64,000 nucleotides of DNA from Roseomonas sp. (GTDB lineage Bacteria > Pseudomonadota > Alphaproteobacteria > Acetobacterales > Acetobacteraceae). The notes below the pieces were generated by a model that was not told where the DNA came from, did no database searches, and was given only the letters and a program-made list of their open reading frames with translations. A program made the translations under genes and the position numbers. This document shows, piece by piece, positions 1 through 64,000 of this stretch. The stretch lies in assembly GCA_020249265.1 (NCBI GenBank), contig JADCGA010000008.1, forward strand, positions 57,004-121,003. Reading direction: 5' to 3'. Positions within the stretch are counted from its first letter, which is position 1. Every line of letters begins with the position of its first letter.

Positions 1-1122
1 ATCCGCCACCTTGCGGCCCTTGGCGATGGCGGCGGCAGCGCGGATATCTTCAATGCGGCTATTCGTGCAGGAACCGACAAAAACCACATCAACCTTCAAA
101 TCGGTCAGGCGCTGGCCGGGGGTCAGGCCCATATAGTCAACCATGCGCTGCAATTGCGCACGCCGCGCCTCATCGCCCTCATCCGCCGGGTTTGGCACAA
201 TGCCGGTGATCGGCAGCACCGCCTCAGGGTTCGTGCCCCAAGTCACTTGCGGCGCAATCTCATGCGCGGCCAAGCGCAATTCCTTGTCGAACTGGGCGCC
301 CGCATCGGAAGGCAGCGTCTTCCACCATTCCAGTGCACGCTTGAAGGCCTCACCCTTCGGGCCATTCGGCGTTTTCGCGATGTAATCGAAGGTGGTTTGG
401 TCCGGCGCCACCATGCCAGCCCGCGCACCGCCTTCGATGGTCATGTTGCAGACCGTCATGCGGCCAGCCATGTCGAGCGCACGGATCGCATCCCCGGCAT
501 ATTCGATCACATGGCCCGTGCCGCCCGCCGTGCCGATCTTGCCGATAATCGCCAGCACAATATCCTTGCCGGAACAGCCAAAAGCGAGGTTGCCATCCAC
601 GGAAACGCGCATGTTCTTGGCGGGCTTCTGCAGCAGCGTCTGCGTCGCCAGCACATGTTCCACTTCTGATGTGCCAATCCCGAAAGCCAGCGCGCCCATG
701 GCGCCATGGGTCGAGGTATGGCTATCGCCACACACAATCGTCATGCCCGGCAGTGAACGGCCAAGTTCCGGCCCGATCACATGCACAATGCCCTGACGGT
801 CATCGAGCAGCGGAATGTAAGGCACGCCGAATTCAACGACGTTCTTTTCCAGCGTTTCAACCTGCAAGCGGCTTTCGGGGTCCACAATGCCGGTGCGGCG
901 GCTGTCATCGGTGGCGATGTTATGGTCCACCACGGCGAGCGTCGCATCCGGGCGGCGCACCTTGCGCCCCGCGGCGCGCAGGCCATCAAAAGCCTGCGGC
1001 GTGGTCACTTCATGGGTCAGATGCAAATCAATATAGAGAAGCGCCGTGCCATCCGGCAGGGTTTCAACAACATGCGCGTCCCAAATCTTGTCGAACAGCG
1101 TGCGCGGCTTTTGCGCTGACAT
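1..1122 (-). CDS. leuC: 3-isopropylmalate dehydratase large subunit (partial, runs off window start)
   Basis: Manual translation from ATG at 1122: [19 protein letters not shown]...[17 protein letters not shown]...VDHN, the typical LeuC N-terminus. The frame is open to base 1. Missing from the ORF track because its stop lies outside the window. Confidence 0.95.
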
Positions 1123-1145
1123 CTCATCTTCCCCCTTGCATCACA

Positions 1146-1173
1146 TGAAAACGCCGCGCCTTTCAGCGCGGCG
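1146..1173 (-). terminator. Probable intrinsic terminator after rplS
   Basis: 8-bp stem CGCCGCGC (1152-1159) / GCGCGGCG (1166-1173) with a 6-nt loop, followed by a short U-run on the minus strand. Confidence 0.5.
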
Positions 1174-1181
1174 CGTTTAAC

Positions 1182-1577
1182 TCAGCCTTCGGCAGGCTTG
1201 GCGGGGCTGGCAGCCTTCATGCCCAGCTTTTCCGCAATGCGCGCGGATTTGCCGGTGCGGCCACGCAGGTAATAGAGCTTCGCACGACGCACCTTGCCGC
1301 GACGCATTACCTGAATTTCCGCGACATTCGGGCTATACAGCGGAAACACGCGTTCCACGCCTTCGCCATAGGAAAGCTTGCGGACAGTGAAATTGCTCTG
1401 CACGCCCTTGTTGGAACGCGCGATCACAACGCCTTCATAAGCCTGGGTGCGGATGCGTTCGCCTTCCACCACCTTCACCATGACGCGCACGGTATCGCCC
1501 GGGCCGAATTCCGGCGTGGTGCGGGCGGCGGAGAGCTTCGCCTGCTGATCAGCTTCGAATTGCCGCAAGATATTCAT
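1182..1577 (-). CDS. rplS: 50S ribosomal protein L19
   Basis: [11 protein letters not shown]...[10 protein letters not shown]...[11 protein letters not shown]...[10 protein letters not shown]. Confidence 0.98.
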
Positions 1578-1601
1578 GTTGGTACCCTTTCTTCGGTTTC
1601 T

Positions 1602-2342
1602 TTAGGCGGCGGCGGGATGGCCGGCAATGGCCCCCGCGCCCCCGCGCGCTGTTTCATGCCGCGCCCATAAATCGGGGCGGCGATCCTTGGTGATCTTCTC
1701 GCTTTCGGCCCGGCGCCAGGCCGCAATGGCGGCGTGATGGCCCGAAAGCAACACTTCCGGCACGGCGCGCCCGGCCCATTCGGCGGGGCGCGTGTAATGC
1801 GGATATTCCAAAAGCCCCTCGGCGCCGTGGCTTTCCTCGGCAGCGCTTTCCGCCGCCCCCATGACGCCCGGTAGCAAACGCACACAGGCATCCAGCAGCG
1901 TGAGCGCGGCCAATTCCCCCCCGCTCAGCACGTAATCGCCGATCGAGATTTCCAGCATGCCGCGCGCTTCAATCACCCGCTGATCCACGCCTTCATAACG
2001 GCCACAGAGCAGCACAAGCCCAGGCACCGCCGCCAATTCCCGCACCAGCGCCTGATCCAACAACCGCCCGCGCGGTGTCAGATAGATCACTGGCCGGGTT
2101 GGCGCTTCGGCCAAGGCCGCGCCAATGGCCGCATCCACCACATCCGGGCGCAGCACCATGCCGGCGCCTCCCCCGAAGGGCGTGTCATCCACGCTGCGAT
2201 GGCGGTCCTTGGCATGGTCGCGGATGTCATGCGCGGCCAAGCACCACAGCCCTTCGCGCAGCCCACGACCGGCCAAGGAAAGCCCAAGCGGCCCCGGGAA
2301 CATTTCCGGGAATAGCGTCAGGATATCGGCGCGCCAGGTCAT
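1602..2342 (-). CDS. trmD: tRNA (guanine37-N1)-methyltransferase
   Basis: [53 protein letters not shown]; conserved operon position. Confidence 0.98.
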
Positions 2343-2857
2343 GCCGCGGCCTCCTTCCCTTCCGGCGGGGGCACCAGCACTTCGGCGGGCGGCACCACGA
2401 CAAGGCGGCCAGCGGCAATATCCACCACCGGCACCACCTGGCGCGTGAAGGGCAGCAGCATTTCTTGCCCCCCTTCAATCACCAGGAAGGCGCCACCACC
2501 ATGGTCTTCCACCGCGCGCACCACACCAAGCGCATCGCCGGCCTCCGTCACCGCCGCAAGGCCGATCAGATCCGTCAGGTAGAATTCCTCTTCCTCGGTG
2601 GGGGGCAAAGCCTCCCGCGCGACGAAAAGGCGTGTGCCGGTCAGGCGCTGGGCAGCATCACGATCATTGATGCCATCAACGGCGACCAGATCATGGCCCT
2701 TCAGCGTCAGGCGGAATTGCCGCGCACCAGCCTCATCGGAAAGCGGGCCATAGGCAGTGATGGCGGCAGGATCGGCAGTGAAGGCATTCAGGCGCAAAAG
2801 CCCGCGCACGCCATGCGGCCTGCCGAACTCCCCCACCATAATGCGCTTGCCGACCAT
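2339..2857 (-). CDS. rimM: 16S rRNA processing protein RimM
   Basis: [22 protein letters not shown]; lies between rpsP and trmD. Confidence 0.95.
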
Positions 2858-2881
2858 CTGCCGTGTTGCCTGTGGCTAGGC

Positions 2882-3217
2882 TCAGCCAGCCGCCGCCGCA
2901 GCAGCGCGTTCCTGCGCCTTCTTCTTCGGCGCGGCCTGCTTGGTCTGCGCCGGGATCGCCGGCATGGCGATCAGGCCAGCCTTGCCCAGGAAGCGCGCCA
3001 CGCGATCCGTCGCCACGGCTCCATGGCCGAGCCAATGCTTCAGGCGATCTTCCTGCAAGCGAATACGCTCCGCATGGTCAGAAGGCAGCATCGGGTTATA
3101 GGAACCCACTTTTTCGATGAAGCGGCCATCGCGCGGGCTGCGGCTATCGGCGATGACGATGTGATAATAAGGGCGCTTCTTGGCACCAGCGCGCGCAAGG
3201 CGAATCTTGAGAGCCAT
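2882..3217 (-). CDS. rpsP: 30S ribosomal protein S16
   Basis: [42 protein letters not shown]. Confidence 0.98.
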
Positions 3218-3271
3218 ACAGGTAGTCCTTTCTTTAGTGACTTAAAACGAGGGGTTTGGTTGCGGCCATCA

Positions 3272-4642
3272 TCAAAACGGCCTCCGGCCTTGGGGGAGCA
3301 GCGCGGCGAGCCCGCCACGCATCAGCCCCTTTTGGCCAATTTTGCTCATCCGCTTCATCATGGCGGACATATCGTCGAATTGCTTGAGCAGGCGGTTCAC
3401 ATCCTGCACCGTGGTGCCAGACCCAGCCGCGATGCGGCGCTTGCGTGATGCCTTCAGCAGATCAGGTGTGCGGCGTTCCTTGGGTGTCATGCTGGAAATA
3501 ATCGCCGCCTGACGCTTCAGAATGGCGGTATCCAGATTGGCGCCTTCCAATTGTGCCTTCACCTTCTGCACGCCGGGCAACATGCCAAGAATGCCTTGCA
3601 GGCTGCCCATCTTACCGATTTGCTTCAACTGCGCCGCATAATCATCCAGCGTGAACTGGCCCTTTTGCATGCGCGCGGCGAGCTTTTCAGCCTCCGCCTG
3701 GTCAATCGTCTCAGCGGCTTTTTCCACCAAGGAGACGATATCGCCCATGCCAAGAATACGGCCCGCGATGCGATCGGGGTGGAAATCTTCCAAAGCATCC
3801 AGCTTTTCGCCGGCGCCCAGAAGCTTGATCGGCGCGCCGGTCACGGCCCGCATGGAAAGGGCCGCACCACCGCGCGCATCGCCATCAACGCGTGTCATGA
3901 CAATGCCGGTGACGCCCACCTTTTCCTGGAAAGCCTTGGCGGTATTCACCGCATCCTGCCCGGTCATGGCATCTACAACCAGCAAGGTTTCATGCGGCTG
4001 GGTGGCGGCCTTAACCTCGGCCACTTCGGCCATCAGCGCTTCATCAATCGCAAGGCGCCCGGCGGTGTCCAGCACCACCACATCGTATAATTCGCGCCGC
4101 GCGACATCCATGGCGCGGGCAGCAATTTCAAGCGGGCGCTGGCCGGCGATGATCGGCAGGCTGGTCACTTCCGCGCGTTCGGCCAATTGCTGCAATTGCA
4201 GCTGCGCCGCTGGGCGATGCACGTCCAATGACGCCAGCAGCACCTTCTTCTTGTCGCGGCCCTTTAGCCTAAGCGCGATCTTGCCCGAGGTCGTTGTCTT
4301 GCCCGAACCCTGCAAGCCCACCATCAGAATGGCGACGGGTGCCGGCGCGTTCAGATCAACACCACGCGCCCCTTCAGTGCCGCCAAGCGCTTCCACCAAA
4401 GCATCATTGACGATTTTGATGACCTGCTGCGCGGGGGAGACGGAGCGGATTACCTCCTGCCCAACGGCGCGTTCCTTTACGCGCGCGACAAGGTCGCGGA
4501 CCACCGGCAAGGCGACATCAGCTTCCAGCAACGCCACGCGCACTTCGCGCAGCGCTTCGGTCACATCGGCTTCGCTCAGCGCGCCACGGCGGCGCAGCCG
4601 ATCAAAAACACCGTTGAGCTTGCTGGACAGAGCCTCAAACAT
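3272..4642 (-). CDS. ffh: Signal recognition particle protein Ffh
   Basis: Start placed at MFEALSSKL; GLQGSGKTTT, DTAGR, DGDARGGAA and M-domain SRKRRIAAGSG. Confidence 0.98.
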   Translation of the reverse strand: MFEALSSKLNGVFDRLRRRGALSEADVTEALREVRVALLEADVALPVVRDLVARVKERAVGQEVIRSVSPAQQVIKIVNDALVEALGGTEGARGVDLNAPAPVAILMVGLQGSGKTTTSGKIALRLKGRDKKKVLLASLDVHRPAAQLQLQQLAERAEVTSLPIIAGQRPLEIAARAMDVARRELYDVVVLDTAGRLAIDEALMAEVAEVKAATQPHETLLVVDAMTGQDAVNTAKAFQEKVGVTGIVMTRVDGDARGGAALSMRAVTGAPIKLLGAGEKLDALEDFHPDRIAGRILGMGDIVSLVEKAAETIDQAEAEKLAARMQKGQFTLDDYAAQLKQIGKMGSLQGILGMLPGVQKVKAQLEGANLDTAILKRQAAIISSMTPKERRTPDLLKASRKRRIAAGSGTTVQDVNRLLKQFDDMSAMMKRMSKIGQKGLMRGGLAALLPQGRRPF

Positions 4643-4659
4643 GGCAGCGCCCAATAGTC

Positions 4660-4790
4660 CTTTCGCGTTGCGGTCGCCCCAAAACAGAATGCGCCGCTGC
4701 GCGAGCCTTCGCGGAGCGGCGGAGCCAACCCGCATCAGGCGGGCGGACCAAGGTTCAGGGCGAACCAGTGATGAAGTGGCCTTTATCGCC
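4660..4790 (-). ncRNA. Possible structured ffh 5-prime leader RNA
   Basis: Non-coding stretch upstream of ffh with a CCGCT..CGCG..CGCG..AGCGG hairpin. An ffh leader RNA family is known from Alphaproteobacteria, but I did not verify an alignment. Confidence 0.3.
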
Positions 4791-4914
4791 CAGGCGCCTG
4801 AGGGTCAAGCCAAAAGGGGCAAGTGGGGCTTGGGCCATTAAACGCCTCGACGCCAGGCGGGGCATTTGTTAAGCACGGTCTCAAGAATTCCAAAACAGGA
4901 AGGCAGGGGCTGAC

Positions 4915-6129
4915 ATGGGCCAAAAGCTTGAAGACGCGCTGAAAATCACCCGTCGCGCCGCCTTGTTTGGGGGCGCTGGTCTGGGGCTTGCCGCTTGCGC
5001 CACCCCGACCCGTGGCCCCGCCGTACCCATTGCCCGCACGCGGGATGCACGGGTGCTCGGCCTTCCCAATGAGCGCTTTTTCTTCCCCTGGGATGGGGAT
5101 GCCTTCCGTACTGAGGTACTGGCCGCCCAGGAAAGGGCGCGGCAAATCCACGGCACGCCCCGGCGCGGGCAGGAACGCACCATTGAAATGTTGGCGATTT
5201 CCGGTGGCGGCGAAAATGGCGCCTTCGGCGCCGGCCTTCTCAATGGCTGGACCGAGGCCGGGAACCGGCCAACCTTCAGCCTGGTGACGGGCGTTTCAAC
5301 CGGTGCGCTGACCGCGCCCTTCGCCTTTCTGGGGTCCCGCTACGATGCGGCGCTCAAAGCCGTGTATACTGACATCACGCCCAAGGATGTGCTGGAACAA
5401 CGCAATTTACTGAATGCGGCCCTGTTTGAAGATGCGCTGGCCGATAGCGCGCCGCTGTTCCGTACCATTTCAAAGCATTTGAATGAGGCGATGCTGGCCG
5501 ATATCGCCCGCGCCTATGAGCGCGGTAGGCTATTGCTGATCGGCACTTCCGATATTGATGCGCAATTGCCGGCTGCTTGGAACATCGGCGCGATTGCGGC
5601 CAGCGGCCACCCGAAGTCGCTTGATCTGGTGCGCCGCCTGTTATTGGCGTCTGCCGCCATACCTGGCGCTTTCCCGCCGGTCATGATTGATGTGATGTTG
5701 GATGGAAAAGCCTATCAGGAAATGCATGTGGATGGCGGCGCCTTTACGCAGTTGTTTCTCTATCCGCGTAGCGTCACGCGTGAGCGGCGCGCCCATCTCC
5801 GCAATGGCGACCATGTCCAACCCGCGAGGGCCTATATCATCCGCAATGGGCGACTCACGCCGAACCCGGCACGGACCGAGCGCCAGACTTTCGTCATCGC
5901 CCAGCGCGCCATCGCCAGCATGATTTCGGCGAGCGGCTTCAATGATGTGACGCGCATCCGCAACACCACGCGCGAAGACAAGGTAGATTTCAACCTGGCC
6001 GTGATTGGCCCTGATTTCCAGGATGAGCCGAAGGAGCCCTTCGAACAGGCTTTTATGCGCAAGCTCTATGATCACGCCTATGCCCAGGCGCGGGTTGGCT
6101 ATCCCTGGATGAAGGACATCCCCTACTGA
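4915..6129 (+). CDS. Patatin-like phospholipase, predicted Tat lipoprotein
   Basis: GGGENGAFGAG glycine loop, GVSTG nucleophile elbow, DGG motif; N-terminal TRRAALF...LAAC. Confidence 0.85.
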   Translation: MGQKLEDALKITRRAALFGGAGLGLAACATPTRGPAVPIARTRDARVLGLPNERFFFPWDGDAFRTEVLAAQERARQIHGTPRRGQERTIEMLAISGGGENGAFGAGLLNGWTEAGNRPTFSLVTGVSTGALTAPFAFLGSRYDAALKAVYTDITPKDVLEQRNLLNAALFEDALADSAPLFRTISKHLNEAMLADIARAYERGRLLLIGTSDIDAQLPAAWNIGAIAASGHPKSLDLVRRLLLASAAIPGAFPPVMIDVMLDGKAYQEMHVDGGAFTQLFLYPRSVTRERRAHLRNGDHVQPARAYIIRNGRLTPNPARTERQTFVIAQRAIASMISASGFNDVTRIRNTTREDKVDFNLAVIGPDFQDEPKEPFEQAFMRKLYDHAYAQARVGYPWMKDIPY

Positions 6130-6142
6130 CAAGTCGGCCTGA

Positions 6143-6835
6143 TCAACTGACCCCCAGCACATAGGCCGGCGGCTTCTGGGTCTCAAACGCCACCCCCTTC
6201 ACCCCTGGCACTTTTTCAGCAAGCACCCGCAAGCCCTGCTTCACGGTTTCAGACCGGCAGAAGCCGTGGAAGGTCACCTGACCATCCTTCACATCGGGAA
6301 AGATGAAATAGGTATCCACCCAGGGTTCATTGCGCATCGCAATCGCCAGATCGCGGCGGATGCGTTCATCCGGCGCATCGGCGACCATGCTGCCCGGTGC
6401 CGCGAGCAGCGCCCGGATCAGGTCCGAACGAGAAACAACACCCACCAGCTTGCCATCGCGCAGCACGGGCACGCGGCGGATTTTCTTTTCTTCAATGAGT
6501 TTGGCCGCGTGCTCGATCGAGGTATCCTCAGTCACCGAGGCGATATCGGTGGTCATGACATCACGCGCGCGGCACCCATGGGTGCGCGCGAACCGCGCTG
6601 CCTGTTCGGCGGCGGACGCGAAAAGCCCCAACACCCAGGATTTCGGCGCATCTTCCTTGGCGGCCAGGCGGCGGATCAGATCGCCCTCGGTCACCATGCC
6701 GAGGAAATTGCCATCGCCGTCCACCACGGGGGCGCCTGAGATGCCGCGATCCGACAGGATTTGGGCCACCGCTTCCAAGGGGGCTTCGGGGGGGATGGTG
6801 ACAAGGCTGGTGGTCATCAGGTCGCGGGCGCGCAT
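6143..6835 (-). CDS. CBS-pair plus BON domain protein
   Basis: RARDLMTT, ISGAPVVD..G..GMVTEGDL, IRRVPV...LVGVVSRSDL, C-terminal VKDGQVTFHG; GGAGG about 9 nt before the ATG at 6835. Confidence 0.85.
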   Translation of the reverse strand: MRARDLMTTSLVTIPPEAPLEAVAQILSDRGISGAPVVDGDGNFLGMVTEGDLIRRLAAKEDAPKSWVLGLFASAAEQAARFARTHGCRARDVMTTDIASVTEDTSIEHAAKLIEEKKIRRVPVLRDGKLVGVVSRSDLIRALLAAPGSMVADAPDERIRRDLAIAMRNEPWVDTYFIFPDVKDGQVTFHGFCRSETVKQGLRVLAEKVPGVKGVAFETQKPPAYVLGVS

Positions 6836-6986
6836 GGGCTGGGTCCTCCGTGCGGTCATAGATAGGCGCGCAACCCGCGCCCGTTCTTGCGGTAGGTCAA
6901 GAATGCGGAACGGCGCGGGAGGTGAGCTGCGTCACCAGCAATCAACCGCGCCCACAAGCGTCCAATCTCCGCATCTTTGTGATAGA

Positions 6987-7577
6987 CTAACCAGTAAGTG
7001 GATTGCCGGGTCTAGGCAAAGGTCGCTCTTCCTCGGACACGAAGCCATTCGATACGTCCCATTCGCCGGTCTCAGGATCACGAATCCCACAAGAGAAGTT
7101 GAATTCATCCTCGGCTGTCGCGGCCATAATCTCCACCAAAGTAGTGATCTTGAATAGCCAAAGGCCCCTTCGCTTGGAGCGATCAGAGGCGAGAAAAACG
7201 CCGGAGATGGTTCTATCGTTGTTCAACTCAACCATGAAGACGAAGCTATGAATCACCATATCTGATAGGTCTTTGGCGGATAGACATTCTTCTTCGCCAA
7301 CAGATAAATCATAATGCTCGTCGAGACGGTGCCAGTTCATGAGATCAGGGGGGGAGGCGATCAGTGGATACCAGAGACCAGGTACCGAACGACCTGCCCA
7401 GGCGCTGGAGAGCTTCTTTGCCTCATTCAGTTTGCGCATTGCGTAAGCGCCAAAGAAGAACGTACGCTCAAAGAGAGCGGACCGCTTATCCGTCTCACGC
7501 CGCTGCGCGGCGAGACGTGTGAGCCCTGCGGCACATCGCCTAAGCTCTTCGCGCCACGGCGCACTTTCCCAAATCAT
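6987..7577 (-). CDS. Hypothetical protein (about 196 aa) in a low-GC islet downstream of tRNA-Gln
   Basis: Long ORF with likely start MIWESAPWREEL; local GC about 43-50% in sampled lines versus GC-rich flanks. Confidence 0.75.
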   Translation of the reverse strand: MIWESAPWREELRRCAAGLTRLAAQRRETDKRSALFERTFFFGAYAMRKLNEAKKLSSAWAGRSVPGLWYPLIASPPDLMNWHRLDEHYDLSVGEEECLSAKDLSDMVIHSFVFMVELNNDRTISGVFLASDRSKRRGLWLFKITTLVEIMAATAEDEFNFSCGIRDPETGEWDVSNGFVSEEERPLPRPGNPLTG

Positions 7578-7833
7578 GCTAAGCAAACCCGCTTCTAAAG
7601 TGGTAAGACCTACGGTATAGCATGCGTTATCCAAGTGAATTCCAAGAAAACATGATATACCCTTAACCGATAAGTCGAACCGCACTGGTTTCGCCGGAGG
7701 CTGGAATTGCCGGTTAATGTCTTACCGAGAATAGCGTTTAGCGCGTCTATAACGAAAACATTGGCTTCAATGGGCGGCTAGTCAGAATCGTTCGTTAAAG
7801 CTGCAAAAAATTACCAAACAAGGTCATGGACAG

Positions 7834-7907
7834 TGGCTGGGGGACCTGGATTCGAACCAAGGCTGCCCGGGTCAGAGCCGGGAGTTCTACCGCTAAACTA
7901 TCCCCCA
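7834..7907 (-). tRNA. tRNA-Gln (anticodon CTG)
   Basis: Reverse complement TGGGGGATAGTTTAGCGGTAGAACTCCCGGCTCTGACCCGGGCAGCCTTGGTTCGAATCCAGGTCCCCCAGCCA: D-loop, CTG anticodon loop, GTTCGAATC T-loop and encoded CCA. Confidence 0.97.
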
Positions 7908-8032
7908 AAGACCGCGCGCTATAGCACTGCCCTCCCGGCGCTTCAACTCGCCCCCCTCAAAACTGCTTGCCCTTGGGGCCAGATATCCCGATCATGGTCG
8001 CAGCGTCCCAAAAGGGCGACAGAAAAGGGATA

Positions 8033-9097
8033 ATGACCGAAACCGCCCCGCATATCGCCCGCGAAGCCGAAACCGCCCCCGCCTATGCGCGAGCGGAAGC
8101 CTCGGGCGCGGCTTATGCGGCGCTTGATCTTGGCACGAATAATTGCCGGTTGCTGATCGCCTCCCCGAATGTAGCGGGGTTTCGCGTGCTGGATTCCTTC
8201 AGCCGCGTGGTGCGGCTTGGCGAAGGTCTGGGCAGCAGCGGGCAGCTTTCTACGGCCTCCATGGACCGTGCCTTGGCCGCACTTGGTGCCTGCGCCGATA
8301 AGCTTAGCCGCCGACCCTTACGCGGCTTTGAGGCTGTGGCAACCGAGGCCTGCCGCCAAGCCGGCAATGGCCCGGCCTTCATCGCGCGGGTTGAGGCGGA
8401 AACCGGCATCAGGCTGCGCATCATCACGGGGCGGGAAGAAGCAGAACTCGCCATGGAATCCTGCGCGGCCCTATTGGAACCGGGTGATCGGCGCGCGCTG
8501 CTGTTCGATATCGGCGGCGGCAGCACCGAAATCGCCTGGATCCGCGCCGCCGCTAAGCCCTGCGATGTGCCGGAACTGATCGGCTATATTTCACTCCCCA
8601 TCGGCGTGGTGACCCTGGCTGAGCGCTGCGGTGCCGCCTGTTTCACCGAAGCCGGCTTCTTCGCCGTGGTGGATGAAGTCGCGGCCAGGCTGGAAGCCTT
8701 TGATCGGCTGCATTGCATCGGCCAGGAAATCCATGCCGGCGGCGTGCGGCTGATGGGCACATCGGGCACGGTCACCACACTCGCCGGCGTGGTCATGGCG
8801 CTGCCGCGCTATCGCCGCCCGCTGGTGGATGGCTCGACCCTTGATTGTGAAGCTGCCGATGCCGCTTTGGGTGATCTTTTCGCCATGGGCCGTGCGGAAT
8901 TGGCCGCGCACCCCTGCGTGGGGCCGGAACGCGTGGATTACGTGCTACCGGGCTGCGCGATTTACGCGGCGATAAGGCGCATTTGGCCAACGCGGAGCCT
9001 CCGCGTCGCGGATCGTGGCCTGCGTGAGGGCATGTTGCTCAGGATGATGCGTGCGGACCGTGAAGCTGCGCGCCGCAGCCCACCGCGGCGCCGTTAG
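8033..9097 (+). CDS. ppx: Ppx/GppA family phosphatase
   Basis: AALDLGTNNCRL, ATEACRQA, REEAEL, DIGGGSTE, GTSGT, GLREG. Confidence 0.9.
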   Translation: MTETAPHIAREAETAPAYARAEASGAAYAALDLGTNNCRLLIASPNVAGFRVLDSFSRVVRLGEGLGSSGQLSTASMDRALAALGACADKLSRRPLRGFEAVATEACRQAGNGPAFIARVEAETGIRLRIITGREEAELAMESCAALLEPGDRRALLFDIGGGSTEIAWIRAAAKPCDVPELIGYISLPIGVVTLAERCGAACFTEAGFFAVVDEVAARLEAFDRLHCIGQEIHAGGVRLMGTSGTVTTLAGVVMALPRYRRPLVDGSTLDCEAADAALGDLFAMGRAELAAHPCVGPERVDYVLPGCAIYAAIRRIWPTRSLRVADRGLREGMLLRMMRADREAARRSPPRRR

Positions 9098-9106
9098 GTC
9101 TCGGCC

Positions 9107-12568
<3,462 letters not shown>

Positions 12569-12569
<1 letters not shown>

Positions 12570-13093
12570 CACAGCACCAAAGCCCCAATGATGGCGCCAG
12601 CCCCCAGCACCCAAAGCGGGCTGAAATCCGTCCGCCAGACGAAAATAGCGGAACAGATGGTGAGCACCACAGTGACCCAGCTTTCAGCCGAACCCTGCGC
12701 CAGCAGCAGGCCAGACGCCGCAATCAACCCAACCGCAATCGGCACCAGGCCGCGTTCGATAATCCGCAGCCATGGCCGGCCCAAAAGCCGCGCGCGCAGG
12801 CGCGAAAAGCCAAAGGCGATCAAGCTGGTGGGCACGGTCATGGCGGCTGAGGCCGTTAGCATCCCCAGAATGCCGCCGACATGCCAGCCAAACAGCCCCA
12901 CCACCAGCACATTTGGGCCAGGTGCTGCTTGGGCTAGCGCGAAGCGGCGCGCGAAATCCGCATCACTCATCCAACCATGCACATCCACGACCAGGCGGTG
13001 CATCTCAGGCAGCACAGCAATGCCGCCACCGACCGAGACCAGGGAAATGGCGCCAAAACCGAGCAGTAATTGCCAGAAGATCGTCGCGGTCAT
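12569..13093 (-). CDS. Short-chain chromate transporter subunit 2
   Basis: SLVSVGGG, AQAAPGPN; ATGA overlap with its partner. Confidence 0.9.
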
Positions 13094-13644
13094 TTGCCGC
13101 GCGCCCCATACCAGGAAGCCAGAATGCCTAAGGGTGCCAAGCCCAACACCACCATGGGCAAAGGCACGCGCAAGAAGCCGGCAGCCGCCAGCGCACAAAG
13201 CCCAACCCCCAAAAGCGCCAAGGTCGGCTTCAGCTTCTGCCCCATCTTGACCGCCGTGCCGAGCACCATGCCGGCCGCCGCCGCCGCGACACCGGCGAGC
13301 ACAGCCTTCACCAAAGGCACCTCGCCATAGGAATCATACAGCACCGCAAGCCCCATCAGGATGATCAGCGGCCCGCCAAACATGGAACAGGAAGCAAGCA
13401 AGGCCCCCACCGCACCATGAAAGCGATCCCCAATCATAATGGCCGCATTCAGCGCATTCGGCCCCGGCAGCACCTGCCCAAGGCCCAGGGTTTCGGCATA
13501 TTCCTGTTCCGTCAGCCAGCGCTTTTCTTCCACCAGCACCCGCCGCGCCCAGGCATTGATGCCACCAAAGCCGATCAGCCCGATCTTGCCATAGGTGAGG
13601 AAAAGATCGGTGCGGGTCGGCAGCCGGGGGGACGAATCATCCAT
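13090..13644 (-). CDS. Short-chain chromate transporter subunit 1
   Basis: KIGLIGFGG, LGQVLPGPN, hydrophobic helices. Confidence 0.9.
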   Translation of the reverse strand: MDDSSPRLPTRTDLFLTYGKIGLIGFGGINAWARRVLVEEKRWLTEQEYAETLGLGQVLPGPNALNAAIMIGDRFHGAVGALLASCSMFGGPLIILMGLAVLYDSYGEVPLVKAVLAGVAAAAAGMVLGTAVKMGQKLKPTLALLGVGLCALAAAGFLRVPLPMVVLGLAPLGILASWYGARGK

Positions 13645-13713
13645 AAGCGCAGAGGAACCCGCCGCGCCGCCGGGATCAATACCCCATGCCGCGTGAAACA
13701 GCCAAAGCGCCGG

Positions 13714-15546
13714 TCAATTATTGTTAAATGCGCGGGAGGCGAGGGCAACTTGGAACAGCGCCGTGATCAGTTCCTGACCCATGATGAAGAGCTTCGGGTC
13801 AAGATAAGGCAGCGCAATCAATTCATCGCCTGGACCGGGTGATTGGCGCGGATCAAGAATAACCTGCCCGCTTGGCCGACGCAGCATGAGCGTCGAGCGC
13901 GCCCCGCGCGCCGTCAATCCGCCTGCCTGTTCAAGGTATTGTTCAATGGTCGTCCCTTCGCGCCACAAGACGGCGCGTGGCATTCTGACTTCACCTTGGA
14001 CCATCACGGTCTGAGAACGTTCCGGAATGACGATGACATCGCCATCTTCCAGGCGTACCGGCGCGCAGGTGCCATCCTCATTCACCACAACCAGGCGACC
14101 TTCGGGCAGGCTGCGACGCGCGCGGCTGATATAGGAAAGCACGAGATTGGCTTCGGCGGTGCGCGCTGCGGCCACACCTGGGGTCATGGCCGGAGAGAGA
14201 AACAGCTGCCGTTCCAGCCGATCAAGCGAATCATCAATGGCGCGCTTCTGCTGCAGGGCAAGGCGGGGGCGCAGCAGGAAAACAGCCGAGGTATTCGCAA
14301 GCGTTGGGTCCACCGCCACGTGATCCAGAATCTGGCACAGTGAAAAATCCCGATCCGCGACAAGAACCGACGGGTAGAGGCGGCTGCCTTCGATTGTGAT
14401 GCGCACGGTGCGCAAGGCCACATCAGCGACGAAGGTTACCGTATCCTGATCATTCAAGGTCTGACGGGCAAGCTCGGCCAGGGTGACATAGCGCGAAAAG
14501 GGCTGCGCATTCCGCACACCACGCACCACCGCATTGGTTGCTGCCGGCAAAGGCCGGGCGTAATTGATCAAATCCTGACCCCGCATGGGGCCACGTTGCG
14601 CGCTTTCAAACAGGTAATTGTTGCGCACCGCGCCATCCGCGCCGATCAGCGGGCGCTGCCGGCCAACAAGGATGGTATCGCCTTCCTGCAAGCGTATCTG
14701 CGGAATATTGCCGTCAAACAGGAAATGATAAAGATCAAGGCTGGTAACCGTGGTGCCACCGCGCTGCACGCTGATTTCCCGGAAGGAACCGCGCGCGGGG
14801 TCAACACCGCCGGCGCGCAGCAGAAAATCAAGGATACTGTCCGAAGCTGCGCCCGCGTAGCGACCGGGCGCCCTGACAAAACCGGCCACGAAAACGCCGA
14901 TCCTTTGGGTGGACAGGACCGTGGCATAAACCTGGACCTGCTGTGTGTAGACACGGCGGATTTCGCCTTCCACGATGCGCTGCAAATCGCCGACACGCAC
15001 CCCCGCTACACGAATGGGCCCGATATTGGGCAGGAAAAGATTACCCGCAGGATCAATCTGGGCGATTTGTTCAGCATCAACCGCCCCCCAGGCGCGCACG
15101 CTGATCCGATCACCAGGGGCCAGGACATAATTCGGATTTGGTGCATCGGACGAAGATTGCGGCTGCCCGGTGAAAAGGGCCGCACCAAATACCGCCGTTG
15201 GAGCACCGAGAGAACGTTGCAAGTCGCCGAGCGGCGTGACTAGCGTGGGGCCACCCTCGGCCTGGGTAGGGCTGCCTGCACGTTCCGTCGCGCGCGACTG
15301 GCCGGGCAAATCAGCAAGGCTGCGTTGATCGAAGACAGGGGGTGGCTGCATCTGATCGCCACCGGGAGGGAGACCAGGCAGGGCCGGAATCATATTCCTG
15401 GGAAAGCTTGGCATGCCCGGGATGATGTTGGAGCCCGGAGCCTGTGGTTGGGTCTGGGCAAGGGCAGGCAATCCCGTGCCGATCAGGAAAAACCCAAAGA
15501 AAAACAGGAAAACATGTGCCAGGAAACTTATGCGCTTAAGCCGCAT
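13714..15546 (-). CDS. kpsD: Capsule export KpsD-like protein (Poly_export plus SLBB repeats)
   Basis: Signal peptide, NPNYVLAPGDRISVRAWGA, GNLFLPNIGPI, VFVAGFVRAPG, VMVQGEVRMP; context of kpsE/T/M. Confidence 0.8.
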   Translation of the reverse strand: MRLKRISFLAHVFLFFFGFFLIGTGLPALAQTQPQAPGSNIIPGMPSFPRNMIPALPGLPPGGDQMQPPPVFDQRSLADLPGQSRATERAGSPTQAEGGPTLVTPLGDLQRSLGAPTAVFGAALFTGQPQSSSDAPNPNYVLAPGDRISVRAWGAVDAEQIAQIDPAGNLFLPNIGPIRVAGVRVGDLQRIVEGEIRRVYTQQVQVYATVLSTQRIGVFVAGFVRAPGRYAGAASDSILDFLLRAGGVDPARGSFREISVQRGGTTVTSLDLYHFLFDGNIPQIRLQEGDTILVGRQRPLIGADGAVRNNYLFESAQRGPMRGQDLINYARPLPAATNAVVRGVRNAQPFSRYVTLAELARQTLNDQDTVTFVADVALRTVRITIEGSRLYPSVLVADRDFSLCQILDHVAVDPTLANTSAVFLLRPRLALQQKRAIDDSLDRLERQLFLSPAMTPGVAAARTAEANLVLSYISRARRSLPEGRLVVVNEDGTCAPVRLEDGDVIVIPERSQTVMVQGEVRMPRAVLWREGTTIEQYLEQAGGLTARGARSTLMLRRPSGQVILDPRQSPGPGDELIALPYLDPKLFIMGQELITALFQVALASRAFNNN

Positions 15547-16753
15547 GTTCACGCATCCCCACAATCAAAAGCCAACCGATGCCATAGGCGATGACCAATC
15601 CCAGAAAGATGCTCGCTGTATTCGTGAAGCTCCGGGGGTAGAGCGGATAAACAGCCAGATTGGGCTGGACGATACGCGAGAGATAGAGTTGCTGGCGTTG
15701 CGCTTCCATGCGCGCCGTTTCAAGGCTTGCGGTGGCAGAGGCGAGCTGTTTGTCAGCAAATTCCCGTTCCAGCATGAGCCTTTCATAGGCGGCCAATTGA
15801 CGCGCAAGGACCGCCCCGCCGACATTGGCAGTCGAATCAGTGTGACGCGAACGCTCGGCAGAGATTTGGCGTTCCAGCGCTTCAATGCGATTGCGGGTTG
15901 CCTGCAGGGCGGGATTGTCGGGCCGCATGAATTGCTGGCGTTCCGTCAATTCAGCCCTGGCTTGGGCCAGCGCGCCTTCCAATTGACCGCGAAGAACAAG
16001 CGCTGCCTGCACCGCCCCGGCGCTATCGAGCTCTCTTTCCTGTTCGCGAAAACGAACAAGGGCAGCACGGCTTTCCTGAACACGCCGCTCTGCGACTTCA
16101 ATTTCCTGTTGCGCAAGTCGCAAAGTGTCGCCGCGAGCACGCTCCGAGAGCCGGTTGACCAGCGATTCCGCCGCGACCAACAGCGTCTCAGCCAGTTCCT
16201 TGGAATCCTCCGGACGAAAGCTGCGGACCTGCAAGGTTGTGACACCTGTCATGGGGTCAAGAGTGACAGTGACCATATGCTTGAAGAAGCGCGCAATGCG
16301 TTCCGGTTCGGTGAACCAAATTCGCGCCAAAAAATCAGCTTCCGGGCGGCGCCACAATTCGACCAAGTCAAGCTTTTCATTGGCCTGCATGACCGCATCG
16401 AGGGAGGAGAGAAAGTTGCGGATACTATTCGCTTCGCCTGAAGACATGGCCCCGCCCAGGCCGCCAAGCGCGCCCCCTGCGGCAGCACGCAGGGCGGCGG
16501 CTGGCCCGCCACCATCATTTCCCCGCGAATGAACAACAAATCTTGCCTCAGAGACATATTGCGGTGCGGCGATGCCGTAAAAATAAAAGGCCACAAGCAA
16601 ACTTGGCAGGATGACCAGCAAGAAAAAAGGCTTCCGCACCAGGCGCAACAGCCATGGCTGCGGCGGTGGTGCTGGCTCAAGAGCCTCACCGCTACGACTG
16701 GCACTAGGCTCAGAGAGCGTTATAAGTGGCGAGAGCTTCATCGAGATCGTCAT
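15536..16753 (-). CDS. kpsE: Capsule export inner-membrane protein KpsE/BexC-like
   Basis: N-terminal TM plus YVSEARFVV, long coiled coil, QQLYL...P C-terminal TM; start uncertain (16753 or 16741, overlapping the kpsT end). Confidence 0.85.
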   Translation of the reverse strand: MTISMKLSPLITLSEPSASRSGEALEPAPPPQPWLLRLVRKPFFLLVILPSLLVAFYFYGIAAPQYVSEARFVVHSRGNDGGGPAAALRAAAGGALGGLGGAMSSGEANSIRNFLSSLDAVMQANEKLDLVELWRRPEADFLARIWFTEPERIARFFKHMVTVTLDPMTGVTTLQVRSFRPEDSKELAETLLVAAESLVNRLSERARGDTLRLAQQEIEVAERRVQESRAALVRFREQERELDSAGAVQAALVLRGQLEGALAQARAELTERQQFMRPDNPALQATRNRIEALERQISAERSRHTDSTANVGGAVLARQLAAYERLMLEREFADKQLASATASLETARMEAQRQQLYLSRIVQPNLAVYPLYPRSFTNTASIFLGLVIAYGIGWLLIVGMREHAA

Positions 16754-17348
16754 AGAAGGTTAGGATTCCCTGATCAAGCACGGCTGCGCGGGTGCAAAGC
16801 CGCCTTACCAGGGCGGGAGAGTGGGATACCAGAATGAGCCCGGATCTTTCGATTTTCTCGGCGAAGGCACGACCAAAGCGCGTATCGCCAACAGCCAAGG
16901 CCTCATCCACCAGATAGCAATCAAAATCCACGGCGAGCGAAACGGCGAGCGCAAGCCGAGAGCGCATGCCAGAAGAGTAGGTCATCATGGGCATGCGAAA
17001 ATAGTCACCGAGTTCGGAAAAATCGGCAACAAAATCGGTTATCTTTCGAATGTCGCGCCCATAAAGGCGAGCGATCAATCTTGCATTGTCAGCCCCGGAA
17101 AGCTGCCCAGAAAACCCGGCTGCCATGCCAATCGGCCAGGAAATGGTCATTGTCCGATTGATGCGCCCCTTGGTTGGCGCTTCAACCCCGCCCAGCATGC
17201 GCACAAGGGTTGATTTGCCAGAGCCATTTCGCCCCAGGATGCCAACCTTCTCCCCGCGCGCTATCCTACCGGAAGCGCCATGCAAGATGATTTTTTGACC
17301 TGTCCTGGTCGGATAGTGTTTGTGCACATTGATCAGTTCGAGGGCCAT
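16710..17348 (-). CDS. kpsT: Capsule ABC exporter ATPase
   Basis: LINVHKHYPTR, GRNGSGKSTL, TYSSGMRSRLA, YLVDE, VSH. Confidence 0.9.
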   Translation of the reverse strand: MALELINVHKHYPTRTGQKIILHGASGRIARGEKVGILGRNGSGKSTLVRMLGGVEAPTKGRINRTMTISWPIGMAAGFSGQLSGADNARLIARLYGRDIRKITDFVADFSELGDYFRMPMMTYSSGMRSRLALAVSLAVDFDCYLVDEALAVGDTRFGRAFAEKIERSGLILVSHSPALVRRLCTRAAVLDQGILTFYDDLDEALATYNAL

Positions 17349-17356
17349 GGCGACGC

Positions 17357-18148
17357 CTATTCCAACCCCAGGCGCTGACGCGTGATGCGAAGCGCGGCGA
17401 GGCCAAGTAAATGGGTCACCAGGATCCATGCGGCCACGTAGCCAAGATCATAATGCGCTTGAAAGCGCGACCCGAACTGGCCGTCACGCATAAGCTCAAA
17501 AAGATGGACCATCGGAACATATAAGGCCAGTTCCTGCAGCGATTCAGGCAACCACTCAACCAGAAAAAACATCCCGCAAATGGGAAGAGTCAAATACGTA
17601 AATGCATGGACGGCTCTCTCCATCCCTTCCATGGCTTCGGTCGCGGCCGCTGCCATCAGGGCCATACCCTGCGTGAGAAGGGCCATGCCAATAAACGCGA
17701 GAATGATTTTGGTCGGGTCTTCGACCATCTCGCCATTCACAACAAAAAGCGCAAACATAAAAACAAACATCACACCGATGCAGGAGATTGTTTCGATAAG
17801 ATGGCGGGCGAAGAATATATCGGGCAAGGTTACAGTTCTGTGATAAAGCAGGTGCAGGTTGGAACGAATAGCAGCTGTTGCGCGGTTAAGAATGCCACGA
17901 AAGATAAAATACAGGATGTATCCGGCAGCAAAAAATTCAAAAGGACCGAAAATTGCCGAATGATCATTCAGATAATGTACCAGCCCAATGGCACTACCCA
18001 GCAGCAATGGTTCAAAAAACAACCAAATATAACCGTAGTAATGTTGCCCGAAGCGCGAATGCAATTCCCGGATGATCAGCGCCCCGATCACGCGGCGCTG
18101 CATGCGCGCGCCGCGGAGCGTCAGGGCCACTTCCTCCTTGAAGCTCAT
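17357..18148 (-). CDS. kpsM: Capsule ABC exporter permease
   Basis: ALIIRELHSRFG...GYIWLFFEP, six TM segments, PMVHLFELMR. Confidence 0.9.
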   Translation of the reverse strand: MSFKEEVALTLRGARMQRRVIGALIIRELHSRFGQHYYGYIWLFFEPLLLGSAIGLVHYLNDHSAIFGPFEFFAAGYILYFIFRGILNRATAAIRSNLHLLYHRTVTLPDIFFARHLIETISCIGVMFVFMFALFVVNGEMVEDPTKIILAFIGMALLTQGMALMAAAATEAMEGMERAVHAFTYLTLPICGMFFLVEWLPESLQELALYVPMVHLFELMRDGQFGSRFQAHYDLGYVAAWILVTHLLGLAALRITRQRLGLE

Positions 18149-18501
18149 CAACGCGCATCCGTTTGCGCAATCAGGGGACGCGCTTCGATCCACCCGGTAC
18201 CGGCGCGACAAAACAGCCTTAGGCTATCGCCGCCGCGCTGCGTGACGCGCACTTCCCGACATTCACGCCCGCTCGCGGCCGCATAGTGGCGCATAATCCG
18301 TAGGGTAACGGTTTCATTCCGCTCGGCAAGGAATACTTGGGCCTGGGCGTTATTCGGCGGGTCTGCCGCAAAAGCCGCAATCGGGTCCAAAATTGGTCGC
18401 GGCGCAAGTGGAGCCACCTCGCCCGTTCCGCCCAAGCCGGAGGTTCCACCGCACCCCGCCAGCAGCAGAGCAACGAGGGACAGGATACCCGATCCTCTCA
18501 T
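18148..18501 (-). CDS. Small lipoprotein with surface-antigen-like C-terminus (DVU3141-like)
   Basis: Lipobox LLAGC; YAAASGRECREVRV...FCR..GW; TGATG coupling to kpsM. Confidence 0.7.
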   Translation of the reverse strand: MRGSGILSLVALLLAGCGGTSGLGGTGEVAPLAPRPILDPIAAFAADPPNNAQAQVFLAERNETVTLRIMRHYAAASGRECREVRVTQRGGDSLRLFCRAGTGWIEARPLIAQTDAR

Positions 18502-18766
18502 CTGGCGCCCGCGATAGGCCCCACTCAACATCGACTCAATCTCCCCTCTCCCAAGTTATGAGAACGATTATAACGCTCACGTTATGGTTGAATATTAGCA
18601 TGTAATGTCTTAAAGTAAAGTTGAAATGACCCTTGGAAATATAACCGAAGTGTTCGTTCAACGGCCGGGCATGAATGGAGGTTGGTCATGTTTCACTCTT
18701 CTCCCCTGCCCGTCGGCCATGAACTGGGCTTTGCACGCCCATGCGGCATATTCTCATTAGCGGAGC

Positions 18767-19190
18767 CTACCGCGGGCTACTGGTGCGATTCATGATGACG
18801 TTTCCCGATCCAACGATGGCCCCGCGCACCACCAGCCTCATATTCTATGGGCAGATTCACGCTTCTGTCATGAACCGACAGCAGCGATCGGAACACCAGG
18901 CGATTGCCCGACAATGTTTCATTGAGACGTCCCACACTCTCCCATCGCATTCAGCGTCGCGCCATCAACCGGCAGCGGCGTGATATCAGGCCATTGCGGC
19001 CGCGTCGCCTAAGCAAGCACCCATGGGTTTGGAAACGAACCCGCGACTTGCGCCAGAGAGTTCAACCAGTTCAATGGCGACCGCAGCCGATTTCGCCCAG
19101 AATCTTCTCGAGCGTATCTTCCGCCTGCCAGGCACGAAGTGAAGCCGGCGGGGCCGCATAACCGAAGGCAACTCTGCCCTGCCCGCCCAT
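18767..19190 (-). pseudogene. Possible degraded gene remnant
   Basis: Protein-like fragments in successive frames after an ATG at 19190, interrupted by stops and frameshifts; no family recognised. Confidence 0.2.
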
Positions 19191-19261
19191 CTCAACCCTT
19201 GGGCACACATCATGCGGCTATTCGGGCTTGGTCAATCGCCCCCTATCTGTGCGAAGAAGCC

Positions 19262-20218
19262 TCAACGCTGCGACCAGGGCGTCACTTGCCACAGCCGCCG
19301 ATACTCCGCTTCCTGCCGGCGCAACCGTTCAAACCAGGCATCGCCCGCCTCATAGGCCGGTTCGGTGAAGCGCCCTTCCAGGATTTTCACAAATTCCGGA
19401 TCGCGCGCGATATCAACGGTCGCCTCACGCAGGCGCTGCACAATGGCGGGCGGCGTGGCCGCCGGCATGACCAAGCCCCGTTCAGAGGCCATTTGCACCG
19501 GAAAACCCAATTCGATCAGGGTCGGCACATCCTGGCGGAAGCGGCTGCGCGTGGCGCCACCCTGGGACAGGACACGGAGCTTATCAGTATTTGCAGTGAC
19601 CGGGCCAAGGTTCAGCCCCATGCTATCCACCTGCTTGCCAAGCACGGCGGTGCGAAGCTGCGGGTCCCCCTGAAACACCACATGGATAAAGCGCGTCCCG
19701 GTCGCTGCCTGCAACAATACCAATTGCAAATGATCATCCGTGCCCACGCCGGGCGAAGCATAGGTGATGGTATCTGGCCGCGCCCGCGCCGCCGCCAGCA
19801 GGTCCGCGAGCGTCCGGTAGGGGCTATCCTCATGCACTGTAATGGCAGAAGGATCGGTCACCAGATTGCCGATGCCAACAAAATCATCCAGCTTGAACTG
19901 CGCCGTGCGCTCAATCGGGATCGTCAGCAAGCCAGGCATATTGGTGGTGCCGATGGTATGGCCATCAGGGCGGGAACGTGCGACCGCCGCCAAGGCAACC
20001 TCACCACCCGCGCCGGGGCGGTTCACCACCACCACTGATCCGCCGATGCGCTTTTCCAGCGCCGCCGCATAGCCCCGCGCATCAAGATCGGTCGCGCCGC
20101 CGGCCGTGAAGCCGACAATGATTTCAATGGGTCGATCAGGCCAGCGCGGCTGCGCCAGGGCGGGCGCCGCAAGCAGCGCGCCGGCTGAGGTCAAAAGACC
20201 GCGACGTTGGATTTTCAT
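19262..20218 (-). CDS. Bug/TctC tripartite tricarboxylate transporter substrate-binding protein
   Basis: WPDRPIEIIVGFTAGGATD, VVNRPGAGG; Tat-like RRGLL signal. Confidence 0.92.
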   Translation of the reverse strand: MKIQRRGLLTSAGALLAAPALAQPRWPDRPIEIIVGFTAGGATDLDARGYAAALEKRIGGSVVVVNRPGAGGEVALAAVARSRPDGHTIGTTNMPGLLTIPIERTAQFKLDDFVGIGNLVTDPSAITVHEDSPYRTLADLLAAARARPDTITYASPGVGTDDHLQLVLLQAATGTRFIHVVFQGDPQLRTAVLGKQVDSMGLNLGPVTANTDKLRVLSQGGATRSRFRQDVPTLIELGFPVQMASERGLVMPAATPPAIVQRLREATVDIARDPEFVKILEGRFTEPAYEAGDAWFERLRRQEAEYRRLWQVTPWSQR

Positions 20219-20316
20219 GGATACCCTCCCGTTATTGCCCTTCCGGCACAGGGGCGGTGATGCCCCCGCCCGCCCCCGGCTCTCGCGCCAATCATGACCG
20301 AGAGCGCGCCCTGGCG

Positions 20317-21684
20317 CTACCCCATGGGCAGCCAAACATGCACCTTGGTGCCAAGCCCTTCGGTGCTTTCAATCGCAAGCCTTCCGCGATGGCGCATCAC
20401 GATATGGCGCGTAATGGCAAGGCCAAGCCCGGTGCCGCCCTTATGGCGGGAACGCGCCGGGTCCACGCGGTAAAACCTTTCGGTCAGGCGCGGGATATGG
20501 TGCTTCGCAATGCCGGGGCCATCATCGGCAATACTGAGCAAGGCACCGGGGCGCGCGGTGCCATCCTCTGCCACCGCAGACTTCAAGGTGACAGCAATCA
20601 CCCCACCGTCACGCCCATGATTGATCGCATTTTCCAGGACATTGCGGATCACCTGCGCCACCTGATCCGCATTGGCGGGCCGCGCCACCAGCGCTGCATC
20701 CAGGTCCAGTTCCGCCCTTGAATCGCGCCGCTTCATCAGCGGTGACAGCGCCTCCACTTCCGCGCGTATGATCATGGCAAGCGGTGCTTCGCCGACCGGC
20801 GGCTGATGTTCTTCCATCTCAATCCGCGAGAGGCTCAGCAGATCATCAATCAGCCGGCGCATCCGCTCACCCTGTTCGGCCATGATGCCAAGGAAGCGCT
20901 GCTGCGCGGCGGGATCATCGGCGGCAGGGCCGCGCAAGGTTTCAATGAAACCAAGCAGGCTTGCCAAGGGCGTGCGCAATTCATGGCTGGCATTGGCCAC
21001 AAAATCGGCGCGCGTCCGTTCAATCGCCGCTTCCCGGCTGCGATCAATCAACAGGATCAAAAGCCGCCCACCATCGGCAAGCGGCGGATCAAGCGGCACA
21101 ACGCGGGCCGAGACCTCGCGCGGTACGGGCACGGGCAGATGGAGTTCCGCCGTGGAGGCATGGCCCAAGGCCAACGCATCATCCATGGCGGCGGCCAATA
21201 CCGGATGGCGAAGCAGCGCCGCTGCATCCGGCCCCTGCCCAGCCGCTTCCGGCCCAAGCATCGCCCGTGCCGCAGGGTTGGCGCGCAGCACAGCGCGTTC
21301 AGCCGAAAGCAGCAGAACGGGTTCGGGCAGGTTTTCCAGAATGGCGGCATCCGCCCGGCGCAGCCTTTCCAAAAGCGCACCCTGTTCCGCGAGGCCCCGC
21401 GCCAGGCGGCGAATACCATCTGCCAGATCATCCGTGGACGGCAGCGCAGCAACCTCAGCCCTTGCGGGAGCCGCTCTGACTTGCGCCAGCGCCTCACCAA
21501 GGCTGACCGCCAGAAGGGCAAGCCGCGCGCGCCAGCCCCAGGCCAGCGCAAGGCTTCCGAACATCACAGCAGCACAGGCCGCCATGCCCGGCAAAGGCCG
21601 CAATTCGCGCGTCAGCATCAGCAGACAAAGCACCAGCAGCGGCACCGCGCCAATTGCAAAGGCAAGCCGCAGCAGGGGCTTCAT
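20317..21684 (-). CDS. phoR: PhoR-like sensor histidine kinase
   Basis: PAS domain, FVANASHELRTPL H-box, NVLENAINH, DDGPGI, LTERFYRVD, GGTGLGLAI; no cognate regulator adjacent. Confidence 0.75.
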   Translation of the reverse strand: MKPLLRLAFAIGAVPLLVLCLLMLTRELRPLPGMAACAAVMFGSLALAWGWRARLALLAVSLGEALAQVRAAPARAEVAALPSTDDLADGIRRLARGLAEQGALLERLRRADAAILENLPEPVLLLSAERAVLRANPAARAMLGPEAAGQGPDAAALLRHPVLAAAMDDALALGHASTAELHLPVPVPREVSARVVPLDPPLADGGRLLILLIDRSREAAIERTRADFVANASHELRTPLASLLGFIETLRGPAADDPAAQQRFLGIMAEQGERMRRLIDDLLSLSRIEMEEHQPPVGEAPLAMIIRAEVEALSPLMKRRDSRAELDLDAALVARPANADQVAQVIRNVLENAINHGRDGGVIAVTLKSAVAEDGTARPGALLSIADDGPGIAKHHIPRLTERFYRVDPARSRHKGGTGLGLAITRHIVMRHRGRLAIESTEGLGTKVHVWLPMG

Positions 21685-21711
21685 GTGAAGAACCTGCCGC
21701 GCCGCAAGGAT

Positions 21712-22863
21712 CTAGAAACCAACACCGAGCGGCATCGGCGGTTCCACCAGCACGGCATCGCCATTGGGCGAGACGCGAAACAGCGCGAGGCTGCGATCCA
21801 CCGCCCCATTGGCGCGCAATTGCACCGGGCCATCCACGCCATCAAAGCGCGGCATGGCATCAGGCGATGTGCCGGCCGGCGCAACCGCAAGGCCCGCGGC
21901 CATCAGCGCCGCATCATGCGCAACCCCCGCGATGCGCGGGGCGCGCTGGCCAAAAGCCTGCTGGAAGCGCGCATCAAAGGCGCCTCGGGCACGTTCATCC
22001 GGGGCGGGGAAAAGCGCGCCATGCAGGGCGGGTTCATTGGCAAGCCCGGCATCGGCAATCCATAGCGCATGGCCGAGCAGCACGGGCCGCGGATTATCCT
22101 GCGCCCCTGCCCTGACCGCTGCGGCCAATTCCCGCGCCCGGAAGCCGGTGGCGCCGATCACCACCGCATCAATCGGGTTGGTCGCACGTCGAGACATTTC
22201 CTGCACCGGCCCGGCCGCGCCCGCCCTTTCATTGAACAGCGCAATCGCCGGGCTTGGCAGGTTGAAATCCGCCGCCGCCTGTCGCATGGCGCCGGCCAAG
22301 GCGCGTCCGAAGGCATCATCCGGCGCCACCATGCCGAATTGCCGCGCGCCGTTTGACATGGCCGATCCCATCACGCGGCGCATCTGCTGTTCCGGCGTGA
22401 CACCAAGCGTCCAAACCCCCGGCCTTGCCTGGGACGCATCATTGGTAAAGGCCAGCACCGGCAGGCGGGCAGCTTGCGCCACTGGGGCCGCACCCGCGGT
22501 CTCGGCCCCGGTCAGCGGGCCGACCATGCTGACCGCGCCAAGGCTGACGGCCCGCCGCGCGGCATCCCCAGCACCCATGGCCGTACCTGCCGTATCCAGG
22601 GGCACAAATTCCACCCGGCGGTCATTCTGTTCAAACAGCGCCAATTCCGACGCCTGTTGCAAGGCGCGGCCAAGCGCTTCCTGCTGCCCTGACAGCGGCA
22701 ACAATAAAGCGACACGAATCCGCCCCATATCCGCTGGCGCGCCGCTTGGCGGGGGCCCCACCATGATGGGGGCTTGCGGGGCACAGGCCGCAAGCGCGAC
22801 AAGCATCCCAAGCGAAGCAAGGGCGATCAGGCGTGACGACAGCCGATTCAGAAAACGAGGCAC
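21712..22863 (-). CDS. LppC/LpoA-like penicillin-binding protein activator lipoprotein
   Basis: Lipobox LAAC, RVALLLPLSG, periplasmic-binding-protein fold, FDGVDGP; divergent from rsmI. Confidence 0.75.
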   Translation of the reverse strand: MPRFLNRLSSRLIALASLGMLVALAACAPQAPIMVGPPPSGAPADMGRIRVALLLPLSGQQEALGRALQQASELALFEQNDRRVEFVPLDTAGTAMGAGDAARRAVSLGAVSMVGPLTGAETAGAAPVAQAARLPVLAFTNDASQARPGVWTLGVTPEQQMRRVMGSAMSNGARQFGMVAPDDAFGRALAGAMRQAAADFNLPSPAIALFNERAGAAGPVQEMSRRATNPIDAVVIGATGFRARELAAAVRAGAQDNPRPVLLGHALWIADAGLANEPALHGALFPAPDERARGAFDARFQQAFGQRAPRIAGVAHDAALMAAGLAVAPAGTSPDAMPRFDGVDGPVQLRANGAVDRSLALFRVSPNGDAVLVEPPMPLGVGF

Positions 22864-23747
22864 GGTCGGTCCATCCTTCGGCTGCGCCCGCTATCGGGCC
22901 TGGCCTGACATTGGTTGCCACCCCCATAGGCAATATGGGGGATCTTTCGCCCCGCGCCCTGGCCGCCCTGAAGGCCGCCGATGCGGTGCTGTGTGAGGAT
23001 AGCAGAACTACCGGCGCAATGCTCGCCCGCCTTGGCGTGGCAGCGCGCCTGATCCCCCTGCATGACCATAATGAAGCGAACGAGCTGCCCCGCATACTGG
23101 AAATGCTGCGTCGGGGCCAGAAATTGGCGCTGGTATCGGATGCCGGCACGCCTTTGGTGAGTGATCCAGGCTTTCGGCTGGCGCGCGCAGCGATTGCGGC
23201 GGGCCTGGCCATTTCCGCCATCCCCGGCCCCAATGCGGCGGTGATGGCGTTGGTACTTTCCGGCCTGCCGCCCGAGCCCTTCCTGTTTCAAGGCTTCCTG
23301 CCACCGCGCCAGACCGCGCGTGCGGCAGCACTTGGCCGGCTGAAGGCGCTGGAACAGGCCGGGCTTGCGGCCAGCATGATTTTTTACGAGGCACCGCATC
23401 GGCTGGCCGAAAGCCTTGCTGACATGGCCACGGCCTTTGGTGCGGATCGCCCGGCGGCGGTGGCGCGCGAAATGACCAAGCGGTTTGAGGAAGTGCGGCA
23501 CGGCAGCTTGGGCGCGCTTGCCGCGCATTACGCCAGCGCCGAAGCGCGCGGTGAGATTTGCATCGTGGTCGGCCCCGCAGCCGCTGAGGCAGTGGTGGGC
23601 GATGCGGAAGTGACCGCGCAGTTGCGCGCCGCGCTGGCGGGCGGGCTTTCGGTGAAGGATGCGGCGGAAGCGGTTGCCAAGGCCACCGGGCGGAAGCGGC
23701 GCGATGTTTATCGGGAAGCGCTGAGCCTGTTGGTGGAGAAAGGCTGA
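22833..23747 (+). CDS. rsmI: 16S rRNA C1402 2-O-methyltransferase
   Basis: VATPIGNMGDLSPRA, CEDSR, VSDAGTPLVSDPG, IPGPNA, FYEAPHR, REMTKRFEE. Confidence 0.96.
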   Translation: MTTADSENEARSVHPSAAPAIGPGLTLVATPIGNMGDLSPRALAALKAADAVLCEDSRTTGAMLARLGVAARLIPLHDHNEANELPRILEMLRRGQKLALVSDAGTPLVSDPGFRLARAAIAAGLAISAIPGPNAAVMALVLSGLPPEPFLFQGFLPPRQTARAAALGRLKALEQAGLAASMIFYEAPHRLAESLADMATAFGADRPAAVAREMTKRFEEVRHGSLGALAAHYASAEARGEICIVVGPAAAEAVVGDAEVTAQLRAALAGGLSVKDAAEAVAKATGRKRRDVYREALSLLVEKG

Positions 23748-23816
23748 GCGCTGGGCTTGGCAGGGCTGTCTTGCTCGTTCAGGCTGACCTGGATGCCAAG
23801 GCAGGGGGGATGGCCC

Positions 23817-25511
23817 ATGGGATTCGCCGATTTCGCGCATTTTCTGGAAAAACATCCCGATCTCACGGTGTTTCTGGTGGTCGGCCTTGGCTATTTCATC
23901 GGCCAATTTAAATATCGCGGCTTCGGCTTGGGGCCGGTAACGGGCGCGCTTTTCGCAGGCTTGCTGATTGGCCAATTCGCGGAAGTGCCAGTTTCAGAGG
24001 TTGCGCGCTCCATCCTGTTTCTGCTGTTTCTATTCGGCATTGGTTATTCGGTTGGGCCGAAATTCTTGAGTGCCGTGAAGGGCGAAGGGCTGCCTGGCAT
24101 TGCCATTGGCATCATCGTGCCATTGACTGCCATCGCAACGGCAGTGATTGCGGCGCGTATTCTGGGGCTTGATGCCGGCTTCGCTGCTGGGCTTTTTTCC
24201 GGCGCCACCACGGAGTCACCAGCCATTGGTACGGCGGCCGAAGCGATCCGCGCGCTGCCACTGCCGAAAGAACAGCGCGATCAAATGATCAGCCATATCG
24301 CGGTTGCGGATGCGCTTTGCTATCTGTTTGGTGCACTCGGCGTGATTTTGATGACAACTGTCATCGGGCCGGCAATTCTACGCATTGATGTGGTGGCGGA
24401 AGCACGCAAGCTTGAAGAGAAATACGGCTTTACCCACAAGCGCGCCGGCATAGCATCTGCCTGGCGGCCCGTTGAAATCCGCGCCTATGCGATTGCGCCC
24501 GATGCAGCGCTGATCGGCCAGAGCGTGGCGGCGGTTGAAGCAGAGGCTTCGGGACAGCGCGTATTCATCGAACGCATTCGCCGTGGCGAAGCGCTTTTGG
24601 ATCCGCGTCCGGACTTGGAGTTGCAGGATGGTGACATCATCGCGCTGGAAGCGCGGCGTGAGGTTTTGATCGACATTTTCGGCACCGACCTGCGCGAAGT
24701 TGAAGATCAGCAATTGCTCGATATAGCGGCACTTTCGCTGGATGTTTATGTCGCAAGCAAGGAAGTCATCGGGCGCAGTATCGTCGAGCTTGGCGATGCG
24801 CCTGCAGCGCGCGGCGTTTTCCTGCGCCAAATCATGCGAAGCGGGCTTGAAGTGCCGATCACCCCTGAAACTAGGCTGGAACGCGGCGATATCATTACCC
24901 TGATCGGAACTGAGAAGAATGTGGAAGCCGCCGCGGCGCTGGCGGGTGCCGCCATCCGCCCGACGGATTCAACCGATTACGTAACGCTTGGGATTGCGAT
25001 TTTCCTGGGCGGGCTGATTGGCACAATTGCGGGCTTTGATATTGGCGGAGCACATATCGCGCTTTCGACCAGCGTGGGTACGCTGATGGCAGGGCTTTTC
25101 ATTGGCTGGCTACGTTCCCATCGGCCGCAATTCGCGCGCATTCCCGATGCGGCGATTTCGCTCATGACATCGCTTGGCTTGGCTGGTTTTGTTGGCATGA
25201 TCGGCCTGCATGCAGGCCCTGTATTTGTGGATGCGGTGCGCGAAGTGGGCTTTGGCCTGCTGATTGCCGGGGTTTTCGTGACCCTGGTGCCGCAATTCCT
25301 GGGGCTTTTCATCGGGCGCTATGTGCTGCGCATGAACCCGCTTTTGCTGCTGGGCGCGCTTTCCGGCGCGCAAACCATGACAGCGGCTTTGGCCGCATTG
25401 CAGGAAAAATCAGGCAGCCCGATTGCGGTGCTGGGCTATACGGCTGCGGTGCCTTTTGGGCATATATTGCTGACCTCGGGCGGGACGGTTATGGTTTGGT
25501 TGATGAGTTGA
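23817..25511 (+). CDS. Aspartate:alanine exchanger family transporter (AspT/YidE, two TrkA_C domains)
   Basis: LFLFGIGYSVGPKF, GATTESPAIG duplicated N/C membrane domains, GAQTMTAAL. Confidence 0.85.
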   Translation: MGFADFAHFLEKHPDLTVFLVVGLGYFIGQFKYRGFGLGPVTGALFAGLLIGQFAEVPVSEVARSILFLLFLFGIGYSVGPKFLSAVKGEGLPGIAIGIIVPLTAIATAVIAARILGLDAGFAAGLFSGATTESPAIGTAAEAIRALPLPKEQRDQMISHIAVADALCYLFGALGVILMTTVIGPAILRIDVVAEARKLEEKYGFTHKRAGIASAWRPVEIRAYAIAPDAALIGQSVAAVEAEASGQRVFIERIRRGEALLDPRPDLELQDGDIIALEARREVLIDIFGTDLREVEDQQLLDIAALSLDVYVASKEVIGRSIVELGDAPAARGVFLRQIMRSGLEVPITPETRLERGDIITLIGTEKNVEAAAALAGAAIRPTDSTDYVTLGIAIFLGGLIGTIAGFDIGGAHIALSTSVGTLMAGLFIGWLRSHRPQFARIPDAAISLMTSLGLAGFVGMIGLHAGPVFVDAVREVGFGLLIAGVFVTLVPQFLGLFIGRYVLRMNPLLLLGALSGAQTMTAALAALQEKSGSPIAVLGYTAAVPFGHILLTSGGTVMVWLMS

Positions 25512-25665
25512 GGGGGGGGTTACGACAGAGGTCAACATGGTTCTTTTTTAGGCGCCAGCCAGAGAAAGTCTTTTCATTATACGTTAAAGAATGTTACGAG
25601 CGAAAGCGTTTCAAATGCTGTTTTCAGTAGGTTAAAGTTTCAAAGTAAACTGGGAGGTTCTCGGT

Positions 25666-26745
25666 ATGGATGTTATCGAAGTCACAGGTCTTGCTGATTG
25701 GATAGGGCAATGGGTGCTCCCGACCATGGCGCCTTATGAACAACTCGTCGTTGCCCTGGAACAAAATGCAAACAACACGAGCAAGGTTCCGCTTCGCGAT
25801 TTGATGGAAGAATTGCGCATTTGGCTCAACGCAATGCCTGTTGAGCATTTGACCAAGCAACAGGCCGATCTCCTAGGAAAAATTGGAATTTACGAACTGC
25901 TCGGTAAGCCCGGCTGGCGCTTCATAGAAAAAACCGTAAAAGAAGGGAACTATGATCCTGCGACTACAGCTCAAGATAGCCGGCGGGCGAAGCAGGAACT
26001 CGATAAGCTTATCGTGCTTTTCGAACGAGTCAGGGCGTCGCTCAAAGATGTAATGATTGAGGGCGAGCCAATTTCTCAGAGTTCGGAGAAACTTGTCATT
26101 TTCCGAGTTCAGTTTGCGGGCGATGCGAGTATTAAAGATGTTGCGGACTTCAAGGAATCTGCTGCTGAATGGTATGATATAGCGAGAGGTATCACCCTGG
26201 CAGTATCTGCAAAGCCAGAGGATGTAGAGATTATTGGAGCCTCAACCGGCTCCATAATCGTTACTCTTCGAACAGCCCTCGCCGTTGCCATGCTGTTAGC
26301 TCTCATCATGAAGGAAGCAGCTGAAATTGTGAAAACGGGATACGAAATCGCGAAGTTGATCGAGGAGTGGAGTCCGAGGCAAATACTAAACAAAGACCTC
26401 GAGGAAGGAATCAAGAGTAGACAGCGGGAACTACACGAACACGGACCACAAGAAATCCTCAAAAAGATTAAGGAAATGCCGCCTTATGGCGGCATGTCAT
26501 CTGAAAATGAGGCAATACTAAAGAAATCAATTCAGAAATTTATTGAATTTTCAAGGAGGGGCGGCGATGTAGACATGATTCCTCCGCCTGCACCTATGAC
26601 TCCAGATGATGCCGACAAGGCAACAACAGAAGAATTAAGATCAACGATCAATGAAATCACGGAACAAGTGAGGCAAACACGCTTGATCAAGTCCGACACT
26701 CAAAGGCTGATTGAAAGTTCAAAAACTGATGGGGATATAGGCTGA
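25666..26745 (+). CDS. Hypothetical protein (359 aa), low-GC islet
   Basis: Long ORF with GGAGG RBS; GC about 40-50% in sampled lines; AT-rich flanks. Confidence 0.85.
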   Translation: MDVIEVTGLADWIGQWVLPTMAPYEQLVVALEQNANNTSKVPLRDLMEELRIWLNAMPVEHLTKQQADLLGKIGIYELLGKPGWRFIEKTVKEGNYDPATTAQDSRRAKQELDKLIVLFERVRASLKDVMIEGEPISQSSEKLVIFRVQFAGDASIKDVADFKESAAEWYDIARGITLAVSAKPEDVEIIGASTGSIIVTLRTALAVAMLLALIMKEAAEIVKTGYEIAKLIEEWSPRQILNKDLEEGIKSRQRELHEHGPQEILKKIKEMPPYGGMSSENEAILKKSIQKFIEFSRRGGDVDMIPPPAPMTPDDADKATTEELRSTINEITEQVRQTRLIKSDTQRLIESSKTDGDIG

Positions 26746-26875
26746 ACTCTAGGAGCGTCACCGTACCCGTGGGAAAACATCGAATTATATACAGGTTGAA
26801 TAGTTGACAAACAGAATTAACGACCTGTTTTCCTTTCGCCGGGTTTTTTTGCTCAAAAAAACAAGAAATTCTTCC

Positions 26876-27457
26876 TCACACCCGCGGCACCGCCACCCCA
26901 ACCAACGCATCCCGCGTCACAATTCCCGCCAACTTCTCCGCACTCCACCCCTCCGTCCCAGCGGGCCGCATCGGCAGCACCATCCAGCGATAATCCGCCG
27001 TGCTATCCACCACGCGGATTTCCACATCATCGGGGATTTGCGTGCCCCATTCCGCCAGCACCGCGCGGGGTTCGCGCACGGCGCGTGACCGATAGGCGAA
27101 GGATTTGTACCAGCCGGGCGGGTAGCCCAACAGCGCGCGCGGGTAACAGGAACAGAGCGTACAGACCACCAAATGATGCTGCTTTGGCGTATTTTCCAAA
27201 ACACCAAGTTCCGGGGCGCCGGCCACGGAAGCACCCGCCGCCTCAGCCGCGGCCTTACCGTCACGCATCAGCAGCGCGTAGTAATCAGGATCGGTCCAGG
27301 CGCGGGCCACCATGCGCGCTCCGATCTCGGGGCTCGCACGATCCGTGATCGCCTGGCGTTCGGCGATTTCAGCCTCAGTCACCAGCCCTTTGGCGGAGAG
27401 TGCGGCAACCAGCTTGTCGAGCAGCGCGAGGTTTACGCCAGAGGGGGGCGCGGCCAT
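26876..27457 (-). CDS. Nitrile hydratase alpha / thiocyanate hydrolase gamma-type metal-binding subunit
   Basis: GARMVARAWTDP, VCTLCSCYPR cobalt-type motif, WYKSFAYRSRAVREPR, VTRDALVGV. Confidence 0.92.
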   Translation of the reverse strand: MAAPPSGVNLALLDKLVAALSAKGLVTEAEIAERQAITDRASPEIGARMVARAWTDPDYYALLMRDGKAAAEAAGASVAGAPELGVLENTPKQHHLVVCTLCSCYPRALLGYPPGWYKSFAYRSRAVREPRAVLAEWGTQIPDDVEIRVVDSTADYRWMVLPMRPAGTEGWSAEKLAGIVTRDALVGVAVPRV

Positions 27458-27458
27458 G

Positions 27459-27752
27459 TCAGGCTTCCTCCAACCAATGTTCGAAGATTTCCACCATCAC
27501 CGTATCGCCGGCCTTACCCTCATTCCAAATGGGCGGCTGTTCGAACAGCACATGGTAAAGCTGCCGGCGCGGCGCCGGGCGGGCGAAGGCCAGGTCTTCC
27601 GGGTTGGGGAAGGCGCCCAGCGGGCGCACCACCTGGCCCAGCCGCCCGCGCACGTAATGGGGCGTGCGGATATGGCAGGGGCCACGGGTTTCGGGCCAAT
27701 CATCCTTCACGCGCACTTGCGCGCCAGGGGCGAAGCGTGGCGCGGTGTTCAT
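27459..27752 (-). CDS. Nitrile hydratase beta C-terminal (SH3-like) half, thiocyanate hydrolase alpha-type subunit
   Basis: FAPGAQVRV, HIRTPHYVRGRLG, LYHVLF...W, VEIFEHWLE. Confidence 0.88.
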   Translation of the reverse strand: MNTAPRFAPGAQVRVKDDWPETRGPCHIRTPHYVRGRLGQVVRPLGAFPNPEDLAFARPAPRRQLYHVLFEQPPIWNEGKAGDTVMVEIFEHWLEEA

Positions 27753-28042
27753 GCCAAATCCTCCTGCCGGATCACGCCTTTTTCGACCATGAGCGTCGCG
27801 ATGGAACGTAGCCAGCGTTCGTAATAGCCAAGCGCGAAATATTCATCCTGTGGGATGCTTTCGATGCCACGGCGAAGCTCATCCACCGTCATCATCTTCT
27901 TCTGCGCCAGGATTTGCCGAATGGCATCCACCTTCTTGCCGAAGGCATCGGGCGGAGCCTCATCATGCTCAACTGGGGTGCAGCGGAAGCGCGCAATCCC
28001 GCCTATGTCGTGCAGCGCGCGGTTGGGTGATTCCTCGGTCAT
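27749..28042 (-). CDS. Nitrile hydratase beta N-terminal half, thiocyanate hydrolase beta-type subunit
   Basis: HDIGG, VDELRRGIE, YYERWL, LMVEKGVI; ATGA overlap with the next gene. Confidence 0.88.
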   Translation of the reverse strand: MTEESPNRALHDIGGIARFRCTPVEHDEAPPDAFGKKVDAIRQILAQKKMMTVDELRRGIESIPQDEYFALGYYERWLRSIATLMVEKGVIRQEDLA

Positions 28043-28084
28043 GGCGCAAGCTTAATCTGGAAAAGCCAGGGCGCGAAAGGGGCG

Positions 28085-28981
28085 TTATTTCACTTCCTCG
28101 GTCGGCCCCACGCCCCAGATATCGGCGCGCTTGATATAGCCCCGGAATTCGCCGATTTGCGCCTCACACCAGGGGCTATTGGCCTCACAGGCACGCAGCC
28201 GCCCCACCACGCCGGGGCGCAGCCGCGCGACGGGCTGCGCCTGATCCTCTGCCCGGCGGCGGAGCATGACCTCAGTGCCGGGCGCGCCACGCACCACAAA
28301 GGAACGCCGGCCCATCAGCGTTGATTGATGCACCCAGCCTTCCGTGCCTTCCGGGTCGCGGATGCGGCGCCAGAGTTCGAATTCGCGCACGATTTCCACC
28401 GGTAGTTCGCGGCGCTGATAGGTCCATTCAATGGGGAAGCGCGTGCCCGGGCCGCTGCGCATATTCACCTCATCCGAACGCAGCGCGGCAAAACGCGGCA
28501 GCGGCAGGCCCGAGATGGACCCGATGGTAGGGGCGCGTTCCGCTGGCGGGGGGGGCGCGGGCGTGGGCTCGGCTGGTTTGGCAGCGCCGGCGGTGACGGC
28601 GGCGCCCGCAGCGGCGCCGGCCGCAACACCCGCGGCAGCGCCGGCGGCGGCGCGATTGCCCTGGCCCGCTTGTGGCTGACCGGCGGGGCGTTGTTGCTGC
28701 CCTGCCTGACGCTGCTGTTGCCCAGGCGGGCGCTGCTGTTGTTGCGCAGCCGGCGGACGCTGCTGCCCCTCCGCATTGCGTTGCGTCGCCTGGGGTCTCG
28801 GCGGCGGATTGACCACCGGCGGGCGCGGTTCTGGCCGTTGCTGCGCGGCAGGCGCAGGCGCGGCGGGTGCGGCCTGGCGCGGCGGCGGCACATTCTGCGC
28901 GCCCCCCAGGCTTGATTGGCCAAAGGCCGGCGCGGCCAGCAGCAGTGCGCTCAGAAACGGCAAAAGGCGGTGAGGATGCAT
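28085..28981 (-). CDS. Exported protein with tandem bacterial SH3 domains and a Pro/Gln/Ala low-complexity linker
   Basis: Signal peptide; LPLPRFAALRSDEVNMRSGPG...WRRIRDPEGTEGWVHQS; second SH3 ending WCEAQ...RGY. Confidence 0.88.
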   Translation of the reverse strand: MHPHRLLPFLSALLLAAPAFGQSSLGGAQNVPPPRQAAPAAPAPAAQQRPEPRPPVVNPPPRPQATQRNAEGQQRPPAAQQQQRPPGQQQRQAGQQQRPAGQPQAGQGNRAAAGAAAGVAAGAAAGAAVTAGAAKPAEPTPAPPPPAERAPTIGSISGLPLPRFAALRSDEVNMRSGPGTRFPIEWTYQRRELPVEIVREFELWRRIRDPEGTEGWVHQSTLMGRRSFVVRGAPGTEVMLRRRAEDQAQPVARLRPGVVGRLRACEANSPWCEAQIGEFRGYIKRADIWGVGPTEEVK

Positions 28982-29039
28982 AGTAACATTTCTTCCGCCC
29001 CTGAGGGCCAAGGTCAAGCATTACTTGTGACCAAGCGCC

Positions 29040-30551
29040 TCAAACCCTGGAACTTGGCCGGTAGAAGAGTTCATGCCGGGAAGGATCAATGTATTCGGCA
29101 TAGAATCGCTTGGCATGGGGCAGCAGCGCCTTGGAAAGCTGGCGCCGTTCCACCTCATCATCCGCCAAAGCGCGGGACAGATCATCATGCAAAGCCTTCA
29201 GCACTGAGTCGCGGTCCACCCGCGTGAAGCGGCCTTCCTGATAAATCACTTCGCCATCACACATCACTGCGCGCACGGCGCTGGCCTTGGCGCGCTGCAC
29301 CACCGCATCCAGGGTAGGGGTGAGTTCATCCAGATAGGGATAGGCGATGCTGTCCCAATCAATGAGCGACAAATCCGCCCCCTTGCCCACTTCCAGCGTG
29401 CCGAGGCTATCGCGCCAGGAAGTGGTGCGCGCACCGCCAACCGTTGCCATGCGCAGCACCTGGCCCATGCCGGGCACGTCATCATCGCCCATGCCTGGCA
29501 CGCGATGGGCGCGCAGCACCAGGCGCAATTCCTGGAGCATGTCGCGGTCATCATTGATGCCGGCCTCATCCAGCCCAATCGCCGTATTGATGCCCTTGGC
29601 TTCGAAGCGATTGAGCGACGCCACACCGGAACGCAGTCGGAAATTGGAAGAACAATTATGGCAAATGCAGGTGCCGGTTTCGGCGAGGCGATCAATATCC
29701 TTCTCATTCAGCCAGACACCATGGCCGAGGGTCATATTCGGCCCCAGCAAGCCGAAGCGATCAAGATATTCCACCGCCGTGCCGCCGCCGCGGCGGCGCG
29801 CATATTCCTTCTGATAGGCGGTTTCCACCAGATGCATATGGATCGGCGCATCATGACTGCGTGAAAGCTCCGCCATCGCCGCCAAAGCCTTATCGGAACA
29901 CCAATGCAGATTGGCCGGCGCCAATTGCACGCGCACGCGGCGCTTGGGGTTGTGGGTGCCGTGAAGGCTACGGAACAGGTCCAGATTATCTTCCAGCGTC
30001 AATTGAAAGCGGTCAAACCAGCGCTGCATCGGCCCGCGCAATTCAGGCGGCAGGCTGGCCACGAAATCCTGATCCGCCTGATAGACCAGTCGGTTCTGAT
30101 CACGCAGCGCGAAGCAATAGGAAACGCGCATGCCAATTTCTTCATACGCGCGGATCACCTCGCCCGCGCGTTTTTCCACATCGGGCAGCCTGCCCGGCGC
30201 CCAGCCATGCAAATGCTGCACGGTGGTGATGCCAGACCCGATCATCTCAAAGGCGGAATAGAGCGTATCGAGATAGGGGTTCACATTGCGCGCGGCCATG
30301 CGCGTGACGAACCAAAGCTCCAGCGGCATATGGGGTGAGCCCAATTGCACCGGCATCAGCCCGACATGGTGATGCGCATTGACAAAGCATGGCAGCATGA
30401 CCTCGCGCCCAGACACCACCACCGGCACATGCGGGTGCTTGCGGCGCAGAACTCCATAGGTACCGATCTCGGCGATGATGCCATCTTCCTGGATCAGCGC
30501 GCCATCGGCGTTTTCCTCCCAGACGGTGGCCGAGAGGGTTTTGGTGATCAC
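29040..30551 (-). CDS. Metal-dependent amidohydrolase (AtzA/TrzA/deaminase-like)
   Basis: PCFVNAHHH, HMHLVET, HGVW, HNCSSN..LRSG, GLD, GTLEVGKGAD; GTG start uncertain. Confidence 0.85.
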   Translation of the reverse strand: MITKTLSATVWEENADGALIQEDGIIAEIGTYGVLRRKHPHVPVVVSGREVMLPCFVNAHHHVGLMPVQLGSPHMPLELWFVTRMAARNVNPYLDTLYSAFEMIGSGITTVQHLHGWAPGRLPDVEKRAGEVIRAYEEIGMRVSYCFALRDQNRLVYQADQDFVASLPPELRGPMQRWFDRFQLTLEDNLDLFRSLHGTHNPKRRVRVQLAPANLHWCSDKALAAMAELSRSHDAPIHMHLVETAYQKEYARRRGGGTAVEYLDRFGLLGPNMTLGHGVWLNEKDIDRLAETGTCICHNCSSNFRLRSGVASLNRFEAKGINTAIGLDEAGINDDRDMLQELRLVLRAHRVPGMGDDDVPGMGQVLRMATVGGARTTSWRDSLGTLEVGKGADLSLIDWDSIAYPYLDELTPTLDAVVQRAKASAVRAVMCDGEVIYQEGRFTRVDRDSVLKALHDDLSRALADDEVERRQLSKALLPHAKRFYAEYIDPSRHELFYRPSSRV

Positions 30552-30640
30552 GGCGCGGATTGCGCGCCCTCATTGCAAGGGGTCTGGACGGGGCCGCGCG
30601 AAGCGCAGATGCTTCACGCCAAAGCACTTCGGAGGAACAC

Positions 30641-31444
30641 ATGCTCAGTCTCAAAGGCAAGGTCGCCATCGTCACCGGTGCGGGTTCGGTCGGCCCCGGT
30701 TGGGGGAATGGCAAGGCGACAGCCGTGCTGCTCGCGCGCCAGGGGGCCAAGGTGTTTGGCCTGGATAACAACGCGGCCGCGGTTGAGGAGACCATCGGCA
30801 TCATCAAATCCGAAGGCGGGGAAGCCAGCTCGCATATTTGCGATGTGCTTGATTCCGAGAGCTTCCAGGCGGCGGTGGAAGCCTGCGTTGCACGCTCTGG
30901 CCAGTTGGACATCATGGTCAATAATGTCGGCGGCTCACACCCCGGCGGCGCGGAATCCATGCCAGAGGAAGTCTGGGATCGCCAGGTGGATTTCAACCTG
31001 AAATCCGCTTTCCTGGGCTGCAAATTTGCATTGCCACATTTGAAGAAGCGGCCGGGGAGTGCGATTGTGAATATCTCCTCCATCGCCGGTTATCGCATGC
31101 AGGCGGCGCGGCCGCATGTGGCCTATAGCGCGACCAAATACGGCATTGTGGCCTTGTCCAAATCAGTCGCCATCGAAAACGCCAAGGCGGGTGTGCGCTG
31201 CAACACTGTGGTGCCGGGGCTGATGCATACACCACTCGTAGAACATCGGCTCGTCAGGCAATTGGGCGGCAATGACGCCGCCGCGCTGATCGCCAAGCGC
31301 GATGCGCAAGTGCCTCTCGGCAAGATGGGCGAGGGCTGGGATATCGCCCATGCGGTGCTGTTCCTGGTTTCCAATGAGGCGAAGCACATCACGGGCACGG
31401 AATTGATCGTGGATGGCGGCGTCACCGCTGCCGGCGCCCTATAA
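30641..31444 (+). CDS. Short-chain dehydrogenase/reductase
   Basis: TGAGS...GNG, NNVG, NISSI, YSATK; GGAGG RBS. Confidence 0.92.
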   Translation: MLSLKGKVAIVTGAGSVGPGWGNGKATAVLLARQGAKVFGLDNNAAAVEETIGIIKSEGGEASSHICDVLDSESFQAAVEACVARSGQLDIMVNNVGGSHPGGAESMPEEVWDRQVDFNLKSAFLGCKFALPHLKKRPGSAIVNISSIAGYRMQAARPHVAYSATKYGIVALSKSVAIENAKAGVRCNTVVPGLMHTPLVEHRLVRQLGGNDAAALIAKRDAQVPLGKMGEGWDIAHAVLFLVSNEAKHITGTELIVDGGVTAAGAL

Positions 31445-31467
31445 AAAAAGAACAGGAGCAAATCGCG

Positions 31468-32451
31468 ATGACGCAAACCCTTTCCCGCCGCGCATTGACC
31501 GGCACGGCGCTTGGCCTGCTCGGCGCCCCGGCGCTGGTGCGCGCTCAGGACACCTTCCCCAATCGGCCGATCACGCTGGTGGTGCCCGCCCCCGCCGGCG
31601 GTGGCACGGATTTCAGCGCCAGACTGATTGCGGATCAATTGGGCCGCGCCTTGGGTGGTTCCATGGTGGTGGAAAACCGCCCCGGCGGGAATGATGTGGT
31701 GGGGCTGACTTCCGTGCTGCAAGCGCGGCCTGATGGCCATACGCTGCTCTGTGGCTATTGCGGCACCATGACCGGGCGGGTCGCGGTTGGCACGCTGGGC
31801 AATATCCTGCCGGCACGCGACTTCATCCCAATCGGTCAGATCACCGATACGCCGCAGCTTTTCGTGACGCACCCTTCGGTGCCGGCTACTACCATGCGTG
31901 AATTCATGGCCTACGCCAAACAAAGGCCGGGCGATCTAACTTATGCCTCGGCGGGCGTTGGGTCCATGCATCATCTGGGCGCGGAATTGCTCAAGCTGCG
32001 CGCGGGCATTGACATGCTGCATGTGCCCTATCGCGGCACGGGCGAAACCATTCGCGACCTGATCGCGGGGCGCGTGCATTTCTACATGAATTCCCCGCCA
32101 CCACTCACGCCGCTGGTCGCGGATGGCAGGCTGCGCGCGCTTTGCGTCAGTTCCAATGAACGTCATCCCGGCATGCCGCATATTCCGTCAGCCAAGGAAG
32201 AAGGCTTGGCGGATCTGGACCTCAATGTCTGGTTCAGCCTTTTCGCCCCGCGCGGCACGCCGGAACCCGTGGCGCGGCTGCTGGCGCAGAAATTGAACGA
32301 AGTGTTGGCTGATCCCGCCATCCGCAAACGCGCCTTTGTTGCCGGGGCGCTGGTGGTGCCTTCCTCGCCGGAAGCGCTCGCGGCCCGCATGGAACGCGAA
32401 ACCGCCGCCTGGGTCGAGGTTGTGCGGGCAGCCAGGATCACCGCTGGTTAA
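31468..32451 (+). CDS. Bug/TctC substrate-binding protein
   Basis: FPNRPITLVVPAPAGGGTD, VENRPGG, HVPYRG. Confidence 0.92.
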   Translation: MTQTLSRRALTGTALGLLGAPALVRAQDTFPNRPITLVVPAPAGGGTDFSARLIADQLGRALGGSMVVENRPGGNDVVGLTSVLQARPDGHTLLCGYCGTMTGRVAVGTLGNILPARDFIPIGQITDTPQLFVTHPSVPATTMREFMAYAKQRPGDLTYASAGVGSMHHLGAELLKLRAGIDMLHVPYRGTGETIRDLIAGRVHFYMNSPPPLTPLVADGRLRALCVSSNERHPGMPHIPSAKEEGLADLDLNVWFSLFAPRGTPEPVARLLAQKLNEVLADPAIRKRAFVAGALVVPSSPEALAARMERETAAWVEVVRAARITAG

Positions 32452-32513
32452 CCCTTCGGGCGCAGGCGATGGCGCGCTTCACGGTAACTTAACCGGGTCA
32501 GGCGAAAATGCCT

Positions 32514-32540
32514 TCAGGCGATCCACCCGGGATCGCCTGA
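32514..32540. promoter_or_regulatory. Perfect 11-bp hairpin just upstream of the 32550 ORF
   Basis: TCAGGCGATCC-ACCCG-GGATCGCCTGA, ending 9 nt before the ATG; could be a terminator for the Bug gene or a translational control element. Confidence 0.4.
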
Positions 32541-32549
32541 TGGTGGTCC

Positions 32550-33203
32550 ATGCCGATTCCAAGCTACGCAGATGCGGTGCGCTATGTGCGCCGCCAGCCG
32601 CGGATCAATACCAGCGCCCTGGCGGATGGCCTTGGGATCCGTTGGAGCTTGGCTCTCGACTACCTGCAGCGCATGGAGCAAGCGGGCGTTGTTGGCACCA
32701 TAGACGATCACGGCTGGTGGCCTGTGTCCCGGCCTCAGGGTCCGCCTGCCGTTCGCAAAGCCACGGCGGCCCAGGCTGCTACGCCGCAGCAAAGCCCCAC
32801 ACCCGAGTTCGAAAGACCTCAAGAAACTCTCGTCGCCGGGGCGCCCCTTGGCCAATCCACTGATGAAGGGCAGCAGAAACTACTGGAAAAACTGCGTGAC
32901 GCAGCCCGTGTGCTGATGGCCGAGCGGGAGAATATGCAAAAACTCCGTGATGCCTGCCGGCTGCTGATCGCCGAACGTGAAGCCTGGAAGCGCCGCGCTT
33001 TGGCCGCTGAGGCGCGCATGCTGACCGAAGAGGCCGATGAAATGGATCGCCACCGCTTTGATGCGCTGCGCCGCGTGCTCGCGCGTGAGTTGCACCCGGA
33101 TTATGCGCCTGCGAATTGTGCCGATCTTCCACTGCGTGAGGCCTTGTTCAAATCCATCTGGCCCAAGGTGGAACAGATCGAACGCAAGGGGCGCGGTGGG
33201 TAA
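32550..33203 (+). CDS. Hypothetical protein: FtsK-gamma-like winged helix, coiled coil and HPD (J-like) C-terminus
   Basis: YADAVRYV...NTSAL...LGI...A...LQRMEQAGVVG resembles FtsK gamma; LARELHPD...FK resembles J-domain helices II-III. Confidence 0.6.
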   Translation: MPIPSYADAVRYVRRQPRINTSALADGLGIRWSLALDYLQRMEQAGVVGTIDDHGWWPVSRPQGPPAVRKATAAQAATPQQSPTPEFERPQETLVAGAPLGQSTDEGQQKLLEKLRDAARVLMAERENMQKLRDACRLLIAEREAWKRRALAAEARMLTEEADEMDRHRFDALRRVLARELHPDYAPANCADLPLREALFKSIWPKVEQIERKGRGG

Positions 33204-33533
33204 GCCCTGCGCAATGGCTAGAAACTGTCATTGCCCCAATGGCTTCGCCCGATTGCCGCGCGCGCGCGACGGGGTGATGGCCCTGATTTTCCTGGATTTT
33301 ACCCTGACCGCCCGCCGGCTGATCCGGGCAGAGACCCCATGCAATGACGAAGCCCGCTTCTGGGGCCGGAAACGGTGCCGGAAATTAATGAAGTGACACG
33401 CCAACCATGGCGAAACCCCATCAGCCAGAGGCAACCCAGGACAAGCATGACGCCGTGATCGGAAATTCCAAATGGTTTCAGGCATTTGCGCTCCGCATTT
33501 CATTCAGGCCGCTTCTGGGTTAGGCTTTCCTCC

Positions 33534-34724
33534 ATGCTTTCAGGTCGCAAAATCCTGCTGATCGTCTCGGGCTCCGTCGCTGCCTATAAGGCGCTGGAAT
33601 TCACGCGGCTTGCGCGCAAGGCGGGGGCGAGTGTCACCGCCATCCTGACCGCGGGCGGGGCGCGGTTTGTCACCAAGGAAGCGCTGGCCGCCATTACCGG
33701 CCAGGCGGTGCATGATGATCTTTGGGCGGCTGAGGCCGAGATTGGCCATATCCGCCTGGCGCGCCTGCCCGATCTAGTGCTGGTGGCGCCAGCTTCGGCG
33801 GATTTGCTGGCGAAAATCACGCATGGCTTGGCGGATGATTTGGCGACTTGCGTGCTGCTCGCGACCCGCGCGCCGATCCTGGTCGCCCCCGCGATGAACC
33901 CCGCCATGTGGGAAAACCCGGCGACGCAGGCGAATATCGCAACACTGCGCGCGCGCGGCATCATGCTGGCCGGGCCGGAAGTGGGCGCCATGGCGGAACC
34001 GGAATCGGGGCCTGGCCGGCTGATTGAACCCGCAGCCCTTCTGGCCGCGGTTGAGGCTGCGCTGACGCCCAACGCGCAGCCCCTGCAAGGCCGCCATGTT
34101 TTGGTCACCAGCGGGCCCACTCATGAACCCATTGACCCCGTGCGCTACATCGCCAATCGCAGCAGCGGCAAGCAGGGCCACGCCATTGCCGCAGCGCTTG
34201 CCGCACTTGGCGCGCGGGTGACTTTGGTCTCTGGCCCCGTCGCGCAGCCGGACCCGAAGGGTGTCACCGTGCGGCGCGTGGAATCAGCACGCGATATGCT
34301 GGCGGCGTGCGAAGCCGCACTTCCCGCCGATGTCGCCATTTGCGCGGCGGCGGTTGCGGATTGGCGAAGTGCTGCCGCCGCGGATCAGAAGATGAAAAAG
34401 ATCGCAGGCGAAGTGCCGCCGCCGATCGCGCTCGCACTCAACCCCGATATTCTGGCGACACTTTCCGCTGCCGGGCCGCGTCGCCCAAAGCTGGTGGTGG
34501 GTTTCGCGGCGGAGACCGAGAAGCTGGAAGAACATGCGCGGGCCAAGCGTAAGAAAAAGGGCTGCGATTGGATTGTGGCGAATGATGTCTCCGGCGATGT
34601 GATGGGGGGCGCGGAGAATACCGTGTTGCTGATCACGCCGAAGGGTACGGAAGCCTGGCCACGCATGAAGAAGGAAGACGTCGCGGCGAAGCTTGCCGCG
34701 CGCATTGCAGAGGCTTTGGCATGA
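33534..34724 (+). CDS. coaBC: Phosphopantothenoylcysteine decarboxylase/ligase
   Basis: [53 protein letters not shown]. Confidence 0.97.
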
Positions 34725-35173
34725 CCCCGGAAATTGCTGTGATACGCCTGCCCCATGGCGCTGATTTGCCGCTGCCAAGCTATGCGACCGAAGGTGCCGC
34801 GGGGATGGATTTGCTGGCGGCGATCAGCGCGCCGGTGGTGATCCCGCCGGGCGGTCGCGCCTTGATCCCAACCGGCCTCAAAATGGCGATCCCGGCGGGG
34901 TATGAAATTCAGGTGCGGCCCAGGTCAGGTTTGGCGCTGAAGAACGGCATTACCCTGCCCAATAGCCCCGGCACGATAGATGAGGATTATCGCGGCGAAT
35001 TGGGCGTGATCATGATGAATGCGGGCAATGAGCCCTTCACCGTGGAACGCGGCATGCGCATTGCCCAAGCCGTACTGGCGCCGGTGACGCGCGGCGTTTG
35101 GCGCGAAGTGGCGGCGCTGCCGGATTCCGCGCGCGGGGCGGGCGGTTTCGGCAGCACCGGGACGAAGGCCTGA
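34721..35173 (+). CDS. dut: dUTP diphosphatase
   Basis: [36 protein letters not shown]. Confidence 0.98.
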
Positions 35174-35179
35174 ACCCGC

Positions 35180-35647
35180 TTAATCCAGCACGCGGAAAAT
35201 CGCTTCGATCTCCACCGGGATTTGAGCGGGTAGGCTGCCAAAGCCAACGGCGGAGCGCGCATGCTGGCCATTATCACCCAGTACGGCGACGAAAAGATCT
35301 GAACAGCCATTGATGATGCGCGGATGTTCGCGAAACTCCGGCACCGCATTGACCATGCCGAGCACCTTCAGCGCACGCAGCCGCGAAAGCCCCCCGGCAG
35401 CGGAAGCCGCAACTGAAAGCAAGGAAAGCCCAACCCGGCGCGCGAGCTGATAGGCTTCATCAATGCTGACTTCCGTGGGCACCTTGCCGCTGATCGGTTT
35501 GCCTTCCGCATCGCGCGGCCCCTGGCCTGACAGGTAGATGATGTTCCCATCGCGCCGGAAGGGCACATAGGTGCCAAGCGGCTTCGGCGCCGGCGGCAAC
35601 ACCAGGCCAAGTGCGGCCAGACGGGCTTCGGGGGTATCCTCGGACAT
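35180..35647 (-). CDS. RidA/YjgF family protein
   Basis: PKPLGTYVP, IYLSGQGP, NGCSDL, HARSAVG, VEIEAIF. Confidence 0.9.
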   Translation of the reverse strand: MSEDTPEARLAALGLVLPPAPKPLGTYVPFRRDGNIIYLSGQGPRDAEGKPISGKVPTEVSIDEAYQLARRVGLSLLSVAASAAGGLSRLRALKVLGMVNAVPEFREHPRIINGCSDLFVAVLGDNGQHARSAVGFGSLPAQIPVEIEAIFRVLD

Positions 35648-35732
35648 TTATCGCTCCGTCTTGTTGGTCCTGATACTCGACACGGCTTGGCCAAGGCTGT
35701 CAAGCTTTGGGCTTGAATGTTGGAGGTTCCCA

Positions 35733-37082
35733 ATGCCCCAGGATCAGCACGGCCTTGCCATCACCAGCGCATCGGATGCCGCAACGCGCGCTTATGATCA
35801 TGTGGTGACGGGCTATCTGAAATATCGCGCCGATACGCCCGCGCGGATGAAGGCGCTGCTGGAAGCGGATGGCGATATGCCGATGGCGCGGGTGTTGCAA
35901 TCGGCGCTGACCCTGCTTGCCTATAAGGCCGCGCTGCTGCCCGCCGCGCGCGAAGCGGCCGCAACCGCAACGCGCCTTGCCGCCAAAGCCAGTGCGCGGG
36001 AAGCGGCGCATGCCGCCGCCGTGACCGCTTGGGCGGCGGGGGATTTGGACCAAGCGCTGGCGGGGTGGGAGGCGATTTTGCAAGACCACCCGCATGACAT
36101 CCTGGCGTTTCGGTTGCATCACTTCAACGCTTTTTGGTTGGGCCGCGCGGGCACCATGCAGCGCATCGTGGATGGTGTTTATCCGCGCTGGACAGCCGCC
36201 TTGCCTGCCTATGGCAGCATTCTGGCCTGTCGCTGCTTCGCGCATGAGGAATGCGGCAATTATCAGTTGGCGGAAGAAAGCGGGCGCGCCGCCATTGATC
36301 TTGACCCGGGCGATTTATGGGCCGCGCATGCGGTGGCGCATGTGATGGAAATGCAAGGCCGGCGTGGCGAGGGTATTGCGTGGCTCGGCGCGCTTGAAAC
36401 ACATTGGGAAGGTGCTTCCAACCTGGTGCATCATTTGTTTTGGCACCGCGCGATGTATCATCTGGAACGCGCGGAATCTGAAGACGTGCTGGCGCTTTAC
36501 GATACTGGCTTTCGCAATCTGAAAAGCCCGCTGACGGAAGCCGCCCCTGATCTTTACATTGATGTGCAGAATGCCGCTTCCATGCTGTTTCGCTTGCAAC
36601 GCCAGGGCGTGAATGTGGGTGCGCGCTGGGAAGAATTGGCAGATAAGGCGGAAGCGCGGATTGGCGATTGCCTTTCTGCCTTTACGCTGCCGCATTGGAT
36701 GATGGCACTGACAGCCGCCGGGCGCTTCCAGGCGGCGGCACGGCTATTGGATGGAATACGTGATGCCATCGCTGCTGGCGGCACGCTCGCGCCCATTCTG
36801 CGTGATGCGGCGCTGCCGGTATGTGAGGCTGTGCTGGCACATGGGCGCGGCGATTATGCCCGCGCCGTTGCCGTGATGCGCCCTACCATTGGCGTGATGC
36901 ACCGCATGGGCGGCAGCCACGCGCAGCAGGATGTGCTGGAACAGCTTTTCCTGGATGCCGCGATGAAAGCGGGTATGCTGGCAGATGCGCGCCTGCTGCT
37001 GGAACGCGTGGCCGGGCGCCATCCCGTGCCGCCAGAACGTCGCGTGGGTTATGCCAGCGCTGCCGCCGCCGTGATGCATTGA
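35733..37082 (+). CDS. Tetratricopeptide repeat protein 38 (TTC38)-like
   Basis: HPHDILA, FAHEECG, DLWAAHAVAHVMEMQG, HLFWHRA, DAAS-like NAAS, GGSHAQQDV. Confidence 0.82.
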   Translation: MPQDQHGLAITSASDAATRAYDHVVTGYLKYRADTPARMKALLEADGDMPMARVLQSALTLLAYKAALLPAAREAAATATRLAAKASAREAAHAAAVTAWAAGDLDQALAGWEAILQDHPHDILAFRLHHFNAFWLGRAGTMQRIVDGVYPRWTAALPAYGSILACRCFAHEECGNYQLAEESGRAAIDLDPGDLWAAHAVAHVMEMQGRRGEGIAWLGALETHWEGASNLVHHLFWHRAMYHLERAESEDVLALYDTGFRNLKSPLTEAAPDLYIDVQNAASMLFRLQRQGVNVGARWEELADKAEARIGDCLSAFTLPHWMMALTAAGRFQAAARLLDGIRDAIAAGGTLAPILRDAALPVCEAVLAHGRGDYARAVAVMRPTIGVMHRMGGSHAQQDVLEQLFLDAAMKAGMLADARLLLERVAGRHPVPPERRVGYASAAAAVMH

Positions 37083-37096
37083 AAGGATAATGAGCC

Positions 37097-37435
37097 ATGA
37101 CTGAAGTCAAGGATTGGGCGAAGTACAGCGCCGGGCTGAAGGCGCGTGGCAAGGAATTGGGGCAATTGCACCCTGATATCGTGAAGGGTTTTGTGGCACT
37201 TTCAAATGGCGCGGCGCAAACCAAGCATTTGGATGCCAAGACGCGCGAATTCATCGCCCTTGCCGTTGCCATCACCACAAAATGCGATGGCTGCATTGAT
37301 GCCCATGCACGCAAGGCCAAGGCCGCCGGCGCCACCAAGGAAGAAATCGCCGAAGCGCTTGGCGTCGCCATCGCGCTCAATGCCGGTGCGGCCTATACCT
37401 ATGCGCTGCATGTGCTGGATGCGGTGGGGGATTAA
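37097..37435 (+). CDS. Carboxymuconolactone decarboxylase/AhpD-like protein
   Basis: LDAKTREFIALAVAITTKCDGCIDAH (CxxC). Confidence 0.9.
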   Translation: MTEVKDWAKYSAGLKARGKELGQLHPDIVKGFVALSNGAAQTKHLDAKTREFIALAVAITTKCDGCIDAHARKAKAAGATKEEIAEALGVAIALNAGAAYTYALHVLDAVGD

Positions 37436-37440
37436 CCCCC

Positions 37441-38319
37441 TCACCCCAGGCTTTTCTTGGCCACCGCAAGGGCAGTCCGCTGTTCCTTGGTGACCGCGGG
37501 GTAATGCAGATCAAGCTTTTCAAGCGCCTCGATAATGGCCGCCACCACCACCAGGCGTGTGAACCATTTCGAATCCGCCGGCACCACGAACCAGGGCGCA
37601 TGAGGCGCGGCGGTGGCGCTGATCGCGGCCTGATAGGCCTTCATATAGTCATCCCAATGGGCGCGTTCCGCGACATCATTGGGTGAGAATTTCCAGTTCT
37701 TCTCGGGTTCTGCGATACGGGAAAGGAAGCGCTTTTTTTGTTCATCTTGGCTGACATTCAGGAAGAATTTCAGCACCACCGTGCCCTGCCGCGCCAGATA
37801 GCGTTCATAGGCCGCGATATCTTCCAGCCTTTCATCCCAAATCTTCTTGCCGATAAGCGAAGGCGGCAGTTTCTGTCTTGCAAGCAATTCCGGATGCACG
37901 CGCAGCACCAGTGCTTCTTCATACCAGGAACGGTTATGGATACCGATGCGCCCGCGTTCGGGTAGAGCGATGGAATGGCGCCACAGGAAATCATGGTCCA
38001 GTTCCGTCGCGCCCGGCGCCTTGAAGGAATGCACTTGGCAGCCCTGCGGATTGACGCCTGAAAACACATGCTTGATGGCGCCATCCTTCCCTGCGGCATC
38101 CATCGCCTGGAAGATGCATAAGACCGACCAGCGATCCTGCGCATAGAGCTTATCCTGCATCTCCGCGAGCCGCACGACACCCTGTTGCAGCAGCGCCTCG
38201 GCCGCGGTTTTTTCCATCTCAAGCGCGGCGGTATCGCCCGGGTCATAATCCTTCAGGCGAAAACCGCGTCCCTTGGTTACCCGATAGCGATCCAGGATTT
38301 TGGTCACTCGTTTTTCCAT
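37441..38319 (-). CDS. ppk2: Polyphosphate kinase 2 family, class III-like
   Basis: QAMDAAGKDG, FKAP, HDFLWR, IHNRSWYEE, WKFSPND, VVPADSKW. Confidence 0.9.
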   Translation of the reverse strand: MEKRVTKILDRYRVTKGRGFRLKDYDPGDTAALEMEKTAAEALLQQGVVRLAEMQDKLYAQDRWSVLCIFQAMDAAGKDGAIKHVFSGVNPQGCQVHSFKAPGATELDHDFLWRHSIALPERGRIGIHNRSWYEEALVLRVHPELLARQKLPPSLIGKKIWDERLEDIAAYERYLARQGTVVLKFFLNVSQDEQKKRFLSRIAEPEKNWKFSPNDVAERAHWDDYMKAYQAAISATAAPHAPWFVVPADSKWFTRLVVVAAIIEALEKLDLHYPAVTKEQRTALAVAKKSLG

Positions 38320-39554
38320 CACGCGGGTTCCTTTCGTGCTTGCCACCAGGGCATAAGAATCCATAGCGCTGCTGCCAATTGGACGGAGAATGTCATGCCA
38401 AGCGCCCAGACATAACCCTGAGGCGCCCAGCCGCCGCTTGCGGTACGTGGCCAGAGATCAAGAATAGCACCGATCCCTGTCTGGAAGACAAAAACCACGC
38501 AAAGCATCAGGAAATTGATGGCGGTGGCAACGCGCCCTGCCAAAGCCGGCGGGAAGCCCTGCGCAATCGCCGCATAACCTGCGGGGCCAACGGAACCCGA
38601 GAAGGAAAAGAAGAACCATAGGAAGGACATAACCCAGAAATTACTTGGTCCCAGCATCAGCATGGCCTGCGCAAAAAGGCAGCCAGCGACGCCGATATAG
38701 GGCATCAACATGGGCGAGAAGCCGCGCGCTTGCGCGAAGGATGCGGCCTGCCCCGTAAACAGACTGCCAACCATCATGCCAAGCGCATAGATCAGCAAGG
38801 CAGCTGCGCGCGGTGCGTCATCAAGCCCGCCGACATCACGCAGCCACGGCCCAGCCCAAAGCCCCTGAAAGGTGAAATTGAGCGTGGAGAGCATACCAAC
38901 CGTTGGCACCAGGCGCAGAAACACCGGGTCTTTAAAGATGCGGCCATATTCACCGATTTCCTGGCGCAGGCTGCGCCGCGCCGCGGGTGCGACACCGGGC
39001 GGCGCATTGGGCACGGAAAACCAAATCCAGGCGGAAACAATAACCGCAAGCATTGCCAACACCGCGAAAACGCCGCGCCACCCGATGAAGGGCAGCGCCC
39101 ATTGCACCGGCATGGTGGCGGCAAGGCCACCCATGGACGCGAAGAAAAGACCGGCCCCTGTGACAGCCGCAACGCGTTCTTTCGGATACCATTGCGTATT
39201 TGCCTTCAGCATGGCCATCAGGCCGGCGGCTACACCAACACCGGCAACACAACGCCCGACGGCCAGCATCAGCACATCGGTTGATAGCGCACTGATCACA
39301 AAGCCCGTCGCCGCAATCAGGGCCAAGGTCGCCTGCACGCGCCGCGGGCCTTTCAAATCAAGCGCAAGCCCGATCGGCAATTGCGCCATGGCATAGGCCG
39401 CGAAAAAGCAGGCCGCGAGCAAGCCAAGCTCCGCTGCCGTCAGCCCGAATTCAAGCGCCAGAACTGGCCCGATCACCGCCACCAGGGACCGATTGGCCTG
39501 GTTGATGAAATTGATCGCCGCCAGCGGCAGGGTGATGCGGGTGAAAAGCGACAT
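38319..39554 (-). CDS. MFS transporter
   Basis: About 12 TM segments; motif A-like GLALDLKGPRR. Confidence 0.9.
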   Translation of the reverse strand: MSLFTRITLPLAAINFINQANRSLVAVIGPVLALEFGLTAAELGLLAACFFAAYAMAQLPIGLALDLKGPRRVQATLALIAATGFVISALSTDVLMLAVGRCVAGVGVAAGLMAMLKANTQWYPKERVAAVTGAGLFFASMGGLAATMPVQWALPFIGWRGVFAVLAMLAVIVSAWIWFSVPNAPPGVAPAARRSLRQEIGEYGRIFKDPVFLRLVPTVGMLSTLNFTFQGLWAGPWLRDVGGLDDAPRAAALLIYALGMMVGSLFTGQAASFAQARGFSPMLMPYIGVAGCLFAQAMLMLGPSNFWVMSFLWFFFSFSGSVGPAGYAAIAQGFPPALAGRVATAINFLMLCVVFVFQTGIGAILDLWPRTASGGWAPQGYVWALGMTFSVQLAAALWILMPWWQARKEPA

Positions 39555-39598
39555 GGGCGCAGCATGGCACGGGCTCTGCCCCCCGCCCATAGGTGATT

Positions 39599-40468
39599 TC
39601 AGGGCAGCTGCAGCCGGACCGAAATCGGGCAATGATCGCTGATCACATCACGCAGCGCGGGATCGCGTTCCGTATAGGACAACACGCGAAAACTATCCTT
39701 GACGAGCCAATCTGCCGCGCGCAGCCCCAGCAGAATGTGGTCCACAAAAGCGCGTCCTTGCCCATCACGCGCCCAGCAGGGATTCGAAAAACCCTCTGTG
39801 GCGCGGCGCATCGGCGATGCGGCGTTCAGTATGGCAAGCATTTCATCATCGCGCGAAAAGCGCCGATTGAAATCGCCCAGGATAACGAAGGGCATGTTTT
39901 CGCGGCGCCGTTCGGTGATCCATTCCGCCAGGATATGCGCCTGCTGGCCGAGGCTTTGGCAATCGCTGTTATTGGGCTGGCGAACAGAACCCTGAGAGCA
40001 TCCGCCATCCAGGTGAATGGAAAGCAACCGCAGCCGGGCACCATTGGCACCATGCAGGGTGATATCGGCGCCACGCCGCAAGGAACGCCGCGCGGTTGGG
40101 CGAAGATCAAGCGCCATCAGGTCCGGATTGCGCGTGACATTGAGCCCCTTGCGCCAGGCAAAGCCGGCACGCTGCACATCGCTTTCTGCCGGAAAGTGAA
40201 AATCATAGGCGGTGGAATCAAACACCCGCGCCGCCGCCAAAGGCCCATCCACTTCCTGCAACGCAATCACATCCGCCGCCAGCCGTTCAGCATAGGCCCG
40301 CAGGCGAACGAAATCCTGTTCGGTCCTGGCGGTTAGATCGCGCGGCAGATCAGGATGGCCGGCGGGCTTGGTGGTGAGCCAGGCGATGTTCCAGGTGGCG
40401 AGTTTGATTTCCTGCGCCCATGCAGGCAACGCCAGGAACATCAGGGCCAGAAGGATCAGCGCGCGCAT
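39599..40468 (-). CDS. Secreted endonuclease/exonuclease/phosphatase family protein
   Basis: Signal peptide; ATWNI, DVIALQEV, HL, GDFNR, VDHIL, SDHCP. Confidence 0.9.
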   Translation of the reverse strand: MRALILLALMFLALPAWAQEIKLATWNIAWLTTKPAGHPDLPRDLTARTEQDFVRLRAYAERLAADVIALQEVDGPLAAARVFDSTAYDFHFPAESDVQRAGFAWRKGLNVTRNPDLMALDLRPTARRSLRRGADITLHGANGARLRLLSIHLDGGCSQGSVRQPNNSDCQSLGQQAHILAEWITERRRENMPFVILGDFNRRFSRDDEMLAILNAASPMRRATEGFSNPCWARDGQGRAFVDHILLGLRAADWLVKDSFRVLSYTERDPALRDVISDHCPISVRLQLP

Positions 40469-40475
40469 GGTAGCC

Positions 40476-42485
40476 TCATAAAAGCTGCGCCAGATCAGGC
40501 GCGGGTTCAGGTTCTTTGGTTAAAGCTTCAAGGGGCCGCGCGCCAGAGGCCAGCAGGAAATCAGCCAGCGCATCCATCTCCTCTGCCCGGCGCGTGCTGT
40601 CGTGGAAGGGATCATCGGCGGCGGAACCGGGCGGGACCCAGATGATCGTCTCATACCGCGCGCGCGTCAGCAGCACGCGATAGGTATTCAGGATGTAGCG
40701 CTGTTCCTCAGCGCCGCGCACGATCTGCCATTGATGGCCGGCAAAGCGCCGCGCGCGCCATTGGCCGGCATGACGCAAAAAATCGCCCCCCCAGGCAAGG
40801 CCCACCACATCCAATTCCAAGCCCTGGCAATCATATTCGGTGGCGAAGGTTTCAAGCGCTTCGGAAGAACGGATATCCGGCCAGCGCTTCAGGAACCAAT
40901 CGGCAATATCGGGCACCTGCACGCCAAGCCCTTCGGCGCGCAGGCGCCGCGCTCCGGCGGAAGCGACCAGCCCAGCGCGGCGCAAACCACGGCTGCGGGC
41001 GCGCAGGGCAGCGCGCCAAGCGATTGGATCGCGCGTGACGTAGTAGGGTAATTCTGGCGTCGCTTGCGCAATGGCGCGTGCGGCGGGCGCATCACCTTGC
41101 AAGACCGCATCCACCCATTCCGTGCCCCTGCTGGTGCGCAGGCTGCGAATGGGGGTTTGCAAGTCCAGATCATCATCGAAGCTGAGCCAAGCCTGCGGAC
41201 CTTCGGCTAGCCGTTGCGCGGGATCGGTAGCCGTGATGCTGCGCCGGGCCGCCACCGCGCGCCAGGAAGATGAAGCCGCAATTACGCGGCCCCATTCGGC
41301 AAGACCTGCCTCTCCGGTATTGATCTCCTGCCCATTGCCGATCAGCGCGACAATCACGGCCCAACCTTCATGCCGCGCCATGATTTCCAGCGTATGGGCG
41401 GGTTCGCTTTTGGTCAGGTGGCTTTTGCGGCGCTGGCCATCGCGTGTTGCTTGCGCCTGATCCCAGGCGCGTTGGGCTTCGTCGAAAACGATAATGCGCG
41501 CTTCGGGTTTCTCCGCCGCGTTGATCACGTGATGTTCCAGAAAGCGATGGACATTCTGCAACGCGGTGCGCGCAGCGCGTTCTGCGGCCTGAAACGCGGC
41601 ACCCCCTTGCGGCGCTGCATCGCGCGCCAAGGCTTCCCGCAATACCGTCACCAGCGGCACATTGCCGGAAAGGAAGGCCGCACCTGCTTCCCGCAAGGTA
41701 CCAAATACCAGATTGAGGCCGCAAAGCGTTTTGCCCGTGCCGGGAATGCCGGTGACGAAAACGACATGGCGCCCGCCTTCAGCTTGGGCATGCGCAATCA
41801 CGCGCGCAATGGCATCGGTGGTGCGGGTCAGATTATGTGCATCGGCGCGTGTGGCGCCGATATCCTGCACCGCATTGCGCCGATACAAAAGCCGCGCCGC
41901 TTCCAGCACGCTTGGTACGGGGCGATAGGCGGAACGCGCCCAGGCATCCGCTTCAATGGGCGTCGCTGGCGACGCGATGGCTGCCTGTGCGCGCGCCACA
42001 ATATCCCGCAGCATGGCGCCATTGGCGACCATGGCTGGTGCCACGCCATGCCAGAATAGCGGCAGGTCAAGATCGCGCTGCTGCGTGGCAGGGGCAACCA
42101 ATACAGGAATGATCGGCACGCCACGGCTGCCGGCATGAAAATCATGCAAATCCATGGCGTAATTATCGGTCTGGCGCAGATCAGCCAGGTCCGGCTTCTG
42201 CGCGCCCATCTTGAATTCCAGAACAAAAATCGCGCGGTCCGTCAGCAAAATGGCATCGGCGCGTTTTTCCAGGCGCAGCAAATCGCATTCCATGAAGATG
42301 TGCCAGGAAGCGTCGCCCTTAGCCAAAGCATCCTGCAACAGGGCAGCGCTGGCCTCCCAAGACTCGCGCTGCTTCAATTCAAGCGCGCCGAAACGCGCCG
42401 CCTGTTCATAGGCAAGGGCGGCAGCGATTTGCGCCGGCGTCTGAAGGCGAAACTCGCCTAGGCTTTGCGCGAACCACGGCCTCAT
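40476..42485 (-). CDS. DUF2075 (Schlafen group 3-like) helicase with N-terminal nuclease-like domain
   Basis: RADAILL...VLEFK, GIPGTGKT, VFDEAQR, CQGLELD, NTYRVLLTRAR. Confidence 0.85.
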   Translation of the reverse strand: MRPWFAQSLGEFRLQTPAQIAAALAYEQAARFGALELKQRESWEASAALLQDALAKGDASWHIFMECDLLRLEKRADAILLTDRAIFVLEFKMGAQKPDLADLRQTDNYAMDLHDFHAGSRGVPIIPVLVAPATQQRDLDLPLFWHGVAPAMVANGAMLRDIVARAQAAIASPATPIEADAWARSAYRPVPSVLEAARLLYRRNAVQDIGATRADAHNLTRTTDAIARVIAHAQAEGGRHVVFVTGIPGTGKTLCGLNLVFGTLREAGAAFLSGNVPLVTVLREALARDAAPQGGAAFQAAERAARTALQNVHRFLEHHVINAAEKPEARIIVFDEAQRAWDQAQATRDGQRRKSHLTKSEPAHTLEIMARHEGWAVIVALIGNGQEINTGEAGLAEWGRVIAASSSWRAVAARRSITATDPAQRLAEGPQAWLSFDDDLDLQTPIRSLRTSRGTEWVDAVLQGDAPAARAIAQATPELPYYVTRDPIAWRAALRARSRGLRRAGLVASAGARRLRAEGLGVQVPDIADWFLKRWPDIRSSEALETFATEYDCQGLELDVVGLAWGGDFLRHAGQWRARRFAGHQWQIVRGAEEQRYILNTYRVLLTRARYETIIWVPPGSAADDPFHDSTRRAEEMDALADFLLASGARPLEALTKEPEPAPDLAQLL

Positions 42486-43372
42486 GGACTACCCTTTCGC
42501 GGCCAGGTGGCAATCAGCACACTCAGCATCATCAGCGCGAAGCCTACGGCGTGGATGGCGGTAAACGCCTCCTGCAAGATCACCACAGCCACCAGCGCGG
42601 CGGTCGCGGGCAGGAAGGCAGTAAAGATGCCGGCAACACCGGCACCGACGCGCTTCAAGCCGGCATACCAAAGCAGCAGGCAAAGCACACTCGCCGTCAC
42701 GCTATGGAAAACCAGCAACGCCGCAAGCCGCGGATCTGCCAGCGCGGCGATGCTGGCAATATCCGGCAAGGCAAAGGGGGCGAGCATCAATGCCGAGAAA
42801 ATCTGCATCCAAAGGCTTGCCGTGATCACGCCAACGCGGCCCACGATGCGCCGTGCCAGCAGCACGTAAAGCGCTTCGCCGATCACACCGCCGAAGATCA
42901 GCAGATTGCCAAGGACAGACCCCGCAGCCTCCTCACCGCTGCGCGCAATCGTCATCGCCGCCATGCCGAAGGCCGCGAGGCTGACGGCGATCCATTGCGG
43001 CGGCGTCAGGCGTTCCCGCAGCCAAAAGGCGCTGCCCAAAGCCACCACCGCGGGCAGGCTTGCCAATACCAGCCCGCCTTCCAGCGCCGAGGTCAGGCGC
43101 AAGCCCGCCAGCAAGCCCGCATTATAGATCACGGTGCCGAACAGCGCCTGCCAGGCAAGGTTGCGCATCACCTCGCCCTCAGGCCGTGGCGCGGCTTCCA
43201 AAAAGCGCGCCAAGGGCCAAAGCAAGGCCACCGCCAAAACGCAGCGCAGAAAAGCGATCATCGGAATGGGCAGCGCTTCCGCCAGCAATTTCGCAATCGC
43301 GACATTGGCGCCGACCAGCGCCATGGAGGCCGCCAATTGCAGATAAGCGATGCGCGGCACGCCCGGCGTCAC
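42482..43372 (-). CDS. DMT/EamA family transporter
   Basis: Two EamA repeats, about 10 TM segments. Confidence 0.9.
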   Translation of the reverse strand: MTPGVPRIAYLQLAASMALVGANVAIAKLLAEALPIPMIAFLRCVLAVALLWPLARFLEAAPRPEGEVMRNLAWQALFGTVIYNAGLLAGLRLTSALEGGLVLASLPAVVALGSAFWLRERLTPPQWIAVSLAAFGMAAMTIARSGEEAAGSVLGNLLIFGGVIGEALYVLLARRIVGRVGVITASLWMQIFSALMLAPFALPDIASIAALADPRLAALLVFHSVTASVLCLLLWYAGLKRVGAGVAGIFTAFLPATAALVAVVILQEAFTAIHAVGFALMMLSVLIATWPRKGSP

Positions 43373-44532
43373 GCGCCCTCATCCGCCTGACGAAAGGGGG
43401 AAAGTGTGGCAAGCGCGGCCATTTCGCGTTCCATCGCCGGGCGTTCGCGCGCAAGAAATTCACCCACCGCGCGGGACAGCCCAGGATGCGCAATCCAATG
43501 CGCGGAATAGGTCGGCACGGGCAGATAACCGCGCTGGATTTTATGCTCACCCTGCGCGCCCGCTTCAACGCGCGGAATGCCATGCGCAATCGCAAAATCC
43601 ATCGCCATGTAATAGCAAAGTTCAAAATGCAAAAAGGGTACATCCACAATGGCGCCCCAGTTGCGGCCATAAATCGCATCGCGCCCGATCAGATTAAGCG
43701 CGGCGGCGACGGGTTCTCCATCTCGTTCCGCCACCATCAGCAGCACGCGATCACCAAGCCTTTCACCGAGCAGCGGCCAAAAAGCCCGCGTCAAATAGGC
43801 GCTGCGGCCCCATTTCTTATCCGTGGTGGCGCGATAGAAGCGATGAAAGGCCTGCCAATGGCGTGGCGTAATTTCTGCCCCGCGCAATGTGCGCAGCATC
43901 AGACCCGCCGCCTGCACATCGCGCCTTTCGCGCTTCAGCGCCTTGCGCTTGCGCGATGCCAGCGCGCCCAGGAAATCATCAAAATCGCGATAGCCCTGAT
44001 TGGCCCAATGGAATTGCGTGCCAAGCCTTTGCAGCCAGCCGGCATCACCCAGGGCGCGCCATTCGGCTTCTGTACAAAAGGTGGCATGGACAGATGATGC
44101 GCCAATGCCCTGACAGGCCTGCACCAGGGCGCCCGCCAAAACATCCGGCCCGAAACCGGCTTCGGGATGGACCAGCAGGCGCGGTCCAGGCACAGGGCTG
44201 AAGGGCGCGGCCACTTGCAGTTTCGGGTAGTAATCCCCGCCGGCGCGTTCCAAAGCATCCGCCCAGCCATGGTCAAACACATATTCGCCCTGCGAATGGG
44301 ATTTGGCATAGGCGGGCGCACAAGCAAGCAAGCGCTCCGCGCCATCGCGTAACGCCGCATGCTGGGGCAGCCAGCCGCGTTCCGCCACCGCACTGCCGCT
44401 TTCTTCCAGCGCCAATAGAAAGGCATGGCTCACGAAGGGATTGTCACCACCCGCACAGGCATCCCAATCACACGCCGGAATTTCGGCAATGGCGCGGTGC
44501 AGGGTCAGCGACAATTCGGTTGGGCTCGTCAT
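43369..44532 (-). CDS. GNAT/FemAB-like protein (DUF482)
   Basis: NPFVSHAFL, KSHSQGEYVFDHGWA, YYPKL, YGRNWG, HFELCYY, EAGAQGEHK. Confidence 0.9.
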   Translation of the reverse strand: MTSPTELSLTLHRAIAEIPACDWDACAGGDNPFVSHAFLLALEESGSAVAERGWLPQHAALRDGAERLLACAPAYAKSHSQGEYVFDHGWADALERAGGDYYPKLQVAAPFSPVPGPRLLVHPEAGFGPDVLAGALVQACQGIGASSVHATFCTEAEWRALGDAGWLQRLGTQFHWANQGYRDFDDFLGALASRKRKALKRERRDVQAAGLMLRTLRGAEITPRHWQAFHRFYRATTDKKWGRSAYLTRAFWPLLGERLGDRVLLMVAERDGEPVAAALNLIGRDAIYGRNWGAIVDVPFLHFELCYYMAMDFAIAHGIPRVEAGAQGEHKIQRGYLPVPTYSAHWIAHPGLSRAVGEFLARERPAMEREMAALATLSPFRQADEGA

Positions 44533-44577
44533 GCCCCTTGATGTCGTCACGGTGCCGGAGACAGCAAGCCCCGCACC

Positions 44578-45045
44578 TCACCCAATCTCAAACATGCCTT
44601 CCACTTCCACCGCCGCATCTCCGGGCAGGGAGGGCACGCCAATGGTGGTCCGCGCATGGCGACCAACATCACCAAACACTTCCACTGCCAGATCGGAAGC
44701 GCCATTCATCACCAGCGCGTGCTGGGTGAAGTCAGCCGGCGCGGCAATGAAGCCACCAAGCCGCACCACGCGCGTCACGTTATCTAAATCACCGGCGGCC
44801 GCCTTCAACTGCGCCAGTAGATTGATAAAGCAAAGCCGCGCCGCTTCGCGCCCCACTTCAATCGAAACACCGGCGCCAAGCTTGCCGGTATAGGCAATCT
44901 TGCCATCACGTACCGGCACCTGGCCGGAAATCACCACCAGCTTTCCGCTGATGTTGAAAGGGATGTAATTCGCAATCGGTGCCGCCGGCGTTGGCAATAC
45001 AATGCCAAGGGCAGCAAGCTTCGCTTCGATTTTTCCGGCCATCAT
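44578..45045 (-). CDS. RidA/YjgF family protein
   Basis: APIANYIP, ISGQVP, NGASDL, HARTTIG, VEVEG. Confidence 0.9.
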   Translation of the reverse strand: MMAGKIEAKLAALGIVLPTPAAPIANYIPFNISGKLVVISGQVPVRDGKIAYTGKLGAGVSIEVGREAARLCFINLLAQLKAAAGDLDNVTRVVRLGGFIAAPADFTQHALVMNGASDLAVEVFGDVGRHARTTIGVPSLPGDAAVEVEGMFEIG

Positions 45046-45067
45046 CCTGTTCCTTCAAAAGCGCCAA

Positions 45068-46564
45068 TTACGCTGCGGGGCGCAAATGGCGGCGCATGCG
45101 TGGTGAAGGATGCGCCGGCAATTCCAAGGGAAGCAAGGGCAGCACCGCGGCGCGCGGTTGCAGCGTTTCTTCCTCAACCGGGTCGGGCAAATCCTCGCGC
45201 CCCAGATAATCACGCGCCAGCCGCCGGAATGCCCAATCCAGCACGGAAGTGGCGCGGCGAATGCCCCCGTCGCCTTCCACCGCGCCGCCATGGCCAGGCG
45301 CATAGGCATAGGCGTTCACGAAGCTCGCCAAGGGCACGCCCTGCGCCAGGCCAAGCGAAACGGCCTGGGCGAGCGCTTCCATCAAAGCCCGCGTCATCGC
45401 CGCTTCACGCGGGAGGGAGAAGGAAATCTCCCGCAAATGGCCGCGATCATCTTCAACGGCGCGCAGCGCAACCCGATTGCCGGCAATGGCCACGCGCCAG
45501 CAGCGGTTGATTGGCGCGTGAATGGGCCGTGGTGCGGCGCGGCGCACTTCCGGCATATCAGCGGGGGCGGGCATGGCGGGCGGCGGCGCATCCAGGAAGG
45601 GCATCACCGCCGCTTCCATGGCGCGCCGCGCCTGCGGCGCCACGGGGGCCAAAAGCCATGCGGCATCAACGCCAGCGCGTTCAGCCGCGCCGGTTGGCAC
45701 TTGCGTGATGCGCCCATCCTCGCCGCGCGCCGGGCGGCTTGCGCCAGGGGCTGGGGCAATGCCGGCGCTTTCCGCGCCCAGCAGTGCTTCCACCGAATCA
45801 GCAGGTGCGAGGGCAATGCAGCCGCGATGGCGCAAACCTGGGGAAGCCGCCGCCGCCGCCAAAGCCGCGCGTGCTGCCTTGGCCAAGCCTGGAATGGCGG
45901 TTTCCTCGGGGGGCGTTGGGCAGATGAGCGCCACCGCATGGCGCGGGCCGAAACGCGTCGCGAGCCGACCGGATTCCGCTTCCGCCGCCCCGCGCGTCAG
46001 GCCGGCAATGGCGGCGGCGACATCGCGCGCCTCATTGCTGTCATAGCCAAGACCAAAACCGGCCAAAAGCCCGGCCAGATCGGCAAAACCAAGGCGGAGG
46101 CTCTCCGCCTTGCCATGGCCCCAAATATCAAGCGTTTGCACTGCCAACTGACAGGCCGCGCGATAGGCCGGCGCATCAAAGCCGCCTTCCCCATCCAGAA
46201 AGGCCGGCAGGTTCAGCACAAAACGTCCCTCAGCGCGGGCATCGCGCCAAATCTCGGCCCCGGGCGCGCCGCGCCGCGCTAAAATCAAGGAACGCAGGCC
46301 CGCGGCCAGGCTTTCCGCCGCGTCGGCGCCATCCAGCAAGCCAAGGCGTCGCCCGCGCAGCGTCAGGCGTTGAATCCAGGCCTCTGCCACGCTTGGCAGC
46401 GTGGCCGGGCCGCTTCCAGGGGCGAGCGCGGCCAGCGCCTCCCCGGCTTCATCTTCCCAAGGCACGGGGATAGCGACAGCGCGCGGCGGCGAATCAGGAT
46501 CCGCCCCCGCTTTCAAGCGCCTCAGCGCAACCCCAGCCCAAATGGTTCCAACAATGCCTGCCAT
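45068..46564 (-). CDS. Degenerate class II ribonucleotide reductase (NrdJ)-derived protein with TSCPD-type C-terminus
   Basis: Collinear NrdJ remnants (RGAPGAEIW, LNLPAF, LGFADLAGLL..LGYDS, IALAP..S, AVSLGLAQGVPL, ATSVLDWAFRRLARDYLGREDL); no NPCxE motif. Confidence 0.75.
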   Translation of the reverse strand: MAGIVGTIWAGVALRRLKAGADPDSPPRAVAIPVPWEDEAGEALAALAPGSGPATLPSVAEAWIQRLTLRGRRLGLLDGADAAESLAAGLRSLILARRGAPGAEIWRDARAEGRFVLNLPAFLDGEGGFDAPAYRAACQLAVQTLDIWGHGKAESLRLGFADLAGLLAGFGLGYDSNEARDVAAAIAGLTRGAAEAESGRLATRFGPRHAVALICPTPPEETAIPGLAKAARAALAAAAASPGLRHRGCIALAPADSVEALLGAESAGIAPAPGASRPARGEDGRITQVPTGAAERAGVDAAWLLAPVAPQARRAMEAAVMPFLDAPPPAMPAPADMPEVRRAAPRPIHAPINRCWRVAIAGNRVALRAVEDDRGHLREISFSLPREAAMTRALMEALAQAVSLGLAQGVPLASFVNAYAYAPGHGGAVEGDGGIRRATSVLDWAFRRLARDYLGREDLPDPVEEETLQPRAAVLPLLPLELPAHPSPRMRRHLRPAA

Positions 46565-46598
46565 GAGAGGAATGCTAAGCGCGACTCGAAAGCCTGGA

Positions 46599-46646
46599 AA
46601 GCCTTATTTAGTAGTTTTTTGGGGGTGGACCCACAATATCCTGTGG
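46599..46646. promoter_or_regulatory. Tandem NrdR-like boxes
   Basis: CCACAATATCCTGTGG (46631-46646) matches about 12/16 of acaCwAtATaTwGtgt; a weaker core CCTTATTTAG lies 32 bp away (46602-46611); both are upstream of the NrdJ-like gene. Confidence 0.55.
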
Positions 46647-46730
46647 ATAGCTTGCACATCGCTTTGCTTTTGCGTGACCCGCGCGGCTGTGCGACTATGC
46701 AACTCGTTTTTCTTGCACCGGGAAGCCGCC

Positions 46731-47072
46731 ATGCAGTTACTCAGTACGCTCTTTATCCGCCTCACCAGCCGTCAGGTTGGGCAGGACCGCTTCGGCAATA
46801 CCTATTGGGAAGCCCGCGGCCGACGCGATTCCTATGGCCGCCCCATGCGGCGGGTGCTTTACGCGAAGGAAGCCCAAGCTTCTGCCGTGCCGGCGGAATG
46901 GTGGGGCTGGCTGCACCACACCACGGAAAACCCTCTGCCCGAGGATGCGCCGCGCCGCCCCTGGCAGAAAGAGCATCTGCCCAATATGACCGGCACGTCC
47001 GAAGCTTGGCGGCCAGTGAACCCGGCGGCCAACCGCGGCGGGGATTACGAAGCCTGGACACCGGGGCGCTGA
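46731..47072 (+). CDS. NADH:ubiquinone oxidoreductase subunit NDUFA12-like
   Basis: VGQDRFGNTYW, RRVLY, VPAEWWGWLHH, WQKEHLPNMTGT, YEAWTP. Confidence 0.92.
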   Translation: MQLLSTLFIRLTSRQVGQDRFGNTYWEARGRRDSYGRPMRRVLYAKEAQASAVPAEWWGWLHHTTENPLPEDAPRRPWQKEHLPNMTGTSEAWRPVNPAANRGGDYEAWTPGR

Positions 47073-47098
47073 CGGCGCCCTTTTGAAAGCCCATTCCG

Positions 47099-47593
47099 AT
47101 GCAAAAGCGCAGTCTGGCGGAGATTTTGACCGGTTTGGTGGTGCTGGCCATTGCGGCAAGCTTCCTTGGCTATGCCGTCACCAGCACGGGGCGCAGCTTT
47201 TCTGGCGCCGGGATGAACCTCACCGCGAAGTTTGATCGGATTGATGGCCTGGGTCAGGGCGCCGATGTGCGCATTGCCGGCGTGAAGGTTGGGCAGGTTG
47301 TGGCGCAGCGGATTGATCCCGAAAGCTTCCTGGCCGTGCTGACGCTGCGCGTAGATGCCGGGCTGAAGCTGCCGCATGATACCTCGGCCGAGATTTCCAG
47401 CGAAGGTTTGCTCGGCGGCAAATATGTTGCGCTGGTGCCGGGCGGCGATACGCGCATTCTGCGCGATGGCAGTGAGATCACCATCACGCAAAGTGCCATC
47501 AATTTGGAAAGCCTGTTGGGGCGGTTCATTTTCTCGGCCGGTGAGACAAATCAGCGCGGCAATCAGGAAAACGCGCCGGCCACGCCGCGATGA
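47099..47593 (+). CDS. mlaD: Lipid asymmetry maintenance MCE protein
   Basis: AKFDRIDGL..GADVRIAGVKVG, SSEGLLGGKYVAL. Confidence 0.9.
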   Translation: MQKRSLAEILTGLVVLAIAASFLGYAVTSTGRSFSGAGMNLTAKFDRIDGLGQGADVRIAGVKVGQVVAQRIDPESFLAVLTLRVDAGLKLPHDTSAEISSEGLLGGKYVALVPGGDTRILRDGSEITITQSAINLESLLGRFIFSAGETNQRGNQENAPATPR

Positions 47594-47814
47594 AACCGCT
47601 GCCCAAGCCACCTGCCGCCTGGCCTGGGGCGGATGGGAAGCCTGTATCCTGCAATGAAAAGCTGAAAATGCTCGCAGAAAATCATACGGAAGCCGCGACA
47701 GTGCTGCGCGATGTGTTTGAAGACGCCGTGCTGATGGGCGTGGATGAAGGCGCGATGCGCGCGATCTTGCAGGAGATGATCGTAGCATTGCCAAGCCCGA
47801 AGCGCGGCACATGA
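47590..47814 (+). CDS. Small conserved hypothetical protein
   Basis: 74 aa, ATGA-coupled on both sides; PVSCNEKLKML...FEDAVLMG. Confidence 0.75.
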   Translation: MKPLPKPPAAWPGADGKPVSCNEKLKMLAENHTEAATVLRDVFEDAVLMGVDEGAMRAILQEMIVALPSPKRGT

Positions 47815-48170
47815 CAAGGCTTTTGGCCTTGGCGCTATGCTGCCTGCCGGGCATTGCCTTGGCGCAGGAATGGGTGCCGCGCCAACAAGCCCGCATCCAG
47901 GCGCTGGATAAGGTGACAGCGCGCGTGACGGTGCTGGAAGGCCGAGTGGGTGAAACTGTCAGTTTCGGCACGCTTTCCATCCGCATCGGCGCCTGCCATG
48001 CGCGCCCCCCCACCGAAGTGCCCGATTCCGCCGCCCGGTTTGAAATGACCGATAGCCGCGCGCCGCAGGGCAGCCCGCCCGTGTTTCGCGGCTGGATGTT
48101 CGCCGAAGCGCCGGGCGTGAATATGCTGGAACACCCCGTTTATGATGTGCGTATCCTAAGGTGCCTGTGA
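47811..48170 (+). CDS. DUF2155 domain protein
   Basis: ALDKVTAR, FGTLSI, FRGWMFA, LEHPVYDV; usual synteny with mlaD. Confidence 0.88.
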   Translation: MTRLLALALCCLPGIALAQEWVPRQQARIQALDKVTARVTVLEGRVGETVSFGTLSIRIGACHARPPTEVPDSAARFEMTDSRAPQGSPPVFRGWMFAEAPGVNMLEHPVYDVRILRCL

Positions 48171-48238
48171 TCCGAAGAATTTCTTTCTGCACAGCGCCTA
48201 ATCCGCTATCTTAGTCTACGCTTTATGAAGGCCAGCCC

Positions 48239-49126
48239 ATGTCAGCCGCAGCGAATGGCGCCCGCATCCAGCCGTTTTTTGATGAGGCGACCAATACGGT
48301 CAGCTATCTTGTCTTCGACCCCGCCACGCGCCAAGCCGCGGTGATTGACCCGGTGCTGGATTGGGACCATCGCAGTGGGGAGGCAGATACGCGTTCCGCT
48401 GATCGGCTGATTAAAGCCGCGCGGCAGGCAGGCGTTGCGATTGCGCTGATCCTGGAAACCCATGCCCATGCGGATCATTTGACCGCCGCACCCTATATCA
48501 AGCAGCGTTGCGGCGGGAAGATTGCCATTGGCGAACACATCAAGGATGTGCAGCGCATTTTCCGCCCGGTCTTCGCCGCCGATGATGTGAAGCCCGAAGG
48601 TGGCGATTTCGATCTGTTGTTGCGTGATGGGGAACGCCTGAAGCTTGGCATCCTGGAAATTGAGGTAATTCATACGCCGGGCCACACGCCGGCCTGTGTC
48701 TGCTACCGCATTGGTGATGATGTTTTCGTGGGCGATACGCTGTTCATGCATGATTACGGCACGGCGCGCGCTGATTTTCCGGGTGGTGATGCTCGCACCT
48801 TGTTTCGTTCCATCAAGCGCCTGCTGGCGCTACCGCCGCAAGCCAGGCTTTGGATGTGCCATGATTACAAGGCACCGGGGCGAGAGGATTATGCGTGGCA
48901 AAGCACAGTGGCCGAACAGCGCGCGCATAACCCACATGTGAAGGACGGCGTGACCGAAGATGAATTCGTGGCCTTCCGCCAGGCGCGCGATGCGAAGCTC
49001 GCGGCACCCACGCTGCTGCTGCCCTCGATCCAGGTGAATATCCGCGCCGGGCGCTTCCCGGAAGCTGAGAGCAATGGCGTGCGCTATTTGAAAATCCCCG
49101 TGAAGGCGCGGGTTGGGCTTGGCTAA
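48239..49126 (+). CDS. MBL-fold hydrolase, persulfide dioxygenase (ETHE1/Blh)-like
   Basis: ETHAHADH, TPGHTPAC, GDTLF...GTARADF, CHDY, P.LLLPSIQVN. Confidence 0.85.
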   Translation: MSAAANGARIQPFFDEATNTVSYLVFDPATRQAAVIDPVLDWDHRSGEADTRSADRLIKAARQAGVAIALILETHAHADHLTAAPYIKQRCGGKIAIGEHIKDVQRIFRPVFAADDVKPEGGDFDLLLRDGERLKLGILEIEVIHTPGHTPACVCYRIGDDVFVGDTLFMHDYGTARADFPGGDARTLFRSIKRLLALPPQARLWMCHDYKAPGREDYAWQSTVAEQRAHNPHVKDGVTEDEFVAFRQARDAKLAAPTLLLPSIQVNIRAGRFPEAESNGVRYLKIPVKARVGLG

Positions 49127-49204
49127 GCTTGTCGCTTGGGGTCCAGGCCATTTTGGCGTATGGCGGGGGCATCACGAAGAAATCATGACTGGGAGCAAGC
49201 ACAT

Positions 49205-50197
49205 ATGAAAAGACGCGTTCTGCTTGGGGCTGGCATGGGCCTCGTTCTTTCCGCGCCCGCCATTGCCCAAGGCCTGCCCGATCGGCCCATCACGCTGGTG
49301 AGTGGCTTTGCGCCAGGTGGTTCCACCGACATCACCGCGCGGCTGCTGGCGGAGCGCATGCAGGCCCATATGGGGACCAATGCGCGTGTGGTGGTGGAAA
49401 ACCGCCCTGGCGCTTCCGGCACAGTGGCGGCCGAATGGCTGCGTCGGCAGCCCGCTGATGGTACGGTGCTCATGCTGAATGAGGCATCATCCCATGCGCT
49501 AATCCCTGCCGCCATGCAGGGCGGCACGCGCTATGACCCGATTGCGGATTTCACCCATATCGCCGTTGCCGCCAATGGCCCGCTGATCCTGGTGTCAGCG
49601 CCGAATTTCCCCGCCGGCACAGCGGCTGAGGCTGTGGCTAGGTTGCGCGCCGGGCCGCAGGATAACATGCCCTATGCGTCATCCGGCGTTGGATCCATGC
49701 CGCATTTCGCGGCTGAGGCTGTGGCGGTTTCGCTTCTGCTGGGTGGCAAATTCTCTCATGTACCGTATCGGTCCGGCGGGCTGATGGTGGAATCCATCGC
49801 GCGTGGAGAAACGGCCTGGGGCGTTGCAGTGCTGGCTTCCGCCGCCGCGCAGGTGCGCGATAATCGTGTGCGCGGCATTGCCATTACAGGGCTGGAACGC
49901 TTCCCGGCCTTCCCGGATATTCCAACGCTCGCGGAATCTGGCATGCCTGGTTTTGACATCGGCAATTGGTTCGCGGTGGTGGGGCCGCCGCGCATGCCGG
50001 AAGGCACCGTGGCAGCGCTGAACCGCGTGATTAATGCGTCGCTGGCTGATGCGCAATTGCGCGAACGTTTCCTGATTGCCGGGATTTCGCCCTGGACACG
50101 GCCCAATACGCCTGCTGATACGCGCGCCTTCTTCCAAGCCGAACTCACCAAGTTCAAGGGCGTGGTGGAACGCACTGGCGTGAAGATGGAACAGTGA
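49205..50197 (+). CDS. Bug/TctC substrate-binding protein
   Basis: DRPITLVSGFAPGGSTD, VENRPGASG, HVPYR. Confidence 0.92.
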   Translation: MKRRVLLGAGMGLVLSAPAIAQGLPDRPITLVSGFAPGGSTDITARLLAERMQAHMGTNARVVVENRPGASGTVAAEWLRRQPADGTVLMLNEASSHALIPAAMQGGTRYDPIADFTHIAVAANGPLILVSAPNFPAGTAAEAVARLRAGPQDNMPYASSGVGSMPHFAAEAVAVSLLLGGKFSHVPYRSGGLMVESIARGETAWGVAVLASAAAQVRDNRVRGIAITGLERFPAFPDIPTLAESGMPGFDIGNWFAVVGPPRMPEGTVAALNRVINASLADAQLRERFLIAGISPWTRPNTPADTRAFFQAELTKFKGVVERTGVKMEQ

Positions 50198-50201
50198 TCG
50201 G

Positions 50202-50234
50202 AAAGGGCGCCTGAAGATTTTCCAGGCGCCCTTT
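50202..50234. terminator. Bidirectional intrinsic terminator
   Basis: AAAGGGCGCCTG (50202-50213) / CAGGCGCCCTTT (50223-50234) between convergent genes. Confidence 0.8.
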
Positions 50235-50235
50235 T

Positions 50236-50338
50236 AGAGCATGTCTCATTCGCCTTCGCTCACGAGACATGCTCTAAATTCATATCTGATCGCATTTTCC
50301 GAGCCGCCAAGCGATTTCACTTGGCTTGAAAATGCTCT
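50236..50338. repeat. 103-bp palindromic element, Bru-RS/RIME-like MITE
   Basis: Terminal inverted repeats AGAGCAT / ATGCTCT; perfect 12-bp stem AGAGCATGTCTC / GAGACATGCTCT; second hairpin GCATTTTC..CCAAG..CTTGG..GAAAATGC. Confidence 0.75.
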
Positions 50339-50341
50339 GTT

Positions 50342-51136
50342 TCAATCCTTCGGCGGCAGATGAAGGGCAACAACTTCGCCCCCCTGCCCTGCCACTTCCG
50401 GAAAGCGCCGGCGCACATCCGGGTCATGCCCTGGAATAACGCGGCTATCATCGCCCCCCGCCAGCTTCTTCGCCGCGCGCCAGCCCGCCGCCATCGCCCC
50501 CAAATCGTAAATGATCGGGAAGGGATTACCGCTCAATGCATTCGCATAGAAATGCATGGCGTCGGATGCCAGCACCACCGGCCCGCGCGCGGTTTCAACG
50601 CGCACCACTTGCAAGCCATCCGAATGGCCACCGACGCGATGCACGGAAACGCCCGCCGCCACTTCGCCATCGCCATCATGAAACACAACGCGATCAGCAT
50701 AAAGCGCCTTCACCATGGCGACCACATGCGCGGCTTCGAAGGGCAGGCGGATGGCGTGCACGCACATATGCCGGCCGGTTGCGAAATGCATTTCGCGTTC
50801 CTGCAAATGGAACTTGGCACCGGGGAACATGCCAAGCGAACCCGCGTGATCATAATGCAAATGCGTGATGATCACGTCTGATACCTTGGCGGCATCCGTG
50901 CCCATGGCCCTCAGGCTATCGCGCACATTGCGCGCGATGGTGCGGCCTCGGCCAGCAGCGGTTTCCTCATCAAAGCCGGTATCCACCACAATTTCCTGCC
51001 CATCCGGCGCGCGCAGCAACCAGATGAAGTAATCAAGCGGCATCGCTTCATGCGCATCGGGCACGGGCAGCAGAAAATTCGTCTGCGCCGTGCGTTCATG
51101 CCGCCCGTAACGGATGGCATAGGCTTCCCAATTCAT
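50342..51136 (-). CDS. N-acyl homoserine lactonase-family MBL hydrolase
   Basis: THLHYDHAG, GGHSDG, LASDAMH, PGHD. Confidence 0.85.
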   Translation of the reverse strand: MNWEAYAIRYGRHERTAQTNFLLPVPDAHEAMPLDYFIWLLRAPDGQEIVVDTGFDEETAAGRGRTIARNVRDSLRAMGTDAAKVSDVIITHLHYDHAGSLGMFPGAKFHLQEREMHFATGRHMCVHAIRLPFEAAHVVAMVKALYADRVVFHDGDGEVAAGVSVHRVGGHSDGLQVVRVETARGPVVLASDAMHFYANALSGNPFPIIYDLGAMAAGWRAAKKLAGGDDSRVIPGHDPDVRRRFPEVAGQGGEVVALHLPPKD

Positions 51137-52041
51137 GATTCCTTGTTCCCCCCAAGTACCGTGCCGGTCATTTGTTCCAGCATTTTCGCGAGTGCGGTGT
51201 GGTCAACACCCGGGCCAAGTGATGTTGATGCGGCAAGCCACATCTCCCGACACAAGGCTGAGAATGGCGCGGGCGTTGTTGTCTCTCGCCCCACTTCAAG
51301 GGCGATGGACAGATCTTTCACCATCAGATCAAGTCCAAACCCCGCATCAAAGCGGCGGGAAAGCACATATTCCTTGAACTTCTTCTGCGTGGAATTGTTC
51401 ATGCCGGAAGATGCATTCAGCACATCCACCATCGTCGTCGGATCAAGCCCGAAGCGCTGGCCGATCAGCAAGGCTTCAATGCCGATCAGGTACCCGCCGG
51501 CCGAGACCAGATTATTCAGCGCCTTCATCGCCTGCCCGGCGCCGATATCGCCGCAGCGATAGACGGATGTGCCCATCGCCTTCAGCACAGGTTCAGCGCG
51601 ATCAATCTCTGCTGCCGGCCCACCCACCATGATGGCAAGCTGGCCGGATTTGGCGCGCGGCACACCACCCGAAACTGGGCAATCAATCATCGCAACACCA
51701 TGGCCTTCCAGCATCGCCGCGATTTCCCGCGTGCGGCCTGGCTGGCCAGAGGTCATGTCAATCACCAGCATGTCAGGCTTGAGCGATGGCAGCATGGCTT
51801 CCACCGCCTCGGCTACCTGCTTGCTGGTGGGGACAATCATCACCACGCAATCAGCACCCGCGGCGGCTTCTGCTGGCGTTGCAGCAGCTTTCGCCCCGGT
51901 TTCCGAGGCAAAGGATGCGGCGCGCCCGGGCACCACATCGCATACCGTCACGTCAAAGCCGGCCTTCACCAGATTGGCCGCCATGGGCCAACCCATATTG
52001 CCGATACCGGCGAAGGCGATGTGCTTCAGTGCAGCCGACAT
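51133..52041 (-). CDS. NAD(P)-dependent oxidoreductase, 3-hydroxyisobutyrate dehydrogenase family
   Basis: FAGIGNMGWPMA, DCPVSGG, KALNNL, DLMVKDL. Confidence 0.9.
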   Translation of the reverse strand: MSAALKHIAFAGIGNMGWPMAANLVKAGFDVTVCDVVPGRAASFASETGAKAAATPAEAAAGADCVVMIVPTSKQVAEAVEAMLPSLKPDMLVIDMTSGQPGRTREIAAMLEGHGVAMIDCPVSGGVPRAKSGQLAIMVGGPAAEIDRAEPVLKAMGTSVYRCGDIGAGQAMKALNNLVSAGGYLIGIEALLIGQRFGLDPTTMVDVLNASSGMNNSTQKKFKEYVLSRRFDAGFGLDLMVKDLSIALEVGRETTTPAPFSALCREMWLAASTSLGPGVDHTALAKMLEQMTGTVLGGNKES

Positions 52042-52439
52042 CACTTCTTCCCCGGAATCGCGCCTTCGGCGATCAGCACCTCATGCGCGGCCTTGAAGGC
52101 ATCAAGCCCGGCGGGGATGCCGCAATAGGCCGTGGCATGCAGCAGCGTTGCCTTGATTTCATCCACGGTGACGCCGTTATTCAGCGCGCCCTTCACATGC
52201 AGCTTCACTTCCGGGATTTTGCCAAGCGCGGTCAGCATCGCAAGGTTCAACAAGGAACGCGTCTTGCGGTCCAGCGTGGGGTCGCCCCAAGCCCAGCCCC
52301 AGGCCCAGGCGGTGGTGGCGCGCTGGAAGGACATCATGAATTCATCGGCCTTCGCCATGGACGAATCCACATATTCCGGGCCCAGCACCGCACGGCGGAT
52401 GGGCAAACCCTTGTCAAACAGCGCCTGATCGTCGGACAT
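52041..52439 (-). CDS. Carboxymuconolactone decarboxylase family protein
   Basis: GLPIRRAVLG, AWG..W, LDRKTRSLL, YCGIP. Confidence 0.88.
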   Translation of the reverse strand: MSDDQALFDKGLPIRRAVLGPEYVDSSMAKADEFMMSFQRATTAWAWGWAWGDPTLDRKTRSLLNLAMLTALGKIPEVKLHVKGALNNGVTVDEIKATLLHATAYCGIPAGLDAFKAAHEVLIAEGAIPGKK

Positions 52440-52519
52440 TCTTATGCTCCTTGATGAATGTGATGGGGCAGGCTGGCGTGATGACGCCATGCGGTCAACC
52501 GGGGCGGGTTGCGCTGGAA

Positions 52520-53110
52520 CTATTCCGCCTTTTCAGGTTCATACCAAGGCCAACGCTGCTTCACGACAGGGCTATCCGGCGCATAGGCGATGCAGGTGCC
52601 AATCAATGCCGGCCTGACCTTTTTTTCATCCACCGCCTCACCGGCGGCGCGGCGGGCTGCCGCTTGTTCCAGTTCCCGCTGGCGCCGCACGGGGTAGAGC
52701 GTTTGGAAGGCAACCGTGCCCATCTGGCCGATCACTTCGCGCAAATGCGTGCAGCCATGGATGCCGCCGACCCGTTCATTCACCGCGCGCACAAAGCCAG
52801 GCCCGATCTTGAGGCCTGCCAGCCGCGCAAAACTGGGTGCGGCAGCCGGGCAGATATCATAGGGCGTGAAATCTGAGGCGGCTTCGCAGGACAGCACCTC
52901 AAAATCCTCAGTGATGGTCATGCGGATCCACATGCCATGCAAAGCCTCACCTGGTTCGATCCAGCCACGGCCTTCATTGTTGAAGCCGTAGCTTTTGGTA
53001 TCCACGAGATGGGCTTCGATATCGAAAAGCCCGTCCTGGCGCTGATAGCCGCGCAATTGGATGTCGCGCATATGGAGCAGGTTACGCTCGGCGGGTTCAG
53101 AAAGCGGCAT
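52520..53110 (-). CDS. DUF2889 domain protein
   Basis: LLHMRDI..RGYQRQDGLFDIEAHL.D, HGMWIR, PYDIC, GCTHLRE, LIGTC. Confidence 0.82.
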   Translation of the reverse strand: MPLSEPAERNLLHMRDIQLRGYQRQDGLFDIEAHLVDTKSYGFNNEGRGWIEPGEALHGMWIRMTITEDFEVLSCEAASDFTPYDICPAAAPSFARLAGLKIGPGFVRAVNERVGGIHGCTHLREVIGQMGTVAFQTLYPVRRQRELEQAAARRAAGEAVDEKKVRPALIGTCIAYAPDSPVVKQRWPWYEPEKAE

Positions 53111-53175
53111 GGGTCAATGTCCGGTTACGCTGCAATGCAGCACACTTCTGCCATGATGCGCGGATCAGGGCCAGA

Positions 53176-53997
53176 TCAGGCGACGGTTAGGCGAATGGTG
53201 CCGCGCAGCGATTGGCCCATTGCCAGCAGCCGCATGGGTGCCGCGGCGGCAAGTGCCGGGCGGTTGGGCGCATCGGGCATGTGGCTGACGGGTTCTACGC
53301 AGATCACGGGCTGAGCGGGTGGCGCATAGACCTGAACGCCCGCGGCAAAATCTCCGGTCGCGGTAAGCGTGATGATGCCGGCGGGTGTGATGAGGCGCGC
53401 CACGCCATCCCAGCCGGCAAAGAAATTATCGAGCCCGATCAGCCCAGCCTCATCCGCCGCGATGCCAGTGCAGGGCGTTAGGCTTGCAGGCAAACCCCGT
53501 GCAGTATGGTTGGCGCGTTGCGTAGCGTTTAGATGCAGTGATGTGGCCGAGCTGCGGGTGAACCAGGGATGCCAGCCCATGCCATAGGGTGCAGAGGCGG
53601 CGCCTTCATATCGCAAGATCATCTCCATTAGGACGCCATGGACATCAAGCAAAACCGTAAGCCTCGCCGTGTAGTCGAAAGGCGTGAAAGTCAGTCGCTG
53701 TTGCAGAACCACCTGATCCGGTGCAGCGCTTACCACTTCCCAGGGCCGATCACGCGCCAGCCCGTGAATGGCAGTGCCTTCCGCCGCACGATTTATTGGC
53801 ATGGCATGGCCGGCGATGCGCCCGGCATCCAGCCGATTAGCCCAGGGCAGCATCCAGAAGGCGCCATAGCTGCCCGGATGGCGCGCGCCTGCGGGTGTTG
53901 GCACCAGAATATCGCGCCCACGCCATTGCAGACTTGAGAAAGCCGCGCCCTGTTCGGGGCAGATTACCGCCTGCCAATCACCATGATGCAGCTTCAT
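53176..53997 (-). CDS. Aldose 1-epimerase family protein
   Basis: MLPWANR, IHG, GWHPWF, LDN, CVEPVSH. Confidence 0.85.
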   Translation of the reverse strand: MKLHHGDWQAVICPEQGAAFSSLQWRGRDILVPTPAGARHPGSYGAFWMLPWANRLDAGRIAGHAMPINRAAEGTAIHGLARDRPWEVVSAAPDQVVLQQRLTFTPFDYTARLTVLLDVHGVLMEMILRYEGAASAPYGMGWHPWFTRSSATSLHLNATQRANHTARGLPASLTPCTGIAADEAGLIGLDNFFAGWDGVARLITPAGIITLTATGDFAAGVQVYAPPAQPVICVEPVSHMPDAPNRPALAAAAPMRLLAMGQSLRGTIRLTVA

Positions 53998-54833
53998 TCC
54001 GGCGCGAAGTGATCCCGCGGTGATGGCGCGCTGCGGGAGTATTCAATGGCGGTATAGGCGCCTCCTTGATAGCGTTCTGAAACCGGATCGGATGTAATGC
54101 CTTCAAGCTCTGCGCGCCACACTTCGGCATTATCCTGCGGCGCCCAACCGATGCGTGCGCGATGATCCTCTCCCCAATAGCCGGTCGGGTTGTTGGATTG
54201 GCCCCAAATCACCGCATGACCCACCTTTTCCGCGAGCACACAGCATTCGATCAAGCGCGTAAGATCAGGATAGGACAACCAGGTGGACAGCATGCGCCGA
54301 TCGAGCGGCTTTGGCTGACAGGAACCGATACGAAGGTTGATGTTCTCAACCCCATGCTTGTCCCAATACATCCGCCCCATCATTTCCCCATAGACTTTGG
54401 AAATGCCGTAATAGCCATCAGGGCGGAAGGCACAGTCCGCATCCAGCTTCGCATCATTGCCGCGCGGGCGTTCATGAAAGCCGATGGTGTGATTGGAACT
54501 GGCGAAAATCACACGCGCCCCTTCGCGCCGTGCGGCTTCATACACGTGATAAAGCCCGCGCAGATTGGGACCGAGGATTTCCTCAAACGGGCGCTCCACA
54601 CTGACGCCGCCGAAATGCAGAATGGCGCCGCAACCTTCCGCTTGGCGGAGCAGCGCGACACCATCATTCAAATCCGCCTGCACAAAGCGCGCGGATGGCG
54701 GCAACACATCCGGAAAGGGTGCGATATCCGTCAGGCGCAACGCCCAGCCAAGCGCGCCAAGGCTTTGCGTGAGGTGTCGCCCCAGCGCGCCCGAAGCGCC
54801 GGTCAGCAATACAGGTTTTGATGGTGCATTCAT
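53994..54833 (-). CDS. udh: Uronate dehydrogenase-like NAD-dependent oxidoreductase
   Basis: TGASGALG, HFGGVSVERPF, FASSNHTIGF, RPDGYYGISK, RIGSC, RMLSTWLS. Confidence 0.8.
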   Translation of the reverse strand: MNAPSKPVLLTGASGALGRHLTQSLGALGWALRLTDIAPFPDVLPPSARFVQADLNDGVALLRQAEGCGAILHFGGVSVERPFEEILGPNLRGLYHVYEAARREGARVIFASSNHTIGFHERPRGNDAKLDADCAFRPDGYYGISKVYGEMMGRMYWDKHGVENINLRIGSCQPKPLDRRMLSTWLSYPDLTRLIECCVLAEKVGHAVIWGQSNNPTGYWGEDHRARIGWAPQDNAEVWRAELEGITSDPVSERYQGGAYTAIEYSRSAPSPRDHFAPE

Positions 54834-54837
54834 GGCC

Positions 54838-56136
54838 TTAGCCTCCATAACCTAGCAACAGGCGCGGCAGCGTCAGCGACATGGCCGGCCAATAGGTGGT
54901 GAGAATAAGCGCGAGCAAAATCGCGCCGTAAAATGGCCAGATGGTGCGCATGACCTGTTCCATGGGTATTCGGCCTATCGCACAACCGACAAACAGCACC
55001 GCACCGACTGGTGGTGTGGTCAGCCCCAGGCCGAGATTCATCATCATGACCATGCCGAATTGCACCGGATCAACGCCGATGGCGGTGACCACGGGCAGGA
55101 AGATTGGCGTGGTGATCAGGATCAGCGCCGCCATATCCATCACGCAGCCCAGCAACAGCAAACAGACATTGATCATCAACAGGATAACGATGGGATTGGC
55201 GCTGATGGCGAGCATGCCATCCGTCAGCAACTCCGGTAGGCGATACATGGCCAGCAGCCAGGCGAAGGCGGTTGCCGTGCCAACCAGCAGAAAAACGACC
55301 GAGGTGGTGCGCACACTGGCCTTCACCGCAATCAGGAAATCCGGCCAGGAAAGATTGCGATACACCAGCAGTGTGACCACCAACGCCCAAATCGCGCCGA
55401 AGGCCGCGCTTTCCGTCACGGTGAAAACGCCCGATAGCACGCCACCCAGAATGATCACTGCCGTCAGCAGCCCGGGCAGTGCATCAATGAAGGTCCAGAA
55501 CAAATGCCGGAACCCGGCCCAGCCTTCAGATGGATAACCGCGCCGCACCGCCATGACATAGGCCGCGATGCCCAGGAAAAGGCACATGACAATGCCGGGC
55601 ACAATGCCCGCGATGAACAGCGCGCTCACGGAAATGCCGCCACCTGCGGCCAGCGAATAGAGAATCATGTTGTGGCTGGGCGGAATCAATATGCCCGCAA
55701 TGCTACTGGTGACGGTGAGTGACACCGCATAATCCACGCCATACCCCTTGGCCTTCATTGCCGGGATCAGAATGGTGCCAGTGGCCGAAGTATCCGCCAC
55801 CGCTGACCCGGAAATCCCGCCAAACAGCATGGAGGTTGAAACATCCACCATCCCCAAGCCACCGCGCATCCAGCCCACACAGGATGACGCCAGCGCAATC
55901 AAGCGGCGTGCGATGCCGCCATGGAGCATGATCTCACCCGCAAAAATAAAGAAGGGAATGGCAAGCAGGGAGAAGATGCTCATGCCACTCGCCATTTGCT
56001 GGAAGACAACGGCAGGGTTCAGCCCTTCATAAATGAAGCCGGCCAAGGCGGCGATGCCAAGGCAGAAGGCCACGGGCACGCCAGTCATGACGCCCAATGC
56101 AAATACCGCAAAGATCAGAAAAAGCCCGGGTTCCAT
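54838..56136 (-). CDS. dctM: TRAP transporter large permease
   Basis: LLAIPFFIFAG, FGGISGSAVAD, IPPS, TPPVG. Confidence 0.95.
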   Translation of the reverse strand: MEPGLFLIFAVFALGVMTGVPVAFCLGIAALAGFIYEGLNPAVVFQQMASGMSIFSLLAIPFFIFAGEIMLHGGIARRLIALASSCVGWMRGGLGMVDVSTSMLFGGISGSAVADTSATGTILIPAMKAKGYGVDYAVSLTVTSSIAGILIPPSHNMILYSLAAGGGISVSALFIAGIVPGIVMCLFLGIAAYVMAVRRGYPSEGWAGFRHLFWTFIDALPGLLTAVIILGGVLSGVFTVTESAAFGAIWALVVTLLVYRNLSWPDFLIAVKASVRTTSVVFLLVGTATAFAWLLAMYRLPELLTDGMLAISANPIVILLMINVCLLLLGCVMDMAALILITTPIFLPVVTAIGVDPVQFGMVMMMNLGLGLTTPPVGAVLFVGCAIGRIPMEQVMRTIWPFYGAILLALILTTYWPAMSLTLPRLLLGYGG

Positions 56137-56141
56137 TGCCG

Positions 56142-56702
56142 CTACTCCAGGAAGGCTGCGGCAGGGCCGCGTTTTTCCGGCGCCTCTGGCACGAAGATAT
56201 CGCGCAGCACCTGTTCAACCGCGAATAGGGCAATCAAGACCCCGCCCACCACCATGGGCACATAGGTCCAACCCTGGCTGATACCGAGCAGAGGGATGCG
56301 GAAATTCATCACCATTTCCACCAATTCCCAAGACCAGATCGCCATACCCACACCAAACAGGCCAACGATCGCATCACAGCCAAGGGCAATCCAACGTTGC
56401 GCGTTGGGCGGGAGCGATTCACGCAGCCCCAGCACAGAAAGATGAAAGCGTTCCCGGATACCCACCGCCGCCACCGGCATGGAAATCGCCAAAATCGCCA
56501 AAGTCGCGCCGCGTTCGATCCAGGTTGGCGTGTCATTCAGCACGTACCGGCCAAAGACCAGCCAACCCATCATCGCAATCAACACAACAAGCGCCAAGCC
56601 AGCTATGCCGATGGTCAGCCCCGCCAGCAGATCAAGCGCGCGCGAAAAAGCCCGCAGCGGCGCGGGCAATGCCCTGCGCCCTGCGTCATTGCCCAGCGTC
56701 AC
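56142..56702 (-). CDS. dctQ: TRAP transporter small permease
   Basis: Four TM segments, RYVLNDTPTW.E, H motif. Confidence 0.9.
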   Translation of the reverse strand: MTLGNDAGRRALPAPLRAFSRALDLLAGLTIGIAGLALVVLIAMMGWLVFGRYVLNDTPTWIERGATLAILAISMPVAAVGIRERFHLSVLGLRESLPPNAQRWIALGCDAIVGLFGVGMAIWSWELVEMVMNFRIPLLGISQGWTYVPMVVGGVLIALFAVEQVLRDIFVPEAPEKRGPAAAFLE

Positions 56703-57700
56703 CGGGTTTCCCGAATACGCTTCAGCAAATCCGCCATGCGCGGAGTTGACGCGTATTTGGCATAAACCGGTTCCATCAATACCTGCCAGGGACCACGATC
56801 AGCCACTTCAATCACCGTTGCACCCCCAGCCACCACGCGATCACGCGATGATTTTTCGCGTTCCGCCCAAAGCTGGCGTTGGAATACCGCGCTTTCACGC
56901 GCCGCATCGCGCAGGATGGCACGCTCCGCTTCATTCAGCCGCTGCCAGCGCTGCCGGCTGATGGCCAGGATTTCCGGTACATTTGAATGTTCCGTGGTGG
57001 TGTAGAACTTCGCCACTTCGAAATGCCGCGTGCTCTCATAGGATGGCCAATTGTTTTCCGCGCCATCAATCACGCCGGATTGCAGGCTGGTAAAGACCTC
57101 GCCAAAGGGCAGCGGCGTTGGGTTGGCACCCATGGCGCGCATGATGTCAATCCAAAGGTCTGAGGTCTGCACACGGATTTTCATGCCACGCACATCAGCG
57201 GGTGTCCGCACCGGGCGGGTTGTGTAGAGGCTCCGCGCACCGGCATCATACCAGGCAAGGGTGACGATACCGATCGCTTCCAGATCGCGCGCAATATCCT
57301 CCCCAATCGCGCCGTCCACCACGCGGTGGCTATGGCCAACATCACGGAACAGGAAGGGGAGTGTCAGGATCGCGGTGGAAGGCGCCAGATTATTCAAAGG
57401 CGACAGATTGAAATTGGCAAAATCAATCGTGCCAAGGCGCATCTGCTGAATGGCTTCATCCTGCTGGCCAAGCTGCGCGGAATGGAAGCTACGCATGCGG
57501 ATGCGGTTATTGGTGCGCTGGCCTACCAGCTCCGCAAAACGGTCCATGCCGCGGCCATTCGGGTAATCTGCGGCGTGGATATTCCAGCCGCGCCATTCCT
57601 GCGCCGATGCCTGGCCAGGCGCGAAGGCCATCAGCGAAAGCGCGGCAGCCGCCACGGCGCCAAGCAAGCCACGGCGACGGGGTGTTGAGAGCAAGGACAT
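56699..57700 (-). CDS. dctP: TRAP transporter substrate-binding protein (sugar acid type)
   Basis: Tat-like signal; YP, LPFLFRD, GMKIRV, PLPFGEVFTSLQSGVIDGAENN. Confidence 0.95.
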   Translation of the reverse strand: MSLLSTPRRRGLLGAVAAAALSLMAFAPGQASAQEWRGWNIHAADYPNGRGMDRFAELVGQRTNNRIRMRSFHSAQLGQQDEAIQQMRLGTIDFANFNLSPLNNLAPSTAILTLPFLFRDVGHSHRVVDGAIGEDIARDLEAIGIVTLAWYDAGARSLYTTRPVRTPADVRGMKIRVQTSDLWIDIMRAMGANPTPLPFGEVFTSLQSGVIDGAENNWPSYESTRHFEVAKFYTTTEHSNVPEILAISRQRWQRLNEAERAILRDAARESAVFQRQLWAEREKSSRDRVVAGGATVIEVADRGPWQVLMEPVYAKYASTPRMADLLKRIRETR

Positions 57701-57750
57701 GATGTTTCCTCCTGCCGGGCGGTCTGGCCGCCCTGTTCTTCGGTTTGAAT

Positions 57751-57764
57751 GGTCAATCCTGACC
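57751..57764. promoter_or_regulatory. Candidate operator palindrome
   Basis: GGTCA-ATCC-TGACC, 50 bp upstream of dctP in the divergent intergenic region. Confidence 0.4.
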
Positions 57765-57878
57765 GGATGGGCGCGCGCCCGTCAATGCAAAAGGGCTCCA
57801 ACTGGGTAGGGATTGGCCTTGGCAGCGCTTCCGGCCATGATTTCCGCCGCAACCCTTCTCAACACCGGATACCGCCCC

Positions 57879-59228
57879 ATGCCCAGAACCGTGATTGAAG
57901 CCGCCGCCGCGCTTGCCGCCGGCCGCACCAGCGCCGCCGCTTTGGTCGAAGCAGCCTTGGCGCGCATCGCCGATCCCGCTGGTGAGGGTGCCCGCGCCTT
58001 CATGGTGGTGCATGGGGAGGCAGCCCGCGCGACAGCAAATGCCATGGATGCTTTGCGCAAGGCGGGCCGCGCGCCAAGCCCCCATGCCGGCATTCCAATC
58101 AGCGTCAAGGATTTGTATGACGAAGCGGGCATCACATCGCGTTCTGGTTCGGTGGTGCTGAAGGGCAGTGCGCCCGCGGCGGTGGATGCGCCAACGGTGC
58201 AACGCCTGCGCCGCGCGGGGTTTGTCGTCCTTGGCCGCACCAATATGGTGGAATTCGCCTTTTCCGGCCTTGGCGTGAACCCGCATTACGGTACACCGAA
58301 AAGCCCCTGGGATCGTGCGACGGGCCGCCTGCCGGGGGGTTCTTCCTCAGGCGCGGGTGTGGCGGTGGCGGATGGCATGGGCTTTGTTGGGCTTGGCACG
58401 GATACGGGTGGTTCCTGCCGCATCCCTGCGGCGCTTTGCGGTGTTGTCGGGTGGAAACCCACCGCGCGGCGTGTGCCGATTACGGGCATTTTGCCGCTAT
58501 CGCCTTCGCTTGATTCTGCCGGGCCTTTAGCGCGCACAGTTGCGGATTGTGCGCTGATTGATGGCTTCATGGCAGGCGAAGAAGCGCCCACACCCCCTGC
58601 CCCGCCGCCGATGCAAAGCCTGACCTTCGGCTTGCCGCGCGGCACCTATCTGACCGATGGCATGGACGGCCATGTCGCCGCCGCTTTCGAAAAAGCGCTG
58701 CGCAAGCTTGCACTTGCTGGCGCACGCATCATTGAATTTGATCTGCCGGAGCTTACCGAAATTCCGCAAGTGACCGCGGCTGGCGGCTTCCCGGCGAGTG
58801 AGGCTTTGGCCTGGCATCGCCGCCTCATCGCGGAAAAGGCCGATGGCTATGACCCGCGCATCCTGAAGCGCATCCGCCGTGGGGAAGGCATGTCAGCCGC
58901 CGATTACGTGGATTTGGTCAATGCGCGCGCACGCATCATCGCGAGTGTCGCGCCGCGCACCGCGCCGTTTGATGCGCTGATCTGCCCAACCTGCCCGCTT
59001 ATCCCGCCAGCCATCGCGGAGGTGGAGGATGAGAAGGAGTATAACCGCATCAATATGCTGCTACTGCGCAATACGAGTGTCGGAAATTTCCTTGATCGCT
59101 GCTCGATCAGCCTGCCCTGCCATGCGGCGGGCGAGGCACCGGTCGGGCTGATGCTGACCGGCGCGCATGGCGCCGATCAGCATCTCTTCGCGGTATCGGC
59201 GGCGGTTGAGGCGGTGCTGGCGGCGTGA
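57879..59228 (+). CDS. Amidase signature family enzyme
   Basis: SVKDLYD, GRTNMVEFA, PGGSSSG, GTDTGGSCRIPA. Confidence 0.93.
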   Translation: MPRTVIEAAAALAAGRTSAAALVEAALARIADPAGEGARAFMVVHGEAARATANAMDALRKAGRAPSPHAGIPISVKDLYDEAGITSRSGSVVLKGSAPAAVDAPTVQRLRRAGFVVLGRTNMVEFAFSGLGVNPHYGTPKSPWDRATGRLPGGSSSGAGVAVADGMGFVGLGTDTGGSCRIPAALCGVVGWKPTARRVPITGILPLSPSLDSAGPLARTVADCALIDGFMAGEEAPTPPAPPPMQSLTFGLPRGTYLTDGMDGHVAAAFEKALRKLALAGARIIEFDLPELTEIPQVTAAGGFPASEALAWHRRLIAEKADGYDPRILKRIRRGEGMSAADYVDLVNARARIIASVAPRTAPFDALICPTCPLIPPAIAEVEDEKEYNRINMLLLRNTSVGNFLDRCSISLPCHAAGEAPVGLMLTGAHGADQHLFAVSAAVEAVLAA

Positions 59229-59237
59229 GGGCGCGCG

Positions 59238-60140
59238 TTAGCCCTTTTTCTCATCCCCCGGCAAATCAATCCCCGTGATGGCCTGCCAGACACGGATGAC
59301 AAAACCATCATCCGCGCCACCCTGGCCCATGGCGCGTGCAGCGGTGAAAAGCTGCTGCGCCTGCGCGGCCAAGGGCACCGGGAAATTCAGGCCACGCGCC
59401 ATGTCATTCACCAGGCCGAGGTCTTTGACGAAAATATCAACCGCGCTGCGCGGCGCGTCATCGCCGGTCAGCACGCGCGCCATGCGGTTTTCGAACATCC
59501 AGGAATTGCCCGCCGCACTCGTCACCACATCATAAAGCGCTTGCGGATCAGCGCCGGCGCGAATGCCAAGCGCCATCGCCTCTGCTGCCGCAGCGATATG
59601 CACACCGGCCAGCAATTGATGCACAACCTTGACCGTGGCGCCGATGCCGATCTCGTGACCCAGGCGCCAGACTTTGGTGGCGATGGCGTCCAGCACCGGC
59701 GCGGCTTTGGCGAAGGCTGATTCACTGCCTGCACCCATCACGGTCATTTCACCCGCGCGTGCCTTGACCGCGCCGCCCGATACCGGTGCATCCAGATAAA
59801 GCAAGCCTGCAGCCTCCGCTTTGGTGGCCAAAGCGCGCGCCGCATCTGGCGCCATGGTGGCGGAGGAGATAATCACACCGCCTTTCGCCATGCGCGGTCC
59901 AGCGCCATCCGGCCCGAAAACAGCAGTTTCGGTTTGCGCGGCATTCACCACCAGCACCACGAGCGCATCCATCCCTGCCGGCAAATCACTCGCTTTCGCC
60001 ACCGCTGCGCCGCCGGCAGCGACGAATTCATCGCGCGCCGCCGCGCGCGGATCGCAGCCTGTCACGTTCAGCCCTGTACGCAATGCGCTAAGCGCGGCAC
60101 CCATGCCCATGCTGCCTAAACCAATTACCCCAACGCGCAT
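59238..60140 (-). CDS. ltnD: L-threonate dehydrogenase-like oxidoreductase
   Basis: GLGSMGMGAA, VVNAAQTE, QLLAGVHIAAAAEAM, GNSWMFENR, SAVDIFVKDLG. Confidence 0.75.
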   Translation of the reverse strand: MRVGVIGLGSMGMGAALSALRTGLNVTGCDPRAAARDEFVAAGGAAVAKASDLPAGMDALVVLVVNAAQTETAVFGPDGAGPRMAKGGVIISSATMAPDAARALATKAEAAGLLYLDAPVSGGAVKARAGEMTVMGAGSESAFAKAAPVLDAIATKVWRLGHEIGIGATVKVVHQLLAGVHIAAAAEAMALGIRAGADPQALYDVVTSAAGNSWMFENRMARVLTGDDAPRSAVDIFVKDLGLVNDMARGLNFPVPLAAQAQQLFTAARAMGQGGADDGFVIRVWQAITGIDLPGDEKKG

Positions 60141-60167
60141 GACGTTATTCCTTTCAAAAAACCCTTT

Positions 60168-60254
60168 TCAAAAAATAGCGCGCAATATTTGCACCAGCGC
60201 TGTGATGACCAGTAGCACCAAGACAATCCGCTGCAATTTGTCCATGGAAGGCAT
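60168..60254 (-). CDS. Putative 28-aa single-TM small protein
   Basis: MPSMDKLQRIVLVLLVITALVQILRAIF fills the gap between the VOC gene and ltnD; ATG 7 nt after the VOC stop. Confidence 0.45.
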   Translation of the reverse strand: MPSMDKLQRIVLVLLVITALVQILRAIF

Positions 60255-60261
60255 GGGCGCA

Positions 60262-61116
60262 TCACCCCGCGCGGAAGGCCAGCACGACGCCATGCGCTGC
60301 CGCTGGCGCCACGGCAATGCCGCCGCCGGAAATGGCGGTGAAGGGGAGGCCGGCCTTGACCAGGCAGGCTTGCGCTGCCGCCAGATCAGCCACCGTGATG
60401 CCAAGCGTCACCGGCCCGGCATCGGGCAGACCAGCCAGATCAAGTTCGCCATAGCGCGCGGCAAGTGCGGCGCGGTTCAGCACAATGATCGGCGCAGCGC
60501 TGGTCGCCACGCGCAGCACGCCATCACCCAAGGCTTCCGTCTTGCTATCCAGCAATGTGGCGATGGAAGCAGCAACCGCAGCGGGATCAGCGGCCAAAAC
60601 CTCAATCCCCGTCAAGCCTTTTGCTGTATTCGCATGCGTCATGCTGCCCGGCACCCAAGTGGCACCCGGCGTCAAATGCTGGCAGGCGAAAATCCGCAAA
60701 CCCGGCGCCACTGGATCAACCAGATGGAATGTATTGAAGCGCGTTTCCGTGCGCGAGCCATCCGGCATATCCACCGGCCGGCCAAAGCGCATCACAGGCA
60801 TGGTTGGGATGCCGCGCGCCGCGACCTCGGCGGCGCCTTTTTCGGCATCATGCGCGCGCATGGCAATCGCGGTCATGCCTTCGCGTACCTCCAACACCGC
60901 GCGCCATTTCGCATTGGCTTCGGTCGGCGTCAGCACGCCCAGAATTTCGAAGTAATCCTTCTCCAGCATCACGCAATTATTGCCGGTGCCCATATGGGCG
61001 GAATGCACGCCGCGCGGCGCCACGGTGAAGCCAGCGCGGGCAAAAGTTTCAGCCGCCTTGTCCAAATCCCTGACCAGCACAACGCAATGGTCAATGCCAC
61101 CCACATGTTGCAGCAT
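60262..61116 (-). CDS. VOC/glyoxalase-like domain protein
   Basis: IDHCVVLVRDL, GF...GVH...GTGN, YFEILG, HANTA. Confidence 0.88.
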   Translation of the reverse strand: MLQHVGGIDHCVVLVRDLDKAAETFARAGFTVAPRGVHSAHMGTGNNCVMLEKDYFEILGVLTPTEANAKWRAVLEVREGMTAIAMRAHDAEKGAAEVAARGIPTMPVMRFGRPVDMPDGSRTETRFNTFHLVDPVAPGLRIFACQHLTPGATWVPGSMTHANTAKGLTGIEVLAADPAAVAASIATLLDSKTEALGDGVLRVATSAAPIIVLNRAALAARYGELDLAGLPDAGPVTLGITVADLAAAQACLVKAGLPFTAISGGGIAVAPAAAHGVVLAFRAG

Positions 61117-61128
61117 GAAGCGCTCTCC

Positions 61129-61983
61129 TCAGCCCGCCACGGGCACAAGCCGCGTGAGGCGCGGCGGGTTTTGTTCCGACAGAAAGATACTACCATCCGG
61201 CGCCAGCCACATGCCATGCGCGCCATTCAAGACCGGGCGGCAACGGCCAATCAGCGTGCCATCCTGCGCCAGCAGGGAAAGTCGCGGCACCTGATCCGTG
61301 ACATAAAGCGTACCCCCCGGCCCCCCATGCACCGACATGGGCTTGTGATGATCCCCCCAATCGGCCAGCCATTCGCCGTCACCGGTAAAAACCTGCACGC
61401 GGTTGTTTTCGCGGTCCGCCACGGTCACGCGGCCATCGGGCAGCACCCAAACCGAATGCGGTGTGGAAAATTCGCCAGGCCCCGCGCCAGGCCGCCCCCA
61501 ATGGCCCATGGGCGTGCCATCCGCGCTGAAGCGATGCACCACCGAAGCGCCATAGCCATCCGCAACATAAATCGAACCATCCGGCCCGAAGGCGACATCG
61601 CAGGGCGCGTTAAAGGGCTCGCCCGGCTTATGCCGCTTACCGACGCCGCCGAGCCTTATGCCGTGGCGATCAAAAATGATGATTTCCTGAGCATCACGAT
61701 CGACGACAAAAACGCGGCCATCCGGATGGACCGACAGCATATGGCCATCCGCCACTTCCTCTCCGCCCCAGGCGGCGATGCGCTTGCCATCGGGCGCCAG
61801 CACCACTACGGCGGGGCCGGCGGCGCCCGCATAAGGGTCTTGCCGCAATTGGCAATAGACATTGCCTTCCGCATCACAGGCAACATCAGAAGGCGCGCCC
61901 ACCCCCATCGGCACATCGCCCCAGGGGCGTTCGATGCGATAGAGCGTCTCGGCAAGGCGCACATGCAATGAATGGCGGGTCAT
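61129..61983 (-). CDS. NHL-repeat beta-propeller (PAL-like) protein
   Basis: FNAPCDVAF, YVADGYG, FSTPHSV, VADRENNRVQVF. Confidence 0.85.
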   Translation of the reverse strand: MTRHSLHVRLAETLYRIERPWGDVPMGVGAPSDVACDAEGNVYCQLRQDPYAGAAGPAVVVLAPDGKRIAAWGGEEVADGHMLSVHPDGRVFVVDRDAQEIIIFDRHGIRLGGVGKRHKPGEPFNAPCDVAFGPDGSIYVADGYGASVVHRFSADGTPMGHWGRPGAGPGEFSTPHSVWVLPDGRVTVADRENNRVQVFTGDGEWLADWGDHHKPMSVHGGPGGTLYVTDQVPRLSLLAQDGTLIGRCRPVLNGAHGMWLAPDGSIFLSEQNPPRLTRLVPVAG

Positions 61984-62086
61984 GCTTTGCTCCCTCATGT
62001 TGTGCCATCATGCCCCAAGCACCACATTGCGTCGAATGGTGCCTTTGGGGCTTGGAAGGCCGGGCGTGACGCTTTACGTAAGGCGC

Positions 62087-62479
62087 ATGGCAAAAGACCC
62101 CCTGGTGACGCTGCAAAAACTCCGCCGCCTGGAAGCCCAGGCGGAACGGCGTGCCTTGGCCGAAAAACTGGCCGCCGAGGAAGCCGCGCGGCAAGCCCTT
62201 GCCGCCGCTGAACGGGCGCTGCGGCAGGAAAGCTCAGAAGGCCTGAACCCGCAGCTTGGTGCCTTCATCCAGAAGGCGCTGGATGATCGTGCGACGGCTC
62301 AGGAAAAACAGGAACGCGCGCGGCAGGAAACCGATCGTCAGCGACAGATTCTCGCGGATGCGCGCGCCGCTGAACGCGTGGTTGAAAAGCTCCGCGAGAA
62401 TCGCGCGGCGGAGGCAGCGCGCGAAGAAGCGCGCCGCGAACAAAACCTGATGGATGAAGCGGCGCGCAAGCCTGGGTGA
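62087..62479 (+). CDS. FliJ-like coiled-coil protein
   Basis: 130 aa, all-helical; DPLVTLQKLRR...VVEKLRE...REQNLMDE resembles FliJ. Confidence 0.45.
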   Translation: MAKDPLVTLQKLRRLEAQAERRALAEKLAAEEAARQALAAAERALRQESSEGLNPQLGAFIQKALDDRATAQEKQERARQETDRQRQILADARAAERVVEKLRENRAAEAAREEARREQNLMDEAARKPG

Positions 62480-62483
62480 AACG

Positions 62484-63266
62484 CTACCGCCCCTTGAAGA
62501 CTGGTTTGCGTTTTTCGGCAAAGGCAAGCTGCGCTTCGCGCGTATCTTCCGTGCGCGACAGCGCCGCTGTTTGCGTTTGTTCGTAGCGGTAACCTTCTGA
62601 CAGCGGCAGATATTCCGTCAGCGTGAAGCCGCGCTTGGCCGCTTCCACGGCAAGCGGCACCTTGGTCGCAATCTCCGCCGCAATACCCTGTGCGGTCGCC
62701 AGTAATTGATCCTGCGGCACACAAGCGGATGCGACATTCATGCGGTAAAGATCAGGCCCATAAAAGCGCCGCGCGGTGTAAAGCATCAACCGCGCATCGG
62801 ATTGCCCAAAATGGCGCAGCACATGGCGCACACCGCCGGCCAGGCCAACCTCAACCTCGGTCATGGACATGAAGCTGTCTCCCGCGACCACAATGATGTC
62901 ACAAACCAAGGCGAGCACGCAGCCCGCACCAATCGCCGCACCATTCACCGCGGCAATCACCGGCTTGCCGCATTCCATCACACAATCAAAGCCGGCACGC
63001 ACCAGGCGATTATGGCGTGGAAAGGCGCCTTGCCGCGTCACATCGGGCCTGTCCTTCAAATCCGCACCGGCAGAGAAATTTCGCCCCTCACCACTCAGTA
63101 CTATTGCGCGCACTTCCGGCATTTCGTGGAAGCTGTCGAAGATGCGCGTGATCTCCTCGCGAAAGGCGCTGTTCTGCGCATTCACGGGCGGGCGCGCGAT
63201 CATCACCGTTGCGACGTGATCGGTGATGCTGACCTTGAAGGATTGCAGATCAGGAAAGGGGTTCAT
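62484..63266 (-). CDS. Enoyl-CoA hydratase/isomerase family protein
   Basis: RPPVNA, FSAGADL, VIAAVNGAAIGAG, MTEVEVGL, FAEKRKPVF. Confidence 0.93.
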   Translation of the reverse strand: MNPFPDLQSFKVSITDHVATVMIARPPVNAQNSAFREEITRIFDSFHEMPEVRAIVLSGEGRNFSAGADLKDRPDVTRQGAFPRHNRLVRAGFDCVMECGKPVIAAVNGAAIGAGCVLALVCDIIVVAGDSFMSMTEVEVGLAGGVRHVLRHFGQSDARLMLYTARRFYGPDLYRMNVASACVPQDQLLATAQGIAAEIATKVPLAVEAAKRGFTLTEYLPLSEGYRYEQTQTAALSRTEDTREAQLAFAEKRKPVFKGR

Positions 63267-63316
63267 CGGTATCTCCCATGCCAGAATATCGGGGCGTCTT
63301 TAGTCAATCATACGCA

Positions 63317-64000
63317 TCAACTGATCGAAAGCCCCGTGGCCGCGACAATGCGCCGCGCCACTTCACGATCCTTCGCAATCACCGCCCGATAGGCCGCGGG
63401 TGAGGATATCACCGGGTCCGCCCCGGTCGCCTCCAGCCGCGCCTGAATGGCAGGGTCCTTCAACGCGTGATGAATGGCCGCAACAAAACGATTCTGCGCG
63501 GCTTCCGGCGTGCCGGCGGGGGCAAAACACCCTGTCCAGGACACCAGATCATAGCCGGGATAGGTCTCAGCGATGACGGGGATTTGGCGGAGGCTGGCTT
63601 GCCGTTCAGCAGCCGTGCTCGCCAACAAAGTGGTGCCGCGCTCCACGGCGGGTTTCAGGCTTGAAAAGGAAATTAGGCCAGCATCCAACCTGCCCCCTGC
63701 CAATTCGCGCGCAACATCAGCACCACCCCGATAGGGGATATGTTCCAGCTTGATGCCGGCCATCAATTGCAGCAATTCGCCCATGAAATGGCCGATATGC
63801 GCGACCCCGGGCGTGCCATAGGTGATTTCGTCGGGCCGGCGCTTGGCTTCCGCCACAAAACCCGCGAGGTCTCGCGCCGGAAAGCTCGCGCGCACGCCGA
63901 GCATATAGGGCTGCGTCGTGACCTGCACCACGGGAATAAAGGCCGTGGTGTAATCAATCGGCAGGCTGCGGCTGACCAGTGGCAATGTCGCGAAGGTAGC
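63317..64000 (-). CDS. Bug/TctC substrate-binding protein (partial, start outside window)
   Basis: YGTPGVAHIGH, EHIPYRGG, W.G.FAPAGTP; frame open to the window end. Confidence 0.9.
   Translation of the reverse strand, partial: ATFATLPLVSRSLPIDYTTAFIPVVQVTTQPYMLGVRASFPARDLAGFVAEAKRRPDEITYGTPGVAHIGHFMGELLQLMAGIKLEHIPYRGGADVARELAGGRLDAGLISFSSLKPAVERGTTLLASTAAERQASLRQIPVIAETYPGYDLVSWTGCFAPAGTPEAAQNRFVAAIHHALKDPAIQARLEATGADPVISSPAAYRAVIAKDREVARRIVAATGLSIS

Follow-up and report, generated by a model that had tools for sequence, protein, structure and literature searches.

The window analyzed here, a stretch of 64,000 nucleotides of Roseomonas sp. DNA, carries on its minus strand three adjoining genes of the nitrile hydratase (NHase) family, with a gene for a secreted protein directly upstream. 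The genes and the features discussed below, in the order in which the minus strand is read, are as follows.

28085-29017, minus strand: upstream gene for a secreted SH3_4 (DUF1058) protein (PF06347, E = 1.3e-25), ending 42 nt before beta-N
27749-28042, minus strand: beta-N gene, 97 aa, encoding the N-terminal half of the beta subunit (Pfam PF21006 NHase_beta_N, E = 1e-16)
27869-27883, minus strand: D54-E-L56-R57-R58 (DELRR) of beta-N, placed by gap-free HMMER alignment to 1ahj_B/2ahj_B and by MAFFT
27749-27752, minus strand: ATGA stop/start overlap of beta-N and beta-C, from inspection of the sequence
27459-27752, minus strand: beta-C gene, 97 aa, encoding the C-terminal, SH3-like half of the beta subunit (PF02211 NHase_beta_C, E = 1.3e-17)
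26876-27457, minus strand: alpha (metal) subunit gene, 193 aa (PF02979 NHase_alpha, E = 2.3e-74)
27137-27163, minus strand: metal claw C99-T-L-C102-S103-C104-Y-P-R107 of alpha, from the sequence and alignment with 2dd4_C, AnhA, PtNHase and ReNHase

An earlier note on this DNA had described a beta subunit split into two genes and followed by the metal subunit, all tightly coupled, and the open reading frames bear out that description to the nucleotide. The ATGA overlap of beta-N and beta-C is a sequence feature indicating translational coupling, and the stop of beta-C and the start of alpha run together as TGAcATG, with a spacer of 1 nt at position 27458. Shine-Dalgarno-like AGGAGG and GGAGGA sites lie 5' of beta-C and alpha. 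All three reading frames are intact, and every catalytic residue is present, as seen in matches to Pfam, NCBIfam and PDB entries and in the alignments. Members of the cluster are named "nitrile hydratase (subunit alpha/beta)" in public databases.

The two motifs on which the earlier description turned, VCTLCSCYPR in alpha and DELRR in beta-N, were both found in the translations. VCTLCSCY spans alpha residues 98 to 105, and its Thr/Tyr claw variant, CTLCSCY, would by the motif rule mark a Co-type enzyme, against CSLCSCT in the Fe type; the Co-type assignment made before agrees with the Co-type NHases in the PDB. The Arg after CSCYP had been equated with gamma-R136 of thiocyanate hydrolase (SCNase), and an alignment with SCNase and Co-NHase sequences supports this, since R107 aligns with gamma-R136 (MAFFT; 2dd4_C PDB numbering) and with PtNHase alpha-W116. 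Over its whole length, alpha scored 240.8 bits against TIGR01323, just below the equivalog cut-off of 249.85, and comparison with PDB sequences gave 170 to 190 bits for NHases and 162 bits for the SCNase gamma subunit. A direct homologue search with alpha returned only near-identical metagenome sequences (94 to 100% identity).

Two beta arginines of NHases (beta-R56 and beta-R141 in Fe numbering) hydrogen-bond the oxidized claw cysteines, and the window proteins contain counterparts of both. R57 of beta-N is the catalytic Arg, equivalent to SCNase beta-R91 and to Fe-NHase beta-R56, whose role is described in PMC7193024. R29 of beta-C, within the HIR motif (H27-I-R29), is the equivalent of Fe-NHase beta-R141 in an alignment to 1ahj_B residues 122 to 211, and Y73 of beta-N aligns, again free of gaps against 1ahj_B, with the catalytic Tyr, Fe-NHase beta-Y72. 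The proposal that Leu replaces SCNase beta-R90 also stands, as L56 of DELRR occupies that pocket position in the MAFFT alignments. Among characterized proteins, beta-N is the equivalent of AnhD and ScnB, and beta-C of AnhE and ScnA. In a profile search, beta-C was the sole NHase_beta_C gene across the genome, and the C terminus of beta-N gave a weak match to the nitrile_acc model.

No P14K/P15K/NhlE-type activator gene adjoins the cassette, as had been remarked before, and a search of the 99.87%-complete genome was likewise negative for such genes elsewhere. PF21006 gave two matches in the genome, both of them beta-N domains; TIGR03889 gave none above its cut-off, and a P15K query matched nothing. 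Given a genome lacking a P14K/P15K-type activator, cobalt would most likely be loaded directly, and beta-N is predicted as a likely built-in maturation chaperone.

Gene neighborhoods were compared in three sets of loci, namely 16 loci of the window clade, 20 orthologous loci from other genera of the family, and 120 listed loci with CTLCSCYPR. The only neighbors recurring within the family were genes for SH3_4, MoeB/ThiF and DsrE-like proteins, and the only ones recurring more widely among the 120 loci listed were a P15K-like gene (18 loci) and an ABC ATPase (7 loci). In 14 of 21 genera the SH3_4 gene immediately precedes the NHase genes, and a terminator-like site on the minus strand between it and beta-N was not found; the association is probably one of synteny and not of function. 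Amidase, aldoxime dehydratase and transporter genes were not conserved beside the window-type cassette in any of the three sets, nor did the neighborhoods in these sets give a clue to the substrate. An amidohydrolase gene at 29040-30551 was considered as a partner and rejected because its synteny was seen only in the closest relative. As an incidental observation, no que-like genes stood out in the conserved neighborhood.

A scan for CTLCSCYPR found the motif in at least 120 species genomes, which provided one locus set for counting layouts and residues. A split beta subunit in the gene order of the window was present in 81 of the 120 loci listed. The order does match scnB-scnA-scnC, as the earlier note held, but the layout extends beyond SCNase to these loci and to AnhD-AnhE-AnhA of Streptomyces canus. 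At the beta-90 position, Leu was the commonest residue among the loci listed (48), with Met at 12 and Arg at 10. The pairing of alpha Arg with beta Leu had been called a hybrid signature; it proves to be the majority state among the CTLCSCYPR loci listed and is fixed in this bacterial family. Of 121 genomes sampled across the family, 73 (about 60%) have orthologues of the cassette, defined by a beta-C identity of at least 58%, and among 21 orthologous loci of the family, CTLCSCYPR is present in all 21 and DELRR in 19. Active-site motifs that are invariant or nearly so, together with retention in 73 of 121 genomes, imply selection for function. In an IQ-TREE tree of alpha sequences, the window clade (SH-aLRT 99) falls within a split-beta supergroup (SH-aLRT 96), and the SCNase clade (SH-aLRT 100) is separate from it. 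A literature search turned up no paper dealing with NHases from Acetobacteraceae or Roseomonas, or with this YPR split-beta clade.

The split-beta layout and the active-site Arg are thus normal for a large, little-studied branch, which argues for an enzyme of a known type and against an SCNase hybrid. We consider it probable that the locus encodes a cobalt NHase of the split-beta, activator-less type, with a beta-N/beta-C/alpha heterotrimeric protomer and non-corrin cobalt. An enzyme intermediate between SCNase and NHase, as suggested earlier, did not emerge, there being no special kinship to SCNase in either sequence identity (44% to ScnC) or tree position. In the mechanism we propose, alpha C99, C102, S103 and C104 would bind Co(III), C102 would be oxidized to the sulfinate and C104 to the sulfenate, and R57 of beta-N and R29 of beta-C would hydrogen-bond the sulfinate and sulfenate oxygens. 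The pocket would be lined by Y73 and W77 of beta-N and by R107 of alpha, and a nitrile would coordinate the metal and then be hydrated to the amide. A cationic R107 and a hydrophobic L56 in one pocket would favor a small polar or partly anionic nitrile over thiocyanate, and the natural substrate is, on this basis, probably a polar nitrile.

It is possible, although we would not count on it, that the activator-less split-beta enzymes with alpha Arg and beta Leu form a distinct specificity class of NHase, whose substrate would be a small cyano compound, polar or anionic and ubiquitous, such as beta-cyanoalanine, a cyanoacetate-type acid or cyanamide. Such a class would serve housekeeping nitrogen scavenging or detoxification and not xenobiotic catabolism. 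Enzymes of this description are found in about 60% of the sampled genomes of the family; in many other phyla they are likewise common.

We think it rather unlikely that the Arg defines a specificity class for a nonclassical substrate, such as cyanamide, an isonitrile or the cyano group of a metabolite like beta-cyanoalanine or preQ0, on the NHase fold and metal centre. The Arg after CSCYP is conserved at all 21 orthologous loci, and YPR is the commonest state among the nearest 150 50%-identity clusters to alpha (62, against 24 with YPW). Wide retention in the family and the lack of catabolic neighbors would also suit housekeeping or scavenging better than xenobiotic degradation. However, the sequence names no substrate, and the residue after CSCYP is so variable across the NHase family (R, W, S, L, T, A, V, K, Y and others) that the Arg may tune specificity without redefining it; the remainder of the pocket (L56, Y73 and W77) is NHase-like.

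That the enzyme is itself a thiocyanate hydrolase, by which a heterotroph would scavenge nitrogen or sulfur from SCN-, is very unlikely. SCNase catalyzes the reaction SCN- + 2 H2O -> COS + NH3 + OH-, and functional roles of its R90 and R136 were reportedly the subject of work by Yamanaka et al. in 2013 (J Biosci Bioeng). The likeness to ScnB-ScnA-ScnC of T. thioparus (PDB 2DD4/2DD5) is real, comprising the split beta subunit, the order beta-N, beta-C, alpha, the Co-type CTLCSCYPR claw with its equivalent of gamma-R136 (a residue probed in 3VYG, where chain 3vyg_C is the R136W mutant), and a conserved catalytic Arg pair and Tyr. Against it, EERRR is invariant at 80 of 80 true SCNase loci where the window enzyme has DELRR, with Leu in place of beta-R90, and the P15K activator gene downstream of gamma, seen at 74 of those 80 loci, is missing from the window genome. 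Identities to ScnC, ScnB and ScnA are 44, 30 and 34% for alpha, beta-N and beta-C, and at 44% the window alpha is no closer to ScnC than classical NHases are. The score of alpha against TIGR03887 (thiocyan_alph) was 195.6 bits, below the cut-off of 291.45, and alpha falls outside the ScnC clade. The window proteins also lack the 11-residue gamma insertion, the His-rich termini and the N-terminal extensions of ScnB (about 40 residues) and ScnA (about 27 residues), and the ABC transporter that adjoins scnBAC has no counterpart beside the window cassette. Among the CTLCSCYPR matches listed, the 10 loci that have Arg at beta-90 each come with a P15K-like activator gene and an alpha subunit 64 to 87% identical to ScnC; P15K-like genes were seen at no locus with an alpha below 64% identity to ScnC. 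That value is also the lower bound for SCNase-like alphas, and the others reach at most 51%, two loci cut by contig ends aside. A noncatalytic or decaying remnant, such as an NHLP/RiPP-type leftover or pseudo-enzyme, is scarcely credible. Alpha does match the NHLP leader-peptide model TIGR03793 at 63 bits, but this reflects the ancestry that such leaders are known to have and is no evidence of a RiPP locus; alpha is of full length and its claw is intact, and the three coupled frames are intact and strongly conserved across 73 genomes.

The annotation of the locus as a nitrile hydratase was already public, and an S. canus enzyme of this architecture has been purified and studied. The comparison gives a rule for telling real SCNases from their far commoner look-alikes, in that beta-R90, a P15K gene and an alpha at least 64% identical to ScnC occur together, and Arg after CSCYP alone is no signature of thiocyanate hydrolysis. 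This rule should be useful in annotating metagenomes from thiocyanate and cyanide bioremediation. The branch to which the window enzyme belongs is large and phylogenetically widespread, making it a reasonable target for substrate screens, and it has cultivable hosts in Acidiphilium iwatense, Roseicella and Siccirubricoccus.

Among known NHases, the classical two-subunit Co-type enzymes of Pseudonocardia thermophila (1IRE) and P. putida (3QXE) share the fold, the claw and the catalytic residues, and the window alpha is 45% identical to PtNHase alpha. They differ in having a single-polypeptide beta subunit, Trp after CSCYP and a downstream P14K-type activator gene, and they fall on the opposite side of the main tree split from the window alpha. 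ToyJKL, the toyocamycin NHase of Streptomyces rimosus, is reported to have three subunits as well, with alpha alone catalytically competent (cited in PMC7329996). The closest match is ScNHase (AnhD-AnhE-AnhA) of S. canus CGMCC 13662, an enzyme that requires Co but no activator for its activity, that has AnhD as its chaperone, and whose known substrates are all xenobiotics, namely acetamiprid, thiacloprid and benzonitrile (PMC7329996). Its host is actinobacterial and that of the window enzyme alphaproteobacterial; AnhA branches at the base of the split-beta supergroup and belongs to another clade than the window alpha, with CSCYPL where the window has CSCYPR, and AnhD has NEFRD instead of DELRR. 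With Leu and not Arg after CSCYP in AnhA, the pocket of the window enzyme would differ from that of its only characterized close analogue. The two systems nevertheless agree in subunit size (10.4, 11.4 and 21.3 kDa for AnhD, AnhE and AnhA [PMC7329996]; 97, 97 and 193 aa in the window), in the gene order beta-N, beta-C, alpha, in overlapping stop and start codons, in a Co-type claw and in genomes free of an activator gene. Identities to AnhA, AnhD and AnhE are 52, 34 and 38%, so that all three window subunits are closer to ScNHase than to ScnC, ScnB and ScnA.

The three reading frames that an earlier note had assigned to a nitrile hydratase (NHase) with a split beta subunit were found exactly where it placed them, each matching its own Pfam family. 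They lie among the following features.

25666-26745, plus strand: 359-aa ORF in an AT-rich stretch, no Pfam match, immediately downstream of the alpha gene
26876-27457, minus strand: alpha (metal subunit), 193 aa, Pfam NHase_alpha, E 2.3e-74
27459-27752, minus strand: beta-C, 97 aa, Pfam NHase_beta_C, E 1.3e-17
27749-28042, minus strand: beta-N, 97 aa, Pfam NHase_beta_N, E 1e-16
28085-29017, minus strand: secreted SH3_4 (DUF1058) protein with a long Pro/Gln/Ala-rich linker, nearest upstream neighbor
29040-30551, minus strand: 503-aa Amidohydro_1-family protein, two genes upstream of the NHase
Contig C67 of the same genome (locus L001), 199-1200: single beta-N~linker~alpha protein, 333 aa

Both small proteins match one NCBIfam model, nitrile_beta, the first over positions 3-91 and the second over 134-226, and so correspond to the halves of an ordinary beta subunit. 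An ATGA stop/start overlap joins beta-N to beta-C (27752-27749), the beta-C to alpha junction reads TGAcATG, and the beta-C and alpha starts are preceded, at 8-9 nt, by AGGAGG and GGAGGA sites; the three genes are thus translationally coupled, in agreement with the tight coupling noted before. Both motifs described earlier were also read, the alpha claw as V-C99-T-L-C102-S103-C104-Y-P-R107 and the beta-N motif as D54-E-L-R-R58. HMMER alignments to solved NHases ran without gaps around the catalytic residues, placing Fe-NHase beta-R56, which is required for activity (PMC7193024), on beta-N R57, beta-Y72 on beta-N Y73, and H139-I-R141 on beta-C H27-I-R29. The Thr and Tyr of the claw are those of the cobalt NHases in the PDB, the Fe enzymes having CSLCSCT, and the machinery is complete for a functional Co-type enzyme. 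Just N-terminal of the catalytic HIR, the beta-C of this clade has an insertion of four residues together with a conserved Cys (WPETRGPCHIR, residues 18-29, window 27668-27700). This stretch is nearly invariant in 21 genera, and its equivalent in AnhE of Streptomyces canus, ScnA of Thiobacillus thioparus thiocyanate hydrolase (SCNase) and Fe-NHase beta has neither the insertion nor the Cys.

Yamanaka et al. reportedly found in 2013 that two arginines, beta-R90 and gamma-R136, control SCNase selectivity. Gamma numbering was taken from PDB 2dd4_C (C128-T-L-C131-S-C133-Y-P-R136), the sole other deposited gamma sequence, 3vyg_C, being the R136W mutant. The comparison set comprised 80 genomic SCNase operons, among them that of T. 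thioparus DSM 505 (L146), in which scnB, scnA, scnC and a gene resembling the activator P15K were read directly. MAFFT aligned R136 with alpha R107, and ScnB T86-A-E-E-R90-R91-R92 with beta-N T-V-D-E-L-R-R, so that the proposed R136 equivalence and the Leu at the R90 position both held.

The earlier note had read this combination as a hybrid signature of intermediate or unknown specificity. A DNA-pattern scan for C-T-L-C-S-C-Y-P-R, with one genome per species, gave at least 120 loci, and the matches listed span Pseudomonadota, Actinomycetota, Chloroflexota, Binatota, Rubrobacter and even a Nitrososphaeraceae archaeon, among many phyla. Among these listed matches, 81 of 120 encode beta-N, beta-C and alpha in three genes ordered as here, four have a beta-N~alpha fusion, four have the order beta-C, alpha, beta-N (L024, L058, L060 and L061), and most of the remainder end at contig edges. 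The beta-R90 column of the listed matches holds Leu in 48, Met in 12, Arg in 10 and Lys in 4, with others scattered; EERRR occurs in all 80 true SCNases. Of the 150 50%-identity clusters nearest the window alpha, 62 have Arg and 24 have Trp directly after CSCYP, the residues in the others including S, L, T, A, V, K and Y. By these frequencies, alpha-Arg with beta-Leu is the pairing most often found in a large branch and not an intermediate, so while the genes, motifs and equivalences reported earlier stand, the hybrid reading built on them does not.

Among the matches listed, an Arg at beta-90 and a P15K-like ORF downstream of alpha occur together in 10 of 10 loci, and no P15K-like ORF was found in listed CTLCSCYPR loci with any other residue there. 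Alphas of P15K-positive loci (Sulfuritalea, Mycobacterium, Nocardia and Rhodococcus daqingensis included) are 64-87% identical to ScnC, and those of P15K-negative loci at most 51%, except for two loci cut at a contig end. A useful by-product is a three-feature rule (beta-R90, presence of a P15K gene, and alpha identity to ScnC of 64% or more) that sorts genuine SCNases from abundant CSCYPR look-alikes. The window enzyme has Leu at beta-90, no P15K gene, an alpha 44% identical to ScnC (AnhA, PtNHase and ReNHase, the last two classical enzymes, score 43%, 41% and 45%) and a TIGR03887 score of 195.6 bits against a cut-off of 291; it lacks three of the four SCNase features testable here. The gamma insertion of 11 residues is absent too, as are the extensions that ScnB and ScnA have at their N termini. 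SCNase identity was rejected on these grounds and is, in our estimation, very improbable.

The SCNase-like family extends to Mycobacterium, Nocardia, R. daqingensis, Sulfuritalea and others (Actinomycetota loci L010, L027, L035, L043, L073, L076, L085, L102 and L107; further loci L029, L040, L055, L086, L108 and L120), with alphas 64-87% identical to T. thioparus ScnC, a P15K-like gene, and Arg at beta-90 in every locus where the position is readable. In some Mycobacterium loci (L027, L085 and L107), beta-N and beta-C matches fall within one open frame, which suggests an unsplit beta.

An IQ-TREE (LG+C20) analysis of 84 alphas set the classical two-subunit enzymes, both Co (YPW) and Fe, apart from a split-beta/fusion supergroup (SH-aLRT 96 with the basal branch AnhA left out). 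This supergroup contains the SCNase clade (SH-aLRT 100, on a long stem) and, apart from it, the window clade (SH-aLRT 99), with no clear branching order between the two; a 236-row FastTree gave the same picture. The kinship with SCNase suggested earlier holds for this large supergroup as a whole and not below it. Sister to the window clade (SH-aLRT 84) is the C67 paralogue, in which a His/Asp-rich linker (HHHHHHDHDHDHDHDDH) connects beta-N to an alpha containing CTLCSCYPR. No beta-C gene accompanies it, the genome's only one being that of the window; the paralogue may either work without beta-C or use the window's. Its relatives are L005, L007, L033, L096 and L109; TctC-type receptor genes lie near this type of paralogue (on both sides in L007), and an Asp/Glu-racemase/arylmalonate-decarboxylase-family gene lies just downstream of it.

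Of 121 genomes sampled from the same GTDB family, essentially one per genus, 73 encode a beta-C orthologue (identity 58% or more); those without it are mostly small genomes. Across 21 orthologous loci (20 from other genera plus the window), beta-C is strikingly conserved, CTLCSCYPR is found in all and DELRR in 19; metagenomes hold very many near-identical copies, the named ones coming from Roseomonas MAGs. The cassette is an ancient gene set, inherited vertically and kept under selection. The SH3_4 gene is directly upstream in 14 of the 21 genera, and no terminator-like site was found on the minus strand between it and the cassette, so co-transcription is possible. Farther upstream, DsrE-like and MoeB/ThiF genes recur in 10 of 21. 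The Amidohydro_1 protein is probably unrelated to the NHase, since L052, the closest relative (93% identity), is the only one in which the two are syntenic. The 359-aa ORF breaks into what would have formed the operon's 3' flank. Among conserved neighbors across the orthologous and listed CTLCSCYPR loci, there is no amidase, aldoxime dehydratase, regulator or transporter that accompanies the cassette. The lack of an adjacent activator, noted before, extends to the whole genome: PF21006 matched the window beta-N, the beta-N domain of the contig 67 paralogue and nothing else, TIGR03889 gave no match above cut-off, and T. thioparus P15K as query gave none.

Alongside the architecture, residues, conservation and activator absence observed here, cobalt, Cys oxidation and self-swapping would be expected by analogy with AnhDEA and solved NHases; the enzyme would then be a Co(III) nitrile hydratase whose beta-N subunit doubles as a maturation helper. 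We consider it likely that it hydrates a nitrile to the amide, and the Arg/Leu pocket hints weakly at a small polar nitrile. In S. canus CGMCC 13662, the gene order is AnhD (beta-N, 10.4 kDa), AnhE (beta-C, 11.4 kDa) and AnhA (alpha, 21.3 kDa), the genome is without an activator, NHase activity is cobalt dependent, and AnhD acts as a metallochaperone and self-subunit-swapping chaperone, via AnhD2A (PMC7329996). A pattern search with the published primers retrieved this operon from two S. canus genomes. The window alpha is 52% identical to AnhA versus 44% to ScnC, beta-N 34% to AnhD versus 30% to ScnB, and beta-C 38% to AnhE versus 34% to ScnA, which points to AnhDEA as the closest characterized relative. 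AnhA has CSCYPL and AnhD NEFRD, whereas the window proteins have CSCYPR and DELRR, and the pockets therefore differ; the locus is an uncharacterized representative of an already known enzyme type.

Follow-up and report, generated by a model that had tools for sequence, protein, structure and literature searches.

The alphaproteobacterial, vitamin B12-dependent class II ribonucleotide reductase (RNR) NrdJ (NF005736/PRK07562; Rhodobacter sphaeroides structure 7B9P/7B9Q), a protein of ~1200 aa, is the direct ancestor of the gene described here, with which it shares the chromosomal slot, collinear sequence blocks and upstream NrdR boxes of the same type. In characterised NrdJ, the C-terminal cysteine-rich domain (CRD) is independently folded, is needed for dATP/dGTP-induced tetramers and hexamers, and can exist as a separate polypeptide; the mechanism of this oligomerisation remains to be described, according to the published work (PMC5704485). 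In a window of 64,000 nucleotides from Roseomonas sp. (the whole stretch of DNA that was analysed), we examined a short form of only ~500 aa, mini-NrdJ, which shares the CRD body with Stackebrandtia nassauensis NrdJd and Pseudomonas aeruginosa NrdJb, whereas none of the six conserved zinc-binding, electron-carrying Cys residues at the end of the characterised CRD is found in it (PMC5704485). NrdJb lacks the N-terminal domain and the half-barrel; mini-NrdJ, in contrast, keeps both. A precedent is offered by the RNR large-subunit homologues of the betaherpesvirus M45/UL45 type, which have lost their catalytic residues and are kept for a non-enzymatic role. These viral proteins derive from class I, have nearly their full length and target host cell-death signalling, whereas mini-NrdJ is a heavily deleted class II derivative encoded on a bacterial chromosome. 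Mini-NrdJ also passes the gathering score of the stand-alone TSCPD proteins (PF12637; 26.3 bits against a cut-off of 22.8, residues 370–452), a domain precomputed on all its homologues, and its NCBI name is 'TSCPD domain-containing protein'. However, PF12637 is named after a TSCPD motif with a conserved Cys, whereas in mini-NrdJ the motif reads ATSVLD with no conserved Cys, and the domain accounts for roughly one quarter of its length. NCBIfam NF005401 (PRK06948), a 'ribonucleotide reductase-like protein' that is RNR-like without an assigned activity, gave a weak local match of 24 bits, far below its cut-off of 906, and membership was rejected. We found no paper in the literature on the mini-NrdJ family of Acetobacteraceae.

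Mini-NrdJ is a positional orthologue of alphaproteobacterial nrdJ, with an ancestor of ~1200 aa. The complete core reading, in which this orthologue was cut down by deletions, is non-catalytic, stands under purifying selection and has kept NrdR-type boxes upstream, is in our view very probably correct. The gene and its parts are as follows.

45068..46564, minus strand: coding sequence of mini-NrdJ, 498 aa and a stop codon (ORF, homology matches, hhalign, dN/dS)
46235..46564, minus strand: N-terminal domain, residues 1–110, collinear with NrdJ ~10–158 (hhalign of sub-alignments)
45560..46234, minus strand: RNR barrel remnant (second half), residues 111–335 (hhalign, 7B9P match, Foldseek)
45170..45517, minus strand: CRD body (Pfam TSCPD), Cys-free, residues 350–465 (identity, profile match, fold)
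45071..45169, minus strand: predicted disordered tail, residues 466–498 (conserved in 31/31 orthologues)

The reading frame starts with ATG and contains no internal stops, in agreement with the stop-free ORF of 498 aa described in an earlier sequence-only reading. Against the NrdJ profile PRK07562/NF005736, mini-NrdJ scored 102 bits in two local stretches (cut-off 1737); it was recovered at 75.6 and 26.4 bits in an NrdJ profile search across the genome, and matched Pfam Ribonuc_red_lgC at 26 bits over residues 118–272. We then compared the mini-NrdJ family with 19 full-length alphaproteobacterial NrdJ by profile–profile alignment (hhalign), and obtained a probability of 100% and an E-value of 3.7e-59 with collinear blocks. 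VLNLPAF pairs with SLNLMQF of NrdJ, the Cys-bearing 'ACNLA' just before it being deleted; LGFADLAGLL..GLGYDS pairs with LGLGYANIGGLL..GLxYDS, ALAP.. with IAPTGT, and ATSVLDWAFRRLA.DYLGR.DL with ATSILDYIFRELA.SYLGR.DL. The radical loop NPCSEY had no counterpart in mini-NrdJ in this alignment, which agrees with the outright deletion of the NPCxE segment claimed before. Most of the collinear landmarks named in the sequence-only reading were thus recovered, the exception being APGAEIW/APNSPQW, for which the support was only moderate. This pair (RRGAPGAEIW with QMAPNSPQWFN) lies inside a 105-column alignment of the N-terminal domain (hhalign of sub-alignments, E 1.8e-4, probability 49%), a domain predicted with pLDDT 90–98 and evolving with a dN/dS of 0.04. 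AMEAAVMPFL could be paired with RMMAAAQPFISG only tentatively (E 0.027).

The barrel remnant consists of the VLNLPAF, LGFADLAGLL and ALAP strands, the EALLG..GIAPA loop, a hairpin and two helices. Residues 112–275 were aligned with NrdJ 485–700, the remnant matched the sequence of 7B9P (E 1e-12), and the best Foldseek matches of mini-NrdJ were 7B9Q/7B9P and T. maritima NrdJ, with ~250 aligned columns of its 498 residues. The best-conserved part is the CRD body (taken as a domain of about 150–220 aa after the barrel), which is 40–46% identical to full NrdJ from other families; residues 350–470 fall on NrdJ 970–1090 (profile positions ~966–1105), with up to 213 bits in relatives. The 'TSCPD-type C-terminus' of the sequence-only reading is therefore homologous as a block, but it corresponds to the body of the C-terminal CRD and not to the C-terminus of NrdJ: past this body, full alphaproteobacterial NrdJ continues with a linker and then the six-Cys array, which is absent from all mini forms. 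When modelled alone, the CRD body folds (pLDDT 87), and a fold search with it against solved structures returned nothing significant (best E 0.25); without a significant structural relative, it gives no hint of mechanism. Recurring matches of the CRD body to IscU-like folds were weak and below significance. The short, basic tail (pLDDT <60) carries the motif PLLPL(D/E)LP ... SPRxRRRxLRLV in 31/31 orthologues, the most divergent included, and is possibly the counterpart of the G[YF]xRxxLxV segment in full NrdJ.

Missing from mini-NrdJ are NrdJ ~167–484 and ~700–970, with the first half-barrel, its effector loops included, and the final strands of the barrel, together with the six-Cys zinc tail, the NPCxE radical-Cys finger loop and both redox Cys residues. 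The protein, whose AlphaFold model has a pLDDT of 88.9, does not contain a complete ten-stranded alpha/beta barrel, a redox Cys pair or effector loops. Because the half-barrel, radical loop, redox Cys residues and zinc tail have been lost, mini-NrdJ, as judged from its sequence, cannot carry out nucleotide reduction.

The descent of the gene can also be read from its surroundings, which contain the following genes.

46716..48170, plus strand, divergent: NDUFA12-like gene (about 46716–47072), MlaD gene (47099–47593) and DUF2155 gene (47811–48170) (Pfam/NCBIfam)
44578..45045, minus strand: RidA/YjgF-like gene, 22 nt downstream of mini-NrdJ (PF14588, 101 bits)
43369..44550, minus strand: FemAB-like/GNAT-type gene, 27 nt past the RidA-like gene (PF04339, 516 bits)

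NDUFA12 and MlaD adjoin full nrdJ in 16/20 outgroup families (15 with DUF2155 as well), and they adjoin mini-NrdJ in 27/30 family loci; the NDUFA12–MlaD–DUF2155 flank is a marker of the ancestral nrdJ slot. The expectation that NDUFA12 lies beside alphaproteobacterial nrdJ was accordingly confirmed. Moreover, one genome (G054) carries in the same slot an intermediate of ~780 aa, which keeps NrdJ 506–1089, lacks NPCxE, and shares the tail and the boxes of mini-NrdJ. Synteny and this intermediate uphold the proposal that the gene sits at the ancestral nrdJ position, and common descent from nrdJ is supported by homology, orthologous position and the intermediate together. The ~500-aa protein arose from nrdJ by stepwise internal deletions in the stem lineage of Acetobacteraceae.

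On the downstream side, the RidA-like gene, which is probably co-transcribed with mini-NrdJ, follows it in 25/30 family loci, and the FemAB-like gene is present in 17/30, a count limited by flank length. Six outgroup loci have a RidA-like and/or FemAB-like gene 3΄ of full nrdJ, directly in four: the RidA-like gene was found in L051, L052, L055, L062 and L068, at ~1 kb or less from the last block matching mini-NrdJ in L052, L055 and L068 and at 3–6 kb in L062 and L051, and the FemAB-like gene was found beyond nrdJ in L052, L055, L056 and L068. An Rfam scan of positions 43000–48500 detected no riboswitch and no other RNA.

The region between mini-NrdJ and the divergent genes contains three conserved elements.

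46631..46646, minus strand: NrdR box 1, CCACAGGATATTGTGG, 12/16 consensus matches (tandem pair, conserved in relatives)
46599..46614, minus strand: NrdR box 2, CTACTAAATAAGGCTT, 9/16 and weaker, 32 bp downstream of box 1
46572..46577, minus strand: conserved TAGCAT, 7 nt before the mini-NrdJ ATG ('TAgcaT' block, upstream alignment)

Only eight tandem NrdR pairs occur in the 3.96-Mb genome, one of them at mini-NrdJ and two in front of the class I RNR. The pair at mini-NrdJ, about –81 from the start, is conserved in relatives (mean score 19.2 against a background of 13.5). The key positions of box 1 are nearly invariant (C4 in 28/30 and G13 in 29/30 relatives), and in box 2 the left half-site is conserved (C4 in 29/30), with G13 in just 17/30. 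Boxes of the same type precede the outgroup nrdJ genes, and NrdR itself is encoded in the genome (178 bits, cut-off 125). The NrdR tetramer requires boxes three helical turns apart, which the 32-bp spacing fits (PMC9110341). Mini-NrdJ therefore shows the architecture of an NrdR regulon member, with two palindromic boxes about three turns apart and NrdR in the genome. Alternatively, the boxes may owe their conservation to the RidA-like and FemAB-like genes or to the divergent NDUFA12 gene. TAGCAT may be the –10 element of a transcript with little or no leader, as judged from the upstream alignment. A simple scan near mini-NrdJ found no sigma-70 consensus promoter, and the promoter and terminator results were not above chance.

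Overall, the best explanation is likely to be that mini-NrdJ is a selected, nrdJ-derived pseudoenzyme that is regulated by NrdR and has a non-catalytic role in interaction or oligomerisation. Such a pseudoenzyme would still be expressed with the dNTP-supply regulon, and NrdR would repress it at high dATP. It would probably act by protein–protein contacts or self-association rather than by catalysis, and these contacts may be mediated by the CRD body and the conserved tail; the retained function might be a non-catalytic role that was already present in ancestral NrdJ. The specific proposal that the NrdR-controlled interaction or oligomerisation works through the CRD body is tentative, and we hold it with low confidence. 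In characterised NrdJ, the nucleotide driving CRD-dependent oligomerisation may bind to the specificity site, which is deleted in mini-NrdJ. A rather unlikely elaboration is that the half-barrel and the CRD body form a nucleotide-responsive oligomerisation module feeding back on dNTP supply; this module could, for instance, sequester or modulate NrdR, the reductant system or the RNR in use. If true, it would represent a new kind of RNR-derived bacterial regulator, and would expose the hitherto unexplained non-redox function of the CRD, a domain that most class II RNRs carry.

Among the alternatives, we considered that the remnant might bind adenosylcobalamin or a (deoxy)nucleotide and report its level to another protein. 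The ancestor was an enzyme that binds B12 and dNTPs, the NrdR boxes tie mini-NrdJ to dNTP status, and the conserved GIAPA loop corresponds to TTGIEPDF of NrdJ, near the substrate phosphate site. Furthermore, cobalamin riboswitches were detected in 108/121 family genomes, and B12 therefore matters to most of them. However, deletions have removed the specificity-effector loops and the whole first half-barrel as well as the finger loop and the final barrel strands, the phosphate-binding APTGT motif is degenerate, and no ligand-binding motif was identified in mini-NrdJ. In addition, at least eight good-quality genomes without a detectable cobalamin riboswitch still keep the gene. B12 sensing is thus weakly disfavoured, and we regard the ligand sensor as a whole as unlikely.

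It is also conceivable that mini-NrdJ evolved into an accessory or regulatory subunit dedicated to the class I RNR as this enzyme replaced NrdJ. The sole working RNR of the genome is indeed class I (PRK09102-type NrdA plus NrdB), its alpha subunit lacks an ATP-cone, NrdR boxes precede both this RNR and mini-NrdJ, and an alpha of the PRK09102 type is present in 107/121 family genomes. However, the class I operon lies on another contig with no linkage to mini-NrdJ, and the gene is kept without that type of alpha in five genomes (G007, G016, G028, G109 and G110) that have a different RNR of 760–930 aa, as well as in G076, where it occurs alongside full NrdJ as the only RNR. Retention of mini-NrdJ is independent of which RNR is active in a genome; we disfavour an obligate tie to any single RNR, and a dedicated class I subunit appears distinctly improbable.

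We next consider the retention of mini-NrdJ, which is intact in 117/121 sampled Acetobacteraceae genomes (116/120 genera). In a class-level genome search, the short form was restricted to this family, within which its length is 490–536 aa and its start codons are aligned. Compared with the closest relative, its dN/dS is 0.07 (76 synonymous and 16 non-synonymous differences), with segments ranging from 0 to 0.13, and the neighbouring genes gave 0.07 (RidA-like), 0.07 (NDUFA12) and 0.13 (MlaD). Purifying selection on mini-NrdJ is thus as strong as that on its housekeeping neighbours. Across 99 sequences, 35 columns are invariant, and the invariant polar residues include D432, S440, D443, R447, H246 and Y174. 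Strong purifying selection, these invariant polar residues and the compact, confidently predicted fold would be compatible with a neo-functionalised enzyme, in which the half-barrel and CRD body have acquired a new, Cys-independent activity. This explanation is nevertheless highly improbable, given that no enzyme family other than RNR was matched, that the invariant residues are spread across three domains without a recognisable site, and that the barrel is incomplete.

The same data bear on the possibility that the gene is a decaying pseudogene, or just translated spacer sequence ahead of the RidA-like and FemAB-like genes. Much of the enzyme is missing, and the downstream genes, with gaps of only 22 and 27 nt, may rely on the mini-NrdJ promoter. 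Three complete genomes (G089, G095 and G324) lack the gene, G010, G074 and G106 may carry a frameshift in it, and in G331 it is interrupted; it is therefore dispensable in some lineages. However, when we looked for frequent disruption in relatives as a sign of decay, only this handful of losses and possible frameshifts was found. The low dN/dS along the gene, its invariant columns, its conserved length and start, its intactness in nearly all genera and a high-confidence AlphaFold fold backed by covariation rule out the pseudogene reading and leave a mere spacer scarcely credible. Loss of catalytic residues and purifying selection are found together in mini-NrdJ, as in a pseudoenzyme, and the inference of a selected pseudoenzyme rather than simple decay was substantiated at the level of selection seen in the neighbours.

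Databases commonly call these ~500-aa proteins 'vitamin B12-dependent ribonucleotide reductase' or 'ribonucleoside-diphosphate reductase'. All known RNR classes require a thiyl-radical Cys. A hidden catalytic Cys was sought; among 31 orthologues, no alignment column had Cys in ≥30% of the sequences, and three orthologues contain no Cys at all. Because no Cys is conserved, mini-NrdJ is not a reductase, and the catalytically dead state proposed from the sequence was corroborated. A cryptic active RNR with an unrecognised radical site, for which only the product names speak, is rejected at the sequence level by the absence of a conserved Cys, and with half of the barrel and the cofactor-side strands gone and a score far below the NrdJ cut-off, we give it practically no credence.

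The selected, NrdR-regulated pseudoenzyme derived from nrdJ thus remains the explanation that we prefer. Strong selection and a kept NrdR site on a dead enzyme indicate that it has some non-enzymatic job. A piece of a dead enzyme that has been held by strong selection since the origin of the family, and is wired to NrdR, points to an undescribed non-catalytic function connected with DNA-precursor supply. Since its CRD body is naturally separated from the redox Cys residues, mini-NrdJ also offers a clean handle on the second, unexplained role of this domain. The family includes the industrial and symbiotic acetic acid bacteria Acetobacter, Gluconobacter, Komagataeibacter, Gluconacetobacter, Asaia and Commensalibacter, and the misnaming of mini-NrdJ as a B12-dependent RNR would mislead metabolic models and predictions of B12 dependency for these organisms.

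The mini-NrdJ gene lies in the following context, with the neighbouring genes assigned by Pfam/NCBIfam matches.

43369–44550, FemAB-like gene
44578–45045, RidA-like gene
45068–46564, minus strand, mini-NrdJ gene (498 aa, ATG start, no internal stops)
46572–46577, TAGCAT, 7 nt before the mini-gene ATG, conserved across orthologues
~46716–47072, NDUFA12, divergent from the mini gene
47099–47593, MlaD
47811–48170, DUF2155

The coordinates and stop-free length in the sequence-only reading proved exact, and the reported frame is the one under selection, as judged by dN/dS; the long ORFs on the opposite strand are ordinary high-GC artefacts. Pfam detected Ribonuc_red_lgC at residues 118–272 and TSCPD at residues 370–452 (26 bits each), and the NCBIfam model of alphaproteobacterial NrdJ (PRK07562) matched in two stretches with 102 bits, compared with a curated cut-off of 1737. 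On these matches, the homology to ribonucleotide reductase (RNR) is real but fragmentary.

We compared the profile of 31 short-form orthologues with that of 19 full-length NrdJ proteins from other alphaproteobacterial families, using the residue numbering of a 1235-aa NrdJ (probability 100%, E = 3.7e-59). High-confidence alignment was obtained for residues 112–275, corresponding to NrdJ ~485–700 and spanning the SLNLMQF strand, LGLGYANIGGLL..GLxYDS, IAPTGT and TTGIEPDF, and for residues 350–470, the TSCPD-like block, corresponding to NrdJ ~970–1090. The N-terminal 110 residues were collinear with NrdJ 10–158, with RRGAPGAEIW opposite QMAPNSPQWFN (E = 1.8e-4, probability 49%), which lends moderate support to homology in this region. 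The short form has lost NrdJ ~167–484, and with it the effector loops, the finger loop (NPCSEY) and the Cys residues of PHACFIQ and ACNLASLNL, together with most of NrdJ ~700–970 (the last barrel strands) and everything beyond ~1140. The cysteine-rich domain (CRD) described by Loderer et al. comprises 150–220 aa, folds independently, binds zinc and relays electrons through six terminal Cys, and is required for dATP/dGTP-induced tetramers and hexamers (PMC5704485). Because full-length NrdJ has this arrangement, ending in a linker and a six-Cys array (...GYEGDxCxECGNFTLVRNGTCLKCDTCGSTSGCS), mini-NrdJ retains the CRD body without the array. Thus, of the TSCPD-type C-terminus noted in the sequence-only reading, a TSCPD-like block is indeed present, but it represents the CRD body, and the Cys array of the real C-terminus is lost; the block is Cys-free in full-length alphaproteobacterial NrdJ as well ('ATSILDY').

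A thiyl-radical Cys is required by all known RNR classes. The hidden catalytic Cys that the sequence-only reading had allowed for was not seen: no alignment column contained Cys in ≥30% of the mini-NrdJ orthologues, and three orthologues (loci L012, L025 and L035) contained no Cys at all. Reductase activity is therefore excluded at the sequence level, and mini-NrdJ is not an enzyme of the RNR kind.

An AlphaFold2 model of mini-NrdJ built from 99 sequences had a mean pLDDT of 88.9 and a pTM of 0.69, with disorder only in the linker (338–349) and the tail (466–498). The best Foldseek matches were RNR large subunits, with Rhodobacter sphaeroides NrdJ first (7B9Q/7B9P, E = 1e-9), followed by Thermotoga maritima NrdJ, NrdE and NrdA, with only ~250 columns aligned; a sequence-level PDB search agreed. 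Modelled alone, the CRD body was also confident (pLDDT 87.2), and no significant relative was found among solved structures (best E = 0.25). The predicted disordered tail (45071–45169) carries a motif, PLLPL(D/E)LP...SPRxRRRxLRLV, that is kept in every orthologue and resembles a short linear docking motif.

Matches to the mini gene were found in 117 of 121 Acetobacteraceae genomes (116 of 120 genera), the large majority being uninterrupted frames of ~490–540 aa with 35–97% identity, and in 58 of 61 genomes of an order-level sample, which consisted of Acetobacteraceae only. The class-level search outside the family (200 genomes) yielded solely NrdJ frames of ~1200–1350 aa, matched via two conserved blocks. 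Start codons of the orthologues align, and their length is 490–536 aa. Against the copy in a genome of the same genus (G005), dN/dS was 0.071 (76 synonymous and 16 non-synonymous differences), a value from one unsaturated pair that is read alongside family-wide conservation. The N-domain, barrel remnant, linker and CRD body separately gave 0.04–0.13, and the 33-residue tail had no non-synonymous changes; values for neighbouring genes were 0.07 (RidA-like), 0.07 (NDUFA12) and 0.13 (MlaD). Losses and disruptions are few, with absence from three complete genomes (G089, G095 and G324), possible frame changes in three others (G010, G074 and G106) and a single TGA in G331. Simple decay, against which the sequence-only reading had argued, is excluded by a dN/dS far from 1, the presence in 117/121 genomes and 35 invariant columns in the alignment of 99 homologues.

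In 16 of 20 outgroup genomes spanning different alphaproteobacterial families (loci L051–L070), full-length nrdJ was divergent from adjoining NDUFA12-MlaD. DUF2155 was also seen in 15 of these 16 loci, and the fetched stretch of the other (L065) stops short of its position. RidA-like and/or FemAB-like genes lay beyond the nrdJ 3΄ end in 6/20, either directly (L052, L055, L056 and L068) or several kb on (L051 and L062). Since this gene order matches that of the window, which is shared by 25–27 of 30 family loci, the mini gene is the positional orthologue of nrdJ, bearing out the ancestral position beside NDUFA12 that had been proposed. In this arrangement, which recurs in 16/20 families, an RNR gene has an intergenic region with NrdR boxes in common with an NDUFA12-like gene.

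One genome (G054) carries a ~780-aa version at this position (L072, G054:C17:35000-45639, gene from about 4672/4729 to 7068), which is followed by two tandem RidA-like genes. The protein aligned with NrdJ 506–1089 (E = 1e-65), indicating that the 700–970 segment is still present; the first half-barrel is missing, no NPCxE is present, and the tail and upstream boxes are those of the mini form. We read it as a probable surviving stage on the way from NrdJ to the 500-aa protein, and the deletion order suggested by this single intermediate would be the catalytic half first and the distal barrel later. Another genome (G076) has the mini form at this position and, 30 kb away (C58; L049, L050), a true NrdJ (1212 aa, 2096 bits), the only one above the cut-off among the 121 genomes, which was possibly re-acquired horizontally.

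The 99.9%-complete Roseomonas genome, whose RNR classes the sequence-only reading had proposed to inventory, encodes a single class I RNR (contig C14), with alpha (PRK09102, 1023 bits versus a cut-off of 620; SNLCSEI and C-terminal CLAC) and beta (579 bits versus 237) subunits, and a canonical NrdR (178 bits versus 125); neither a class III RNR nor a true NrdJ was found. The alpha (39936–41849) and beta (42971–44038) genes are separated by a 330-aa ORF (C14:41907-42896) that has a signal peptide and looks Bug/TctC-like by eye.

A genome-wide scan for two NrdR-type boxes 30–33 bp apart found eight pairs in 3.96 Mb, two of them immediately preceding the class I alpha gene and one in front of the mini gene (CCACAGGATATTGTGG at 46646–46631 and CTACTAAATAAGGCTT at 46614–46599). 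The best-scoring pair, at C9:27978-28025 (CCACGGGATTTAGTGG and CCCCAACATATAGCGT), is flanked on one side by a MinC/MinD-like operon and on the other by a divergent frame of 367 aa; it may mark a further NrdR target or have arisen by chance. Comparison of orthologues showed little conservation in the intergenic region of the mini gene outside the two boxes, fixed at about –81 from the ATG, and TAGCAT. Tandem boxes scored 19.2 on average, compared with 13.5 (95th percentile, 17) for the background; the key C4 and G13 were present in 28/30 and 29/30 loci in box 1 and in 29/30 and only 17/30 in box 2, and the spacing was 32 bp in 20/30. In the published geometry, a tetramer of NrdR occupies a pair of palindromic boxes that overlap the promoter and are spaced by about three helical turns; within each box, two GC pairs separated by 9 bp are critical (PMC9110341). 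The layout at the mini gene is consistent with this geometry. Similar tandem boxes precede outgroup nrdJ genes, which indicates an inherited operator. The boxes might instead be kept for the RidA-like and FemAB-like genes, which are probably co-transcribed with the mini gene, or for the divergent NDUFA12. TAGCAT may be a –10 element, and its conserved position together with the lack of a Shine-Dalgarno sequence before the ATG suggests a leaderless or near-leaderless mRNA. Rfam detected no riboswitch in the mini-gene region.

Our literature search found no paper on this protein family, which occurs in Roseomonas-like genera, Komagataeibacter, Novacetimonas, Gluconacetobacter, Acetobacter, Gluconobacter, Asaia and Commensalibacter. 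Homologues are recorded as 'TSCPD domain-containing protein' or 'hypothetical protein', and some as 'vitamin B12-dependent ribonucleotide reductase' or 'ribonucleoside-diphosphate reductase'. Because the protein cannot be a reductase, the latter names on many ~500-aa orthologues (Acetobacter, Komagataeibacter, Gluconobacter and related genera; P0252–P0335 and others) are a systematic misannotation. Betaherpesviruses are known to carry catalytically inactive RNR large subunits; mini-NrdJ is likewise an RNR-derived pseudoenzyme, and we do not rate it as a categorically new system.

Regarding function, cobalamin riboswitches occur in 108/121 family genomes, and at least eight good genomes without them (G001, G016, G038, G040, G042, G088, G094 and G100) keep the mini gene, which is weak evidence against B12 sensing. 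A dedicated partnership with the PRK09102-type class I RNR, whose alpha is found in 107/121 genomes, is disfavoured by five genomes that use other RNRs of 760–930 aa (G007, G028, G109, G110 and G016) and by G076, which lacks this alpha and has only full NrdJ; all keep the mini gene, and retention is therefore independent of the active RNR type. Taken together, the data show that the mini gene derives from NrdJ in situ, encodes a non-catalytic product, is under selection and lies behind conserved boxes of the NrdR type. Its product would be expressed under high dNTP demand and may act by contacting other proteins or by self-associating, with the CRD body and tail taking part, given that the CRD body is the block closest to active NrdJ (40–46% identity across families; up to 213 bits), that the known ability of the CRD to drive oligomerisation is independent of its redox role, which requires Cys, and that the barrel has lost its ligand sites.
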